Shown: positions 1 to 64,000 of the stretch, piece by piece
Layout: each line of letters begins with the position of its first letter
How positions within the stretch are numbered: position 1 is the stretch's first letter
Source of the DNA: an uncultured Acidimicrobiaceae bacterium
GTDB taxonomy: Bacteria > Actinomycetota > Acidimicrobiia > Acidimicrobiales > Bog-793
DNA: 64,000 bases
NCBI GenBank assembly: GCA_963804265.1
Contig: CAWDPZ010000025.1
Coordinates: 44,869-108,868, forward strand
Direction: 5' to 3'
The notes under the pieces: generated by a model
What the model was told of the DNA's origin: nothing
Seen by the model: only the letters and a program-made list of their open reading frames with translations
The model's database searches: none
Program-made: the position numbers and the translations under genes

Positions 1-70
1 CCGCCGCCCAGGCCGCGCCCCCGTGGCGGTGCAGCCTCGCGCAGACCGAGTCCCCCTCCCCTTCGGACAT
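1..70 (-). CDS. Possible 5' end of a gene running off the left edge
   Basis: ATG at 70-68 and an open frame to the edge. Directly preceded by the operator-like motif at 80-94 and TTGACG at 106-101. Confidence 0.3.
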   Translation of the reverse strand, partial: MSEGEGDSVCARLHRHGGAAWAA

Positions 71-79
71 GAGATGCAC

Positions 80-94
80 TACATCAGATACCAG
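80..94. promoter_or_regulatory. Candidate GntR operator, copy 1
   Basis: TACATCAGATACCAG, identical to 12379-12393. AT-rich intergenic island. Confidence 0.6.
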
Positions 95-95
95 T

Positions 96-833
96 TCAGC
101 CGTCAAGGCTCTCACCACGCTCTTCGAGCATCCTGAGCTGGTCCTCCCTGACACTGGCAATGTGCTTGCCGAGCGCGGCGGCGGCCGCGTCCGGGTCACG
201 CCGGCGGAGGGCCTCCGCGATGAGGGCGTGCTCGTCGACGGAGGTCTCGAGGCGTCCCGGGATCTCGGCCGTCAGCCGGCCGATCCGGGTCAGATGGGCG
301 CGGAGGTTGTCGACGAGGGCGGCGACCCGGCGGTTGGTCACCTGGGCGAACAGGAAGTTGTCGAACTCGTCGATCGGCTCCTCCAGGGCGTCCGTCCTAC
401 CCTCGGCCCTCAGCCGCTCGCCTGCGGCGACGATGTCGTCCAGGTGGGCGAGCGCTTCGACGTCCATCGAGATCGCGGCCTCGCGTACCGCCCATATCTC
501 GAGGAGCTCTCGTAGCTCGTAGAGCTCGACCAGATCGCGGCGGGTGTAGCTCGACACGACGGCACCCTTGAACGAGGTCGACTCGGCGAGGCCCTCTAGC
601 TCGAGGCGGGTCAGGGCCTCGCGCACCGGCGTCTTGCTCACGCCGAGCGACTCGGCGATGGTCGCCTCCCGCAGGGGCTCGCCCGGCGGCAGGCGCAGGT
701 CGATTATGGCCGCCTTGAGCTCCTCGAAGACCCAGTCGGTGATCTTGGCCCGGTCGTGGCGGGTCGAGAAGGCCGACTCGACGGCGCTGGTCCTCGGCGC
801 CCGCTCAATGCGTCTTTCGGCGGCGTCTGTCAC
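96..833 (-). CDS. GntR family regulator (FadR/FCD type)
   Basis: wHTH PPGEPLRE..IAESLGVSKTPVREAL; FCD domain ELYELRELLE...EHALIAEALRRRD. Confidence 0.93.
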   Translation of the reverse strand: MTDAAERRIERAPRTSAVESAFSTRHDRAKITDWVFEELKAAIIDLRLPPGEPLREATIAESLGVSKTPVREALTRLELEGLAESTSFKGAVVSSYTRRDLVELYELRELLEIWAVREAAISMDVEALAHLDDIVAAGERLRAEGRTDALEEPIDEFDNFLFAQVTNRRVAALVDNLRAHLTRIGRLTAEIPGRLETSVDEHALIAEALRRRDPDAAAAALGKHIASVREDQLRMLEERGESLDG

Positions 834-1387
834 GCACGTGCCTCCCTGTCATCTTCGACCGGCCTGTCATCCTCGACCGGCCTGTCATCCTCGACCGGCC
901 TGTCATCTTCGACCGGCCTGTCATCTTCGACCGGCCCGTTCTTTCCGACCTGCCCGTTCTTCCCGACCTGCCTGTTGGTCTCGACCAGCTCCACCAGCAA
1001 CCCTCCGCAGGCGGCGGGATGGACGAAGGCGATGCGGGTACCGCCTCCCCCCCGGCGCGGGGCCTCGTCGACCATCCTCGTCCCCAGGCGTCTCAGCTCG
1101 GCGAAGGCCACGTCGATGTCCTCCACCTCGAAGGCGACGTGGTGCAGGGCCGGTCCGCGTCGATCGACGAAGCGGTCGACGAGCCCGGGGCCGGTGGCCT
1201 CGAGCGTCTGTACGAAGGACCCGCCCACGGGGAACATCCGCTCGAGGAAACCGGAGGCCTCCTCGGTCATGTCACATCGGAGGCCGAAGAGCGACTCGAG
1301 GCCCTCGATCACCTCCTGGCCCCTGTGGGCGAAGGCGACATGGTGGATGCCAAGGACCGTGCAGCCGGGGCGACTTGTCGCGCTCAT
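830..1387 (-). CDS. VOC family protein, methylmalonyl-CoA epimerase-like
   Basis: IHHVAFA, GPALHHVAFEVEDID, RIAFVHP..GGLLVELVE. Start at MSATS (ATGA overlap). Confidence 0.85.
   Translation of the reverse strand: MSATSRPGCTVLGIHHVAFAHRGQEVIEGLESLFGLRCDMTEEASGFLERMFPVGGSFVQTLEATGPGLVDRFVDRRGPALHHVAFEVEDIDVAFAELRRLGTRMVDEAPRRGGGGTRIAFVHPAACGGLLVELVETNRQVGKNGQVGKNGPVEDDRPVEDDRPVEDDRPVEDDRPVEDDREARA
845..988. repeat. 18-bp tandem repeat, 5 near-identical plus 3 degenerate units
   Basis: CCTGTCATCYTCGACCGG x5 at 845-934, then CCCGTTCTTYCCGACCTG x2 and one more degenerate unit. Encodes the (PVEDDR)5 tail of the VOC protein. Confidence 0.95.
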
Positions 1388-2404
1388 CCTCCGGTCACCT
1401 CCCGCCAGCACCGGGCGAAGTTCCGCACGGTCTCCATCCTCCGATCGCCGAGAGGGAACACGTTGACCGAGTCCGCACCCGCGCCGAGCACCTCCTCGAT
1501 CCGCGCCCGGGCGTCGGAGAGGTCGCCCGCGAGGGCGACCTTGCGGACGAAGTCGTCGGGCAGGAGGGCCGCCGCGCTCGCCGCCTCTTGGAACTCGCCC
1601 CCGCCGTAGACGAGGCGGACCTGCTCGACGAGATCATCGTCAAGGCCCGCCAGCCGGCAGATGACCGGTGCCGTCTGGGGGAACCAGGCGGCGATCGAGC
1701 GCGCCCGCTCCAGGGCGAGTGCCCGGTCGTCGTCGATGGCGCCGTAGGCGAAGACGGCGACATGTGGCCGCGATCCGCTCTGGGCGCCGGGCGTCCCGGC
1801 GCCGGCGCGGACGCCCGCGTCGATGGAATCGAGCGCCCACCGCAGGGCCTCGGGGAACAAGCCGACGAGGAGGATCACGCCGTCGGCGAGGCGGCCGGCG
1901 AGCTCGAGGGTGCGCGGGCCGCTCGCGGAGACGTAGACGGGGATGTCGCGGCGTGCCTCGAAGCGCATGTGCGCCTCGTGGAGCGAGAACGAACCGGCCT
2001 CGAGGTCGACCTCGCCGCCCGACCACAGGGCGCGCACGGCCGTTATGGCGGCCTCGAGGTCGGCGAGAGGGCTGGGCCGCAGGCCGAGGGCGAGGAGAGG
2101 GCGGTCTCCGGCGCCGATGCCGAGGACCGCACGGCCGCCGGAGATCTCGTCCAGTGTTCGCGACGGCACTCGCCGTGATCGCCGGATGCCGGGTGAGCGG
2201 GTTCGTGACGGCTGTCCCGAGCGTGAGCCGGCTCGAGCTCAAGGCGGCGAGGGTCATGTAGGCGTAGCAGTTGCGGGCGTGGAGGGAGGAGTCGGTGAGC
2301 CAGAGGTTGTCGAAGCCGAGGTCTTCTATCTCGCGCGTCATGGCGGTGAAGGTGACCGGGTCGTCGACGGGCTGGAGGGCGACTCCCGACCGTGGTGCGC
2401 TCAT
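1384..2404 (-). CDS. LLM-class oxidoreductase, Mer-like (probably F420-dependent); frameshift near 2160
   Basis: WLTDSSLHARN..LGTAVTNPLTRHPAITASA joins LDEISGGRAVLGIGAGD..SASGPRTLELAGRLADGVIL in another frame. Confidence 0.85.
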
Positions 2405-3548
2405 CGCTGTCCGCCTTGCGCCGGGCCGCGGGTCTTGTCGTAACGCTCGACCGTGTCGGCGAGAACCGCGATGCCGTCGGCTATCGGTCCGAGGTCTATC
2501 CACTCCTCCGGCGTGTGCTCGCCCGCCCCCGTCGTCACTCCGAGGGCGAGGGCGGCCAGGCCCGCCGCGTGCGCGGCGTTGGCGTCGGTGCTCGTCGCGA
2601 CCTCCCGCCAGGCGACGCCCCGCGCCGCGAGCGCGTCCGCGCCGCGCTCAAAAGAGGGTGGCCCGGTTCGATGCGGCCGCCGGGGCGGCGCCCGATCTCG
2701 GAGAGCTCGACGCTGAGGCCGCCCGCACGCGGCGTGTCGAGCACGGCGCGTGCGGCCGACTCGAGCGACACCAACGTGGCCTCGTCGGCTCCCCGGAGGT
2801 CGAGGTCGAACTGCGCCCTTCGGGCACGGGCGTTGATCGACTCGCCACCTTCGAACGTGCCGACGTTCAGCGACGACGCGCCCGCCACCGTCGCGATGCC
2901 CGAGAGGGCTTCGACGATGCGGGCGGCTTCGTGCACGGCGCTCGGCGCACCGGACTGCTCCCATGCGTGGCCGCCGGGCCCGGTGACAAGGACGCGCCAC
3001 CGCCGCGACCCGACGCCGGTCGTTCCGATCTTGCCGAGATAGTTGCCCTCCACGGCGATGAGGGCGCCGAGCTCGGCCGGCGGGCAGGCGACCGCGTGGC
3101 GCGCCCCGGCGAGGTTCCCGAGCCCCTCCTCACAGACCGTGGCCAGAATGAGGACCGGGCTCGTCCCTGGCGCGCGCTCGAGGAGGCGGCCGACAGCCGC
3201 GAGAGCGGCGACGGCCACGCCGTTGTCGCCGACGCCGGGACCGAAGAGCCTGTCGCCCGCACGCCTGACCGCGTGGTCGGTCTCGGTGCCGAACACGGTG
3301 TCGAGATGGGCGGCGAGGACGACGGCGGGGCCGGTCCCGCTCCGCACCGTCGCCCAGCAATTCCCCGCCTTGTCGATCGACACGTCGCCGAAGCCGTCTC
3401 CGGACCACCAGCCGGCCACGAGTGCGGCACGCTCGTGCTCCTCGCCTGTCGGCGCCGGCACGCTCGAGACGCGGATGGTGCGCTCGACGACCTCCGCCGC
3501 GAGGTCGTCGAGGTCGAGATCGCGCCGTGGTGTCGAGTCGGCCGTCAC
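2401..3548 (-). CDS. M20/M25/M40 family metallo-hydrolase; frameshift near 2650
   Basis: AHLDTVF, GPGVGDN, VCEEGLG, GPGGHAW; C-terminal STDAN..EHTPEEW in the shifted frame. Confidence 0.85.
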
Positions 3549-4741
3549 GCCGTCACCGCCGTCCCCTCGAGCACGAGGTCGGCGATCTCGTGCTCGGAAA
3601 GGCCCAGCTCGCCGAGGACCGCCGCCGTGTCGGCGCCGAGGACGGGCGCGGCCTTCCCGTATCCGAGCGGCGCCCGGTCGATCCGAAGCGGTGGCGCGAC
3701 GGCGACCGAGTCGCCGGCACGCACGTGTTGCAGGTGCTCGACCGAGCCCAGCGCCGCGACCTGGTCGCCGGCGAGGACCTGTCGGATGTCGCGCACCTCC
3801 GCCGCGGGCACGCCGGCGTCCGCGAGCACCCCGAGCCAGTGGGCGGAGGGCTGCAGCACGAGCACCGCCTCGAGCGCCGCGGTGAGCTCGTCCCGGTGGG
3901 CGACCCGGAGGCCGTTGTCGGAGAAGCGCTCGTCAGCGACGAGGCCGTCCACGCCGAGCACCTCGCAGGCCCGGCGCCACAGCTCTTCTGATCCCGCTCC
4001 CGCCATGACGATCCAGCCGTCTGCGGTGCGAAAGCCCCCGTAGGGGGCGAAAGTGGGCGAGTGCGTGCCCAAGAGCCCAGGCACCTGTCCGGAGGCGAGA
4101 TAACCGGCGGCGACCGTGCCGAGGCCCGCCAGGGCGAACTCGAGCAGCGACGTCGACACCAGGCGACCGTGTCCGGTCGAGAGGCGCTCGACGTGCGCGG
4201 CGACGAGGCCGAGGGCGCAGGCGAGACCGGCACCGACGTCCAAGAGGGGAGCGCCCACCTTCACAGGGCCTGACTCGGGCGAGCCGGTGATGCTCATGAG
4301 GCCGGACTCGGCTTGCAGGACGAGGTCGAAACCGCCCTTTTCGGCCTCCGGCCCGACGTCTCCATAGCCCGAGATCGAGCCCATGATCAAAGCGGGGTAG
4401 CGCTCGTGGAGCGAGGACCAGTCGAGCCCGTGACGGGCGAGGCTCCCGGGCCGGGCGTTCTCGACGAAGAAGTCGGCGCGGGCGATGAGGCGCTCGAGCA
4501 TCTCGCGCCCGGTCTGGGTGCGGAACTCGAGAGCCACGCTGCGCTTGCCGGCGTTGAGCGACATGAAGAGCACCGACTCGCCGTTCACCCACTCCGTGCC
4601 CTGCCGGCGGTAGGGGTCGCCGCCGGGCGGCTCGATCTTCACGACGTCGGCCCCGAGGGCCGCGAGCAGGCTCGTCGCGTACGAGCCGGCGACGAAGCGG
4701 GTGAGGTCGACGACGACGAGACCCTCGAGCGGCCCGCTCAC
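3545..4741 (-). CDS. CaiB/BaiF family III CoA-transferase
   Basis: [57 protein letters not shown] overlaps the mutase stop. Confidence 0.92.
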
Positions 4742-6368
4742 CACAGACCCGGCTCCTTGAACTCGCCGAACTCGTGCCGCAGCACGTCGGACATCTCGCC
4801 GAGGGTCGCGCAAGCCCGGGAAGCCTCGATCAGGGCGGGCATCACGTTGCGGCCCTGTCGGAGGTCCCGGGCCAAAGTGTCGAGAGTCGCCGCCACCTGC
4901 GCCCGGTCGCGGGCTCTGCCTGTGGGTCTCGAGGTGGCGGATCTGGCGGGCGCCGATGTCGGGGTCCAACCGGAATAGGCGGAGATCGGAACGGTCGCTG
5001 TCGTCCTCGTAGATGTTCACGCCCACCTTCGGGCGGACACCCGAGCAGATCTCACGCTCGATCCGGTAGGCGGACTCGGCGATCCACGCCTGCGGGATGC
5101 CGGCCTCGAGCGCGGCGACAGCGCCGCCCGCCTCCTCGACCGCCGCCATCACCTCGCGGGCGCGGCGTTCGAGCTCGTCGGTCAGCCACTCAACGTAGAA
5201 GGAGCCGGCGAGAGGGTCCGCCGTGCGGGCGACGCCGCTCTCGAAGGCGATGATCTGCTGGGTGCGCAGCGCCAGGGTCACCGCCTCCTCGCTCGGCAGC
5301 TCGTAGGCCTCGTCGTAGCCCATGACGTGAATCGACTGGGCACCGCCCAGCACGGCGCCGAGGCACTGGATCGTCGAGCGCACGACGTTGTTGTACGGCT
5401 GCTGGGCCGTGAGGGTCGCGCCCGAGTTGCCGGAGAAGAAACGCAGTCTCGCGGACGCCGGGTCCTTGGCGCCGAACCGCTCGGTGGCGATCGAGTGCCA
5501 GAGCCGCCGGGCGGCACGGAGCTTGGCCACCTCCTCGAACAGCTCGAGGGTCGTGGCGAAGTGGAACGAGAGCCGTGGCGCGAAGGCGTCGAAGTCGAGC
5601 CCGCGTCCTACGAGCTCTGCGGCGTAGGCGACGGCGTCGGCCATGGTGAGGCCGAGCTCCTGCACGGCGTCGCAGCCGGCTTCGCGGGCGTGGTAGCCGG
5701 TGATCGAGATCGGGTTGAAGCGCGGAAGTTCTCCGAGGCGAACTCGACGACGTCGGCGGCCATCCGCATCGACGGCGCCGGCGGGTAGACGAACAGCTTG
5801 CGGGACAGGAACTCTTTCAAGATGTCGTTCTGCAGCGTTCCCGAAAGCTGCGCGTAGGGGACATGCTGGCGTTCGGCTGCCACGAGGTACATGGCGAGGA
5901 TGATCGGCGCCGTGGCGTTGATGGTGAAGTTGACCGACACCTCGCCGAGCGGCAGGGACTCGAAGAGCCTCTCCATGTCGGCGCGGTGTCGATGGCGACG
6001 CCGACGCGGCCCACCTCGGGCCGTGCCAGCTCGTGGTCCGAGTCGTAACCGAGCTGTGTGGGCAGGTCGAAGGCGACCGAAAGGGCCGTCTGGCCCTGTC
6101 GCAGGAGGAATTTGAACCGCTCGTTCGTCTCCTCGGACGAGCCGTAGCCGGCGAACTGGCGCATCGTCCAGAGCTGGCCCCGGTACATCGACCGGTACGG
6201 GCCCCGCGTGAAGGGCGCCTCGCCTGGAAGCCCCAGGCGCCCGTCGAGGGCAGCGGCTCCGCCGGGGAGATCCTCCGAGGTGTACACGGGTCGGACCTCG
6301 ATCGACGAGTCGGTGCGCGTGCCCTCGAGCCGGGCTGTGGCCTCGTCATAGGCGAGCCGGTTGCTCAT
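4738..6368 (-). CDS. B12-dependent acyl-CoA mutase large (substrate-binding) subunit; about 3 frameshifts
   Basis: [85 protein letters not shown]; ends GEFKEPGLW*. Confidence 0.92.
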
Positions 6369-6787
6369 GACATCCCCGCCGGCTCCGAGGCGACCATCTC
6401 GATGCGGGCCACGACCTCGTCGAGCCCGGACCCCACGGGCAGGACGTCCGCGACTCCCATGGCTTTCAGGAGCTGCGCATCGGTCTCGGGAATGGTCCCG
6501 CCGACCACGACCGCGGCCCGCGCCCCGACAGCGCGCATCGCCCCGAGCAGCTCTCCGGCGAGCTCCATGTGGGCCCCCGAGAGCACCGAGATGCCCACGA
6601 CGTCGGCGTCTTCTTCCACCGCCGCCGCGGCGATCTCCGCCGGGGTGCAGCGCAGGCCGAGATAGACGACCTCGACACCCGCGTCGCGAAGCGCCATGGC
6701 GATCACCTTGACTCCCCGGTCGTGACCGTCCAGGCCCGGCTTGGCCAGGATCACCCGGCGCGCTCGTCGTGGCGGGTGATCGTTCAT
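6365..6787 (-). CDS. Cobalamin-binding small subunit of the acyl-CoA mutase
   Basis: Base-off DxHxxG motif in [25 protein letters not shown]. Confidence 0.95.
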
Positions 6788-7985
6788 TTCGCCATTGCCA
6801 AGGCGGCGAAGGCGGCGTAGACCTTCGTCGCCTCGTGGATGTCCTCGACCGAGAGATGCTCGTCGGCGCAGTAGACCGGCGGGCCCCCGGGCCCGAAGAT
6901 GACGGTCGGAACCTTGGCTCCGAAGCTGGCCGTGTCGCCCAGCCAGTCCTCGGTCACGAGGGCCGGCTCGCCGTCGCGCACGAGGCGGACGGCGTCGAGC
7001 ATGAGCGAGACGATCTCCGAGCCCGGGTCCGCGAGGTAGCCGGCCTTGACATCGGCGAGGGCGACATCGGCCTGGAAGCGCTCGTCACGCCGGCGGGCGT
7101 CCTCGAGGCAGCGGTCGATCTCAGCTCGCACCTCGTCGGTCGTCACCCCCGGCTGCGGGCGGCAGTCGACTCTGATGACGCACTCGTCGGGGATCATCGA
7201 CGGGCCTCCGGGGGCCAGGCCGCCGAAGATGCGGCCTGGCACGACGAAGGTCTCCGGCCCGAAGAGCCGAAGCACCTCGGGCTCGAGCGCCGGCTCGTAG
7301 CGCGAGGCGTCGAGAGCGAGCACGGCTTGTGCGGCGAGCACGTTGGCGTTCACGGCGTCGTGCTTGTGGCAGGTGTGAGCGGACCGTCCCCGCACGGTGA
7401 CGTCGAAGTAGCAGCGGCCGCGGTGGCCGAGGCAGACCTCGTTGTCGGTGAGCTCGCCGAGCACGCACAAGTCGGCCTCGTGCTCGGCGAAATAGGCGAT
7501 GGAGCCCATCTGGTCGCCCATGTGGTCGCAGACGGCGGCCATGGCGAGGGTGCCGGAGACCGGGATGTCCGCGGCGCGCACGGCCTCCATGGCCACGATC
7601 TGGCAGACGAGGGCCGCCTTCATGTCCATCACGCCGTGCCCGTAGACAGCGCCGCCGATCAGATCGCCGGAGAAGGGCGTGCTGAGCTTCCAGCCGTGGG
7701 AGACCGGTTTGGTGTCGAGATGGCCGGTGAGCACGACGCGCGGACCGGCGCTGAAGCTCAGCTCGCCGACGGCGTTCGGGCGGTCCGGCAGAACCGGCTG
7801 GAGCTTGACGGCCTCGAAACCGGAGTCCTCCATGACAGACGCGAGGAATCGCGCCGAGCGCGCCCTCCTCACCGAGCACGCTCGGGATCCGGCACACCTC
7901 TTGCACCAGCTCGACCGCGCGGGCGAGATCGACCGAGGCAAGTACCGCCGCGGCGCGCTCTCGCCTGGTCCTGTTGAAGGCTCAT
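6784..7985 (-). CDS. M20 (ArgE/DapE-like) hydrolase with atypical active site; N-terminal frameshifts
   Basis: [35 protein letters not shown] at 7985 follows a GGGGGAG RBS. Confidence 0.85.
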
Positions 7986-8000
7986 CGGGCTCCCCCCACT

Positions 8001-8026
8001 TGGAATATCATATATCGCATAATCAT
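8001..8026. promoter_or_regulatory. Candidate internal promoter and degenerate GntR operator
   Basis: AT-rich island. Minus strand reads TATGCGATATATGATATT, with the same 7-bp period as the sites at 80 and 12379, and contains a TATGAT -10-like hexamer. Confidence 0.5.
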
Positions 8027-8093
8027 GACGGCGGCCAGCCTCTGACGCCCTGGCGGAGCGGCGGCAACCTCCCCGCCAGGGCGCGGACGGCTT

Positions 8094-9110
8094 TCAGCAG
8101 GCGTAAGGCAGGTACTTGTCGGTGGTAAGAGGTGCCGCGTTCGGCTTCTCGGTGATCAGCTTCTGTGACTTCATCCAGTTGCCGAAGCTCTGCCAGTTCA
8201 TCTCGCTCATGCAACCGACCTTCTGCCCGGCAGCCGGCTTGATGAGCGTCAAGGTGTAGGGGACGCTCACCTTCAAGAACTTGGTGGTGTACTGACTGGC
8301 CTTCTCCATGATCGCCGTCGCGCCGTTCGGGTTCGCGATCGCGGCGGTCGTCGCGGCGCTGAGGGCGCCGAGGAAGCTCTTGACCTCTGCCGCGTAGGCG
8401 GGGTCGGACTTGAGGCGGTTGCGGTTGGCGACGAGGACGAGCTCGGCGTAGTTCGGGACACCGAGGTCAGAGGCGGGGAAGACCGTCGGCTTCTGGCCCA
8501 TCTCCTGCGCGATCTGGATCGCCTCGACGTTGCGGTAGCCGCCGACGATGGCGTCCACCCGGCCGGAGAGGATCGACGGGATGAGGTTCTCCCCGACGGT
8601 CACGGTCGGGATCTGCTTGGCGGTCAGGTGCGTGGTGCGCAGCAGCATCTGGTAGATGGCCCCGTCGCTCGGGATGCCCGTGAGGCCGACAGACTTGCCT
8701 TTCATCTGGGAGAGCTTGGTGACGTGGTCCTTCGGAGTGACGATGAGCGAGTTGAGCGGCACCGGCACGATCGTGGAGACGGCCGTCACCGGCAGACCCT
8801 CCTGCTGTCCGTAGAACATCTCGGACTCGTAGGAGATCGCGAGGTCGACCTTGTTCAGGCCGACGAGCTTGATCGGGTCGGCGGCGTTCGACGGCGCCTG
8901 CAGGCTGACCGACAGTCCGGCCTTGGTGAAAAAGCCCTTGCTCTGGGCGTAGTAGAGCGAGACGTGGTCCGGGTTGGGGACCCAGTCGAGCTCGACCACG
9001 ACAGACTTCATGCTCGCTCTCGGGCTCGCCGTTGAGCCGGTGGCGAAGACCATCGACCCCGCCAGGGCCACGGCCATCGCCCCCATTGCCATCTTCAGTC
9101 TCAATGACAT
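8094..9110 (-). CDS. ABC substrate-binding protein, NMT1/THI5 (ThiY-like) family
   Basis: Signal peptide, then VELDWVPNPDH..YYAQSKGFF, DLAISYE, VDAIVGGYRNVE. Confidence 0.88.
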   Translation of the reverse strand: MSLRLKMAMGAMAVALAGSMVFATGSTASPRASMKSVVVELDWVPNPDHVSLYYAQSKGFFTKAGLSVSLQAPSNAADPIKLVGLNKVDLAISYESEMFYGQQEGLPVTAVSTIVPVPLNSLIVTPKDHVTKLSQMKGKSVGLTGIPSDGAIYQMLLRTTHLTAKQIPTVTVGENLIPSILSGRVDAIVGGYRNVEAIQIAQEMGQKPTVFPASDLGVPNYAELVLVANRNRLKSDPAYAAEVKSFLGALSAATTAAIANPNGATAIMEKASQYTTKFLKVSVPYTLTLIKPAAGQKVGCMSEMNWQSFGNWMKSQKLITEKPNAAPLTTDKYLPYAC

Positions 9111-9205
9111 AACAGTCCTTTCCCGTTCACTTGTCCGTTGTCTCTTGCGTGCTGGGGCGACCAGGCGGAGCCTTCCCGATCCCCCTTCCCCTCTGCGCAC
9201 CCCCC

Positions 9206-10074
9206 TTAACGCGACGTCCGCCGTTGGCTCCATGGTGCGATCAGATGCTCGGCGACCGAGACGGCACCGAACAGGACGATGGAGATCACCGTCAAGATGA
9301 AGATGGCGGCGAAGATGCGAGCCGTCTGCAGGTTCGGCGTCGCCTCCAGCATCACGTAGCCGAGGCCGGCGTTCGATCCCGCCCACTCCCCGAAGACGGC
9401 GCCGATCGACGCGAAGGTGGCGGCGATGCGCATGCCGGAGAAGATGAGCGGCAGCGCGGCCGGGAACTCGACCCGCTTGAAGATGGCCCACCGGCTGGCA
9501 TCGAGCGTGCGCATCATGCGGATGTAGTCGTCGTCCACCGAGCGCATCCCGTCCAGTCCGTTCACCACGATCGGGAAGAAGCAGATCAAGGCGACGATGA
9601 CGAGCTTCGGCACGATCCCGTAGCCGAAAAGTACGACGAGGATCGGCGCGAGCACGATGACCGGGACCGTCTGGGAGGCGATCAAAGCGGGTACAGGGCG
9701 CGACGGAGCGGCCCGAACAGGTGGAGGAACACGGCGATCCCGACACCGACGCCCGTGGCGATGGCGAAGCCGATGAGCACTTCCTTCAGGGTCGTGAGCG
9801 TTGCCGGCGCCAAGATGGCGCTCCAGTCGTCGCCGAGCGAGCGCGCCACCTCGGTCGGCACGGGCATGAGGTACTCGGGCAGTCCCGCGAGATGCACGAT
9901 GACCTGCCAGGCCACCACCATGAGGACGACGACGCCTGCTGCCGCCCCGTAGTTGGAGCCGAAGCGGCGTAGTCGCGCGAAGCGTCGCTTGACGACCAGG
10001 TCGTCGAAATCGGAGAAGTCCGGCTCGCGGTCCGCGTCGGGGGCGTCCGCAAGCTCGAGGTCCGTGGTGCTCAT
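9206..10074 (-). CDS. ABC permease (SsuC/ThiX type); frameshift near 9685
   Basis: LPEYLMPVP..TLKEVLIGF; SQTVPVIVLAP; FPAALPLIFSGMRIA; GAVFGEW. Confidence 0.88.
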
Positions 10075-10944
10075 TCGAGAGCCTCCAGTGCCAGCTCCCT
10101 GAGCTTGACGAACTCGGGGTCGGTCACGATCTCCCGGCGCGGACCCGACAGGCTCAGACGGGAGTCGACGACCCGGACGACCCGCCCTGGATGAGCCGAC
10201 AGCACCACGACGCGATCCGCGAGCAGGAGGGCTTCTTCGACGTCGTGGGTCACGAGGAGCACCGTGCGGGGGACGTCTTCCATGGCGTGGAGAAGCCACT
10301 CCTGCATCTGCGCACGCGTGATCGAGTCCAGCGCCCCGAACGGCTCGTCGAGGAGGAGGATGTCCTTTTCCGCCATCAGGGTCCGGATGAAGCTCACCCG
10401 CTGGCGCATGCCGCCGGAGAGCTGGGCCGGCCTCAGCTCCTCGAACTTGGCGAGGCCGAACCGCTCGAAGAGGGGACGGGTGCGCTCGCGGGCCTCACGC
10501 CGCCTCAAGCCCCGGTTCTCGAGGGCGATCGAGGCATTGTCGAGGGCCGTGCGCCAGGGCAGCAGGAGATCGCGCTGGGGCATCATCGCGCAGCGCGCCA
10601 AGCGGTCCTTGGCAGATGTCGCCCCGGCGACGTTCAAGGAGCCGGCGATCGGGCTCGAGCAGGCCGGCGACGATCTGCAGGAGCGTCGACTTGCCGCACC
10701 CGCTCGGGCCGAGGATTGCCACCTTCTCGTGCTGTTGGATCGTCACGTCGACGCCGCGGAGGGCCACGACCCCTCCGAAGCGCTTCGACACGCCACGGAC
10801 CGTGATCTGCGGGGCCTCGAGCGGGGTCCGCGATGGCGGCGGCCCGGCGTCGCGGACTGCAGGCGCGGCGCTGCCCGTCGTCTGGGTCATGACCGTCTCC
10901 GGCTGCGTGTCGGTTCCATCCGGCCGCTCCGATCCGAGGCTCAC
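10071..10944 (-). CDS. ABC ATP-binding protein (SsuB/ThiZ type); frameshift near 10640
   Basis: [32 protein letters not shown]. Confidence 0.9.
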
Positions 10945-12359
10945 AGCACCGGCCAGCTCGGGCCAGGCTCGATCCCGATCGTTGCCAGGACCTCGCGGTC
11001 GATGCGCTCGACGGCTTCTCGGACCTCGGCCTCGTCGACACGTGTCAGGTGCTTTGCGTCAAGAAGAACCTCGCCCGCGACGAGCACGGTGTGCACGGAG
11101 TGCCCGGTCGAGCCGTAGACGAGATTGGCGACCGGGTTGTGGAGCGGGCGCCAGTCGAAGTCCTCGGTGTCGAAGCAGGTTATGTCGGCTTGTTTCCCGG
11201 GCTCGATCGACCCGCTGACCGTGTCGAGTCGCAACGCCCGGGCACCGCCGATGGTCGCCATCTCGAGCGCCTGCTCGGCGGTGACGGCGTTCGGGTCACG
11301 CCGGGCGTCGCGGGGCAAGAGCGCGGCAAGATGCATGGAGCGGCAGATGTCCTGGTGGTTCGAGACGTTCTCGGCGTCGGTGCCGAGCGCGATCGGGACT
11401 CCGGCTGCGATGAGCTCGGGCCACTTGCCCGTCTGAGTCGTGCCCTTGGCGAACTTGAGCGCCGAGCTCGGGTTCTGGGAGATGCGAGCGCCTGTGTCGG
11501 CGACCAGGTCGACCTCGAAGTTCTCGAGGGAGGTCATGTGGTTGAGCAGCACCCACGGGTTCAAGGCGCCGATCGAGTGCATGTGCTGCAAAGGCCGCTC
11601 CCCGAAGGCCTCGAGCTCCAGGGCCACCTCCCGCTCGCTCGTGGCCTTGTGGAGCACAGCGAGGGAGTCAGCTTCCTCGGCCAGCTTGGCGGCTCCGAGG
11701 TTGAGGGCGTCGGAACACGTGCCCACCCCCTCGATCGTGACGGCGTCGCTGATGAGCGGGTTGCCGAAGGCCCGGACCGTCTCGATCCCCCGGCGCAGGC
11801 GGTCGAGGGCGGAGTCCGCGTCCATGACGAGCCAGTCCGGAAGGTCCGCCCTGCCGGCCGGTCCTCGTTGGTCCCACGTCCAGGGCCCGACGCGGCAGCG
11901 GATTCCGGAGGTGGCGAGGGCCTCGAGCACCGCCTCGAGATGGTTGCAGCCCGGTTCCTCGAAGGTGGTCGTACCGAAGCGGATCATCTCGGCGGTCGCG
12001 TGGAGCGCGTAGGCGTGCATCTGTTCTTCGGTCAAGGCCGCAAAGCACGGATAGGTGAACGTGCGCAGCGCCTCGAGGGTCTGGCGGCCTTCAGGCAGCG
12101 CTCCCTTCGGGCAGCAGAGCAGGTGACGGTGACCGTTCACGAGCCCGGGGGTGACAACCATCCGCGAGGTGTCGATGACCCTGCCGGCGCGGTAGCGGGC
12201 TTCGATGTCGGCGCGCTGGCCGGCGTCGAGGATGGTCGTCCCGCTGATCGCCACGGCGCCGTCCCGATAGACCTCGCGGCGGCCGTTCATCGTGATCAGC
12301 CAGCCGCCGGCCAAAAGCAGATCGACCTCGACGGGCCGAGCGTCGGTATCTCCCCCCAC
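10941..12359 (-). CDS. Amidohydrolase superfamily protein (SsnA/Atz/Trz-like)
   Basis: [46 protein letters not shown]. Confidence 0.9.
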
Positions 12360-12376
12360 TCGCCGCCCCCTCGTTT

Positions 12377-12404
12377 AATACATCAGATACCAGATAGCAG
12401 ATTG
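12377..12404. promoter_or_regulatory. Candidate GntR operator and promoter at the head of the cluster
   Basis: ATACATC-AGATACC-AGATAGC-AGATT heptad repeats. TTGACA on the minus strand at 12429-12424. Confidence 0.6.
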
Positions 12405-12485
12405 AAGCGGAGGAAGGCAACGCTGTCAATAGCCTCGATCGGCGTGCCGGGAGCCGCCTCGGCGCGTCCTCGCCCGTCCGGCGCC

Positions 12486-13223
12486 TCAGGCATCGGACGC
12501 GGCCCAGGCGGGGCCGGACCGGCCCAGAGCCCGCGCGGTCGTGCCTACGCCGGCAGCGACGATGAGGGCGATCACCAGGGGGTAGACGATCGAGTGGTGG
12601 ACGATGAACGCCGCGCCGACGACGGCGCCGGCAAGCATCGTGCCGACGGCGACAAAGCGGCGGCCGGCCTTGGACCCGTTGCCGCCGCCGAGAGCGCTGT
12701 CGGCCGTCATGCCCGTGATCGTCATGGTGAGAACAGTTGTGGTCAGGTCGGGCACCGCCAGCTTGCGGGCGGTCGCGTTCTGGATCCCCATGGCGATCGC
12801 GAGCATGACGATCAAGCCGTAGCGGAATCCGGACGTTATCGGGCTGCCGCTGGCAGCGGCCAGGGCTACGCCGGCTGCGAGGCACGCCGACTGCACGACG
12901 GCGGCCGAGCCGAGGTGCAGACCTCGATTCTTCGAGTAGCGGGCACCGATGCGGCCGCCGGCGACGCTGCCGAGGGCGAACGACGCGATCGCGACAAGCG
13001 ACGCCGCGAGGGAAAAGCCCGGCGCTCCCACGAGGGCGAAGCCCAGCAGCACGACGTTGCCGGTCATGTTGGCGACGAAGACATGTCCGAGGGCGAGGTA
13101 GCTGAACGCGTCGACAAGACCGGTGACGAGCGTCATGAAGACCAGCAGCGGCGGCAGGGGCCCGTGCCTGCTGTCGCGGTCCCAGAGAAAGGTCTCGCGC
13201 AGCTCGGTGAGGAAAATGCTCAT
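12486..13223 (-). CDS. YoaK/DUF1275 family membrane protein
   Basis: TGLVDAFSYLALGHVFVANMTGNVV; AMGIQNA; DLTTTVLT. Confidence 0.9.
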   Translation of the reverse strand: MSIFLTELRETFLWDRDSRHGPLPPLLVFMTLVTGLVDAFSYLALGHVFVANMTGNVVLLGFALVGAPGFSLAASLVAIASFALGSVAGGRIGARYSKNRGLHLGSAAVVQSACLAAGVALAAASGSPITSGFRYGLIVMLAIAMGIQNATARKLAVPDLTTTVLTMTITGMTADSALGGGNGSKAGRRFVAVGTMLAGAVVGAAFIVHHSIVYPLVIALIVAAGVGTTARALGRSGPAWAASDA

Positions 13224-13279
13224 GTCGCCCCCCTCGGTCGATGAGAGATCTGTCGCTCGGACGCCCGCCCGGAGTGGCC

Positions 13280-14069
13280 TCAAGCCCAGTCGGGTGTGCG
13301 CTTTTCGACGAAGGCCTCGATGCCTTCGCGTCGCTCCGGGCGAACGCGCCGCTTCCTCCCAGGCCTCCTGCTCGAGCTCGAGACCTTCTTCGAGCGACCG
13401 CCCGGCTCCGAGGCGCATCGCCCGTTTGGCCAGTCTCGTCGCGAGAGGGGAGTTGGCGGCGATCTGCCTTCCGATCGCCAGGGCTTGCGAGCGGGCCTCA
13501 CCCGGGGCGACCAGCCGGTCGACGAGGCCGAGGCGAAGCGCCTCTGTGGCCTCGACGCGGCGGCCGGTGAGCACGAGGTCGGCCGCGACCGCCGGGCCGG
13601 CCCGCCGGAGGAGCAGCTGCGTGCCTCCTCCGCCGGGAACGAGGCCGACCGAGACCTCCGGCAGGCCGAGGACCGCGGTCTCGTCGGCCACGATCAGGTC
13701 GCACGAGAGCGCTATCTCGTATCCGCCCCCGAGCGCGAAGCCCGCCACGGCGGCGACGGTTGCGACAGGCAGGTCCAACAGCCCGCGGAACACGGCGCGG
13801 ATGAGCGGGCGCTGGGCCGACATCTCGGCGTCGGTGAAGCCGTTGCGCTCCTTGAGGTCGGCTCCGATGCAAAAGGCTCGCGCGTTCGACGAGGAGACGA
13901 CGACGGCGCGGACGCTTCGGTCCCGGCCGACCTCCGAGGTGACCGCGGCGAGCCGGGTCGCCATCGCGCTGGAGATGGCGTTCAGCTGACCTGGGCGGTT
14001 GAGGACGATCTCGGCGACGTCGCCGTCCGTCCGGAGCTCGACCAGGGACGCAGTCTCAGCGTTGCCCAC
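13280..14069 (-). CDS. Enoyl-CoA hydratase (likely methylglutaconyl-CoA hydratase, LiuC-like); frameshift near 13330
   Basis: [47 protein letters not shown]; ends [15 protein letters not shown]. Confidence 0.9.
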
Positions 14070-14072
14070 TTC

Positions 14073-14088
14073 TTGACGTTAACGTCTG
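14073..14088. promoter_or_regulatory. Palindromic operator, LiuR-like
   Basis: TTGACGTTAACGTCTG with a perfect 12-bp core GACGTTAACGTC, between the divergent liu-like genes. Confidence 0.6.
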
Positions 14089-14165
14089 TGCCGCGGGAAC
14101 GCCGGCGGCGGGGGAGTTCCGGGGAGGGGCAGAGTACGTTGCGTGACGGTGGCGCTGGAGACGCG

Positions 14166-15742
14166 GTGACGGGCGCCACCGGTGCCGGCGGCGCAGGACC
14201 CGCGCCGACGCTGCGGGCCCTGACCGAGGAGCTGCGCGAACGGCTTGCCGTGGTCCGCGAGGGCGGAACCGAGGCGGCGCGCAGCCGGCACCGGGCCCGG
14301 GGCAAGCTTCTCGTGCGGGAACGGATCGATCGCCTGATCGACCCGGGCTCGCCTTTTCTCGAGCTGTCCCCGCTCGCTGCCTACGAGCTGTACGACGAGC
14401 CGGTCCCCGCCGCCGGTCTCGTCAGCGGCATCGGCCGGATCTGCGGACGGCCGTGTCTCATCGTGGCCAACGACGCCACCGTAAAAGGGGGGACGTACTT
14501 CCCCGTGACCGTGAAGAAGCACCTTCGCGCTCAGCAGATCGCTGCCGACAACCGCCTTGCTTGTTGCTACCTGGTCGACTCCGGAGGTGCCTACCTGCCC
14601 TTGCAGGCCGAGGTGTTCCCGGACCGTGAGCATTTCGGTCGCATCTTCTTCAACCAGGCGAGGCTTTCGGCTGCCGGCATAGCGCAGCTGGCCGCGGTGA
14701 TGGGCTCGAGCACCGCAGGTGGTGCCTACGTCCCGGCCATGTGCGACGAGAACGTCATCGTCGCCGGGCAGGGGACGATCTTCCTGGGCGGACCTCCCCT
14801 CGTGAAGGCCGCCACGGGCGAGACCGTCACCGCCGAGGAGCTTGGCGGCGGCGATGTCCACGCCCGGCTCTCGGGCGTCGTCGACCATCTGGTCGCCGAC
14901 GACGCCGAGGCCCTCTATCGTGCTCCGCTCGATCGTCGACACCCTGGAGCGACCCGCTCCCTGCGCCTTCGACCGCACGGACCCGGCTGAGCCCCTCGAG
15001 GACCCGGAGGATATCTACGACCTGGTGCCCGGCGACCTGCGCACGGCCTACGACGTCCGCGAGGTGATCCGCCGTATCGTCGACCGTTCCGTCCTGCTCG
15101 AGTTCAAGGAGCTGTACGGCACGACGCTCGTCTGCGGGTTCGCCCGGATCCACGGCTATCGCGTCGGGATCGTCGCCAACAACGGCATCTTGTTCAGCGA
15201 GGCGGCGCTCAAGGGGGCGCACTTTGTCGAGCTGTGCAGCCAGCGGCAGATACCGCTCGTCTTCTTGCAGAACATCGCCGGCTTCATGGTCGGGCGCGAG
15301 TACGAGGCGCGTGGGATCGCGAAGGACGGCGCCAAGCTCGTCACCGCGGTCGCCTGTGCCTCGGTGCCCAAGTTCACGGTGATCATCGGGGGATCCTTCG
15401 GTGCGGGCAATTACGCCATGTGCGGACGCGCTTATGACCCGAGGCTGCTTTTCATGTGGCCCAACGCCCGGATCTCGGTCATGGGCGGCGATCAGGCGGC
15501 CACTGTCCTCGGCTCGGTGGGGGGGCCGGACCCGGCCGGAGGAGCATCGTCCGGCGTCGACAGCGGTGCCGACCTGCGTGCCGCCTACGACCATGAGGGA
15601 TCTCCCTACTACTCGAGCGCCCGGCTGTGGGACGACGGCGTCATCGACCCCCTCGACACGCGGCGCGGTCCTCGGCATCGGGCTCGAGCTCGCCGCGGCC
15701 GTGCCGACGGCCGAGACCCGGTTCGGCATCTTGCGGATGTGA
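14166..15742 (+). CDS. Methylcrotonoyl-CoA carboxylase carboxyltransferase (beta) subunit; frameshifts near 14915 and 15665
   Basis: [75 protein letters not shown]. Confidence 0.93.
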
Positions 15743-17724
15743 CGGGTCAGTTGCGTTTCGAGCGGCTCATGGTCGCCAACCGCGGCGAGATCGCGGCCCG
15801 CGTCCTCCTGGCGGCGCGGGGGCTCGGGCTTTCGACCGTGGCGGTCTACTCCGACGCGGACCGGGGTGCGCCCTATCTCGACCTCGCCGACTCTGCGGTC
15901 CATCTCGGGCCCTCCTCGGCGGCCGAGTCCTACCTGAACGTCGCCGCCCTGCTCGAGGCGGCCCGTTCCAGCGGGGCCTCGGCGGTCCACCCCGGTTACG
16001 GCTTTTTGTCCGAGAACAGCGGCTTCGCGAGAGCCTGCGGCGAGGCAGGGCTCGTCTTCGTCGGTCCGCCGCCGTCGGTCATCGAGGACATGAGCAGCAA
16101 GGACCGGGCCCGGCACATCGCCGCAGATGCCGGGCTGTCGGTTCTCGCCGCCGCCGAGGGCGACGACGACGAGCTCGTCGCCGCAGTGCTCGCCCGCGTC
16201 GGCTTTCCCGCTCTTGTCAAAGCCGTGGCGGGCGGTGGCGGCAAGGCCATGCACTTGGCCGGGGACGAGGCGACGCTCCGCGCGACGCTTGTCTCGGCCC
16301 GGCGTGAGGCAGAGGCCGCCTTCGGTGACCCGAGATTGCTGGTCGAGCGTTACGTGGGGGACGGCCGCCATGTCGAGGTGCAGGTCGCGGGCGACGAGAC
16401 CGGGCACGTCGTCCACCTCTTCGAGCGCGACTGCTCGGTGCAGCGGCGCCACCAGAAGGTCATCGAGGAGGCGCCCGCGCCCACTGTCGACCCGGCGCTC
16501 CGTGCCAGGCTCTGCGCAGACGCGGTCCGCCTTGCGAGCTCTGTCGGCTACCTCAGCGTCGGGACGGTGGAGTTCCTCGTCGCGGGTGGCGAGCCCTACT
16601 TCCTCGAGATGAACACCCGTCTCCAGGTCGAGCACCGCGTCACCGAGGCCGTGACCGGTGTCGACCTCGTCCGGCTCCAGCTGGAGATCGCCCAGGGCCA
16701 CCCGATTCCTTTCGCTCAGGCGGACCTCGTCTGCACCGGTCACGCCATCGAGGCCCGTGTCTATGCGGAGGATCCCGACGCCGGGTTCCTGCCGCAGGCC
16801 GGCATGCCGAGCTTCGTGCGGTTCTCCGACGACGCCCTCGTGGACGCCGGCGTGAGCGTGGGCCGCGCCGTCACCACCTACTACGACCCGATGCTCGCCA
16901 AGCTCGTGGTCTCGGGCCCGACCCGGGAACAGGCGCGCCGGCGCCTCGTCCACGCGCTGGACGAGAGCGCCATCTTCGGCGTGAGGACGAATCTCGGTCT
17001 TCTGCGCCGCCTCGCCGCCTCGGGCGCTTTTGCCGAGGCGGCCATCGACGTCAGCACCTTGGACCGGGGCTTTCTCCCCGCCCCGCCAGAGGAGGCTCTC
17101 GTCGCCCTCGCCGTGGCGGCGGACATCCTGGCCGGCGACGGGCACGACTCGCCCCTCGGGTTGAACGACGGCTGGCGGCTCGGCGGTCCGGCGGCGCCGG
17201 CGGCGCTGAGCCTCATCCTCGAGGGGACCGAGCACCTCGTCGTGGTCGACAGGATCGCCGGCGTGGTGCGCTGCGACGGCCGGAGTGTCGAGATCGCCCT
17301 GCTCGAGGAGACAGGCGGCCGCCGCCGCTGCGCGATCGACGGAGTCGAGGCCGTGTTCCACTACGCCTTCGATCATCAAGCCGTCACGATCGGCTACCAC
17401 GGCTCCAGCTATCGCTTCGAACGGTGGCGTCGTTCCAGGGCCGCAGACCAGATCACGCTCGGCGGGGACGTCATCCGGGCGCCGATGCCGGGAGTCGTTC
17501 GCCAGATCGACGTCACGGTGGGGACGAGGGTGCAGGCCGGAGAGGTCCTCGCCGTGCTCGAATCGATGAAGATGGAGTTCCCCCTGCGCGCACCACGAGA
17601 CGGCGTCGTCGCCGAGGTGGCGGTCACGACCGCGGGCCATGTCGGCCTGGACGCCCCCGTGTTCCGCCTCGAGTCAGCGCCGGCCCCGGGGGCAGGCCCA
17701 GACGGCCGAGGGTCGACGCGATGA
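15739..17724 (+). CDS. Methylcrotonoyl-CoA carboxylase alpha subunit (biotin carboxylase plus BCCP)
   Basis: [39 protein letters not shown], biotinyl motif ESMKME. Confidence 0.93.
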
Positions 17725-18696
17725 CCGCGGCGGGAGGAAAGCCCGCGGGGGAGCACCTGCGCGAGCGTCAGCCCGTCGCCCTCGCCGGGCTGCCCCGAGA
17801 GGTGACGGTCTACGAGGTCTCGCCGCGTGACGGCCTGCAGAACGAGAGCACGCTGGTACCGGTGGGGACCAAGCTCGAGCTGATCTCGCGGCTTTTGGGC
17901 GCCGGGCTCAAGGCACTCGAGGTGACGAGCCTCGTCCGGCCCGACCGGGTGCCCCAGCTCGCCGACGCCGACGAACTGCTGGCGCGCCTCGAGCCGCGGG
18001 ACGGGGCTCGCTTCGTGGTGCTGGTCCCGAACCTGCGGGGCCTCGAGCGGGCAGAAGCGGCGTCGGTTCGGGAGATCGCCGTGTTCGCGAGCGCCACCGA
18101 GTCGTTCGCCCTGGCGAATCTGCACCGCACCCGGCGGGAGTCGATGGCGATGTTCGCCGAGGTCGCGGAACATGCCCTGGCCGACGGGCTCGCAGTGCGC
18201 GGCTATGTGTCGATGTGCTTCGGCGACCCGGACGAAGGCCCCGTTCGCGGTGGCGGCCGTCGTCGGGGTCGTGCGGGAGCTGTTCGAGATGGGCTGCTGG
18301 CAGGTGAGCATCGGCGACACGATCGGAGTGGCAGGCCCCGGTCAGGTCCACGAGCTCATCGAAGCCGTCGACGCCGCAGGCATCGACGGCAAGATGCTCG
18401 CCGTCCACTTCCACGACACCTACGGCCAGGCGCTCGCCAACACTCTCGCCGCTCTCCGCGTCGGGGTGACGACGGTCGACACCTCGGCGGGAGGCATCGG
18501 CGGCTGCCCCTACGCCAGGAGCGCCACCGGCAATCTCGCCACCGAGGACCTGGTCTTCATGCTCGAGGGGCTTGGCATCGACACCGGCGTCGACCTCGCG
18601 GCACTGGCCGAGACGAGCAGCTGGATGGCCGAGCAGCTCGGCCGTCCGTCGCCGTCGAAGGTCGTCACCGCTTTTCGGAAGGAGAAGAGCAGATGA
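17721..18696 (+). CDS. Hydroxymethylglutaryl-CoA lyase; frameshift near 18245
   Basis: [41 protein letters not shown]. Confidence 0.93.
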
Positions 18697-19871
18697 GCCA
18701 CGAGTTCGACCACAGGCTCCCGGACGAGCTCATCGAGTTCAAGAGCGTCGTGCGCCGGTTCGCCCTCGAAGAGGTTGCTCCCGTCATCGGCGACTATTAC
18801 GAGCGGGGCGCGTTCGCTTACGACATCGTCGCCAAGATGGCGGCGATGGGGCTTTTCGGGCTGCCGTTCCCGGAGCGGTACGGCGGCATGGGGGCCGGCC
18901 CGCTCGCCTTGCCGATCGCTCTCGAGGAGCTCGCCCGGGTCGACTCGTCGGTCGCCGTCACTCTCGAGGCGGCGGTGAGCCTGGCGGCCATGCTCATCTA
19001 CCGCTTCGGCAGCGAGGATCAGCGTCTGGGATTCCTGCCCCCGCTCGTGGCGGGCGAACGGCTGGCGGCCTTCGCTCTCACCGAGCCCGGTGGCGGCTCT
19101 GACGCGGCGGCGCTTCGCACCGTGGCCCGGCGCGATGGGAACGACTATGTGCTGAACGGCACGAAGGCGTTCATCACCAACTCGGGGACCGACATCACCT
19201 CGCTCATGATCGTCGCAGCCGTGACCGGCACCCGGGCGGGCGGGCGGTCGGAGATCTCGGCGTTCATCGTCCCGGCTGACACCCGGGGTCTCGTCGTGGG
19301 CAAGAAGTACTCCAAGGTGGGTTGGCTGGCATCCGACACCCACGAGGTCGCCCTCTTAGACTGCCGTGTCCCCGCCGAGAACATGCTCGGTCCCGAGGGC
19401 CGCGGCTACGCACAGTTCCTCGAGGTGCTCGACGAGGGCCGCATCGGCGTGGCCGCCATCGCCGTCGGACTGGCGCAGGGTTGCATCGACGAGTCGATCC
19501 GCTACGGCGCCGAGCGGGAGGCCTTCGGCCGTCGCATCGGTGAGTACCAGGCCATCCAGTTCAAGATCGCCGACATGGAGGCGCGGGCCCACACGGCCCG
19601 GCTCGCCTACATGCAGGCGGCGTCGAAGCACGCACGCGGCGAGCCTTTCAAGAAGGAGGCGGCCATCGCGAAGCTCGTCGCCTCGGACGCCGCCGTGTTG
19701 AACGCCCGGGAGGCGACCCAGATATTCGGCGGCTACGGCTTCGTCAACGACAGCCCCGTCGCCCGGTTCTGGCGCGACGCCAAGATCCTCGAGATCGGCG
19801 AGGGCACGAGCGAGGTGCTGCGATCGCTCATCGCCCGCGAGCTTGGCGTCGGCGCCGAAGCGGAGCGATGA
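18693..19871 (+). CDS. Acyl-CoA dehydrogenase (likely isovaleryl-CoA)
   Basis: FALTEPGGGSDA, LNGTKAFITNSG, GRIGVAA, QIFGGYG, EIGEGTSEV. Confidence 0.92.
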   Translation: MSHEFDHRLPDELIEFKSVVRRFALEEVAPVIGDYYERGAFAYDIVAKMAAMGLFGLPFPERYGGMGAGPLALPIALEELARVDSSVAVTLEAAVSLAAMLIYRFGSEDQRLGFLPPLVAGERLAAFALTEPGGGSDAAALRTVARRDGNDYVLNGTKAFITNSGTDITSLMIVAAVTGTRAGGRSEISAFIVPADTRGLVVGKKYSKVGWLASDTHEVALLDCRVPAENMLGPEGRGYAQFLEVLDEGRIGVAAIAVGLAQGCIDESIRYGAEREAFGRRIGEYQAIQFKIADMEARAHTARLAYMQAASKHARGEPFKKEAAIAKLVASDAAVLNAREATQIFGGYGFVNDSPVARFWRDAKILEIGEGTSEVLRSLIARELGVGAEAER

Positions 19872-21853
19872 ACGAGATCTTGTGGGAGCCGTCCGAGGCC
19901 GACAGCCGCTCGTCGGTCATCGCGAGGTACATGGAGTTCCTGCGACATGAGGGACTGGGGGACTTCCGGCTCTACGACGAGCTGTGGAGATGGTCCGTCA
20001 CCGACCTGGAGGGATTCTGGCGGTCCGTCTGGAGGTTCTTCGACGTGGGCTCCCCGGTCCCTGACGCAGTGCTCCCGGACCGCACGATGCCAGGTTGCAA
20101 CTGGTTCCCCGGGACCAGGCTCAACTTCGCCGAGCAGGCCTTCAGGCGCGGCCACGCCGGCAGGGGAGACCCGCTCGGCAACCGGCCGGCCGTCGTCTCG
20201 CTGTCGCAGTCCCGCCCCACGGTCGAGATGTCGTGGTCCGATCTCGCCGGGGCGGTGGCCCGGTTCCGCGCGGGCCTGCTCGATCTGGGAGTGGGGCAAG
20301 GCGACCGGGTAGCCGCCTATCTCCCCAACATCGCCGAGACCATCGTCGCCTTCTTAGCCACCGCCGGCATCGGTGCCGTGTGGTCGTCGTGCCCACCCGA
20401 GTTCGGCCCGAGGAGCGTACTGGAGCGTTTCTCGCAGCTCGAGCCGAAGGTTCTCCTCACCGTCGACGGGTACCGCTACGGCGACAAGGAGGTGGACCGT
20501 TCCGGCGAGGTGGCTGCGATCCGCGACGGGCTGAGCTCGCTGGAGGCCACCGTCACCCTGCCTTATCTCGGCGAGGGCGCGCTTGCCGGCACACTCGAAT
20601 GGGAGGCCCTCATGGCCAGGGGCGCCGCGCCCGAGAGCGCGGCCGTGCCTTTCGACCACCCCTTGTACGTCCTTTATTCCTCGGGCACGACGAGCCGGCC
20701 GAAAGCGATCGTGCACGGCCACGGCGGGATCGTGCTCGAGCATCTGAAAGCGCTCGGGCTGCACAGCGACATGACGCCGGCGGACCGCTTCTTCTGGTTC
20801 ACGACCACGGGCTGGATGATGTGGAACTTCCTCGTGTCGGGCCTGCTCGTCGGCGCAACCGTGGTCTGCTTCGACGGCGACCCCGGCTATCCGAACCTGT
20901 CGGCGCTCTGGTCGATGGCCGAGCACTGCGAGGTGTCCTACTTCGGAACGAGCGCGCCCTTCATCATGGCGTGCAAGCGGAGAAGGCTTCGCCCTGGATC
21001 GAGCTTCGATCTTTCAAGGATCCGTGCCGTCGGCTCCACCGGGTCGCCGCTTCCCGCAGACGGATCCCGCTGGGTCTACAGCGCCGTCGGGGACCGGTTG
21101 CAGCTCGCCTCCATCAGCGGCGGCACCGACGTCTGCACGCCCTTCGTCGGCGCCAGCCGCCTGCACCCGGTGCGAGCCGGGCTGATCCCGTGCCGCTACC
21201 TCGGGGCCAAGGTCGAGGCGTACTCGCCCGACGGGCGGCCGCTCACAGGTGAGGTCGGCGAGCTCGTCATCACCGCACCCATGCCGTCGATGCCGCTCGG
21301 GCTCTTCGACGACCCGGACGGCTCGCGTTACCGGGCGACCTATTTCTCGACGTTCCCCGGCGTATGGCACCACGGCGACTGGATCACCGTGTTCGCCGAC
21401 GGCTCGTGCGAGATCACGGGACGTTCCGACGCCACGCTCAACAGGGGCGGAGTCCGGATCGGCACCGGCGAGCTCTACGCCGTGGTGGAGGGGATCGAGG
21501 GCGTGGACGACAGCCTCGTCCTCCACCTCGAGGACAAAGATGGCGGCGCCGGCCAGATCGTGCTCTTCGTCGCCCTTTCCGCCGGCACCGAGCTCGACGA
21601 CGCTCTCACGAAGGCCATCCGCGCAGAGCTTGCTAGCCAGCTGTCACCGCGGCACGTTCCCGACGTCATCCGCGCCGTGCCCCGTGTCCCCCGCACGCTC
21701 TCGGGCAAGAAGCTCGAGGTGCCCGTCAAGCGCATATTGATGGGCGCGCAGGCCGACAAGGTGGCGAGCGCCGACTCGTTGCTCGACCCCGAGGCGCTGG
21801 CTCCTTTCCTCTCGATGGCGCGCGACGCGAGCTGGCCGGGACGAAGGCCCTGA
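19868..21853 (+). CDS. Acetoacetate--CoA ligase
   Basis: LYSSGTT..PKAIVHGHGG, TTTGWMMWN, SISGGTD, GRSDATLNRGGVRIG, TLSGKKLEVPVK. Confidence 0.93.
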   Translation: MNEILWEPSEADSRSSVIARYMEFLRHEGLGDFRLYDELWRWSVTDLEGFWRSVWRFFDVGSPVPDAVLPDRTMPGCNWFPGTRLNFAEQAFRRGHAGRGDPLGNRPAVVSLSQSRPTVEMSWSDLAGAVARFRAGLLDLGVGQGDRVAAYLPNIAETIVAFLATAGIGAVWSSCPPEFGPRSVLERFSQLEPKVLLTVDGYRYGDKEVDRSGEVAAIRDGLSSLEATVTLPYLGEGALAGTLEWEALMARGAAPESAAVPFDHPLYVLYSSGTTSRPKAIVHGHGGIVLEHLKALGLHSDMTPADRFFWFTTTGWMMWNFLVSGLLVGATVVCFDGDPGYPNLSALWSMAEHCEVSYFGTSAPFIMACKRRRLRPGSSFDLSRIRAVGSTGSPLPADGSRWVYSAVGDRLQLASISGGTDVCTPFVGASRLHPVRAGLIPCRYLGAKVEAYSPDGRPLTGEVGELVITAPMPSMPLGLFDDPDGSRYRATYFSTFPGVWHHGDWITVFADGSCEITGRSDATLNRGGVRIGTGELYAVVEGIEGVDDSLVLHLEDKDGGAGQIVLFVALSAGTELDDALTKAIRAELASQLSPRHVPDVIRAVPRVPRTLSGKKLEVPVKRILMGAQADKVASADSLLDPEALAPFLSMARDASWPGRRP

Positions 21854-22073
21854 TCGTCCTCGGCCCGGCAGGTGACAGGATCCTGCGCTGGAGCCGGCGC
21901 TCGTGCCGCTCCTGGCTCGCCATCCCGAGGCAGGATCACTGTCGGCTGCCGGGGAACGTGGTGCTCCCGCGGGCGCCTGCCATGATTGTCGAGGAACTCC
22001 AGTTCCACCGGAGGCGGGTGCGCTGTGCCGGAGGCACGCTGCTGCCGCATCGAACGAGTGAGGGGGATTGCCA

Positions 22074-22319
22074 ATGCCGAGGTTCATGGACTTCCATGCC
22101 GAGCTGAAGTTGCCGCCCGAGGCGATCGAGCAGATCACCGAGGACACGAAGAACGCCAAGGCGGACGAGTTCGGCGTCCGGCAGCTGGAACTGTTCCATA
22201 ATCCCGAGGGCAAGGTGTACTGCCTTCTCGATGCACCCGACGCCGACGCTGTCCGGAACCACCACGCGGCTATAGGTGTCCCTTGCGGGGAAGTGCACGA
22301 AGTCTCCCAGCTCCTCTAG
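22074..22319 (+). CDS. DUF4242 / SCO4226-like small metal-binding protein
   Basis: MPRFMDFH...GKVYCLLDAPDADAVRNHH..G..VHEV; RBS GAGGGGG. Confidence 0.75.
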   Translation: MPRFMDFHAELKLPPEAIEQITEDTKNAKADEFGVRQLELFHNPEGKVYCLLDAPDADAVRNHHAAIGVPCGEVHEVSQLL

Positions 22320-22395
22320 ACGCTCTTTCTGACGCTCGCGGCCCGCATCCCGTGGTCAATCCAGAACTGCTGCGTCCATCAGTGCCGTGGGTCTT

Positions 22396-23040
22396 GTGAG
22401 TGACGGCACCGACCGCGAAGCGGTCCGGCGCAGCTACGACGAGGTAGCCGAGGACTACGCGGCCCGCATCGGGGACGAGCTCGACCACAAGCCCCTTGAC
22501 CGCGCCCTTTTGGGCGCCCTCGTCGAGCAGGCCGGCACGGGCGCGCCCGTGGCCGACATCGGCTGCGGGCCCGGTCACGTGGCCGCCTTCCTCGCCGGCC
22601 TCGGCGCCGCGGCCGTCGGCGTCGACCTGTCCCCGCGTATGGTCGCCCTCGGCCGGCGGGACCATCCGGAGGTCGAGTTCCGCGAGGGCGACCTGCTGTC
22701 GCTGCCGGCAGCCGACGCCGAGTTCGCCGCCGCCGTCGCCCTCTACTCGATCATCCACCTCGGCCCTGATGAGCTGCGACCGGCCTTCGAGGAGGTCCGC
22801 CGCGCCTTGCGGCCTTCAGGGCGGTTCCTCGTCTCGTTCCACGTCGGCTCCGAGGTGAGGCACTTGGACGAGTGGTGGGGCCACGACGTTGACATCGACT
22901 TCCGTTTCTTCGAGCCCGACGACGTCGCCGCCTCCTTGGAGGCGGTCGGCTTCGTGGTGGAGGCGAGGCTCGAGCGGGAGAGCTACCCGGAGGAGGTCGA
23001 GACGCGCCGTGGGTACCTGCTGGCGCGACGTACTCCTTGA
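22396..23040 (+). CDS. Class I SAM-dependent methyltransferase
   Basis: VADIGCGPGH, GVDLSPRM, YSIIH, LRPSG. Confidence 0.9.
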   Translation: MSDGTDREAVRRSYDEVAEDYAARIGDELDHKPLDRALLGALVEQAGTGAPVADIGCGPGHVAAFLAGLGAAAVGVDLSPRMVALGRRDHPEVEFREGDLLSLPAADAEFAAAVALYSIIHLGPDELRPAFEEVRRALRPSGRFLVSFHVGSEVRHLDEWWGHDVDIDFRFFEPDDVAASLEAVGFVVEARLERESYPEEVETRRGYLLARRTP

Positions 23041-23060
23041 CGCGTCTGGGTTCGCGGGCG

Positions 23061-24062
23061 CTAGAGCTCGGCCGCGGCGGGGATGATCCTCGTCCGGTAG
23101 GCCTCGAGGGTCTCGGGGATGTCGTCGTGCATCAGGTAGAGGGCGAACTGGTCCACGCCGATGTCGGCCAGCTCGGCCAGCCGGGCGAGGTGCGCCTCGG
23201 CCGGTCCGAGGAGGCAGAAACGGTCGACGATGTAGTCGGGCACGAAGTCGACCGACGGGTTGCCCGCCCTGCCATGGTGGCTGTAGTCGTAGCCCTGCCG
23301 GTCGCGCACGTAGTCCGTGAGAGCCCGCGGCACCTCGGACGACTCGCCGTAGCGCGCCACGAGGTCGGCCACGTGGTTGCCGACCATCCCCCCGAACCAG
23401 CGGAGCTGCTCGCGCTGGTGGGCGAGGTCGCTTCCCACGTAGGCCGGGGCCGCCACGCAGATCGTCAGCTCGGCCGGGTCGCGGCCCGCCGTGCGGGCGG
23501 CGGCCCGGACCGCGTCGATGGTCCAGCGGGCGATGTCGGGGTCAGCGACCTGGAGGATCAGGCCGTCCGCCCTCTCTCCGATGACCTGCAGGGCCTTCGG
23601 GCCGTACCCGGCCCCCCAGACCGGCAAGCGGCTGTCGGATGCCCAGGGCAGCTTGACGGGCACCCCGTTCAAGATGGCCTGGCGGCCCTCGGCGAGCTCT
23701 TTGATGTTCGTGATCGCCTCGGCGAAGGTCTGCATCGAGGTGGGCTTGAGCCCGATGACACGCAGCGCCGAGTCACCGCGCCCGATGCCGCACACCGTCC
23801 TGTTGCCGAACATGTCGTTCAAGGTGGCGAAGATCGAGGCAGTGACTGACACGTCGCGTGTCGCCGGGTTGGTGACCATCGGGCCGACGCGGATGTGCGA
23901 GGTCGCCGACAAGATGTTCGCGTAGATGACGAAGGGCTCTTGCCACAGCACGCAGGAGTCGTAGGTCCAGACATGGCTGAAGCCCGCCTGCTCGGCCTGG
24001 CGTGCCCGTTCGATGACCCAGCTGGCGGGCGGGTCGGTCTGCAGGACCACTCCGATGTCCAT
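23061..24062 (-). CDS. LLM-class F420-dependent oxidoreductase, TIGR03842 (CPS_4043)-like
   Basis: MDIGVVLQTDPP, WTYDSCVLWQEP, GPMVTNPATRD, RWFGGMVGNHVAD, YDYSHHGRAGN. Confidence 0.85.
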   Translation of the reverse strand: MDIGVVLQTDPPASWVIERARQAEQAGFSHVWTYDSCVLWQEPFVIYANILSATSHIRVGPMVTNPATRDVSVTASIFATLNDMFGNRTVCGIGRGDSALRVIGLKPTSMQTFAEAITNIKELAEGRQAILNGVPVKLPWASDSRLPVWGAGYGPKALQVIGERADGLILQVADPDIARWTIDAVRAAARTAGRDPAELTICVAAPAYVGSDLAHQREQLRWFGGMVGNHVADLVARYGESSEVPRALTDYVRDRQGYDYSHHGRAGNPSVDFVPDYIVDRFCLLGPAEAHLARLAELADIGVDQFALYLMHDDIPETLEAYRTRIIPAAAEL

Positions 24063-24071
24063 CTTCGTCCT

Positions 24072-25475
24072 CTAGCGCAGGGCCTGGGAGAGCCGGCGCG
24101 GGACGAAGCGCCCGTGGCCCGGCTCGCCGGTGTAGGCGCCGTCGCCGATGATCGTGCGGCCGCGGGAGAACACCGTCTCGACGCGGCCTTTGATCTCCAT
24201 GCCCTCGTAGCAGGAGTAGTCCACGGCCATGTGGTGGGTGGCGGCCGAGATGGTCTGTTCGGCGGCGGGGTCGTAGATGACGATGTCGGCGTCGGATCCC
24301 GGGGCGACCGCCCCCTTGCGGGGGTAAAGGCCGAACATCTTCGCCGGGTTGGTCGAGGTCACCTCGACCCAGCGGGCGAGGGAGATCTCGCCTGCCACGA
24401 CGCCCTGGTAGATGAGGTCCATGCGGTTCTCGACGCCCGGAAGGCCGTTCGGGATCTTGGTGAAGTCGCCCCGGCCCAGCTCCTTTTGCTCTGCGAAGCA
24501 GAACGGGCAGTGGTCCGTCGCCACGACGGACAGGTCGTCGGTCCGTAGACCCCGCCAGAGCGCCGCCTGGTGCTCGCGGGGCCGAAGCGGCGGCGTGCAC
24601 ACGAACTTCGCCCCTTCGAAGCCCGGGCGGTCCATGTCGTCCTGCGACAAGAACAGGTACTGCGGGCAGGTCTCGGCAAAGGTGTTCTGGCCGCGGTCGC
24701 GCGCCTCGACGACCGCGGCGAGGGCGGGGGCGGAGGAGAGGTGGACGATGTAGAGCGGGGCACCGGTCACCTGGGCCAGGCGGATGGCGCGGTTGGCCGC
24801 CTCGCCTTCCATCTCCGCAGGCCGGGTGAGCCCGTGGAAGATGGGATCGGTCTGGCCCCGGGCGAGAGCCGAGGCGACGATGGCGTCGATGGCGATGCCG
24901 TTCTCGGCGTGGATCATTATCAGGGCCCCGTTCGACGTCGCCCGGTCCATCGCCTGGAGGATGTCCCTGTCGGTGGCGTAGAACACCCCGGGGTAGGCCA
25001 TGAAGAGCTTGAAGCTCGTCACGCCCTGGGCGACGAGCACGTCCATCTCCTTGAGGGAGGTCTCGGTGACGTCGGAGATGATGGCGTGGAAGGAGTAGTC
25101 GACGGCGCACACGCCGTCCGCCTTTTTCTGCCAGGCGTCCATCCCGGCGAGGAGCGAGCTGCCCTTGGTCTGGATGGCGAAGTCGATGATCATCGTCGTG
25201 CCGCCCCAGGCGGCCGCGCGGGTCCCGGTCTCGAAGGTGTCCGCCGACGTCGTGCCCCCGAAAGGCATGTCCATGTGGGTGTGGGCGTCGATGCCACCCG
25301 GCAGCACGTACTTGCCCGTCGCGTCGACCACGGCGTCAGCCGACTCGCGCCACTGCGCCGAGATGGTCGAGGCGCCCGCCGTCAGGGCCGCTACCTTCTC
25401 GCCGTCGATGAGCACGTCGACGGCGCAGGCCCCGTCGGCGGTGACGAGGGTGCCGCCGCGATGAACGGTGCGCAT
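24072..25475 (-). CDS. hydA: Dihydropyrimidinase / D-hydantoinase
   Basis: PGGIDAHTHMDMPFGGT, SFKLFMAYPG, HAENG, ETCPQYL, TDHCPF, IPNGLPGVE. Confidence 0.93.
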   Translation of the reverse strand: MRTVHRGGTLVTADGACAVDVLIDGEKVAALTAGASTISAQWRESADAVVDATGKYVLPGGIDAHTHMDMPFGGTTSADTFETGTRAAAWGGTTMIIDFAIQTKGSSLLAGMDAWQKKADGVCAVDYSFHAIISDVTETSLKEMDVLVAQGVTSFKLFMAYPGVFYATDRDILQAMDRATSNGALIMIHAENGIAIDAIVASALARGQTDPIFHGLTRPAEMEGEAANRAIRLAQVTGAPLYIVHLSSAPALAAVVEARDRGQNTFAETCPQYLFLSQDDMDRPGFEGAKFVCTPPLRPREHQAALWRGLRTDDLSVVATDHCPFCFAEQKELGRGDFTKIPNGLPGVENRMDLIYQGVVAGEISLARWVEVTSTNPAKMFGLYPRKGAVAPGSDADIVIYDPAAEQTISAATHHMAVDYSCYEGMEIKGRVETVFSRGRTIIGDGAYTGEPGHGRFVPRRLSQALR

Positions 25476-25477
25476 GA

Positions 25478-26321
25478 TCAGCCCTCGCAGAGCTGGTTGT
25501 AGGTGTCGGGCCGCCTGTCACGGTAGAAGGCCCAGGTGCGCCGCACCTCGTCGATCAGCCCCAGATCGAGGTCGCGGACGACGACGGTCTCGTCGACGTC
25601 GGAGGCCACCTCTCCCACGAACTGGCCCCGGGGGTCGACGAAGTAGGACTGCCCGTAGAACTCGTTCGTGCCGAGCGGCTCGACGCCGACGCGGTTGATC
25701 GTCCCGACGAAGTACTCGTTCGCGACCGCGGCGGCGGGCTGCTCCAGCCGCCACAGGTACTCCGACAGCCCCCGGCTCGTGGCGGACGGGTTGAAGACGA
25801 TCTTGGCCCCCCCGAGCCCGAGCGCCCGCCAACCCTCGGGGAAGTGGCGCTCGTAGCAGATGTACACGCCGACGCGGCCGACGGCGGTGTCGAACACCGG
25901 GTAGCCGAGGTTGCCGGGCCGGAAATAGAACTTCTCCCAGAAGCCGGACACCTGGGGGATGTGGTTCTTCCTGTGCTTGCCGAGATAGCGGCCGTCCGGC
26001 GTCGATGACGGCCGCGGTGTTGTAGAAGACGCCCGCCTGCTCGACCTCGTAAACGGGGACGACGAGCACCACCCCGAGCTGCCTTGCGAGGTCCATGAAC
26101 TGCCTGATGGTCGGTCCGTCGGGCACCTCTTCGGCGAAGTCGTACCACTCGCCGTCTTGGACCTGGCAGAAATAGGGCCCGTTGAACAGCTCCTGCAGGC
26201 AGACGACCCTGGCTCCGGCGGAGGCTGCCTCCTGCACGGACCCGACCGCGTTCTTGGTCATCGTCGCCTTGTCGCCGGCCCACCGGGCCTGCACCAGGGC
26301 CGCCCGCACCACATCAGCCAT
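25478..26321 (-). CDS. Nitrilase-family beta-ureidopropionase-like hydrolase; frameshift near 25995
   Basis: Glu-Lys-Cys triad regions [26 protein letters not shown] and [15 protein letters not shown]. Confidence 0.88.
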
Positions 26322-26447
26322 GACGTCCCCCTTCGTGCCCGTTTGAACGCGCAACACTCGCGCCGGAGCCTTTCGCTGTCAACGGCGCGCCGCCCCGGCA
26401 TGGAGCAATATGAGGTCTCGCAAGCGCTGCTCGGAGGGGAGGCCCCG

Positions 26448-27540
26448 ATGGTCCACGAGGTACGAGGCGTCATCGCCCGGTCAAAGGGGGCGCCGGTCGA
26501 GCTGACGACGGTGGTGGTGCCGGACCCCGGTCCCGGCGAGGCGCTCGTACGCGTCCAGGCCTGCGGGGTCTGCCACACGGACCTGCACTACCGCGAGGGC
26601 GGCATCAACGACGACTTTCCGTTTCTCCTCGGCCATGAGGCGGCCGGTGTCGTGGAAACCGTCGGGCCGGACGTCACCTCTGTGGCTCCAGGCGACTACG
26701 TCGTCCTGAATTGGCGGGCGGTCTGCGGCCAGTGCCGATCGTGCCGCCGGGGACGGCCGCAGTACTGCTTCTCCACCCACAACGCCGTCCAGAAGATGAC
26801 TCTCGTCGACGGCACGGTGCTCGCCCCCGCCCTCGGCATCGGAGCCTTTGCCGAGATGACCCTTGTGGCCGCCGGGCAGTGCACCAGGGTTGACCCGCGG
26901 GCTCGTCCCGAGGCAGCCGGTCTGCTCGGCTGCGGCGTCATGGCCGGACTTGGCGCGTGCGCTGTTCACCGGCGAGGTCGGCCTCGGGGACTCCGTGGCC
27001 GTATTCGGCTGCGGCGGGGTCGGCTGCGCGGCGATCGCCGGGGCCAAGCTCGCCGGCGCCTCGAGCGTGATCGCGGTCGACATCGACCCCCGCAAGCTCG
27101 AGCTGGCGCGGCAGTTCGGGGCGACGCACACGGTGAACTCGGCCGAGCAGGATGCCGTCGAGGCCATCCGCGCCCTGACCGGAGGCAACGGCGCCGATGT
27201 GTGCGTCGAGGCCGTGGGCAAACCGTCGGTCATGGAGCAGGCGTTCTACGCCCGTGATCTTGCGGGCACTCTCGTCCAGGTGGGCGTGCCCAGCCCGGAG
27301 ATGCGCATCGACCTTCCCATGATCGAGTTCTTCGGTCGCGGCGGGCGCCTCAAGCCGAGCTGGTACGGCGACTGCCTACCCTCGCGCGACTTCCCGATGC
27401 TCATCGACCTGTATCTGAACGGCAGGCTCGACCTCGACCGCTTCGTGTCCGAGACGATCGGGCTCGACGAGGTCGAGGAGGCCTTTCACCGGATGGAGCG
27501 CGGCGAGGTGCTCCGCTCGGTGGTGGTCGTCTCCTCCTGA
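26448..27540 (+). CDS. mscR: S-(hydroxymethyl)mycothiol dehydrogenase / S-nitrosomycothiol reductase; frameshift near 26960
   Basis: [59 protein letters not shown]. Confidence 0.88.
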
Positions 27541-27553
27541 GGGACGCAGGCGC

Positions 27554-29246
27554 TCAGGAGCGGCTGGTCGACGCTGTCAGGCGAGCTCGGTCCTCGTCGC
27601 GTGAAGCGGGGCGGGTTCGCGGGCCGGGGCCTCGGGTCGGGGCGCTTCGGCTGCAGCCTTGCTCCGCCTCGGCGGGCTTGGCTGTGCCGGCGGGCGCCGC
27701 CCCGATACCTCTGCGCAGCTCGACGTGGGGGATGAGCCAGGCCGCAGCGAAGGCGATCAGGCCGATCGGAGCCGCGATTATGAACACGGTCTGGATCGAC
27801 TGGGCGTAGGCGGCCACGAAGCCGTGGTGGATCGCCGGGGGAAGCTTGTCCAAGATCGCCGGCGTCACGCCCGAGGAGCTCAGGCCGCTCGGCAGCCGGG
27901 CGCCGTGGAGATGCCTCACCAGATTGCCGACGAGCACGTTGGAGAAGATGGCCCCGAAGATCGCAGCGCCGAACGAGCCTCCGATGGACCGGAAGAACGT
28001 GGCGCCCGAGGTGGCGACCCCGAGCTCGGAGTAGGGGACCGCGTTCTGGACGATGAGCACGAGCACCTGCATCACTGCGCCCAGTCCCAGGCCGAGCACG
28101 AGCATGTAGAGGGCGGCGGCGGCCGTGCCCGTCGCGATCCCCATGCGCGAGAGGAGGAACAGCCCGAGGGTGATGCCGAAGGTCCCGACGATGGGGAAGA
28201 TCCTGTAGCGGCCGGTCCTGCTGATGATCTGGCCCGAGCCGATCGACACGAAGAGCATGCCCGCCATCAAGGGCAGCAGCTGCAGGCCCGAGATCGTCGG
28301 CGACTCGCCGCGCACGATCTGGAAGAAGAGGGGCAGGTAGGTGATCGACCCGAACATCGCGAAGCCGACGATGAAGCCGACGAAGTTCGCGACAGAGAAC
28401 GTGCGGTCGGAGAAGAGGTGCAGCGGCAGCACCGGCTCTGTCGCCCGCCGCTCGACGAGGGCGAAGATGCCGGTGAACACCACGCCTGCCACCCCGAGGG
28501 CGATGATCTGGGGCGACCCCCACCGGTAGGTCGTGCCGCCGAGGCTGGTGAAGAGCACCAGGCAACCTGCCGCGAGGACGAGGAACGCCGTGCCCAGGTA
28601 GTCGATGACGTGGTGGATCCGGCGCATGTGTCCCGGGACGCGGCTCGCGACGACGAGGAGAGCCACGGCGCCGATGGGGACGTTGATGTAGAAGATCCAG
28701 CGCCACGAGAGCTGCTCTACGAAGACTCCTCCGAGCAGCGGTCCGGCCACGCTCGCGACACCGAACACCGCGCCGAACAGCCCCTGGTACCGGCCCCGGT
28801 CCCGGGGAGGGCACGATGTCGCCGACGATGGCCTGCGTCCCGACCATGAGGCCGCCGCCGCCCAGCCCCTGCAGTGCCCGGAACCCGATGAGCTGGACCA
28901 TGGTGTGGCTCAGTCCCGAGCAGACGGACCCGGCGAGGAAGATCAAGATGGCCGCCTGGAAGAAGACCTTCCGGCCGTACTGGTCGCCAAGCTTTCCCCA
29001 CAGCGGCGTGGACACCGTCGCGGCCAGCAGGTAAGCGACCACGACCCACGACAGGTGCGAGGCGCCGTGGAGGTCGGCGACGATCGTCGGCAGCGCCGTC
29101 GAGACGATCGTCTGGTCGAGCGCTGCAAGGAACAGCCCGAGCATCAAGGCGCCGATGATCACCAGCACCCGGCGGTGGCTGAGGTCGGTGATCGGGGCTG
29201 CTCCTGTCGGTTCGGTCAAAGTGTCGCTCATCGCCTTCTCGCTCAT
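27554..29246 (-). CDS. DHA2 (EmrB/QacA) MFS efflux transporter; frameshift near 28800
   Basis: LAALDQTIVSTALPTIV, GKLGDQYGRK, FRALQGLGGGG, WRWIFYINVPIG. Confidence 0.9.
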
Positions 29247-30060
29247 TTCGTTTGTCCAGATTGACTTCTGTACCCGGTTGCGGCACGAGGCCGCCCGCGC
29301 GGCTCGGCTGACGCAGGTACCTGACGGACCAGTCCCCGTCCCGAGACTGTCGATCGCGGCCCTTGTGAGCCGGGCGAGCGACTCCTCACCCCCGTTGGCG
29401 CTCCAGTACATCGCTGCCACCCGCACGGCCGCGAGCGCCGTCGCGGTGACAAGCGTGGGATAAGGGTCATGATAGGGGTCGCTTCCGAGGCGCTCTGCCA
29501 TCGCGACGGCGAGGCCCCGCTCGGTCTCGGCCATGTGCGCCGCGTACGCCCCCGACAGCTCCGGGTCGGCCCGGACGATGCAGAACCTCTGGAACCAGGC
29601 CTTCTTGCCTTCTCCGCCGAGGTCGTCGAGGTCCTCGTCGAGAATCGTCGCGTAGTCGATCAGGACGGCGCCGATCGCCTCGAGCGGAGTCTCATCGGCC
29701 GGTCGCGCGAAGCAGGCTTGCCCGCATCGACTCGATGCGCTCCGGATCGGCGCCGATCACGGCGGACTCCTTGGAGGGGAAGTAATTGAAGAAGGTCCTT
29801 GTCGCCACGTCGGCTGCTTCGGCGATGTCCTCCACCGTCACGTGCGCGAAGCCTCGGCGTGCCACGAGCTCGAGCGCCGCGTCACGCAGCGCCTGACGAG
29901 TGGCGCGCTTTTTGCGGTCGCGGCGCCCGCTGTGCGCGCCGGGGTCGGCGTGGGCGGGGTCCGCGAGGGTCGAGCCCGCCCCGGCGGTGGCCAAGTGTGC
30001 AGGCGTCAGGTGTGCAGGGTCAAGGGGCGCTGAGGTCAGGGGGCGCGCGTGGGTCACCAT
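29243..30060 (-). CDS. TetR family regulator (MftR-like C-terminus); frameshifts near 29710 and 29335
   Basis: RRDRKKRATRQAL..VTVEDIAEAADVATRTFFNYFPSKE. Confidence 0.85.
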
Positions 30061-30079
30061 TGTGCCTCAAGTGTAACAT

Positions 30080-30092
30080 TGCATCGAGTGCA
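30080..30092. promoter_or_regulatory. Candidate TetR operator
   Basis: TGCA-TCGAG-TGCA in the short divergent spacer between TetR and the ABC exporter. Confidence 0.4.
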
Positions 30093-30149
30093 TGTCCGGC
30101 GGCAGCGACGCGAACGCCGCCGCGACCGCCGGTCGCTACCGTCGACGAG

Positions 30150-31919
30150 ATGAGCAGTGCCCCGCGGCGGCGGAGCTCGGCCTCGTACCGGTCGCTCTGG
30201 CGGCTGCGGGGCTACGTTCGGCCTTACACACCTCAGATGCTGGCGATGCTGGCGTGCGCGACGCTCGCGGTCGCCGCCAGCACGCTCATCCCGCTCGTTC
30301 TCGAGGCCGTGGTGAACGGCCCGATCCACCGCGGGCAACGAGCCGAGCTCTTGCCGATGTTCCTGATCGCCCTCGGCCTCGGCATCTTGGAGGTTGTTCT
30401 CATCGTCGGTCGACGGCGAGTGCAGTCCGTCGCGATACAAAAGATCGAGCGCGAGATCCGCGACGGGATGTACGCCCGCCTGCAGCGCCTGCCGGTGGAA
30501 TTCCACGACCGATGGCAGACGGGCCAGCTCCTCTCCCGCACGACGAGCGACCTCGGGACGATTCGCCGCTTCCTCGGGTTCGGTGCCATCTTCTTCGTCG
30601 TCGACGCCCTGCAGTATCTCGCAGTGATGGGGCTCCTCATCGGGACGTACCCGCCGCTCGGCGTGGTGGCGCTCCTCACCACTTTGCCCGTGATCTGGTT
30701 GGCGAAACGCTTCGGGGCGAGTTACTCGCTGATCTCGCGTCGGGTCCAGGACCAGCAGGGAGATCTGGCCACGCTCACCGAGGAGGCCGCGAGCGGCATG
30801 CGCGTCGTGAAGGCTTTCGGGCGCGGCCCGTTGATGCAGGAACGATTCGGGGCCTCGGCGCGTGCCCTGCGGGGATCGGCGCTCGAGATGGTGCAGCTGC
30901 GCGCCCGGTTCTGGGGGCTGCTCACCCTCGTGCCCAACGTCTCCATGGCTCTCGCAGTGCTGGTCGGCGGAATCGCCGTCGCCCGAGGCTCGCTGTCTCT
31001 CGGAGCCCTGGTCGCCTTTACGACTCTGCTCGTCCTTCTGCAGTTCCCCATCATCGACCTCGGCTGGATCCTCTCCATGGCCCAGGAGGCGGCGACAGCG
31101 GCCGACCGGGTCTATGAGGTCTTCGACGCCGCCATGACCGTGGACGACAGGCCGGGCGCGGTTTCGCTGGTCTCCTCGTCAGGGCGGCTCACCTTCGACC
31201 ACGTCGGCTTTTGCTACCCCGGCAGCGCCCAGCCGGTGCTGCGCGACGTCAGTCTCACGATCGAACCGGGCGAGACGGTGGCGATCGTCGGCTTGACCGG
31301 CTCTGGGAAGACGACTCTGGCCTCCTTGCCGGCGCGACTGTACGACGTCACGTCGGGGCGCATCACCCTCGACGGGGTCGATGTGAGGGACATGACCATC
31401 GACTCCCTGCGCAGCCACGTGGCCGTCGTGTTCGAGCAGCCCGTGCTCTTTTCCATGAGCGTGCGGGAGAACCTGCTCCTCGGACGTCCGGATGCATCCG
31501 CCCAGGACATCGGAGATGCCCTGCAGCTCGCCCAGGCAGGGTTCGTGCACGAGCTTCCCTGGGGACTGGACACGCGCATCGGCGAGCAGGGGATGGCGCT
31601 ATCGGGCGGGCAGCGCCAACGCCTGGCCCTGGCGCGCGCGGTGCTCACCCGGCCCGCGGTGCTGGTGCTCGACGATCCGCTCTCGGCGCTCGATGTCAGC
31701 ACTGAGGCCCTCGTCGAAGAGAGCCTGGCGAGGGTGCTGGCTGACATGACGGGACTGCTGGTCGTGCACAGACCCTCTACGGTCGCGCTCGCCAACCGGG
31801 TCGCGCTGTTGCGTGACGGGGTTCTCGTCGCGGTCGGCACCCATCACGAGCTCATGGAGAGGCCCGACTACGCCTCGGTGCTGGCGGTGGAGCAAGACGC
31901 TTCGAGGACTTCATCGTGA
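30150..31919 (+). CDS. ABC exporter, TMD-NBD half 1 of a heterodimer
   Basis: Six-TM domain; GLTGSGKT, LSGGQRQR, degenerate LVLDDPLSALD. Confidence 0.9.
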   Translation: MSSAPRRRSSASYRSLWRLRGYVRPYTPQMLAMLACATLAVAASTLIPLVLEAVVNGPIHRGQRAELLPMFLIALGLGILEVVLIVGRRRVQSVAIQKIEREIRDGMYARLQRLPVEFHDRWQTGQLLSRTTSDLGTIRRFLGFGAIFFVVDALQYLAVMGLLIGTYPPLGVVALLTTLPVIWLAKRFGASYSLISRRVQDQQGDLATLTEEAASGMRVVKAFGRGPLMQERFGASARALRGSALEMVQLRARFWGLLTLVPNVSMALAVLVGGIAVARGSLSLGALVAFTTLLVLLQFPIIDLGWILSMAQEAATAADRVYEVFDAAMTVDDRPGAVSLVSSSGRLTFDHVGFCYPGSAQPVLRDVSLTIEPGETVAIVGLTGSGKTTLASLPARLYDVTSGRITLDGVDVRDMTIDSLRSHVAVVFEQPVLFSMSVRENLLLGRPDASAQDIGDALQLAQAGFVHELPWGLDTRIGEQGMALSGGQRQRLALARAVLTRPAVLVLDDPLSALDVSTEALVEESLARVLADMTGLLVVHRPSTVALANRVALLRDGVLVAVGTHHELMERPDYASVLAVEQDASRTSS

Positions 31920-33742
31920 GCTCGCACGCGTCGTGGCGTGGCATCGCCGCCGAGGAGCTCGACAACGTCCCGTCGTCCTGGACGGGCCTTTTGCGCAGGC
32001 GGACGCGTCACCTGCTCGGTTCGCTCGCGGCGCCGCACCGCCGGGCGATCTTCTGGCTGGCCGTGGCGATCCTCGTGTCCAACCTGGCCGCGACGGCGGT
32101 TCCGTACCTCGTCGGGCTCGGGATCGATCGCGGGGTCGCCGCCGTCCGCCACGACGACTACGTGCCGATCGTCGTGATCACGGTCCTGATCCTCGCCTGC
32201 GCGGTCGTCCAGGCCGTCGGTTACCGGGTGTTCGTGGCCGGCTCAGGAAAGGTGGGACAAGAGGTCCTGCTCGAGCTCAGAGAGCGCGTGTTCGGCCAGT
32301 TCCAGCGGCTCAGCCTGGCCTTTCACGAGCGGTACACCACCGGGCGGATGATCTCCCGCCTGACCTCGGACTTCGAGTCGATCAACGACATGTTCACCCT
32401 CGGGCTCGACACCCTGGTCAACGCCGCGCTCTCGGTCGTGAGCGTCGGCGTCATCCTGCTCGTGCTCGACCTTCCCCTGGGTCTGGTCTGTCTGTCGGGG
32501 TTCATCCCGCTCTTTTTCTTGACGAGGTGGTACCAGCGCGAATCGACGGCTGCCTACCGCAACACGCGCAATGCGATCGCGCTCGTCATCGTCCACTTCA
32601 CCGAGTCGCTCCGGGGGATCCGGGCGGTGCACGCCTTTCGGCGTCAGCCCCGCAACGACGAGATCTTCGGGCAGCTGTCGGAGGGTTACCGCGCCGCGAT
32701 GACGCGCTCGTTCCAGCTCCTCGGCATCTACTGGCCCGGGATCGTGCTCGTCGGCAATCTCACGACCGCCGCCGTGCTGCTCTACGGCGGCTCCAGGGTG
32801 ATCGACCACCAGATGCAAGTGGGCGTGCTGGCCGCGTTCGTGCTCTATCTCCGCCGCTTCTTCGAGCCGCTGGCCGAGGTGAGCCAGTTCTACGACTCCT
32901 TCCAGGCCGCCGCCGCAGGCCTCGAGAAGCTGGCCGGCGTGCTCGACGAGACACCAGGCGTGGCGATGCCCGAGCGCGGGGCCGTCGTTCCCGACGAGGG
33001 CCTCAAGGGAGCGGTCGAGTTCCGCAACGTGCGCTTCGGGTACCGCGACGGGACCGACATCCTCTCCGGATTCGACCTGCGTCGTGCCGGCCGGTCAGAC
33101 CGTTGCCCTGCTCGGCGCCACAGGGGCGGGCAAGAGCACCGTGGCGCGGTTGCTGGCCCGCTTCTACGACCCGCTCGAGGGCGAGGTGTCTATCGACGGC
33201 ATCTCGCTCAAGGACCTCGACGAGACGTCCCTTCACAGCGCGGTCGCCATGGTCACCCAGGAGAGCTTCCTCTTTTCGGGCACGGTGGCGGAGAACATAG
33301 CGTTCGGGTCGCCGGCGGCCACCGAGGCGGAGATCGCCGCAGCCGGTCGCGCGGTTGGTGTCGACGCGGTCGTGGCCTCACTCGGGGCGGGCTACGGGAG
33401 CGACGTGGGCAAGCAAGGCTCCCGGCTGTCGGCCGGCCAGCGCCAGCTCGTGGCCCTCGCCCGGGCTTGCTCGCCGACCCCGCCGTCCTGATCCTCGACG
33501 AGGCGAGCTCGTCGCTCGACGCGCCGATGGAGCGTCTTGTCCAATCGGCCCTCAGGACCGTTCTTGCCGGCCGGACGGCGGTGATCATCGCCCACCGGCT
33601 TTCCACGGTCGAGATCGCCGACCGGGTCCTCGTCGTCGAGTCCGGGCAGATCGTCGAGGACGGACCGCCCGCGCAGCTGCTGGCCGAGGGGTCCGGCCAC
33701 TACGCGGCCCTCTACGAGGCGTGGCGCGAGAGTCTCATCTGA
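31916..33742 (+). CDS. ABC exporter, TMD-NBD half 2; frameshifts near 33080 and 33465
   Basis: GRMISRLTSD, GATGAGKST, LSAGQRQL, ILDEASS, IAHRLST. Confidence 0.88.
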   Translation: MSSHASWRGIAAEELDNVPSSWTGLLRRRTRHLLGSLAAPHRRAIFWLAVAILVSNLAATAVPYLVGLGIDRGVAAVRHDDYVPIVVITVLILACAVVQAVGYRVFVAGSGKVGQEVLLELRERVFGQFQRLSLAFHERYTTGRMISRLTSDFESINDMFTLGLDTLVNAALSVVSVGVILLVLDLPLGLVCLSGFIPLFFLTRWYQRESTAAYRNTRNAIALVIVHFTESLRGIRAVHAFRRQPRNDEIFGQLSEGYRAAMTRSFQLLGIYWPGIVLVGNLTTAAVLLYGGSRVIDHQMQVGVLAAFVLYLRRFFEPLAEVSQFYDSFQAAAAGLEKLAGVLDETPGVAMPERGAVVPDEGLKGAVEFRNVRFGYRDGTDILSGFDLRRAGRSDRCPARRHRGGQEHRGAVAGPLLRPARGRGVYRRHLAQGPRRDVPSQRGRHGHPGELPLFGHGGGEHSVRVAGGHRGGDRRSRSRGWCRRGRGLTRGGLRERRGQARLPAVGRPAPARGPRPGLLADPAVLILDEASSSLDAPMERLVQSALRTVLAGRTAVIIAHRLSTVEIADRVLVVESGQIVEDGPPAQLLAEGSGHYAALYEAWRESLI

Positions 33743-33797
33743 TCGCGCACTCCCGCAGGCGAGCAGGTGGCGAAGAGCACGAACGATCGGGCTCGAG

Positions 33798-33811
33798 GTG
33801 ACAAATGTCAC
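33798..33811. promoter_or_regulatory. DesR-type response regulator binding palindrome
   Basis: GTGACA-AA-TGTCAC about 60 bp upstream of the ABC-DesKR operon. Confidence 0.65.
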
Positions 33812-33869
33812 GAGGAAGTCGTGAGGCTGCCCACTGCCGGAAAGAAGGGCGCGCTGGGAAACTCGAGTC

Positions 33870-34822
33870 ATGGTGAGAACGAACGATCCTCCTTTGGGTG
33901 TGTGTATTTCCGCCCTGACCAAGTCCTACGGCTCCGTGCAGGCGGTGCGCGGGGTCGACTTGTCGATCGCGCCCGGTGAGACCGTCGCGCTTCTCGGCCC
34001 GAACGGCGCCGGGAAGACGACGACTATCGACCTCGTGCTCGGGCTCGCTCGCCCCGATCGAGGAGCCGTGTCGGTGTTCGGCCAATCTCCCTTGCAGGCA
34101 GTCAAGGCCGGAGCCATGGGCGCGATGCTCCAGACCGGCACCCTCATCGAGTACTTGAGCGTGCGAGAGCTGGTCACGATGGTCGCCTCGCTGTACCCCC
34201 GTCCGCTCGAGGTGAACGAGGTCCTCAGGCTCACCGGCATCGACGACATCGCCGACCGGCCGGCGGCGAAGCTCTCGGGTGGACAGACCCAACGGGTGCG
34301 CTTTGCCATCGCTCTCGTCGGCGATCCCGGTCTGCTCGTGCTCGACGAGCCGACCGTCGCGCTCGACGTCGAAGGTCGTCACGACTTCTGGGTCGTCATG
34401 CGCTCGGTCGCCGCCCGAGGAAAGACGGTCCTGTTCGCGACCCACTACCTCGAGGAGGCGGACGCGTATTCTGATCGGATCGTCCTCATGGCGAGAGGAC
34501 GTATCGTCGCCGACGGCCCCCCGACCGAGATCAAGTCGAAGGTCGGGGGCAAGATGATCCGGGCGACGCTCCCCGACGCGAGCCTCGAGCGTCTCGCAAA
34601 GCTCCCCGGTGTGGCCAAGGCCGAGCTGCGCGGCGATTCGGTGAGCTTGGCCTGCCAGAGCTCTGACTCGTCGGACAGGGCACTTCGCGAGCTCCTCCTC
34701 AGATTCCCCGCGGCTCAGACATCGAGGTCCGCGGTGCAGGACTCGAAGAGGCGTTCTTGGAGCTGACCGCAGACGACGATGACTCCCAGATCCAAGCCGA
34801 ACAAGTCGGGGAAGTGCGATGA
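33870..34822 (+). CDS. ABC-2 type ATP-binding protein (YvfR-like); frameshift near 34710
   Basis: GPNGAGKTT, LSGGQTQR, LDEPT, THYLEEA; ends LEEAFLELT..EVR*. Confidence 0.9.
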
Positions 34823-35550
34823 GAATCTCCAAGTACACCCGTTTCGAGATCCTCCGGACTGTTCGTAGCCGCCGTTATCTCATATTCTCCCTGGCCTTTC
34901 CGCTCGTGTTGTTCTTCACGGTCGCGGGTCCGAATCGACATGCCCACCTCGATGGCATCTCCTTTCCCCTCTACTACATGACGGGAATGACGGCGTGGGG
35001 AACCATGGTCGCCGTGGTCTCGAGCGGAGGGCGCATCGCCGCGGAGCGCTCGGTCGGCTGGACCCGTCAGCTGAGGGTCACTCCGCTCAAGACCGGTACC
35101 TACTTCCGCGCCAAGGTGATGAGCGGCTACCTTATGGCCCTGCTGAGCATCCTGGCGATGTGCCTCGCAGGCTCGTTGCTCGGCGTGCGGCTGTCTGTCG
35201 CCCAGTGGGCGACGATGGTGGCTCTGGTGCTCGTCGGGCTTGTCCCATTCGCCGTGCTCGGGATTCTGTTCGGCCATCTGCTGAAGGTCGACTCCCTCGG
35301 GCCTGCCTTGGGCGGGAGCACGTCGCTGCTGGCGCTGCTCGGGGGCGCATATGGTCCCCTTGCGAGCTCAGGCGTCTTCCTCGCCCTCGCCAAGTGCCTT
35401 CCGTCGTACTGGCTCGTCCAAGCGGCCAAGTCGGCGCTCGGCCCGAGCGGTTGGCCGCCCGTCGAAGCCTGGATCGTGATCGCCGCCTGGACGGCGGTCC
35501 TCGCCTGGATCGCACAACGTGTCTACCAGCGCGACACGGCGCGGGTCTGA
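34819..35550 (+). CDS. ABC-2 type permease (YvfS-like)
   Basis: IAAERSVGWTRQLRVTPL, LPSYW; six hydrophobic segments. Confidence 0.9.
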   Translation: MRISKYTRFEILRTVRSRRYLIFSLAFPLVLFFTVAGPNRHAHLDGISFPLYYMTGMTAWGTMVAVVSSGGRIAAERSVGWTRQLRVTPLKTGTYFRAKVMSGYLMALLSILAMCLAGSLLGVRLSVAQWATMVALVLVGLVPFAVLGILFGHLLKVDSLGPALGGSTSLLALLGGAYGPLASSGVFLALAKCLPSYWLVQAAKSALGPSGWPPVEAWIVIAAWTAVLAWIAQRVYQRDTARV

Positions 35551-35551
35551 G

Positions 35552-36745
35552 GTGTCAGGCTCCCCTGGAGTGGAGCCCCCGGTAGCCTTCCCGAAGATGG
35601 ATGCTGACCGGCGTTTTGCAGGTCCCGCCGAGGCCGCCTGGGTCGCGAACCAGCGCAAATGGACGCGTGGCTGGCGCGGCGTGGTGTTCCCCGGGATCTT
35701 TCTCGTCTACCTCATCCAGGTCGTCGCCGGGGTGGCTCAGTACTCGCGGGGCATTGCCGCTGTGACCGGCTACGGCATCGTCGGGGTGTTCTGCGTCTGC
35801 TACCTGTTCACCTTGCCGGAGAGCTGGCAGGAGGCCTCGCGCCTTTTCTGGCCTCTGTACGGCACTCTCGTCGTACTTACTGCTCTCGAGCTGCCCTTCG
35901 CGCGCGCCGACGCGTTCGTGATGTTCGTGTTCATCGTCGTCCTCACGGTCGCGCGCTTCGGCGGGCGCGCGGCACCGATCGTGGTTGTCCTCGCCCTCAT
36001 CGCCGTCTTCGCCCCGCTGGCGTTTCCTTCGTGGCACGACAACCTCGCCTCGTCGGTCGACAACGGCGCGGCGATCGCGATCCCGATGGTCGCCCTCGCG
36101 ATGTTCGGCTTCTTCAACGTGATCCGCGGCAACCGCGCCCTCGCCGAGGCGCACGCCGAATTGGCGCGATTGGCCGCTGAGAACGAGCGTTCCCGCATCG
36201 CACACGACCTGCACGATCTTCTGGGCCACTCGCTCACGACGATAACGGTGAAGGCCGGCCTTGCCCGGCGGCTGGGGGCAACCGACCCAGAGGGAGCTCT
36301 GCGCGAGATAGCCGAGGTCGAAGCACTTGCCCGGCGTTCTCTTGCCGACGTGCGCGCGGCGGTCGCCAACTACCGCGAGGTGACCCTTGCCGGTGAGCTC
36401 GCGACCGGCCGGGAGCTTCTCCAGGCCGCCGGCGTCCTGGCCGACCTTCCCCAAGCTGTCGACGTCGTCGACCCTGCCTACCACGAGTTGTTCGGCTGGG
36501 TGGTTCGCGAAGGATTGACGAACGTCGTTCGCCACTCGCACGCCAGTACCTGTGTCGTGAGGCTGGCGCGCTCCGCAGTTGAGATAGTCGATGACGGGGT
36601 GGGGGGCGCCGCGGGCTCAGGATGTGGTCTCGCCGGTCTCCGCGAGCGGGTCGCCGCCGCGGGGGGAGTCGTCGACGCCGGCCCGAACGGAACGAAGGGC
36701 TGGCGACTGCGCGTCGAGTTCGCGACCGCCCCGGTCCTCGTGTGA
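35552..36745 (+). CDS. DesK-like sensor histidine kinase (HisKA_3)
   Basis: TM region; ERSRIAHDLHDLLGHSL; REGLTNVVRHS; DDGVG; GLAGLRER. Start uncertain (35552 or 35597). Confidence 0.92.
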   Translation: MSGSPGVEPPVAFPKMDADRRFAGPAEAAWVANQRKWTRGWRGVVFPGIFLVYLIQVVAGVAQYSRGIAAVTGYGIVGVFCVCYLFTLPESWQEASRLFWPLYGTLVVLTALELPFARADAFVMFVFIVVLTVARFGGRAAPIVVVLALIAVFAPLAFPSWHDNLASSVDNGAAIAIPMVALAMFGFFNVIRGNRALAEAHAELARLAAENERSRIAHDLHDLLGHSLTTITVKAGLARRLGATDPEGALREIAEVEALARRSLADVRAAVANYREVTLAGELATGRELLQAAGVLADLPQAVDVVDPAYHELFGWVVREGLTNVVRHSHASTCVVRLARSAVEIVDDGVGGAAGSGCGLAGLRERVAAAGGVVDAGPNGTKGWRLRVEFATAPVLV

Positions 36746-36786
36746 CCGCCCCGGTCCTCGCATGACCGCCCCGGTCCTCGCATGAC
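36721..36786 (+). repeat. 20-bp tandem repeat x3 at the kinase/regulator junction
   Basis: cgcGACCGCCCCGGTCCTCG / tgtGACCGCCCCGGTCCTCG / catGACCGCCCCGGTCCTCG / catGAC. Confidence 0.95.
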
Positions 36787-37390
36787 GATCCGTATCCTTG
36801 TCGCCGATGACCAGGAGCTGATCCGCTCGGCCCTGTCCGCGCTGCTCGATCTCGAAGAGGACTTCGAGGTGGTGGCGGCCGTCGGCAGCGGCGACGAGGT
36901 GGTCGCCGCTGCGAAGGCCCATCGACCGGACGTCGCGTTGCTCGACATCCAGATGCCCGGCATCGACGGCCTGGCTGTGGCGGCCGTGCTCGCACAGGAG
37001 GTGCCCGGGTGCCGATCGTTGATTGTCACCACGTTCGGGCGCCCCGGCTACCTGCGGCGCGCCATGGAGTCGGGTGCGTCCGGCTTCGTCGTGAAGGACG
37101 CCCCTCCTGAGCAGCTGGCGGACGCGATCCGTCGCGTCGCGGCGGGCGAACGGGTGGTCGATCCGGTGCTGGCGGCTAGCGCACTCGCGGACGGCCTATC
37201 GCCTCTCACCGCCCGCGAGCGGGACGTGCTCGTGGCGGCGCGCTCGGGTGCGACCGTCCCGGAGATCTCCCGGATGCTGTTCTTGTCCGAGGGCACGGTT
37301 CGCAACTACCTGTCGTCGGCGATCGCGAAGTCCGGCGCCCGTAATCGCACGGAAGCTGTACGGACAGCAGACAGGCAGGGTTGGCTCTAA
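36782..37390 (+). CDS. NarL/DesR family response regulator
   Basis: ADDQ, LLDIQMP, TTFGRPGYLRRA, LTARERDVL..LSEGTVRNYLS. Confidence 0.95.
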   Translation: MTIRILVADDQELIRSALSALLDLEEDFEVVAAVGSGDEVVAAAKAHRPDVALLDIQMPGIDGLAVAAVLAQEVPGCRSLIVTTFGRPGYLRRAMESGASGFVVKDAPPEQLADAIRRVAAGERVVDPVLAASALADGLSPLTARERDVLVAARSGATVPEISRMLFLSEGTVRNYLSSAIAKSGARNRTEAVRTADRQGWL

Positions 37391-37496
37391 GCCGAGGTGT
37401 CTGGCTAATTGCGAAGCGACCAGATAAGGTTTCCGTACTGTTACGACCTGAGGGCAAACGGGTGCCCTTAGTCAACCCAATAGGAGGGGAGTGTTC

Positions 37497-38715
37497 ATGA
37501 GGAAATTGCTCATGAAGGCCGGTATTCCGCTCGCTGCGGGAGCACTCGTGCTCTCTGCTTTCAGCGGTACGGCATTCGCGAACGCAAAGCATCCGGCCAC
37601 CGCAAAGCCGGTGTTCGACATCGCGTACGAGGGGCCGCTCTCGGGCGGGAACGCCCAGCTCGGCCTGAACATGGAGTACTCGGTCGAGCTCGCCATCAAC
37701 CAGGCGAACTCGGGCATGTCCCAGTTCGGCAAGCTTCCGTTCACCCTCGCCTTCGTCCACAAGGACGACCAGGGCTCGGCGACGGTCTCGCCGACGGACG
37801 CGCAGGAGCTGGTCGCCAACAAGTCCGTGCTCGGAGTCGTCGGCCCGGCTTTCTCCGGCGCCACCAAGGCTGCCGAGCCGACCTTCGACCGCGGCGCACC
37901 TCGCGACCGTGAGCCCGTCGGCGACCCTGCCGGCGCTGGCGCACAACGGATGGACGAACTTCTTCCGTGTCGTGGCCGATGACAGTGTCCAGGGGCCCGC
38001 CGACGCCAACTACGTCGTCAAGGTCCTCGGGCTCAAGAACGTCTACGTCGTCGACGACGCCAGCACCTACGGTGTCGGCCTCGCCAGCGCATTCGCCGGC
38101 CAGGCTCGTAAGGACGGGGCGAAGGTCACCACCAGCCACTTCCCCGGCACCACCCAGTGCAGCGACGGCACGGCAAGCCCCACGCAGTACCCGGACGACG
38201 CAGCCACGGTTGTGAGCGCCCACCCGCAGATGCTCTTCTACGGCGGCTACTACTGCGACCTCGGGCTGCTCGTCAGCGCCCTGCACAAGGACGGTTACAA
38301 GGGCAAGGTCATGAGCGGTGACGGAAGCGACAGCACCGCCCTCATCTCCGGCACCAACCCGCACAGCGCTGCCAACGGCGTCTACGCCACCTGCGCCTGC
38401 TCGGTGCTCGGCACGACCAAGGTCGACAAGGCCTTCGCCTCGGGCTTCAAGGCCCTCGCCCACTTCCCCGTCGGCATCTACTCGGCCGAGGCCTACGACG
38501 CCACCAACAGCATCATCGCTGTCATGAAGGGCATCGCGGGCTACGGGGGCGTAGCGCTGGAGACGCGCCAGAACATCGTCACCGGCCTGCACAAGCTCGT
38601 CTTCAAGGGCCTCACCAAGACGGTGTCGTTCCAGGCGAACGGCAACATCTCCGGCCAGGCCATCTTCATCAACCAAGTCCAGCACGGTGCTCTAGTCCAA
38701 CTCGGGCTCGCCTAG
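37497..38715 (+). CDS. livK: Branched-chain amino acid ABC substrate-binding protein; frameshift near 37895
   Basis: Signal peptide; GPLSGGNAQLG, DDQG, VVGPAFSG, SPSAT, FFRVVADD, EAYDA. Confidence 0.85.
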
Positions 38716-38733
38716 CACCAACCGCTCCTAGGG

Positions 38734-38775
38734 GACGAGCCGGGCATTCCGCCGCTGCGGGGTGCCCGGCTCGTT
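38734..38775 (+). terminator. Long GC-rich hairpin after the SBP gene (terminator or mRNA stabiliser)
   Basis: GACGAGCCGGGCATTCCGC-loop-GCGGGGTGCCCGGCTCGTT. Confidence 0.7.
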
Positions 38776-38845
38776 CGCGTAACTGGGCCGTGCGTCACCG
38801 ACTGAGTAGTCTGCTCCCCAAGGTTGAGGGGAGTGATCTGAACGC

Positions 38846-39793
38846 ATGCATTGTCCGGCGTTCATCGCGAACAACAACATCTGGGTGTCGCTCGTCGTTG
38901 GCGGTCTCGCCAACGGGTTCCTCTACACGCTCATCGCCCTCGGCTACACGCTCGTGTACGGGGTGCTCAGGCTGATCAACTTCGCCCACTCCGAGGTCGT
39001 CATGGCCGGGGGGTTCGGCGGGCTCTTCGCCATGCGAGCCGTGCTCGGCAACTCGACTCCCGCCGGGAGCGTGGCGATCTGGTTCATGCTCATCGGCATC
39101 GTTGCCGGCGCCGTCGCCGGCGGGGCGACCGCCTTCGTGCTCGAGCGGATCGCCTACCGACCCCTGCGCAAGCGCAACGCACCACGGCTGACCTACCTGA
39201 TCAGCGCCATCGGGGCGTCCTACTTCCTCTACAACCTCGCCGGCAAGGAGTTCGGGCGCTACACCGCCTTCATCCCGACCCCGCAGGTGATCAACGGCCA
39301 CGCCTTCTCCCTGTGCGGGGTCGGGGTCCAGTCCGACTGGATCCTGACCATGGTCACGGCGGTCGTGCTGCTCGTCGTTCTCGACCTGGTCGTGAACAAG
39401 ACCAAGCTCGGCAAGGGGATCCGGGCCGTCGCCCAGGACGCCGAGACGGCGAGCCTCATGGGTGTGCACATCGACCGCACGATCGCCCTCACCTTCGTCC
39501 TCGGCGGCCTGATGGGCGGCGCGGCCGGCTTCCTCTTCGGGCTTCAGTTCGGGGTCATCTACACGATGGGCTTCGTGCCCGGACTGAAGGCCTTCACCGC
39601 CGCCGTGCTCGGCGGCATCGGCAACATCCGCGGGGCGATGATCGGCGGTCTTCTTCTCGGGGTGTTCGAGAGCGTCCCTCTGCGCTGGATGTCGGCCGAG
39701 TGGCAGGACGTCATCGCTTTCGGAGTGCTCGTGGCGCTCCTCCTCTTCCGCCCGACGGGCATTCTCGGTGAGCGGCTCGGGAGAGAGGCATGA
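38846..39793 (+). CDS. livH: Branched-chain amino acid ABC permease
   Basis: YTLIALGYTLVYGVLRLINFAH, RAVAQD, KAFTAAVLGGIG. Confidence 0.92.
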   Translation: MHCPAFIANNNIWVSLVVGGLANGFLYTLIALGYTLVYGVLRLINFAHSEVVMAGGFGGLFAMRAVLGNSTPAGSVAIWFMLIGIVAGAVAGGATAFVLERIAYRPLRKRNAPRLTYLISAIGASYFLYNLAGKEFGRYTAFIPTPQVINGHAFSLCGVGVQSDWILTMVTAVVLLVVLDLVVNKTKLGKGIRAVAQDAETASLMGVHIDRTIALTFVLGGLMGGAAGFLFGLQFGVIYTMGFVPGLKAFTAAVLGGIGNIRGAMIGGLLLGVFESVPLRWMSAEWQDVIAFGVLVALLLFRPTGILGERLGREA

Positions 39794-41928
39794 GCGCCAC
39801 CGGGCCGGGTATCGAGGCCCAGCCCTTCGAGGGGACGGCCGACTCGGCTCCCCGGGTCCCGCGGTCCGCGCGGCTCGGCGGCGTCGGCGCCAGCCCGGCG
39901 ATGCGCCGGCTCGGCATGTGCGTGGCCGCCGCGCTCGTCGTCGCCGTCGTCACGGGTCCGCCCGGGTCGAACGGCGCGCCGACCTCGGGCTTTACCGGCT
40001 CGCTCGAAATTCCCAGGCTCTTCTGGTTCCTCGGCGTCGCGGTCGTGGTCTTCGCCTTCTTCTCGCTCTGGAGCGCGTTCGGCACGGCGGCGTCTTCGCG
40101 CGCCGCCCGCATCCGCGCCTGGACGCTCGAGATGACGTCGAAGCGTCGGATCCGGTTGGCCCTCTACCTGGCGATCGTCGCGATCGGCTTCATCTGGGTG
40201 TCGTGGATTGCGCCCGACGACACCTGGAAGGGGGGCGTGTGCATCCAGGCCGGCCTGGCGCTGGCCGCCATGGATCTCCTCGTCTACCTCTCCGAGTCGC
40301 GAAACCTGCGCGTGGCCCGGCTGGGAGGCTACGCGTGCCTGGCGCTGTACGGAGCGCTCGCGTGGATGCACAACGGCGTCGCGGCCTATCTGAACACGAT
40401 CGGAGCGGTCCCGCACCAGCACAACATCGGCCTCCTGCTCCTGTGGCTGGCGCTCTGCTTGACCGTGCTCGAAGGTCTCCTCGTCGCCCTCTCGATCGTC
40501 CGCAAGGCGATCGAGCCTCGCAGGTACCGGAGCCTCACCGGCCTCGCCGGCGTCGCCCTCGTCGCCTACGGATGCCTGATGTGGACGGGGTGGTCGTTCT
40601 GGCGGACATCGACTCCGCACTCGGTCGCCCACTGGTTCGCCTCCATCCACCTTTTGCCGCACGACCACTCGGCGGGTCTTGTCGTGATGGGCGTCGGCGC
40701 CGCCGTCCTCCTGGCGGCCGTCGCCTGGGTCGCGTCGGATCTCCTCGGCGGCTCAGCGCCGGAGCACGCCAGGTTCGAATTCACCGGGATCACCAAACAG
40801 GCCAAGTTCGCCTACGGGAAGACGGCCATCACGATCGCCGCCCTCCTCATCGCGGTCGAGTGGCCGCTCCACATGGATCCCGGCATCCAGTCCATCCTCA
40901 CGACGCAGGTCGCGATCTATGTGCTGCTTGCCATGGGCCTCAACGTCGTCGTCGGCTTCGCCGGCCTCCTCGACCTCGGGTATGTGGCGTTCTGGGCCAT
41001 CGGGGCCTACACGACGGCGTACTTCACCGGGGCGATGCCGATCCAGCCGCCCTTCCTCCTCAACCCGTTCTGGATCATCCCGTTCGCCATCGTGGCCGCG
41101 ATGCTCACCGGCGTTCTCATCGGGACCCCGACCCTCAGGCTGCGGGGCGACTATCTCGCAATCGTCACCCTGGGCTTCGGGGAGATAATCGAGATCGTCG
41201 CGAACAACCTCAACGGTGTCACAGGCGGTCCGGCGGGCACGCCTGGCTTCATACCGCAGTTCTCGGTTCACATCTTCTCGGTCCACTACGCCTGGACGGG
41301 AACCGTCCTGCCTTACTACTACCTCATCCTCGGGGTGGCGGTCGTCTTCATGGTCGCGTTCAGCTTCCTCGAGCATTCCCGGGTCGGGCGGTCTTGGACG
41401 GCCATTCGCGAGGACGAGGTCGCCGCCGACTCCATGGGCATCAACGCCTTGAAGTACAAGGTCATGGCCTTCGCCATCGGCGCCTCGACATCGGGGTTCG
41501 CGGGAGTCTTCTTCGCCAGCCAGGTGCAGAGCCTCGTGCCCAACGACTTCATCGTCCAGACCTCGATCCTCATCCTCGTCTTTGTCATCTTCGGCGGCAT
41601 GGGCTCGATCGCGGGCGCCGTCATCGGCGCCTTTTTGATCCAATGGCTGCCCCAGTACCTGCAGGTGCACTCCTTCCAGGACTACCAGTTCCAGGACGAG
41701 TTCATCTACCTAGGGGGCCTGCTCATCCTCCTCATGATCTTCCGCCCGCAGGGCATCATCCCCTCGCGCCGGCGCCGGCGCGAGATCCTGCTCACCGAGG
41801 AGGGCGTCGGCCACACCGACGCCCACGCGCCCGGTGGTCCCGTGCATCTCTCCTTCATTCCCCAGCCCTCGGACTACGGCAAGCTGTCCCTCGACGAGCC
41901 CGGCTACATAGGCCCGGAGACCGAATGA
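39790..41928 (+). CDS. livM: Branched-chain amino acid ABC permease with a large N-terminal membrane extension
   Basis: C-terminal half GLNVVVGFAGLLDLGY, LRLRGDYLAIVTLGFGE, AIREDE; about 340 extra N-terminal aa. Confidence 0.85.
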   Translation: MSATGPGIEAQPFEGTADSAPRVPRSARLGGVGASPAMRRLGMCVAAALVVAVVTGPPGSNGAPTSGFTGSLEIPRLFWFLGVAVVVFAFFSLWSAFGTAASSRAARIRAWTLEMTSKRRIRLALYLAIVAIGFIWVSWIAPDDTWKGGVCIQAGLALAAMDLLVYLSESRNLRVARLGGYACLALYGALAWMHNGVAAYLNTIGAVPHQHNIGLLLLWLALCLTVLEGLLVALSIVRKAIEPRRYRSLTGLAGVALVAYGCLMWTGWSFWRTSTPHSVAHWFASIHLLPHDHSAGLVVMGVGAAVLLAAVAWVASDLLGGSAPEHARFEFTGITKQAKFAYGKTAITIAALLIAVEWPLHMDPGIQSILTTQVAIYVLLAMGLNVVVGFAGLLDLGYVAFWAIGAYTTAYFTGAMPIQPPFLLNPFWIIPFAIVAAMLTGVLIGTPTLRLRGDYLAIVTLGFGEIIEIVANNLNGVTGGPAGTPGFIPQFSVHIFSVHYAWTGTVLPYYYLILGVAVVFMVAFSFLEHSRVGRSWTAIREDEVAADSMGINALKYKVMAFAIGASTSGFAGVFFASQVQSLVPNDFIVQTSILILVFVIFGGMGSIAGAVIGAFLIQWLPQYLQVHSFQDYQFQDEFIYLGGLLILLMIFRPQGIIPSRRRRREILLTEEGVGHTDAHAPGGPVHLSFIPQPSDYGKLSLDEPGYIGPETE

Positions 41929-42773
41929 CCGACACGACGCCCGTAGCCTCGACGGAGTCGACCGACACGCTCTTCCGGGTCGACCACGTCACCCTCCGCT
42001 TCGGCGGTGTCACGAGCCTGAGCGACGTGTCGCTCAGCTTGCACCGGGGAGAGCTCTTGTCGGTGATCGGCCCGAACGGGGCCGGCAAGACGTCGCTGTT
42101 CAACTGCCTGACCGGTGTGTACAGGCCGCAGGAAGGCTCGATCGTGTTCACGGACAAGAACGGCCGTGCCGTGAGCGTGGTCGGCCGCAAGCCCTACCGG
42201 GTGAACCGGCTCGGAGTGGCGAGGACGTTCCAGACCTCGCGGATGTTCAACGCCTTGACGACGTTCGAGAACGTCAAGATCGGGGTCGAGTCCAAGCAGC
42301 ACAGCGGGGCGATCGGGGCCATGTTGCGCCTGCCCCGCACGCGCCGCGAGGAACACGAGAGCGACCTCAAGACGCTCGAGCTGCTGCGGTTCGTGGGCCT
42401 GACCCACAGGGCGAACGAGCTCTCGAGCTCTTTGCCGTACGGCGACCGGCGGCGGCTCGAGATCGCCAGGGCCCTCGGGACGAACCCTGAGGTGCTCCTC
42501 CTGGACGAGCCGGCCGCGGGAACCAATCCGGCCGAGAAGGTGGAGCTCGCCCAGCTCATTCGCCGGGTCATAAGCGAGCTGGGCGTGACCGTGCTGTTGA
42601 TAGAGCACGACATGAAGCTCGTCATGTCCGTGGCCGAGCGGATCATCGTGCTCAACTTCGGCCAGGTGATCGCCGAAGGCAGCCCGGCCGAGATCCAGCG
42701 GGACCCGGTTGTCATAAACGCCTATCTGGGCGCTCCCGACGCCGAGGACGAGACGACAGGCGGGGAGTCCTGA
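41925..42773 (+). CDS. livG: ABC ATP-binding protein
   Basis: GPNGAGKT, ARTFQ, LPYGDRRRLEIARAL, LDEPAAG, IEHDM. Confidence 0.92.
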   Translation: MTDTTPVASTESTDTLFRVDHVTLRFGGVTSLSDVSLSLHRGELLSVIGPNGAGKTSLFNCLTGVYRPQEGSIVFTDKNGRAVSVVGRKPYRVNRLGVARTFQTSRMFNALTTFENVKIGVESKQHSGAIGAMLRLPRTRREEHESDLKTLELLRFVGLTHRANELSSSLPYGDRRRLEIARALGTNPEVLLLDEPAAGTNPAEKVELAQLIRRVISELGVTVLLIEHDMKLVMSVAERIIVLNFGQVIAEGSPAEIQRDPVVINAYLGAPDAEDETTGGES

Positions 42774-43501
42774 TGGCGCTGCTCGAGGTGACGGGCACGG
42801 AGGTCCGATACGGCGCCGTGCCGGCGCTGCACGACTTCACGATCTCGGTCGACGAGGGCGAGATCGTCACCCTGCTCGGCGCCAACGGCGCCGGGAAGAC
42901 GACGACGCTGCGGATGATCTCGGGCCTTCACCACACCTCGCTCGGCACGGTCTATTTCGACGGCATCGACATCTCCCGCCTGCCGGCGCACAAGATCGTC
43001 GAGCTGGGCATCAGCCACGTCCCCGAGGGTCGTCGGATCTTCCCGCAGATGACGGTGCTCGAGAACCTCGAGATCGGCTCGTACCACAAGCCCCACGGCC
43101 AGCACGCGAGGATCGATCAGGTGTACGAGCTCTTCCCGATCCTGCAAGAGCGCGCCAAGCAGCAGGGCGGCAACCTTTCCGGTGGCGAGCAGCAGATGCT
43201 CGCCATCGGCCGCGCCCTCATGGCAGAGCCCAGGCTCCTTCTCCTCGACGAGCCCTCCATGGGCCTCGCCCCGCTTTTCGTGCAGACGATCTTCGAGATC
43301 CTGCGCACCATCCGCGGGCGCGGGGTGACCGTCCTGCTGGTCGAACAGAACGCCGCCAAGGCGCTGCAACTGGCCGACCGCGGCTACGTCCTCGAGACGG
43401 GAAAGATCGTGCTGGCCGACTCGGCGGACGTGCTCTTGCGCGACGACCGGGTGCGCATGGCCTATCTCGGCGAGGACATCGGCCGTGCGGCCCCGGGCTG
43501 A
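42773..43501 (+). CDS. livF: ABC ATP-binding protein
   Basis: GANGAGKTT, VPEGRRIF, LSGGEQQMLA, DEPSMGLAP, VEQN. Confidence 0.93.
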   Translation: MALLEVTGTEVRYGAVPALHDFTISVDEGEIVTLLGANGAGKTTTLRMISGLHHTSLGTVYFDGIDISRLPAHKIVELGISHVPEGRRIFPQMTVLENLEIGSYHKPHGQHARIDQVYELFPILQERAKQQGGNLSGGEQQMLAIGRALMAEPRLLLLDEPSMGLAPLFVQTIFEILRTIRGRGVTVLLVEQNAAKALQLADRGYVLETGKIVLADSADVLLRDDRVRMAYLGEDIGRAAPG

Positions 43502-43510
43502 GGCGGCGGC

Positions 43511-44437
43511 GTGCTGATCATCGGCACCAAGGTGCACCTCGAGGATCTCGACCGCTCGTACACCTATGCCCGGGACGTATCGGTCACCGCCGTGGCCGTG
43601 GGGTCGTGGTCGGGAGGCGTGGGCAGCCTGTTGCCCGGAGGCCCGCGGCCGACCTGGAGCCTGCTCGACGGCGGGCGCATCGTCAGCATCGAGCAGTTCG
43701 ACGTCACGCCGCTCGTCCGCCTGCCCGCCTCCGACGCCCAGAGCCTGGCCGTCGCCGCCGGGGGCACATTTGTCGTGGGGCTGGAGGGGGCTCACCTGCT
43801 CACCGTCTCGCCCGATGGGGTCGTGACCCCGGTTGAGGCCTTCGACGCCCTCGAGGGGAGGGCGGCGTGGACGAACCCGGCGGGGCCTTCGCCCGACCTG
43901 CGCTCGATCGCCATCTCGGAGAGCGACGTCTGGTACGTGAACGTTCACGTCGGGGGCGTGTGGCGCTCCGACGACCAGGGGCGGACGTGGCGAAACGTCG
44001 TCCCGCCCGAGTCGGACGTCCACGAGATCGTCGCAGGCACCGGCGGCAGCCTTGCCGTGGCGGCGGCGATCGGCTTCGGTTGGAGCACCGACGGCGGCGA
44101 CACGTGGACCTGGAGCACGGGCGGGCTGCACGAGACCTACGCGAGAGCTGTCGCCCTTGACGGAGACACCGCCTTTGTCACTGCGTCCACCGGGCCGACC
44201 ACGACGGACGGGCGGCTCTACCGGTGCCGCCTCGGTGAGCAATTCGAGCCGTGCTCGGGCGGGTTGCCGGAGAGCTTCCCCTTCAACCTCGACTCCGGGT
44301 CGATCGCGGCCTCCGGCGGCCAGGTCGCTCTCGGGACCCGCAGCGGACGCGTCTTCCGCTCGAGCGACAGCGGCACGACCTGGGAGCTGGCGGCCGACGG
44401 CTTGCGACCAGTCACCGTGGTGCGCTTCAGCTCATAG
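43511..44437 (+). CDS. BNR/Asp-box beta-propeller protein
   Basis: Asp boxes WRSDDQGRTW, WSTDGGDTW and FRSSDSGTTW. Confidence 0.75.
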   Translation: MLIIGTKVHLEDLDRSYTYARDVSVTAVAVGSWSGGVGSLLPGGPRPTWSLLDGGRIVSIEQFDVTPLVRLPASDAQSLAVAAGGTFVVGLEGAHLLTVSPDGVVTPVEAFDALEGRAAWTNPAGPSPDLRSIAISESDVWYVNVHVGGVWRSDDQGRTWRNVVPPESDVHEIVAGTGGSLAVAAAIGFGWSTDGGDTWTWSTGGLHETYARAVALDGDTAFVTASTGPTTTDGRLYRCRLGEQFEPCSGGLPESFPFNLDSGSIAASGGQVALGTRSGRVFRSSDSGTTWELAADGLRPVTVVRFSS

Positions 44438-44525
44438 GCCTCATGGAAGCTCCACCGTGGCTCGCGACCCGCTTTGCACGACCTCGAAGCCTGCAGCGGC
44501 CTTGAGGCCCGAGCCCGGCCGAGAA

Positions 44526-44553
44526 GTGTTAGTCCTGATGACTAATTGGGTAT
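44526..44553 (+). promoter_or_regulatory. Candidate SigB/SigF-type promoter
   Basis: GTGTT-N17-GGGTAT upstream of the anti-sigma/sigma pair. Confidence 0.5.
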
Positions 44554-44823
44554 GTCTAGATCGTCTCGATCGTCTCGTACCGGGGAGGACGGAGCCAATA
44601 TGAGGTGGGATTCCCCAGAGCCCGGCGGCGCGACAGGCAAGGAGAAGCGACGTGGAGGACTTGTCCGATCCCAAGGGATCGAGGTCGAACGGCGGGATGC
44701 CTGCTCGTGGTGACCGAAGGCGGGACCGACCTGGCGGTCGCGCTCATACCTGAGGCACGGTCGACGATCTGCCGCCGGGTGGGGGAAAGGCCCGGAGGGC
44801 CGCGCCGCAAGGGTCTCGCAACG

Positions 44824-45270
44824 ATGATCGAGCCGGTGACGAAACCTGGACGAAAGCAAGATCGGCGAGACGATCACGATCTCGTTCCCGGCACAACCCG
44901 ATTTGATCGTGTTGGCCCGCTTTGCCGCCGCCACCATGGCGGCACGCGCCGGCTTCGACGTCGAGGAGATAGAGGACCTTCGCCTCGCCGTGGACGAGCT
45001 CTACGTTTCGCTGGGCCCGATAAGCGAGCAGGGCTGCATTCGGATGGAGCTCGACTGCAGCGACGAGACGGTGAGCATAATCGGGTCGTTCGAGCCCGTC
45101 TCACCACGTGGCCGCATCGACGAGGCGAGCACCTCGGCGACGCGAGCTGGAAGCGGGCTGCAGAGTTGTCACAACTGCTGCTCGATTCCCTTGTCGACGA
45201 ACACGGAGGCGGCATTGAGAACGGGACGCCGGTGGCGTGGTTGCGGAAGCGGCGGACAGCGACCCAGTGA
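44824..45270 (+). CDS. RsbW-like anti-sigma factor; two compensating frameshifts
   Basis: ISFPAQP..LARFAAATMAARAGFDVEEIEDLRLAVDE; LSQLLLDSLVDEH. Confidence 0.75.
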   Translation: MIEPVTKPGRKQDRRDDHDLVPGTTRFDRVGPLCRRHHGGTRRLRRRGDRGPSPRRGRALRFAGPDKRAGLHSDGARLQRRDGEHNRVVRARLTTWPHRRGEHLGDASWKRAAELSQLLLDSLVDEHGGGIENGTPVAWLRKRRTATQ

Positions 45271-46101
45271 CGGAGCGCCCGGCCAACGCCGCGCGAGGAA
45301 GCCAAGAAGATCGCTTTGCCGAATTCTCGCGCACCCGAGATCCGATCCTCAGAGACGAGCTCATCGAAGCCAATCTCGGCCTCGCCCACCAGCTGGCCCG
45401 GCGCTTCGCCAATAGAGGCGAGCCTCATGAGGACCTGGTCCAGGTCGCGTCGCTGGCCCTCGTCAAGGCGGTCGACAGGTTCGATCCCGAACGAGGGGTC
45501 ACCTTCAGCAGCTTTGCCGTCAGTTCGATCGTCGGCGAGCTCAAGCGGCACTTCCGTGACCGGGGCTGGGCCGTTCGGGCTCCACGGCGCATACAAGAGC
45601 TGTACCTGGAGCTTGGTCATCACACCGACCGTCTGTCCCAGGAATTTGGGTCGGGTTCCGACGGTCGGCGAGCTCGCGGCGGCTTGCGGCGGCACGGAGA
45701 ACGCTGTGCTGGAGGCACTCGAGGCAGGGCGCGGCTACAGGACAGCTTCGCTGGACGCTCCCGACAGGGACGAGCAGACGCTCGCGGAGTCGCTGGGGTC
45801 CGACGACCCGCAGTTCGCGAACCTGGAGGATCGCTCGGTGCTGGCCCTGGCACTCGAACAGCTGTCACCGAGAGATCAGCGGATTCTCAGACTGCGCTTT
45901 GTGGAAGGACTGACCCAGTCGGAGATAGCCGCCCGGCTCGGGGTGAGCCAGATGCAGATCAGCCGGTTGTTGGCGGCAAGCCTGCAAACGCTCCGCGGCA
46001 CGTTCGAGTCAGGTCTCAGTACAGTCCTGATCCGGCGTGGGTCACCTGTCGTCGACGTCTGGCCCGAACCTCGAAGCTTTTCCCGGGGTCACCACCGATA
46101 G
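45267..46101 (+). CDS. SigB/SigF/SigG family sigma factor; frameshift near 45645
   Basis: ARRFANRGEPHEDLVQVA..AVDRFDPERG, GELKRHFRD, LTQSEIAARLGVSQMQISRLL. The true stop may be earlier. Confidence 0.9.
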
Positions 46102-46253
46102 AAGCGGTGGTGACCTGCGGTCTCGCCTCGACCGAGGGCAAAGCCGACCAGCCAGACGACGAAGAATATGACGGCCGCGATCCAAAGCAGATGGATGGCG
46201 AAGCCGAGACCGAACATCAGCAGTACGACTAGAAGTGCCAGCAACAAGACCAT
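46089..46253 (-). CDS. Small two-TM hydrophobic protein
   Basis: MVLLLALLVVLLMFGLGFAIHLLWIAAVIFFVVWLVGFALGRGE..RFYRW; RBS GGAAGG. Confidence 0.75.
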   Translation of the reverse strand: MVLLLALLVVLLMFGLGFAIHLLWIAAVIFFVVWLVGFALGRGETAGHHRFYRW

Positions 46254-46302
46254 TTCTCTTCCTTCCGGACTCCCCACGGGGCAGGGCCCCACAGGAGGAT
46301 TC

Positions 46303-46327
46303 TTCCCCTTTGGTGGAGCTTCAAACC
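46303..46327 (-). promoter_or_regulatory. Candidate SigB/SigF-type promoter
   Basis: GGTTT-N14-GGGGAA on the minus strand, 50 bp upstream of the small membrane gene. Confidence 0.55.
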
Positions 46328-46479
46328 CGAGCGCCATCTCGGCGTGCAGGTGTTCGCGGACCTCGAGGCGGAGACGGAACTGACCGGGCGGCCGTTTGTG
46401 CCAGTATGGCTGGAGCCTGCCCCGGGGTTGATCCGTAGCCGTATGACCGCGCTGGGGCGCGAGTACGAAAGGGGCCACG

Positions 46480-49400
46480 ATGCCGAGCTGGATCACGAGC
46501 AAGCAGGAGGGTGCGGGCGCACGCGATAAAGGGGCGGCTCCGGGCTTTCGTGCCGGGCGCCGCCGGCGTTTTGCTGCCGCAGGCGCCGCCGTGCTGGCTT
46601 GTGCTCCTTTCCTCTCGATGTTGGCCCCGACAGCCGCCGGAGCCGGCTCGAGAGCGATATCGATGGTGGCGGTCGCGGCCGCGCCACGGATCCCGCTCGG
46701 AGACAAGGCGCTCGGAGCGGTTGCGGCGAGCTCGAAAGAGACCGGGATCGTCGTGCTTCGGCCGAGCGACCAGTCGGCGCTGACAAGTTTCATTGCGGCT
46801 GTCACCGACAAGAGCTCCCCGCTCTTCCACCAGTACCTCGCTCCGGGGGCCTTCGCCCAGCGTTTCGGCCCATCCCAAATCACGATCTCGGCGGTGAGGG
46901 CCCAACTGGGCTCGCAGGGACTGCGCGTGACCAAGGTGTCGCGGCGACGGCCTTCTCGTGAGCTTCGCCGGTTCCGCGGCGGCCGTGGAGGCGGCCTTCC
47001 GGACCGGGATCGAGCGCTACCGGCTCAGCGACGGGTCGATCGGACAGGCGACGACCTCGGCGGTGCGGATGCCGTCGTCGGTCGCCTCCTCGGTCGAGGC
47101 CGTGGTGGGCCTCGACAACCTGTTCCACTCCCAGGCCGCTGACATCCGACCAGGGCCGGCATCGGTGCAGCACCAATACCGGGCGGCCAAGGCGTCCAGC
47201 TTCTCGCACCCTGCAGGCTCGCCGAGCCCCTGCACCGCGGCCGTGAACGACGCCGAGATATCCGGCGGCCTGACAGACGACCAGATCGCGAATGCTTACG
47301 GTGCTTTCGGCTTGTACCGGATGGGCGACTTCGGCCGCGGGCAGCACATCGCCGTCTACGAGCTGCAGCCGTTCTTACCGAGTGACATCGAGACCTTCGA
47401 CTCCTGTTTTTTCGGTGCGGCCCAAGCGGCTCGGATGTCCGGAACAGGCGGGAAGCTGGCCGGGAGCCTGCTCTCGATCGTTCCGGTCGACGGCGGCGAG
47501 CCCCAGCCTGGGATCGGCAGCCAGAACGACGAGGCCACCTTGGACATCCAGGACGTCTCCGCCATCGCCCCCCAGGCCACTATTGACGTCTACGAGGCTC
47601 CCAACACCAACTCCGGTGGTCTCGACGAGTACGCACAGATAGTCGACAACGACACCGACCAGATCGTGACCTCGAGCTGGGCCGCCTGCGAGCAGCTGCA
47701 GCAGCTGGGCGACCCAGGGGCCCAGCAGACCGAAAGCCTCCTGTTCCAGCAGGCGGCCGCACAGGGACAGACCATCTTGTCCGCGGCAGGAGACACGGGC
47801 AACGACGAGTGCAACGGGACTCGTTCATTCCTTCCGCCCACCGATCAGAACTTGCTCTCGGTACTCGATCCGGGCAGCCAGCCCTACGTGCTGTCCGTCG
47901 GTGGCTCGACCATCGACAACGCCGCCCAGCCTGCCTTGGAGCACGTCTGGGACGACGGCGCGCAGTGGGGTGCCGGCGGGGGAGGCATCTCGGAGTCCTG
48001 GGCGATGCCGAGCTGGCAGCGGCCAGTCGCCTTGACGGCGGGGAACGCCACCGACATCGCCAATGCTGAGGCCTACGAGACGAAGACCGCCAAGCTTTCG
48101 GCGCCTAACACCACGCCGACGTTCTGCGTGGGCACCTTGAAGCTGGCGCCGGGGTCGGTGTGCCGTGAGACGCCTGACATCTCTGCGCAGGCCGACGAAT
48201 TCACCGGCTCTGTCACCATCTACGGCAGGTCGCTCGGTTACGGGCCCGCGAACGGGTGGGCCACGATCGGGGGCACCTCGTCGGCGACGCCGATCTGGGC
48301 GGGGTTGCTCGCACTTGTCAACGCTTCCCCGGCCTGTTCCGCCGACAAGATCAACGGGATCCGTGACGTAGGTTTCGCGAGCCCGATCCTCTATGGGATC
48401 GCGGCCGACCCGACCGCCTACGCCAGGTCTTTCAACGACATCGTCGTGGGCAACAACGACGGCTACGGCCTCGACAACGGCCTCGCCTTCCCGGCGCGTG
48501 CCGGCTACGACATGGCGTCGGGCCTCGGTACCCCGCAGCTGACGACGCCGACGGGGGGCAACGCCTTGCCTTCTACATGTGCGACTACGCCGCCAAGCTC
48601 GCTCCGCCGACCGTCAGCGGGCTCAGCCCGACCTCCGGCTCCACGGCCGGCGGTTACACGGTGACGGTGACCGGGTCCGGCTTCGGTACCACGGCGACCC
48701 CTGAGGTCGCGAGCGTCCAGGTGGGGAGCACACAGGCGAGCGGAGTTGCCGTGGTCAACGACACCACGCTCACCGCGGTCTTCCCGGCTTCGACGGCGAT
48801 CACGCCGCCAGGCTCCCCCGCACCCGAAGACGGAGCAGGGCCGGCAGTTGTCGGCGTGACCTTGAAGAGCGGCGAATCGAGCTTCCCGAGAGCCGCCGCG
48901 GTCTTCGACTATGTGGACGAGAACATGTCCGCTGCAGCGATCCCGAGCGTCACGAGCGTGGGACCGAGCGGAGGACTCGAGTCCTCGCCCAAGCCGGTCA
49001 CGATCTACGGATCGGGCTTCATCAGGCGCTACCCAGGTCACCTTCGGTGGTGTGGCGGCCGCAGGCTTCGACATCAAGTCCCCCTACGAGATCGTCCTCA
49101 CGCCGCCTGCCTACTCCGCCCAGTCCTGCGCGCCGTTGCCGACGACAGGTGTCTACGCGGGCGAATGCTTCGAACGACGTCTGCCAGGTGGAAGTCGTCG
49201 TGACGAACGCCAACGGCTCGAAGCGCGAAAAGCACGATCCTGCCGCCATATGAGGGACCGATCAGCTTCGACAGCATGGGCGGGCAGATAATCCCACCCG
49301 GCTATGAGGCGACTCCGCAGCCGACGGAGTTCGACTATGCCCCCGCTCCCAGCATCACCTCGGTGTCGACCGGATCGGTGGCGGACCTCAAGCACTGCAT

Positions 49401-51333
49401 CGCGCCGGCGACCGCGGCGTGCAACGCCATCGACCTGGCGAGCGAATCCGGGGGCCTGCCGACGAACCTGATCACGCTCGAGGGGACGGGCATGAACGGC
49501 CTGAGCCTCGACACGGTCTTGCTGGGCACTCCTTTCAACGAGAACTCGGTCCTGGCACCGGTTGCCGAGACGGGGACCTCCTTGGAGATCGTCGTCCCGT
49601 TGCTGGCGAAGTCCTACAAGGCGCCGACAACGCAACCGGTATCGCTCGGCGTGGAGTTTGCCTCGGTGGGCGGAACCTCCAACAAGCGCAGCGTCGTCTA
49701 TGCCGGCGTGCCGAAGGTGGCGAGCATCGTCAACTCCCGTACCGGTGAGAACGGTGTTCCCGACGCCGTCGCCTGCACGCCGACCGCGAAGGCGGGCTGT
49801 GGCACGGCCCTTCAGGTGAGCGGTACGGGGCTGCTCCAGGCGGTCGGCCCGATCGCCTTCGTGGACAACCTGACCGGCTTCTCGCTCGGCACCCAGTACA
49901 ACTTCGCGGTCAAGAGCGACGCGAAAAGCTCACGACGCAGTCGGTCGCTCAGAACCCGGGCGTCGTCGACGTCGAGATCTGCACGGTGACGAGCTGCAGT
50001 TACAGCCCTTCCACCGACGTGCTGTTCGTGTATCCGCCGGGTACCCCGAGGATCGACAGCATGACGCCGGCGACCGGGCCGGCACACGGCGGCAACCAGG
50101 TCGTGTTGAACGGGTCCAACCTCGGATGCGTCGTGGCTGTCGCCTTCGGACAGGTCGTGACGCTCTCGACCAACAACTCCCAGGCCCTTTTGACCTGCGG
50201 CACGACGAACCAGGTGGTCGTGACGGCGCCACCGGGCAAGGCGGGCGCAAAGGTGCCGGTAAGGCTCGCGACCGTGGAGAGCTTCTTCAACCCGACGGGC
50301 AAGACGAGCAATTCCATCTCGTACACCTACAGCCCGAGTGTCCCGAGCGGCCCGACTTCGGTCACGGCCATGCAGAAGAACGGAGGCGCGTCGGTCAGTT
50401 GGGGCGCTCCGGCAAGTGACGGAGGCAGCCCGGTCACCGGATACATAGTTACCGCCTCGTCGCCCGGGCTGCCGAGCGAGCGCGGTCTTGGCGGAGCGGC
50501 AACCAGGCACATGACCTTCAACGACCTTCAAGCCGGTGCCACTTGGACCTTCAGCGTGAAGGCGACGTCGAAGCTGGGCGTCGGCCTCCGGGCGGTGTCG
50601 GGGACCGTCGTGCCCGGTCTCGGTGCCGACGGTTACCTGGTCGAGACCCAGGACGGTTCGGTGCTCGGGTACGGCGACGTCCATTCGCACGGGGGCATCG
50701 CCGGGGAGGGCTCGACCGTCGTGGGCTTCGCGACGACTCCCGACGGGCTCGGTTACTGGATCGTGACGAGCACAGGTGCGGTGACGCCGTTCGGCGACGC
50801 CGCCTACCTCGGTGAGGCGTCGAGGAACAACGTCGTCGGCATCGCCTCGATGCCGAGCGGCAAGGGCTACTGGATCGCCACCAAGAGCGGCGCCGTCCAG
50901 GCGTTCGGACAAGCCAGGACCTATGCCGGCAAGGTGCCGAAGGGCTCGGTCATCACGGCCATCGCACCGTCGCTGGACGGGAAGGGCTACTGGCTTGTCG
51001 GGAGCAACGGGAGCGTCACCGCTTTCGGTGACGCCCCCACCCACGGGTCGCTGGTCGGCAAGAAGGTTGGCGGGCCGGTCGTCGCGATCGCGGTCAACCC
51101 GACCGGGAAGGGCTACTGGCTGGCGACAGCTTCGGGCTCAGTCTTCGCCTTCGGCGGTGCGAGCCGGCACGGCTCAGTCTCGAGCAAGAAGCTGAGCGCC
51201 CCGATCGTCGGCATCGCCCCGGCCCCGGCCGGCAACGGCTACTGGCTGGTCGCGGCGAACGGTCAGGTCTACAACTTCGGCGCTGGCGAAGTACTTGGGC
51301 AGCGCCCCGAGCGCGGCGGCCATCGGCCTCTAA
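46480..51333 (+). CDS. Secreted multidomain S53 (sedolisin/kumamolisin) protease with IPT/TIG, FN3 and repeat domains; many frameshifts
   Basis: Signal peptide and prodomain ([16 protein letters not shown]); [35 protein letters not shown] domains; FN3 ([15 protein letters not shown]). About 1600 aa if repaired. Confidence 0.82.
50631..51290 (+). repeat. Six ~40-aa GYWLV..G.V..FG protein repeats
   Basis: [96 protein letters not shown]. Confidence 0.85.
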
Positions 51334-51487
51334 GCCATCGCCGGCTCGTCGCGGCAGTCTCCACCCCGTCTTCGTCGGTGGCCGGGGTGGGGTAGCGCGG
51401 CCCGAGTCGGTAACCTCAGGGGCAAGAGGCCAACTTCTGCATCGAGCAAAGTGGACTACGCAGGATTCAAACTTTGAAGGAGAGACA

Positions 51488-52070
51488 ATGCTTGGAATCG
51501 GTGACAGCTTCCCCGAGTTCTCCCTCACGGCGCTCATCCCCGGCGACCTGAGCGCAATCGAGGCCAAGGCGCCAGAGGACTACTTCACGAAGATCGACTC
51601 CTCCACCTACGAGGGCAAATGGCGGGTCGTCTTCTTCTGGCCGAAGGACTTCACCTTCATCTGCCCGACCGAGATCGCCGAGTTCGGCCGCCTGAACACG
51701 GAATTCGCGGACCGCGACGCCCAGGTTCTGGGCGGATCGGTCGACAACGAGTACGTGCACTACGCGTGGCGCAACCAGCACGAGGACCTGAAGAATCTCC
51801 CCTTCCCGATGCTCTCGGACCTCGACCGCGAATCTCGTCGCCGACCTCGGCGTCCTCAACGTCGACGGCGTCGCCGACAGGGCCACGTTCATCGTCGACC
51901 CGGACGGCATCATCCAGTTCGCCATGGTCACAGCCGGCTCGGTGGGTCGCAACGTCGAAGAGGTGCTCCGTGTCCTCGACGCCCTGCAGACCGACGAGCT
52001 GTGCGCTTGCAACTGGCACAAAGGTGCGGCGACGCTCGACGCGAAGGCGCTCATGAGCCAGAGCTCTTGA
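51488..52070 (+). CDS. ahpC: Peroxiredoxin AhpC (mycobacterial type); frameshift near 51830
   Basis: [40 protein letters not shown]. Confidence 0.93.
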
Positions 52071-52627
52071 TGGGCGTTCCTGCTCTCAAAGAGGCGCTGC
52101 CCGCTTACGCCAAAGACATCCGCCTGAACCTCGACTCGACGATCGCCGTCTCGACGTTGCCCACCCAGCGGCTCTGGGGCACCGTGCTCGCGACGGCTAT
52201 CGCCTCGCGGGGCCGGCGCGTCCTGGTCGAGCTTGCCGAAGAAGCGAGACAGCACCTCTCGGGCGAGGCTTTCGACGCCGCCAAGGCGGCTGCTGCGGTG
52301 ATGGCGATGAACAACATCTACTACCGCAGCAAGCACCTGCTCGCAGACGAGGGGGCCAAGGACTACCAAGACCTGCCTGCTCGGCTGCGGATGCAGGTCA
52401 TAGCCACCCGGGGCGGTGCGGACGCCGAGGATTTCGAGTTCTGGTGCCTGGCGGTCAGCGCGGTGAACGGTTGCGGCGGCTGCCTGGCCGCGCACGAGAG
52501 CAAGCTCCGTGAGCTCGGCGTGAGCAAGGACCAGATCCACGAGGCACTGAGGATCGCAGCCGTCGTTCACGCCGTGGCGGTAACGCTCGAGGCCGAGGAG
52601 GCCACGGCCCAGACCGCCGTCGCCTGA
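52070..52627 (+). CDS. ahpD: Alkyl hydroperoxide reductase AhpD
   Basis: [43 protein letters not shown]. Confidence 0.93.
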
Positions 52628-52830
52628 GACAGGCCGGCGCCCGGTCGCGCCGCGGTCTGACGGCCCCGGTCCGGCCGCCCCGGACGGCGGGGCCCGACGT
52701 CGTCTTTGTCCAGTTCGGCGGCAAGGAACAAACCGGCAACGCCGGCCGGAAGCCCTTAGACTGGGTCGACGGCCAGGTCCGGTCTTCCGGTCCGCGGTGT
52801 GCGGCCAGCCGTCTTGGGGGGGAATGATCC

Positions 52831-55622
52831 ATGGTCACGCGTCGGCGCATGTCGCCCGTCAGCCCTTTTTCGCGCTGGGTCTACGTCGTGTTCACGATTC
52901 CGGTCGTCGCCGTCTTGCTTGTGGCTCGCCCAGGACTGAGCCGTACCGGTGCCACGCCGTCGGCGATGCCGGAGATGGTGATGGCCACGTCGGCCTCCAA
53001 GATCCCCGTATGCACCCATGCTGGAGCCGGAGGGTTGGACGGCCACGGCGAGCGGTCAGTTGCCGGGTCATCCCGCTGACGCCGTGCTCGACGGCAGAGC
53101 CTCCAGCTACTGGCAGAGCCGGCCGTTCGCGCGGCTCGCTTGCCGCAGTGGATCACCATCGACATGCGCACGGCTCAGGTCGTGTCGGGCGTCGTCTACG
53201 AGCCCCGCCAGGGTGCCCGTCCCGCCGGCGCCATCGGCCGGTTCGAGGTCAGCGTCAGCCAGGACGGGGTCCATTTCGGGACGCCCGTGGCGACCGGGAC
53301 GTGGGCTGACAACACGGCCGTCGAAGACAGTCGGCATCTTTCCTGTAAAGGCTCGTTTCGTCAGGCTCACAGCCCTTTCCGACGCGGCCGGTGGCTCGGT
53401 CGTCTCGGCGGCCGCGATCTCCCTCGAGGGCGCCCCGCAGACGGCGCCCGTGCTCGCGGCCGTCAATCTGAAGTCGCACGCCCTGAGCACGAACCCGGCC
53501 ATCGTCGGTGAGTGGGGGCCGACGATCGGCTTCCCCCTCGTCCCGGCCGCGGCGGCGCTGCTGCCCAACAACGAGCTGCTCGTGTGGTCGGCGGACCAGG
53601 ACATGAACTTCGGCTGGGCCTCGTACACCCAGACCGCCATCTTGAACCTGAACACGGGCGTCGTCAGCCAGGAGACGATCACCAACACGAACCACAACAT
53701 GTTCTGCCCCGGTGTGGTCATCTTGGCCAACGGCGAGATCATGGTCACAGGCGGCGACAGCGACGACCAGACCAGCATCTACGACCCCACCACCAACACC
53801 TGGAAGCGCGGGACCGCCGATGAACATCGCCCGCGGCTACCAGGCGATGACCTTGCTCTCCAACGGTGAGGCCTTCACGCTCGGCGGTTCGTGGTCGGGC
53901 GCTCTCGGGGGCAAGCTGGGCGAGGTCTGGACGCCCACCGGCGGCTGGCGCGAGCTGACGGGCGTCCCGGCCACACCGATGTACACCGCCGATCCCCAGG
54001 GCGTGTACCGGGCCGACAACCACGGCTGGTTCATCGCCACCTCCGGGGGAAGAGTCCTGCAGGCGGGGCCGTCGGCGCAGATGAACTGGATCACGACCAG
54101 CGGTGCGGGCAGCATCACCCCGGCCGGGAACAGGGGCACCAGCGCGGACGCCATGAACGGAAACGCCGTCTACTACGACATCAACAAGATCATCACCATG
54201 GGGGGAGCCCCCGCCTACCAGAACTCCTACGCCACCAACAAGGCCTATGAGATCAACATCGGCACAGGGACCGCTCATGTCACCCAGGTGGGCTCCATGA
54301 CCTATCCCCGCACATTCGCCAACAGCGTGGTGCTGCCCAATGGCGAGGTCGTGACCATCGGCGGGGAGACCTACGGCGTGCCTTTCAGCGACGCCGACTC
54401 GGTGCTGAACCCCGAGATGTGGAACCCGTCCACAGGTCAGTTCACTGTCATGGCCCCCGAGGCGGAGCCACGCAACTACCACTCGGTGGCCGTCCTGCTG
54501 CCCGACGGGCGGGTCTTCTCCGGCGGCGGCGGGCTTTGCGGAAGCTCCTGCTCGACCAATCATCCCGACGGGCAGATATTCACGCCGCCTTATCTGCTGA
54601 ACTCCAACGGCACCCTGCGCATCCGTCCGGTGATCACCTCGGCTCCGAGCGCGGCGGCCACCGGCCAGACGATCTCGGTGACCACCGGTGGCCGGGTCTC
54701 GAGCTTCTCCATGGTCCGCTACGGGGAGTCGACCCACTCGGTGGACAACGACCAGAGGCGCATCCCGCTCTCGATCGTCTCCGCGGTCGGCAACACCTAC
54801 AAGCTGGCCATCCCATCCGATCCCGGGATAGCGCTCCCCGGGCCCTACATGCTCTTCGCCCTCAGTGCCGGCGGCACGCCGAGCATCTCGAGGACGGTCT
54901 CGATCACCAACGTCGCCACCCAGCCGCCCGCCGACAGCTACGGACGGGCGGTGCTCGCCTCAGGACCGGCGGCCTACTGGCCGCTCAGCGACGCGACCGG
55001 GCCGACGGCCGCTGACGCCAGCGGCAACGGCTACACGGGTACCTACAGCACCGCCGGGATCACCTACCACGCTCCGAGCTCCGTCGAGGGCCCCGCGGGC
55101 ACCGGCGTCGCCCTGGACGGGTCCAGCGGCCAGATCGTCGCCGCACAGGCCATCACCGATCCCACCACGTACTCCGAGGAGATGTGGTTCAAGACCACGA
55201 CGGCCTCAGGCGGCTATCTGATGGGCTTCGGCAGCTCGCCGAGCGGCCTGTCGGCCCAGCGGGACCGGCAGGTGTGGATGTCGAACGACGGCCAGCTCAA
55301 CTTCGGGATCTTCGACGGCCAGACTGTCGTCGTCCAGTCGCCCAAGTCCTACAACGACGGGGCCTGGCACTACGTCGTCGCCACCCAGAGCTGGGACGGC
55401 ATGAGCTTGTACGTCGACGGCCAGCTAGTCGGCGCCAACAGCACAACTCAGTCCCAGAGCTACGTCGGCTACTGGCGGGTGGGCGGCGAAGATCTCAGTC
55501 TCTGGCCCTATCAGCCATCGAGCGACTACTTGGCGGGAACCGTCTCGGACGCGGCCTTCTACAACATCGAGCTCTCCGCCGCCCAGGTCCAGGCCCACTA
55601 CCTGGCGTCTCCGCTGGGCTGA
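52831..55622 (+). CDS. Galactose oxidase-like copper radical oxidase (F5/8C-Kelch-DUF1929) with a C-terminal LamG domain; several frameshifts
   Basis: HNMFCPG, ARGYQ, GGSWSG, YRADNH, RNYHSVA, GGGGLCG, STHSVDNDQRR; N-terminal WITIDM discoidin; C-terminal WFKT..YNDGAWHYVV..LYVDG. Confidence 0.88.
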
Positions 55623-55670
55623 TCGACCTCAGCGCGGGCCTGATCGGCCTCGGGGGACCCCGGGCCCTTC

Positions 55671-56405
55671 TCAGGCCCGGTGGACGATGACGAAGGGCGT
55701 CAGCTCCTCGCCTTGGCCCATCGGGTTGTCGAGGAGGACCAGGCGCGCCGTCGCCTTGTCGACCGGCATGTCCGGGCTCACCCCGAGCACCTCGACGTTG
55801 ATGTTGTTCCCGTCGATGATGACCACGGGGTGGCCGAGGTAGGCCGCGTAGCTCCTGCACGCCTTGTCCGGGTCGGCCGGCCCCAGCATCGCGAACTCGT
55901 CGAAAGGCTTCACGGTGTCCGGGTTGAACCCGTCTATCTCGGCGATTCGGTGACCCGCGATCCGGTAGAAGTCGCCGTGCCGGCCGAACAGCTTGGTCAC
56001 CCCGCCGACCACCATGGCGAAGGCGGCGCGCGCCGAGCCCGTCTGCATGATCGCCACCTGCATCTTGCGCGGGTCGCTGAAGGCGACGTCGTGCTCCCAC
56101 TTGCGGGTGCCCTTGACGATGAGCTTCGCGAGCGGTCCGGGCCGGACGACCGAGTAGTGCACCACTCTGCCTTCGGAGATGGCCACGACCTTCTCCGACA
56201 TCGCCACCCAGTCCCCGTCTTCGAGCAGAGGACGCACTCGCGAGTCCAAGATGGGCTCGAGCGCCTCTTTGATGTGGATGAGATGGGTGTGCACGAGGGT
56301 GCGCTGATAGGTGTGCCCGCCGAGCACGACGTCGGGAGCGGCTTCGGGCGCCCCTACGGCGGGCGGTCCGGGCTCGGGCGGCCCGGCCTTTTCTGGCGGC
56401 GTCAT
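55671..56405 (-). CDS. CofE-like (F420-0:gamma-glutamyl ligase fold) protein
   Basis: THLI..GDWVAMSEKVVAISEGR, AEIDG, LGPADP, VIIDGN, DNPMGQGEELTP. Confidence 0.78.
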   Translation of the reverse strand: MTPPEKAGPPEPGPPAVGAPEAAPDVVLGGHTYQRTLVHTHLIHIKEALEPILDSRVRPLLEDGDWVAMSEKVVAISEGRVVHYSVVRPGPLAKLIVKGTRKWEHDVAFSDPRKMQVAIMQTGSARAAFAMVVGGVTKLFGRHGDFYRIAGHRIAEIDGFNPDTVKPFDEFAMLGPADPDKACRSYAAYLGHPVVIIDGNNINVEVLGVSPDMPVDKATARLVLLDNPMGQGEELTPFVIVHRA

Positions 56406-58235
56406 CGGACGGCCACCGGCGAGTCGACATAGCGCCGCAGCCAGAGCTCGGTCACGAGCACGCGCCAGAAGGCGAGCCCGTCACCCGGCTTGCCGGCGAG
56501 CCAGGCGTCGAGCTCCTCGACGAGCCTCCGCGGGTCGAAGATCCCGCGGGACGACAGCGAGTCGGACGAGAACACCTCGCGGATCTGCCCGGCGCGCTCT
56601 CGTGTCCAGGCGGCCTCCGGATTGGTGAAGCCGATCTTCGAGCGTCTCGTCCGGTTGGCCTCAGGCATCTTTCCTCTCATGGCCTGACGGTACACGTAGC
56701 GGTTCCACCCTCTCTTGATCTTCTGGTCGATGGGCAGCTGGAAGATGAATTCGACCAGCTCGTGGTCCAAGAAGGGCACCCGCGACTCGATGGAGAAGGC
56801 CATGGAGTTCTTGTCCTCGTAGCGCAGCAGGTTGGGCGTCGAGTACTTGAGCACGTCGTCGGCGAGCCGGCTGTTGAGGTTGCGGCTCGGCCGGTAGTCG
56901 AACTCGGCGAGGGCGCCGGGCGCGGCGGTGAGGAAGTCCGGCATGGAGAAGGGGCGCTGACCGCCAGGCCGGCGCGCTCGCCATGAGCTCGCGGGCATAG
57001 CTCTTGTACAGGTCGCGCCCCATGAGCGCCTCGCGGACCGCGGCCAGGAAGTGGCGCTGGTCGACCGCCGAGCTCAGGTAGGTCCGGAAGTAGGGGAGGT
57101 AACCGGCGAGCAGCTCGTCTCCGCCGTTGCCCGACAAGATCACCTTCACCTCGCCTTTGGCGATGCGGTAGACGCTGTAGTAGGCGTACGGCGCCGACGA
57201 GATCGTCGGCTCCTCCTGGTACCAGATCCACTCGGCGATCTCGTCCCAGAACTGGTCGACGGTCGGGTAGGCGTAGTGCGGGACGCTGTGGACGTGTCTC
57301 TCGACCGAGTGAACGTACTCGCTCTCGTCGATGCTCTGGCCCGGGTAGAGGGCCGAGAAGGTGTGCAGCGCGCCGGCGGTGTGCGTGTCGGCGCCCGAGT
57401 GCATGAGGGCTTCCATGACCGAGGAGACCCCGCTCGAGTCGAGGCCTCCGGACAAGGAGACGCCGACGGGCACATCGGCGATCATGTGGCGCCGGATGAC
57501 CCGCTCGAACAGATCCGCGAATGCGTCGGCGTACTCCGAGTCGCGCAACGACGACGAGAACTCCGGGTTGACCTCGGGTGCCCAGTACTTCGTCGCAGCC
57601 GTTCGGCCGTCGGCCGCCACCGTCATGAAGTGTCCGGGCAAAAGACGCTTCACGCCCACGAAGAACGTCTCCTCCCCGGCGTCATGCACACGATGGAGGA
57701 GGAAGCGGTAGAGCACCCCCATGTCGGCGGCGCGCGGGACCCTCGGGTCCTGGAAGAGCGCCTTCAGCTCGGACGCGAAGGAGAAACGGCCCGATTGCGA
57801 GAAGTAGTACAGCGGCTTTATGCCGAGCCGGTCGCGGGCGAGGTACAAGACCCGCGACCGCGGGTCGACGATGGCGAAGGCGAACATCCCCACGAGACGC
57901 GTGACGCACGAGTTGCCCCACTGCTCGTAGGCGCGCAGCACCGTCTCGGTGTCCGAATGGTCCGACACGAAACGGTGTCCCGCGCGCATGAGCTCCGCGC
58001 GCAGCTCCGCGTTGTTGTACAGCTCCCCGTTGAACACGATGCAGGCGCCCGTGCGCTCGGAGCAGATCGGCTGCTCACCGCCCTCGATGTCGATGATGGA
58101 AAGGCGTCTCATCCCGACGGTGAAGTCCTCGCCGACCTCCGCGCCCCAGGAATCGGGCCCCCGGTGCTCGATGGACGCCAGCATGGCGTCGAGCAGCTCC
58201 GGGTCGCGGCCGGTGAAGCCCGCTATCCCGCACAC
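56402..58235 (-). CDS. asnB: Asparagine synthase-like glutamine amidotransferase; frameshift near 56975
   Basis: N-terminal CGIAG, HRGPD, FNGELYN, SDTE, LSGGLDSS, SGNGGDE, DKNSMAFSIESRVPFLD. Confidence 0.9.
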
Positions 58236-58253
58236 GGCGCGTCTGTCAACGGC

Positions 58254-59006
58254 TCACGAGGTGGTCGATGTGGGAATGGTCGTGACCGTCGCCCCGGCCG
58301 GGAGCTGGAAGAGCGAGGCCGCCGGCGATGACGAGTAGCTCTTGATCTCGAAGTCCGCGGCCTTGGCCGCCACGCTCACGTAACCGAGGATGCCCTGGGA
58401 GGTGACGCAGACCTTGCTCGTGGTCTGATTCGGCGCCTTGCCACTGACGACCACGGCGCACTGCAGCTTGAAGCCGTTGACCGTCATCGACGATGAGCTG
58501 ATCGTGACCCCGTGCAGTGCCGCCGCGACCGAATAGAGCTTGAGGAAGTCGATCCAGTACGCGCCCGAGTAGAGGGCGTACATCAGCTTGGTCGTATTGA
58601 CCCCTGAAACGTCGGTCTTGAGGCATTGCCACGTGGCCCCCGCCTTCGGCCGGTTGCACTCGAACTGGCCCGCCGAGCCCGCGAAGACCATGAGCTCGCT
58701 GGTCGAGGTCGAGTCGTCGAAGGCGAAGTCGTTCGGCGGCTGGGCGGCGTAATTGATCGTCGCCGGAGAGCTGCCGGTCGTGACGTAGGTCACGTCGTAG
58801 GCGGCGTTGTCTCCGGCTTTGATCTTGGCCGTGAGCGAGTTGATCGCCGCGCTGCCGTGCATGATGTTGTGCACGGCCTTGACGGCGGAGATGGCCTTGC
58901 TCACGGCGCTGCAACCCGTCAGCCCGAGGGCGATCGCCGCGACAAGGGCAGCGAGGAGGATCGTCTCGCGACGAGCGACCCGGTGGGTCTGCGCAGGCTT
59001 GTTCAT
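58254..59006 (-). CDS. Lipoprotein of unknown function
   Basis: Lipobox LGLTG-C; Ser/Thr/Lys-rich beta-type body with four further Cys. Confidence 0.75.
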   Translation of the reverse strand: MNKPAQTHRVARRETILLAALVAAIALGLTGCSAVSKAISAVKAVHNIMHGSAAINSLTAKIKAGDNAAYDVTYVTTGSSPATINYAAQPPNDFAFDDSTSTSELMVFAGSAGQFECNRPKAGATWQCLKTDVSGVNTTKLMYALYSGAYWIDFLKLYSVAAALHGVTISSSSMTVNGFKLQCAVVVSGKAPNQTTSKVCVTSQGILGYVSVAAKAADFEIKSYSSSPAASLFQLPAGATVTTIPTSTTS

Positions 59007-59119
59007 CGTGTCACCCCTCGGTTCAGTCGTCTGTGGGTCCTGCCAAGGATAGATGGCGCGAAGCCCCAGGTTGGGCGACCTTGGCCCGATGCACTTGCCG
59101 GGTGCAGCAAGCTGAAGGC

Positions 59120-59774
59120 GTGACAGGAACCTCGAAACGCAGCGACGAGCCGCCACGGCGCCGAGATGTGGGCGGCGACGACTTGGCCGGGGAGGCGCTG
59201 GAGCTGGCGGTCGCCGCCGTGTCGCTCTGGTGCGGCGCCACCAGCGCTGTCACCGTGGTCGCCGTCGACGGCCACGGTGCCTCGGGCAAGACGACGCTCG
59301 CCGGCCGGCTCTGTGACCTGTGCGAGGCGAGCCTCGTCCACACGGACGACTTCTTCATACCTGAGGCCGCTGGCGGCGCCGAGGGCGGCCAGGCCATCGG
59401 GAGCTATTACGACCTCGCCCGCCTGCGCCGGGAGGCTCTCGGGCCGCTGCGGGCGGGCCGCGAGGCCCTCTACCGTCCCTACGACTGGGACTCGGGAAGG
59501 CTCTCGGACGAGTACACGCACGTCACACCGGCACGACTCGTCGTCGTGGAGGGCGTGTGCTCCTCCGCGCCGGCGCTGCGAGACCTTGTCGACAAGACGA
59601 TCTACGTGAAGACGCCCGAGGCCGAGCGGCTGAGTCGCCTGCGGGGCCTGATCGCGCCCGAGGACTGGGACGACGAGTGGCTGCGGGCGGAGCGGAGGTA
59701 CTTCGCCGACATCGCGTCCCGAGGACTCGTTCGACATTGTCGTCAGCGGGGCCGCGCCGGCCAAGCACGACTAG
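59120..59774 (+). CDS. Uridine kinase-like P-loop kinase; frameshift near 59720
   Basis: VAVDGHGASGKTTLA, HTDDFF, YRPYDW, VVEGV, W..AERRYF. Confidence 0.8.
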
Positions 59775-59785
59775 GCTGTCGGAGA

Positions 59786-59890
59786 AGTGCACGGGAGCTC
59801 GGGTGTACCGGGCTGAGAGGGTGGCTGGCCGGCGGGCCGGATTGCCACCGACCGTTCGAACCTGACCGGGTAATGCCGGCAAGGGAGGTG
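59786..59890 (+). ncRNA. TPP (thiamine pyrophosphate) riboswitch
   Basis: CACGGGAGC..GGGCTGAGAG, P3a GGTGGC/GCCACC, GACCGTTCGAACCTGA, P5 CCGGG-TAAT-GCCGG, C-AAGGGAG. All THI-box landmarks appear in order in an intergenic leader. Confidence 0.88.
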
Positions 59891-59896
59891 GCCACA

Positions 59897-61908
59897 GTGA
59901 CGACGTCGGGCCCGAAGGCGCCCTTTTCGCGCGCTGAGAGCCTTGTCGGGGCTGAAGAGCTCGTCCGCCGAGGCCTCGAGACCGCCGGACGGGCTCCTCG
60001 CGCCTCGAGCCGCGCTCGGCCTGCTCGTGCTCGCCTCCATCCAGGCGTGCGGCTCGTCGGGCACCGGCTCGGCGACGACGGCTCGGCAACGAAGGCTCCC
60101 GCTGCTGCGGCGAAGGCCCTGGGCGCGGTTTCGAGGACGGTGATCGGCGGGGGCACGGCCTATTTCGCCGAGCAACCGGAGACCCCGCCCGACTACATCT
60201 TCCCGCTCGTCTCCGGGGCCTATTTCACGGACGCGAACACGGCCGATCTCCAGACCCTCCTCTACGAGCCCCTCTACTGGTTCGGCGACAGGGCGTCGAC
60301 GTCGGTCGACTACGGGCTGTCGGTCGGCAACGCCCCGGTCTACAGCGACGGCAACCGCGTCGTGACGATCACGCTCAAGCACTACATGTGGTCCGACGGC
60401 GAGGCCGTGACCGCCCGGGACGTGATCTTCTGGATCAACCTTTTGAAGGCGAACCGGGACGGCTGGGCCTCCTATGTCCCCGGCGGGTTCCCCGACAACG
60501 TGAGCTCGGCCACGGCCCCCAACGCGACGACTGTGCGCCTCAGGCTCAACGACGCCTACAACCCGATCTGGTACACCTACAACGAGCTCTCCCAGATCAC
60601 CCCGCTCCCGCTGGCCTGGGACCGCACCTCGCTCTCGGCTCCCGCACGGAAAGCCCGGCGCGAGATATCTTCCTGACTCCACGCCGTCGGGGGCAAGGGC
60701 GGTCTACGACTTTCTCAGCACACAGGCCACTCATCTCGCGAGCTACGCCTCGAGCCCGGTCTGGTCCGTTGTCGACGGGCCCTGGAAGCTCGTCGGGCTC
60801 ACGACCGAAGGGACCGCGACCTTCGTCGCCAATCGGCGCTTTTCCGGTCCGGACAAGCCGCATCTGGCCAGGCTCGTCGAGCTCGCCTACACGAGCGCCG
60901 CCGCCGAGTTCTCGGTGCTGCGCGCGGGGTCGGCCAAGGCGGCTCCGGCTCTTCTGCGGGCGGCGACCAGATCTCGGTCGGCTACGTGCCGGACAACGAC
61001 CTGCCGCAGTCAGGGGCTCTCCGCGCCGCAGGGCTACCAGCTCGTGGACTGGTACCCGTTCCAGTTCGACTACTTCGAGCCGAACTTCAACAACCCGACG
61101 GTCGGGCCGATTCTGCGCCAGCTCTACTTCCGCCAGGCTTTCCAGCATCTCGTCGACCAGCAGGGGTGGATCCACGCCTACTACGGCGGGCTCGGGGTCC
61201 CGACCTACGGCCCGGTGCCGGCGAGCCCGGCCAACCCGTATGCGGACGCGAGCGCGTCCGTGAACCCCTACCCGTTCAGCGTGCCGGCGGCCGCCAAGCT
61301 GCTCACGGCCCACGGCTGGAAGGTCGCGCCCGGCGGCGTCACGAGCTGTGCCCGTCCGGGCACGCGGTCCGAGCCGGTGCGGCCAGGGCATCAAAGCCGG
61401 CGAGGGCCTCAACTTCACCCTCATGTACCCGAGCGGCCTTCCCTACACCGACGGTTCGATGGTCGACCTGCAGTCGGTGGCCAAGCAGGTGGGCGTCGAG
61501 ATTGCCCTCAAGGAGGTGACGCCGACCACGATCGCTTCGACGATCCTGACCTGCTCGCCGGGCCAGGCGGCCTGCAGCTGGGAGCTCGGCCAGTACGGCA
61601 GCGGCTGGGTCTTCGAGCCCGACCACTACCCGAGCGGGGAGGAGATATTCGAGACCGGCGCCCTCGGCAACGTGGCCAACTACTCGAACCCGACCTCGGA
61701 CAAGCTCATCAAGGCGACCACGACGACGCCGGCCGCCGGCGCCCAGGCCGCCCTCGACGCCTACCAGGACCAGGTTCGCCTCGAGCTCCCCAACTTCTGG
61801 CAGCCGAGCCCGGGAACACTGGTCACGGTCTCGTCGAACCTGCGCGGCTTCGTCCCGAACGCCTACGGGTTCATCAGCCCCGAGGAGTGGTACTTCTCGA
61901 AGGGCTGA
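59897..61908 (+). CDS. Opp/Dpp (SBP family 5) substrate-binding lipoprotein; several frameshifts
   Basis: Lipobox-like LASIQA-C; PDYIFP, LLYEPLYWFG, WSDGEAVTARDV, VDGPWKL, RQAFQHLVD, PEEWYF. Confidence 0.85.
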
Positions 61909-61944
61909 GCCAGAGGCCGATGCGGACGGAGGGCACGAGCGGAC

Positions 61945-62893
61945 ATGATCGGGTACACACTGCGGCGCCTCGTCCAGGCCGTGGTCGTCCTCCTCGGCGT
62001 GACGGTGCTCGTGTTCGTGCTCGAGCACATCATCCCCGGCAACCTCGCCCGCGCCGTGCTCGGCCCGCGGGCGAGCGCCGGGGAGATGGCGAACTTCGAC
62101 AGGGTGAACGGCCTCGGCCGCCCGGTCGTCATGCAGTACCTGACGTTCCTCTCCCATGTGCTCCACGGCAACCTCGGTTACTCCTACCGGCTGAACCAGA
62201 GCGTCGACTCGCTCGTGGTCCACGAGCTGCCGAACGACATCATCCTCGTCGGCATCGCCCTCGTGCTCGCCCTCGCCATCGCCATCCCCCTCGGCGTCGC
62301 CCAAGCCGTGCGGCGCAACCGTGCGCTCGACCATGCCGCCACGGGGGTGGCGCTGCTTGCTCTACTCGATGCCGTCCTATTGGCTGGGGCTCCTGCTCAT
62401 CGCGGGGATGGCGATCGGCCTGCACGCCTTGCCGCCCGAGGCGCCCCAGGCGGCGACAGTCGCGGGCGTGCTCGCCGACCCGCGCGCCCTGGTGCTCCCC
62501 GTCCTCACCCTCACCCTCGTGAACGTGGCCCTGTTCAGCCGTTACATGCGCTCGGCGGCCATCGACACCCTCGCCCAGGACTACGTGCGTGTGGCGCGGG
62601 CCAAGGGGCTCCCGGCGCGCGTCATCGTCGCCCGCCATGTGCTGCGCAACTCGCTCGCGCCGGTGGTGACGCTGCTGGGGTTGTCCGTCCCGGCCGTGCT
62701 CACGACGGGTCTCGTCGTCGAGTACGTCTTCAACTTCCCCGGCCTCGGCCTCACCTATTTCAACGCCGCCGTGAACGCCGACTACCCGGTGGAGCTCGGC
62801 ATCACCGTCATCGCCGGGGTGGCGACAGTGCTCGGCAGCCTGCTCGCCGATCTCGCCTACGCCGTGCTCGACCCGAGGGTCAGATATGGCTGA
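61945..62893 (+). CDS. Opp/Dpp ABC permease B; frameshift near 62355
   Basis: YTLRRLVQAV, GNLGYSY, QDYVRVARAKGL..HVLRNSL, YAVLDPRVR. Confidence 0.9.
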
Positions 62894-63810
62894 TCCGCGC
62901 CCGGCCGTCGAGCTGCAGGGGACCAGGCTCGGTCTGCTCGCCGAAGCCGGATAAGGCGCGCCCGCGACCCGGCCGCAGCTCGTTCGCGTCGGGGTTCTTG
63001 GAGAACCGCCTCGGCGTTGTCGGAGTGGGGATCATCGTCGCCGTGGCGGCGTTCTGCTTCGGCGGCCCGCTCGTCTACCACAGCGACCAGTTCCAGGCGA
63101 ACATCGCCCTCACCAACATGCCCCCCGGTGCCGGACGCCCGCTCGGGACCGACGCCAACGGCTTCGACATCCTGGGGCGGCTCATGGTCGGTGGGCAGAG
63201 CGCGCTCGAGATCTCGCTCGCCGTCGCGCTCGTCGCGACGAGCTTCGGCGCCTTGTGGGGGGCGGTCTCCGGCTTCGTGGGGGGAATCCTCGACGCCCTC
63301 ATGATGCGCGTCGTGGACGTCGTGATCGCGGTGCCCGCCATCTTCTTGCTCGTCTACCTGGCGAGCGTGTTCCGCCCGAGCGTGCCGGTCTTGATCCTGG
63401 TGCTCTCCTTCCTCTCCTGGCTCGGCCCGGCGCGCCTTGTGCGCGGCGAGACCTTGTCGTTGCGCACGAGGGAATTCGTCGATGCCGTGCGCGCCGCGGG
63501 CGGCAGCAGGCCGCGCATCGTCGGGCGCCACATCATCCCGAACACCCTCGGGACGATCTCGGTCAACGCCACCTTCCAGGTGGCCGACGCCATGATCATC
63601 CTCGCCACCTTGAGCTTCCTCGGTTTCGGTCTGCCGCCGCCCGCTGTGAGCTGGGGTGCGATGCTCTCCCAGGGGACGACCTATCTGCTCGACGGTTACT
63701 GGTGGGAGGTCTATCCGGCCGGCCTCATCGTGATGGTGACGGTTGTGGCGTTCAACTTCGTGGGCGACGCGATGCGCGACACGCTCGATGGGCACTTGCG
63801 CGAGCGGTAG
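62886..63810 (+). CDS. Opp/Dpp ABC permease C; N-terminal frameshift
   Basis: PLGTDANGFDILGRL, ARLVRGETLSLRTREFVDA, HIIPN, SFLGFG, FNFVGDAMRD. Confidence 0.9.
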
Positions 63811-63954
63811 GGCAGCTCGCTTCGAGTCCGGTGCACGCAGTCGGCCGCGGCACGCGACTGAAGCCTCGCGCCGGCGGAAACTGCCCGGGTACTCGGCCGC
63901 GAGACCAGCGGCTACACTCTGCGCCTTCGTGCCCTCCCCGAAAGGCGGCCTGTA

Positions 63955-64000
63955 ATGACCCGTAGTCGCGCCCTGTTGGTCGTGGCAGTCCTGCTCGGCG
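63955..64000 (+). CDS. Start of a secreted or membrane protein, truncated by the window edge
   Basis: RBS AAAGG then MTRSRALLVVAVLLG. Confidence 0.5.
   Translation, partial: MTRSRALLVVAVLLG

Follow-up and report, generated by a model that had tools for sequence, protein, structure and literature searches.

A TPP-type riboswitch upstream of an Opp-type transporter in soil and peat Actinomycetota: a candidate thiamine importer with a neighbouring candidate thiamine kinase

Does a TPP riboswitch placed directly before a peptide-type ABC transporter mark a new kind of thiamine importer? The question is raised by a locus in a 64,000-nucleotide stretch of DNA from an uncultured Acidimicrobiaceae bacterium (the window, which was analysed as a whole; all features below are on its plus strand). 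The reading that we prefer, with a probability of about 0.6, is that a family-5 solute-binding protein (SBP) and two Opp-type permeases import intact thiamine, and that the adjacent P-loop kinase converts it to TMP for ThiL.

The aptamer and its overlap with the ribosome binding site

The window contains a TPP-type riboswitch aptamer at 59790..59887 (RF00059, 45.5 bits, E 1.2e-7, model positions 10-89), the sole credible TPP match in the genome (the second match has an E value of 0.7). The THI-box read here by the earlier note is thus found by the Rfam model, albeit only at a permissive threshold; a scan of the window at the gathering cut-off for RF00059 (54.3 bits) gave no match. The pyrimidine pocket J3/2 CUGAGA and the helices P2-P5 are present (P2 59791-94/59852-55; P4 59861-64/59881-84; P5 59866-69/59876-79), with P2 appearing across the aptamers as ACGG/CCGU, GCGG/CCGU or GCGG/CCGC. 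There is no proper closing helix, P1 being 1 bp only, and among 50 aptamers parsed P1 had 1-2 bp in 48 and 0 bp in two, one of these mis-anchored by the pattern. C77 is kept and the J5/4 equivalent of G78, a pyrophosphate contact in the TPP riboswitch (PMC7824784), is missing, as it is in one other of the 80 aptamers compared. The P2/P4/P5 arms appear in the minimum free energy fold of the leader from its predicted start. Since the segment 59775-59900 folded no better than shuffled sequences (z -0.27), free energy is no evidence for this switch.

The Shine-Dalgarno sequence AAGGGAGG (59881..59888) lies within P4/J4-1 of the aptamer, with an 8-nt spacer to the GTG at 59897, so that the 3' end of the THI-box does double as the ribosome binding site, as had been claimed. 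An in-frame start was found 6-13 nt 3' of AGGGA in 42 of 49 orthologous switches. A predicted -10 promoter element (TANNNT, 59772..59777) overlaps the stop codon of the preceding kinase gene; this motif is located 12-16 nt 5' of P2 in 46/50 aptamers versus 38/10000 random positions. The observation made in the earlier note is confirmed.

The transporter and the upstream kinase

The switch is followed by the gene of a family-5 (cluster C) solute-binding lipoprotein (59897..61908, SBP_bac_5 on two pieces, lipobox Cys near 60048), an OppB-type permease (61945..62893, PF19300 + PF00528, i.e. BPD_transp_1_N + BPD_transp_1) and, as the last gene of the unit, an OppC-type permease (62886..63810, PF12911 + PF00528, i.e. 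OppC_N + BPD_transp_1). All these domains pass the Pfam cut-offs on the gene pieces, which bears out the family 5 SBP and two peptide-type permeases described before, the binding protein and permease pair of the Opp/Dpp/Nik family. The OppB-type permease is 88-89% identical to an intact orthologue. Intact SBP orthologues have ~640 amino acids, and the AlphaFold model of one (pLDDT 75) matches the folds of AppA, DppA and NikZ. The SBP orthologue matches SBP_bac_5 only, and the intact orthologue falls below the NCBIfam cut-offs (Opp4A 47 vs 650, Opp2B 249 vs 350 and Opp4C 276 vs 350 bits); an ESM Atlas search returned generic names only. Gene maps of the window and of close orthologous loci (26 loci) showed no OppD/OppF ATPase gene in the unit, and the nearest OppDF in the window's genome is fused and located on another contig (C16:22488-24579).

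Immediately upstream, at 59120..59774 (predicted start), there is a uridine-kinase-like P-loop kinase with PRK/AAA_33-type matches below cut-off. This conserved gene was missing from the earlier description of the unit. It was present at 67/76 orthologous loci, across three classes. In the window's family it was found in 28/92 genomes, none of the 28 having ThiE, and in none of the 49 genomes with ThiE; within a single genus (g53) five genomes had the kinase without ThiE, four ThiE without the kinase and one neither. This linkage and co-occurrence make its product a candidate for a new kind of thiamine kinase that would supply ThiL. Lying upstream of the switch, the gene is not under TPP control. 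A scan of 27 long kinase homologues, among 150 listed, was uninformative: none was fused to a thiamine-pathway domain named by Pfam, the partners being MobA-like, GNAT, HAD and nucleotidyltransferase domains and one APH domain.

Alternatively, the transporter might import TMP or TPP while the kinase acts on another substrate, a nucleoside or a pyrimidine. ThiL alone would complete TMP, and the transporter occurs with no kinase match in two genomes, G036 (81% complete) and G029 (86% complete), the latter bearing the switch as well. The kinase's nearest structures are 1rz3, NRK1 and uridine kinases, its nearest solved relatives being uridine/cytidine kinases. However, two kinase orthologues reach only 37-42 bits against the uridine kinase cut-off (TIGR00235) of 220, and the linkage across three classes and the mutual exclusion with ThiE in the family also argue against another substrate, so that we consider this explanation unlikely.

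Thiamine genes and switches among the carriers

Import of the whole vitamin, as in the preferred reading, is favoured over import of a precursor by the gene content of the window's family, where ThiE was found in 0/27 transporter carriers versus 49/65 non-carriers and ThiC in 0/27 carriers. ThiN was found in none of the 92 genomes of the family, while ThiL was detected in 19/20 genus relatives; the window's own genome, 65% complete, gave no ThiL match at 1e-30. In five switch-bearing genomes (at least 90% complete) no ThiB (TIGR01254) passed its cut-off and nothing matched YkoE, ThiT, NCS1, PnuC-type transporters or APH kinases, in searches some of which had no positive control among these genomes and which did not extend to ThiV. 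The idea that every carrier lacks ThiE was ruled out, and the exclusion is not general, because 33 of 50 carriers outside the family have this gene, 24 of the 33 together with the switch.

These ThiE genes could speak for uptake of a thiamine precursor or breakdown product (HMP, formyl-aminopyrimidine or oxidised thiamine), repaired or degraded by a ThiY-like protein and TenA. A signal-less, cytoplasmic NMT1/ThiY-like gene, whole or remnant, is indeed present at 14/76 loci, and TenA genes lie near the unit at three (G112, L201 and L210). Against this, in family carriers the thiamine halves could not be joined by the known route, ThiE being absent in 27/27; five ThiE-bearing outside carriers have no ThiC, ThiG or ThiM, and Thi4 was absent from both of those searched for it (ThiD was outside this search); and ThiE was away from thiamine genes in 3/3 loci of such carriers. 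Uptake of such compounds thus appears rather improbable. The signal-less NMT1 protein was also considered as a THI5 synthase and rejected: it matches ThiY-type structures far better (E 9e-20 and 9e-16, compared with 1.5e-4), and other residues are aligned at what we take to be the THI5 Lys/His positions.

The switch was found directly upstream of the orthologue in 12/20 same-genus carriers, being the sole TPP match in each of these 12 genomes, and 7/20 had the transporter without it. It is also present in G029, from another genus (57.6 bits), and at 41/50 loci outside the family, in other classes (29 of the 41 at or above the cut-off; 9/50 without a switch), so that orthologues bear it in three actinobacterial classes. 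Scores of the orthologous aptamers were 51.4-64.6 bits overall and 52.3-57.6 within the window's family. At loci of distant paralogues no switch was found (0/8 and 0/3, 0/11 in all). Two aptamer types precede the orthologues, and a third (66.8 bits) is found 5' of a 33%-identical paralogue in genomes G100 and G109. Most of the genomes compared are incomplete MAGs, and the counts overstate independence because the genomes are related. The switch is patchy on a tree built from 10 paralogues and those 62 of the 80 loci whose frame is long and intact. As this is a quick tree, we claim no order of gains beyond what gene remnants reveal, namely that in one lineage the switch replaced an NMT1-like gene. 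ThiY-like or TenA genes often adjoin the orthologues without a switch.

Both the patchiness and this replacement would fit a conventional Opp system for peptides or metal chelates, one that acquired a neighbouring switch and whose substrate is unrelated to thiamine, as would the peptide/nickel binding-protein fold of the SBP, for which sequence and fold searches revealed no thiamine-bound relative among the matches listed. But the switch sits at the Shine-Dalgarno sequence in those 41 distant loci, where several aptamer types occur, while the paralogues do not have it, and none of the listed thiamine importers was found in the five carriers examined, which leaves little room for such a system. 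Of the earlier proposal, an Opp/Dpp-class importer for thiamine, its phosphates or a precursor, the class of importer is supported by the switch being kept on orthologues and not on distant paralogues and by the Shine-Dalgarno sequence being part of the aptamer, and the precursor is disfavoured in the family. Two of the refuting conditions named in the earlier note are touched in part, one by the sub-threshold score of the window's aptamer and the other by the 7/20 same-genus carriers without a switch.

In this assembly the SBP gene changes frame six times or more and each permease gene once (near the start in the OppC-type one), and one extra base at 59716 breaks the kinase frame. Together with the rare J5/4 change, where no gap is seen in the contigs of two runs, these breaks might indicate a system real in the relatives and decaying in the window (pseudogenes and a weakened switch), which is very improbable given that frame breaks also affect carB, pyrD, uvrC, ahpC, asnB and oppDF of the same assembly (names from sequence and Pfam) and that the extra bases at 59716, 60647/8, 61026/8 and 61365 are missing from contigs assembled from short reads of close strains, the first of them in all runs examined. 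The frameshifts are likely assembly errors. RNA contigs of one run span parts of the unit, a coverage that cannot show expression.

A proposed thiamine route compared with known systems

In the preferred reading, a short leader would be transcribed from the conserved -10 element, with a predicted start near 59784, and TPP binding would dock both arms and keep the Shine-Dalgarno sequence in P4, blocking translation. The permeases would be powered by an ATPase encoded elsewhere, for which the most plausible candidate is the fused OppDF of the closest paralogous cluster (C16). Their substrate would be unphosphorylated thiamine, and the kinase may be a non-orthologous replacement of ThiK. A wider picture, which we hold at slightly less than even odds, would be that Actinomycetota from soil and peat, in three classes, have an undescribed two-part vitamin B1 route, in which an importer derived from a peptide transporter works on a shared Opp ATPase and a new P-loop family of thiamine kinases replaces ThiK; nearly P1-less TPP switches would have been recruited more than once, and the aptamer of this species may recognise the ligand's phosphate end in another way. 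If true, family-5 binding proteins would be known to carry a vitamin as well, a missing thiamine kinase would be named among proteins now labelled 'uridine kinase', and it would be explained how actinobacteria that abound in peat and soil but have no genes for thiamine synthesis obtain vitamin B1. Each claim is directly testable, since cultured Conexibacter sp. S30A1 (L212, complete genome) carries the unit intact.

ThiBPQ (TbpA-ThiP-ThiQ) is presented in PMC3020362 as an ABC importer of thiamine and TPP under thiamine control, and the unit described here resembles it as binding-protein-dependent ABC import with this control; unlike it, the SBP is SBP_bac_5 and not ThiB, the permeases are two of Opp type and the operon has no ATPase. 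With the Opp/Dpp/Nik systems (AppA, DppA, NikZ, CtaP) it shares the SBP_bac_5 fold and the OppB- and OppC-type permeases, but its SBP is at most 18% identical to solved SBPs, and the unit is below all Opp/Dpp/Nik NCBIfam cut-offs, lacks oppDF and bears a TPP-type switch. Recruitment of Opp/Dpp under a cofactor or metabolite switch has parallels in SAM-oppBCDFA of Bacillus cereus, cobalamin-dpp of clostridia and glycine-dpp; all eight 'opp'/'dpp' entries in Table S1 of PMC3766115 are under SAM, cobalamin or glycine and none under TPP. No such Opp-type thiamine system was found in our search of freely accessible literature. Relatives have operons in which the same switch lineage governs an NCS1 permease and an APH kinase, which is a parallel transporter-plus-kinase plan, and like these and ThiK the present unit is proposed to make TMP from thiamine ahead of ThiL. 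ThiK has the APH/choline-kinase fold, whereas the kinase of the window is P-loop and uridine-kinase-like. As for the switch, it differs from the RF00059 aptamer of E. coli thiM in a P1 of 0-2 bp (50/50 aptamers), in a J4/5 that is one base shorter in this lineage and, in the window's copy, in the missing G78 equivalent, and it has in common with it the CUGAGA loop, P2-P5 and a Shine-Dalgarno sequence at the 3' end.

The TPP riboswitch and the genes that follow it

At the curated Rfam thresholds no match was found anywhere in the window. With permissive filters, a TPP riboswitch (RF00059) appeared at 59790-59887 on the + strand with 45.5 bits (E 1.2e-7), below the family cut-off of 54.3 bits, and it is the single credible TPP match in the whole genome (G000, 65% complete). 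The THI-box proposed in the earlier note was thus recovered, although only below the curated level. In the aptamer, helices P2 to P5 are present together with the CUGAGA loop, and they form in the predicted fold, starting near 59784. The proposed Shine-Dalgarno sequence (SD) AAGGGAGG was confirmed at 59881-59888 (+ strand), within P4 and the following joint, ahead of the GTG start codon of the solute-binding protein (SBP) at 59897 on the same strand. SD-overlapping THI elements of this sort were reportedly described in actinomycetes by Rodionov et al. in 2002. Among the orthologous switches, 42 of 49 have AGGGA and then an in-frame start 6-13 nt later, and P1 is merely 1-2 bp long in 48 of 50 aptamers. 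A TANNNT hexamer located 12-16 nt 5' of P2 in 46 of 50 aptamers (vs 0.4% of random positions) suggests that the switch has its own promoter and that its leader is very short. Two aptamer types are found ahead of the orthologues. The window aptamer lacks the equivalent of G78, which in the thiM structure forms a bond to the pyrophosphate, according to the accessible parts of PMC7824784 and bioRxiv 10.1101/2025.01.21.634073. This absence, seen in just 2 of the 80 distinct aptamers collected, looks real because contigs from two runs show no gap at the site.

The genes 3' of the switch code for a family-5 SBP followed by OppB-type and OppC-type permeases, the gene families expected from the first reading. 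No ATPase gene follows the permeases in the window's unit, and the closest fused OppDF in the genome belongs to a paralogous cluster on another contig (C16). The window SBP has at least six frame changes and each permease has one. Other genes of this assembly, which we take to be carB, pyrD, uvrC, ahpC, asnB and oppDF from their sequence and Pfam matches, are also frame-broken; in the window, this applies to 51488-52627 (ahpC/ahpD) and 56402-58235 (asparagine-synthase family), as to many genes of the assembly. Extra bases at 59716, 60647/8, 61026/8 and 61365 are missing from short-read contigs of close strains (four studies, among the matches listed), which supports assembly error as the cause, short of proof as these contigs come from other strains. 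Intact SBP orthologues of about 640 amino acids are common, and every protein analysis of the full-length SBP was run on them and not on the window copy.

Distribution of the switch-transporter pair

A close SBP orthologue was found in 20 of the 21 genomes of the genus (G000 counted), and in 12 of these genomes the switch immediately precedes the SBP; 7 lack it there, and in one a contig edge prevents assessment. Under strict filters, with 37-52 candidates scored in each genome, every one of the 12 had exactly one TPP match. Genome G001 has two SBP copies, the syntenic one without a switch; the other (L068:6100-9009, contig C168) consists of switch and SBP in a different context, lacking the kinase. 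Seven family genomes of other genera have the orthologue, one of them (G029) with the switch. In a scan of species genomes with 288 confirmed loci, the best 80 were taken further, and 76 of these are at least 60% identical; within the 80, the closest matches were Acidimicrobiales/Acidimicrobiaceae, and the 76 include Streptosporangiaceae and Solirubrobacterales. Of the 76, 52 lie outside the family; 50 of them were searched, after exclusion of two in which the contig begins at the SBP. An RF00059 match lies just 5' of the SBP in 41 of the 50, assigned by coordinate and strand, and 29 reach the cut-off or more. Distant paralogue loci gave no RF00059 match (0/8 and 0/3). The expectation that SBP orthologues would carry the switch therefore held in 12/20 carriers of the genus and 41/50 loci outside the family, but failed in 7/20 carriers of the genus. 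A quick tree groups the orthologues into a single clade (SH-aLRT 99-100), in which sequences with and without the switch are intermixed in all three lineages. The riboswitch-transporter pairing is real and widely conserved. In 14 of the 76 loci (from the best 80 of 288) the SBP stands without either permease, which fits translocon sharing.

Also in 14 of the 76 loci (same best 80 of 288), a signal-less ThiY-like protein, whole or remnant, occupies the slot of the switch, and two same-genus loci have a remnant directly 5' of the switch. This NMT1/ThiY-like protein (L064:6573-7499 and homologues) has an invariant Cys in its GGYWCWD motif, conserved in 10/10 copies, and might act as an enzyme in the cytoplasm or bind thiamine. 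Genes for rhodanese, biotin carrier, carboxylase and TenA adjoin some of these loci. Divergent from the kinase unit are genes for rhodanese, biotin carrier protein and a carboxylase subunit (L092:10640-15001 and L135 of G112; L091 of G080), and G112 has in addition two TenA genes, one amidohydrolase-like gene and one dehydrogenase-like gene; the group is possibly a thiamine breakdown cluster. At 2535-12359 (- strand) the window has amidohydrolase, M20 peptidase, methylmalonyl-CoA-mutase-like and CoA-transferase genes and an ABC system with an NMT1-family SBP; a TenA homologue (G000:C25:44281-44917) lies just beyond the window, similar clusters occur in G034, G084 and G021, and no TPP switch was found.

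Relatives without the unit place either the same switch lineage ahead of genes for an NCS1 permease plus APH kinase or a shorter switch ahead of ThiY-like, permease and APH genes. The APH-family phosphotransferases behind NCS1/ThiY-like transporters at L098, L099, L106, L108, L128 and L130, under TPP switches, are likely ThiK-type kinases. A third aptamer type lies 5' of a family-5 paralogue (33-34% identical) in G100, with 66.8 bits, and G109; this paralogue is alone, with no adjoining permease (L126:2254-4284 and L127:2196-4004).

Thiamine genes of the carriers and the upstream kinase

Among the 92 family genomes searched, neither ThiE nor ThiC was found in the carriers (0/27 each), and ThiE is present in 49 of the 65 non-carriers (unpublished genomes G105 and G113 included). 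ThiN was found in 0/92. ThiL is present in 19 of 20 genus relatives, with no match at 1e-30 in the 65% complete G000. In five switch-bearing genomes at least 90% complete, ThiB gave nothing over the cut-off, and YkoE, PnuC-type, ThiT and a relative's NCS1 permease and APH kinase gave no match; two of these searches had no positive control. G005, which is among these genomes, does have an NMT1-family match. A tblastn of G000 agrees with these absences. By the known route the two halves of thiamine are joined by ThiE (available text of PMC6593275), so carriers without it would be expected to import a vitamer in complete form. A counterargument is that ThiE is present in 33 of 50 outside-family carriers (unpublished G145 included), 24 of them with the switch. 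Five of the ThiE-bearing outside carriers have ThiL and lack ThiC, ThiG and ThiM, and Thi4 was not found in the two of them searched. In three Solirubrobacterales-type loci (L221:6572-7708, L222:6526-7617, L223:6571-7635) ThiE forms part of a protein of 355-379 aa adjoining lipoamide dehydrogenase-like genes, and the source genomes gave no ThiC, ThiG or ThiM match.

A uridine-kinase-like P-loop kinase gene lies 5' of the switch (59120-59774, + strand). It was found in 67 of the 76 orthologous loci (best 80 of 288), contig ends accounting for 5 of the 9 misses, and in 28 of the 92 family genomes, none of the 28 with ThiE; it occurs in 0 of the 49 ThiE-bearing ones, leaving out one weak 40% match. 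Its profile score is far under the uridine kinase cut-off, and its nearest structures are 1rz3 (an unnamed Geobacillus-type protein), uridine kinases and NRK1. Since ThiL, where ThiE and ThiN are missing, depends on TMP that is either imported or made by a thiamine kinase (PMC3020362, in its accessible part), the gene product is probably a thiamine kinase. However, the gene is not under switch control, which counts against this role. Two carriers gave no kinase match, kinase and ThiE coexist outside the family, and domain fusions of the kinase gave no support for the role.

Proposed function and comparison with known systems

The most plausible reading of the system is a novel variation on the thiamine ABC importers, coupled to a putative novel thiamine kinase, and we put the probability at about 75% that thiamine, TMP or TPP is what it carries. 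At low TPP the SD would be accessible, the SBP would hand thiamine to the permeases and a borrowed OppDF would supply the power; the kinase would convert thiamine into TMP, ThiL would convert TMP into TPP, and TPP would shut the SD. We infer every step of this scheme, and consider the whole somewhat more probable than its failure. Searches of the accessible open literature turned up neither a thiamine importer of Opp type nor such a kinase; subscription journals, RegPrecise or bioRxiv supplements may mention one. PMC3766115 has a list of 19 TPP transporter genes, known here in part only, and its Table S1, as far as available, puts all 8 opp/dpp places under SAM, cobalamin or glycine. Unlike those opp/dpp riboswitch operons, the unit in the window has a TPP switch.
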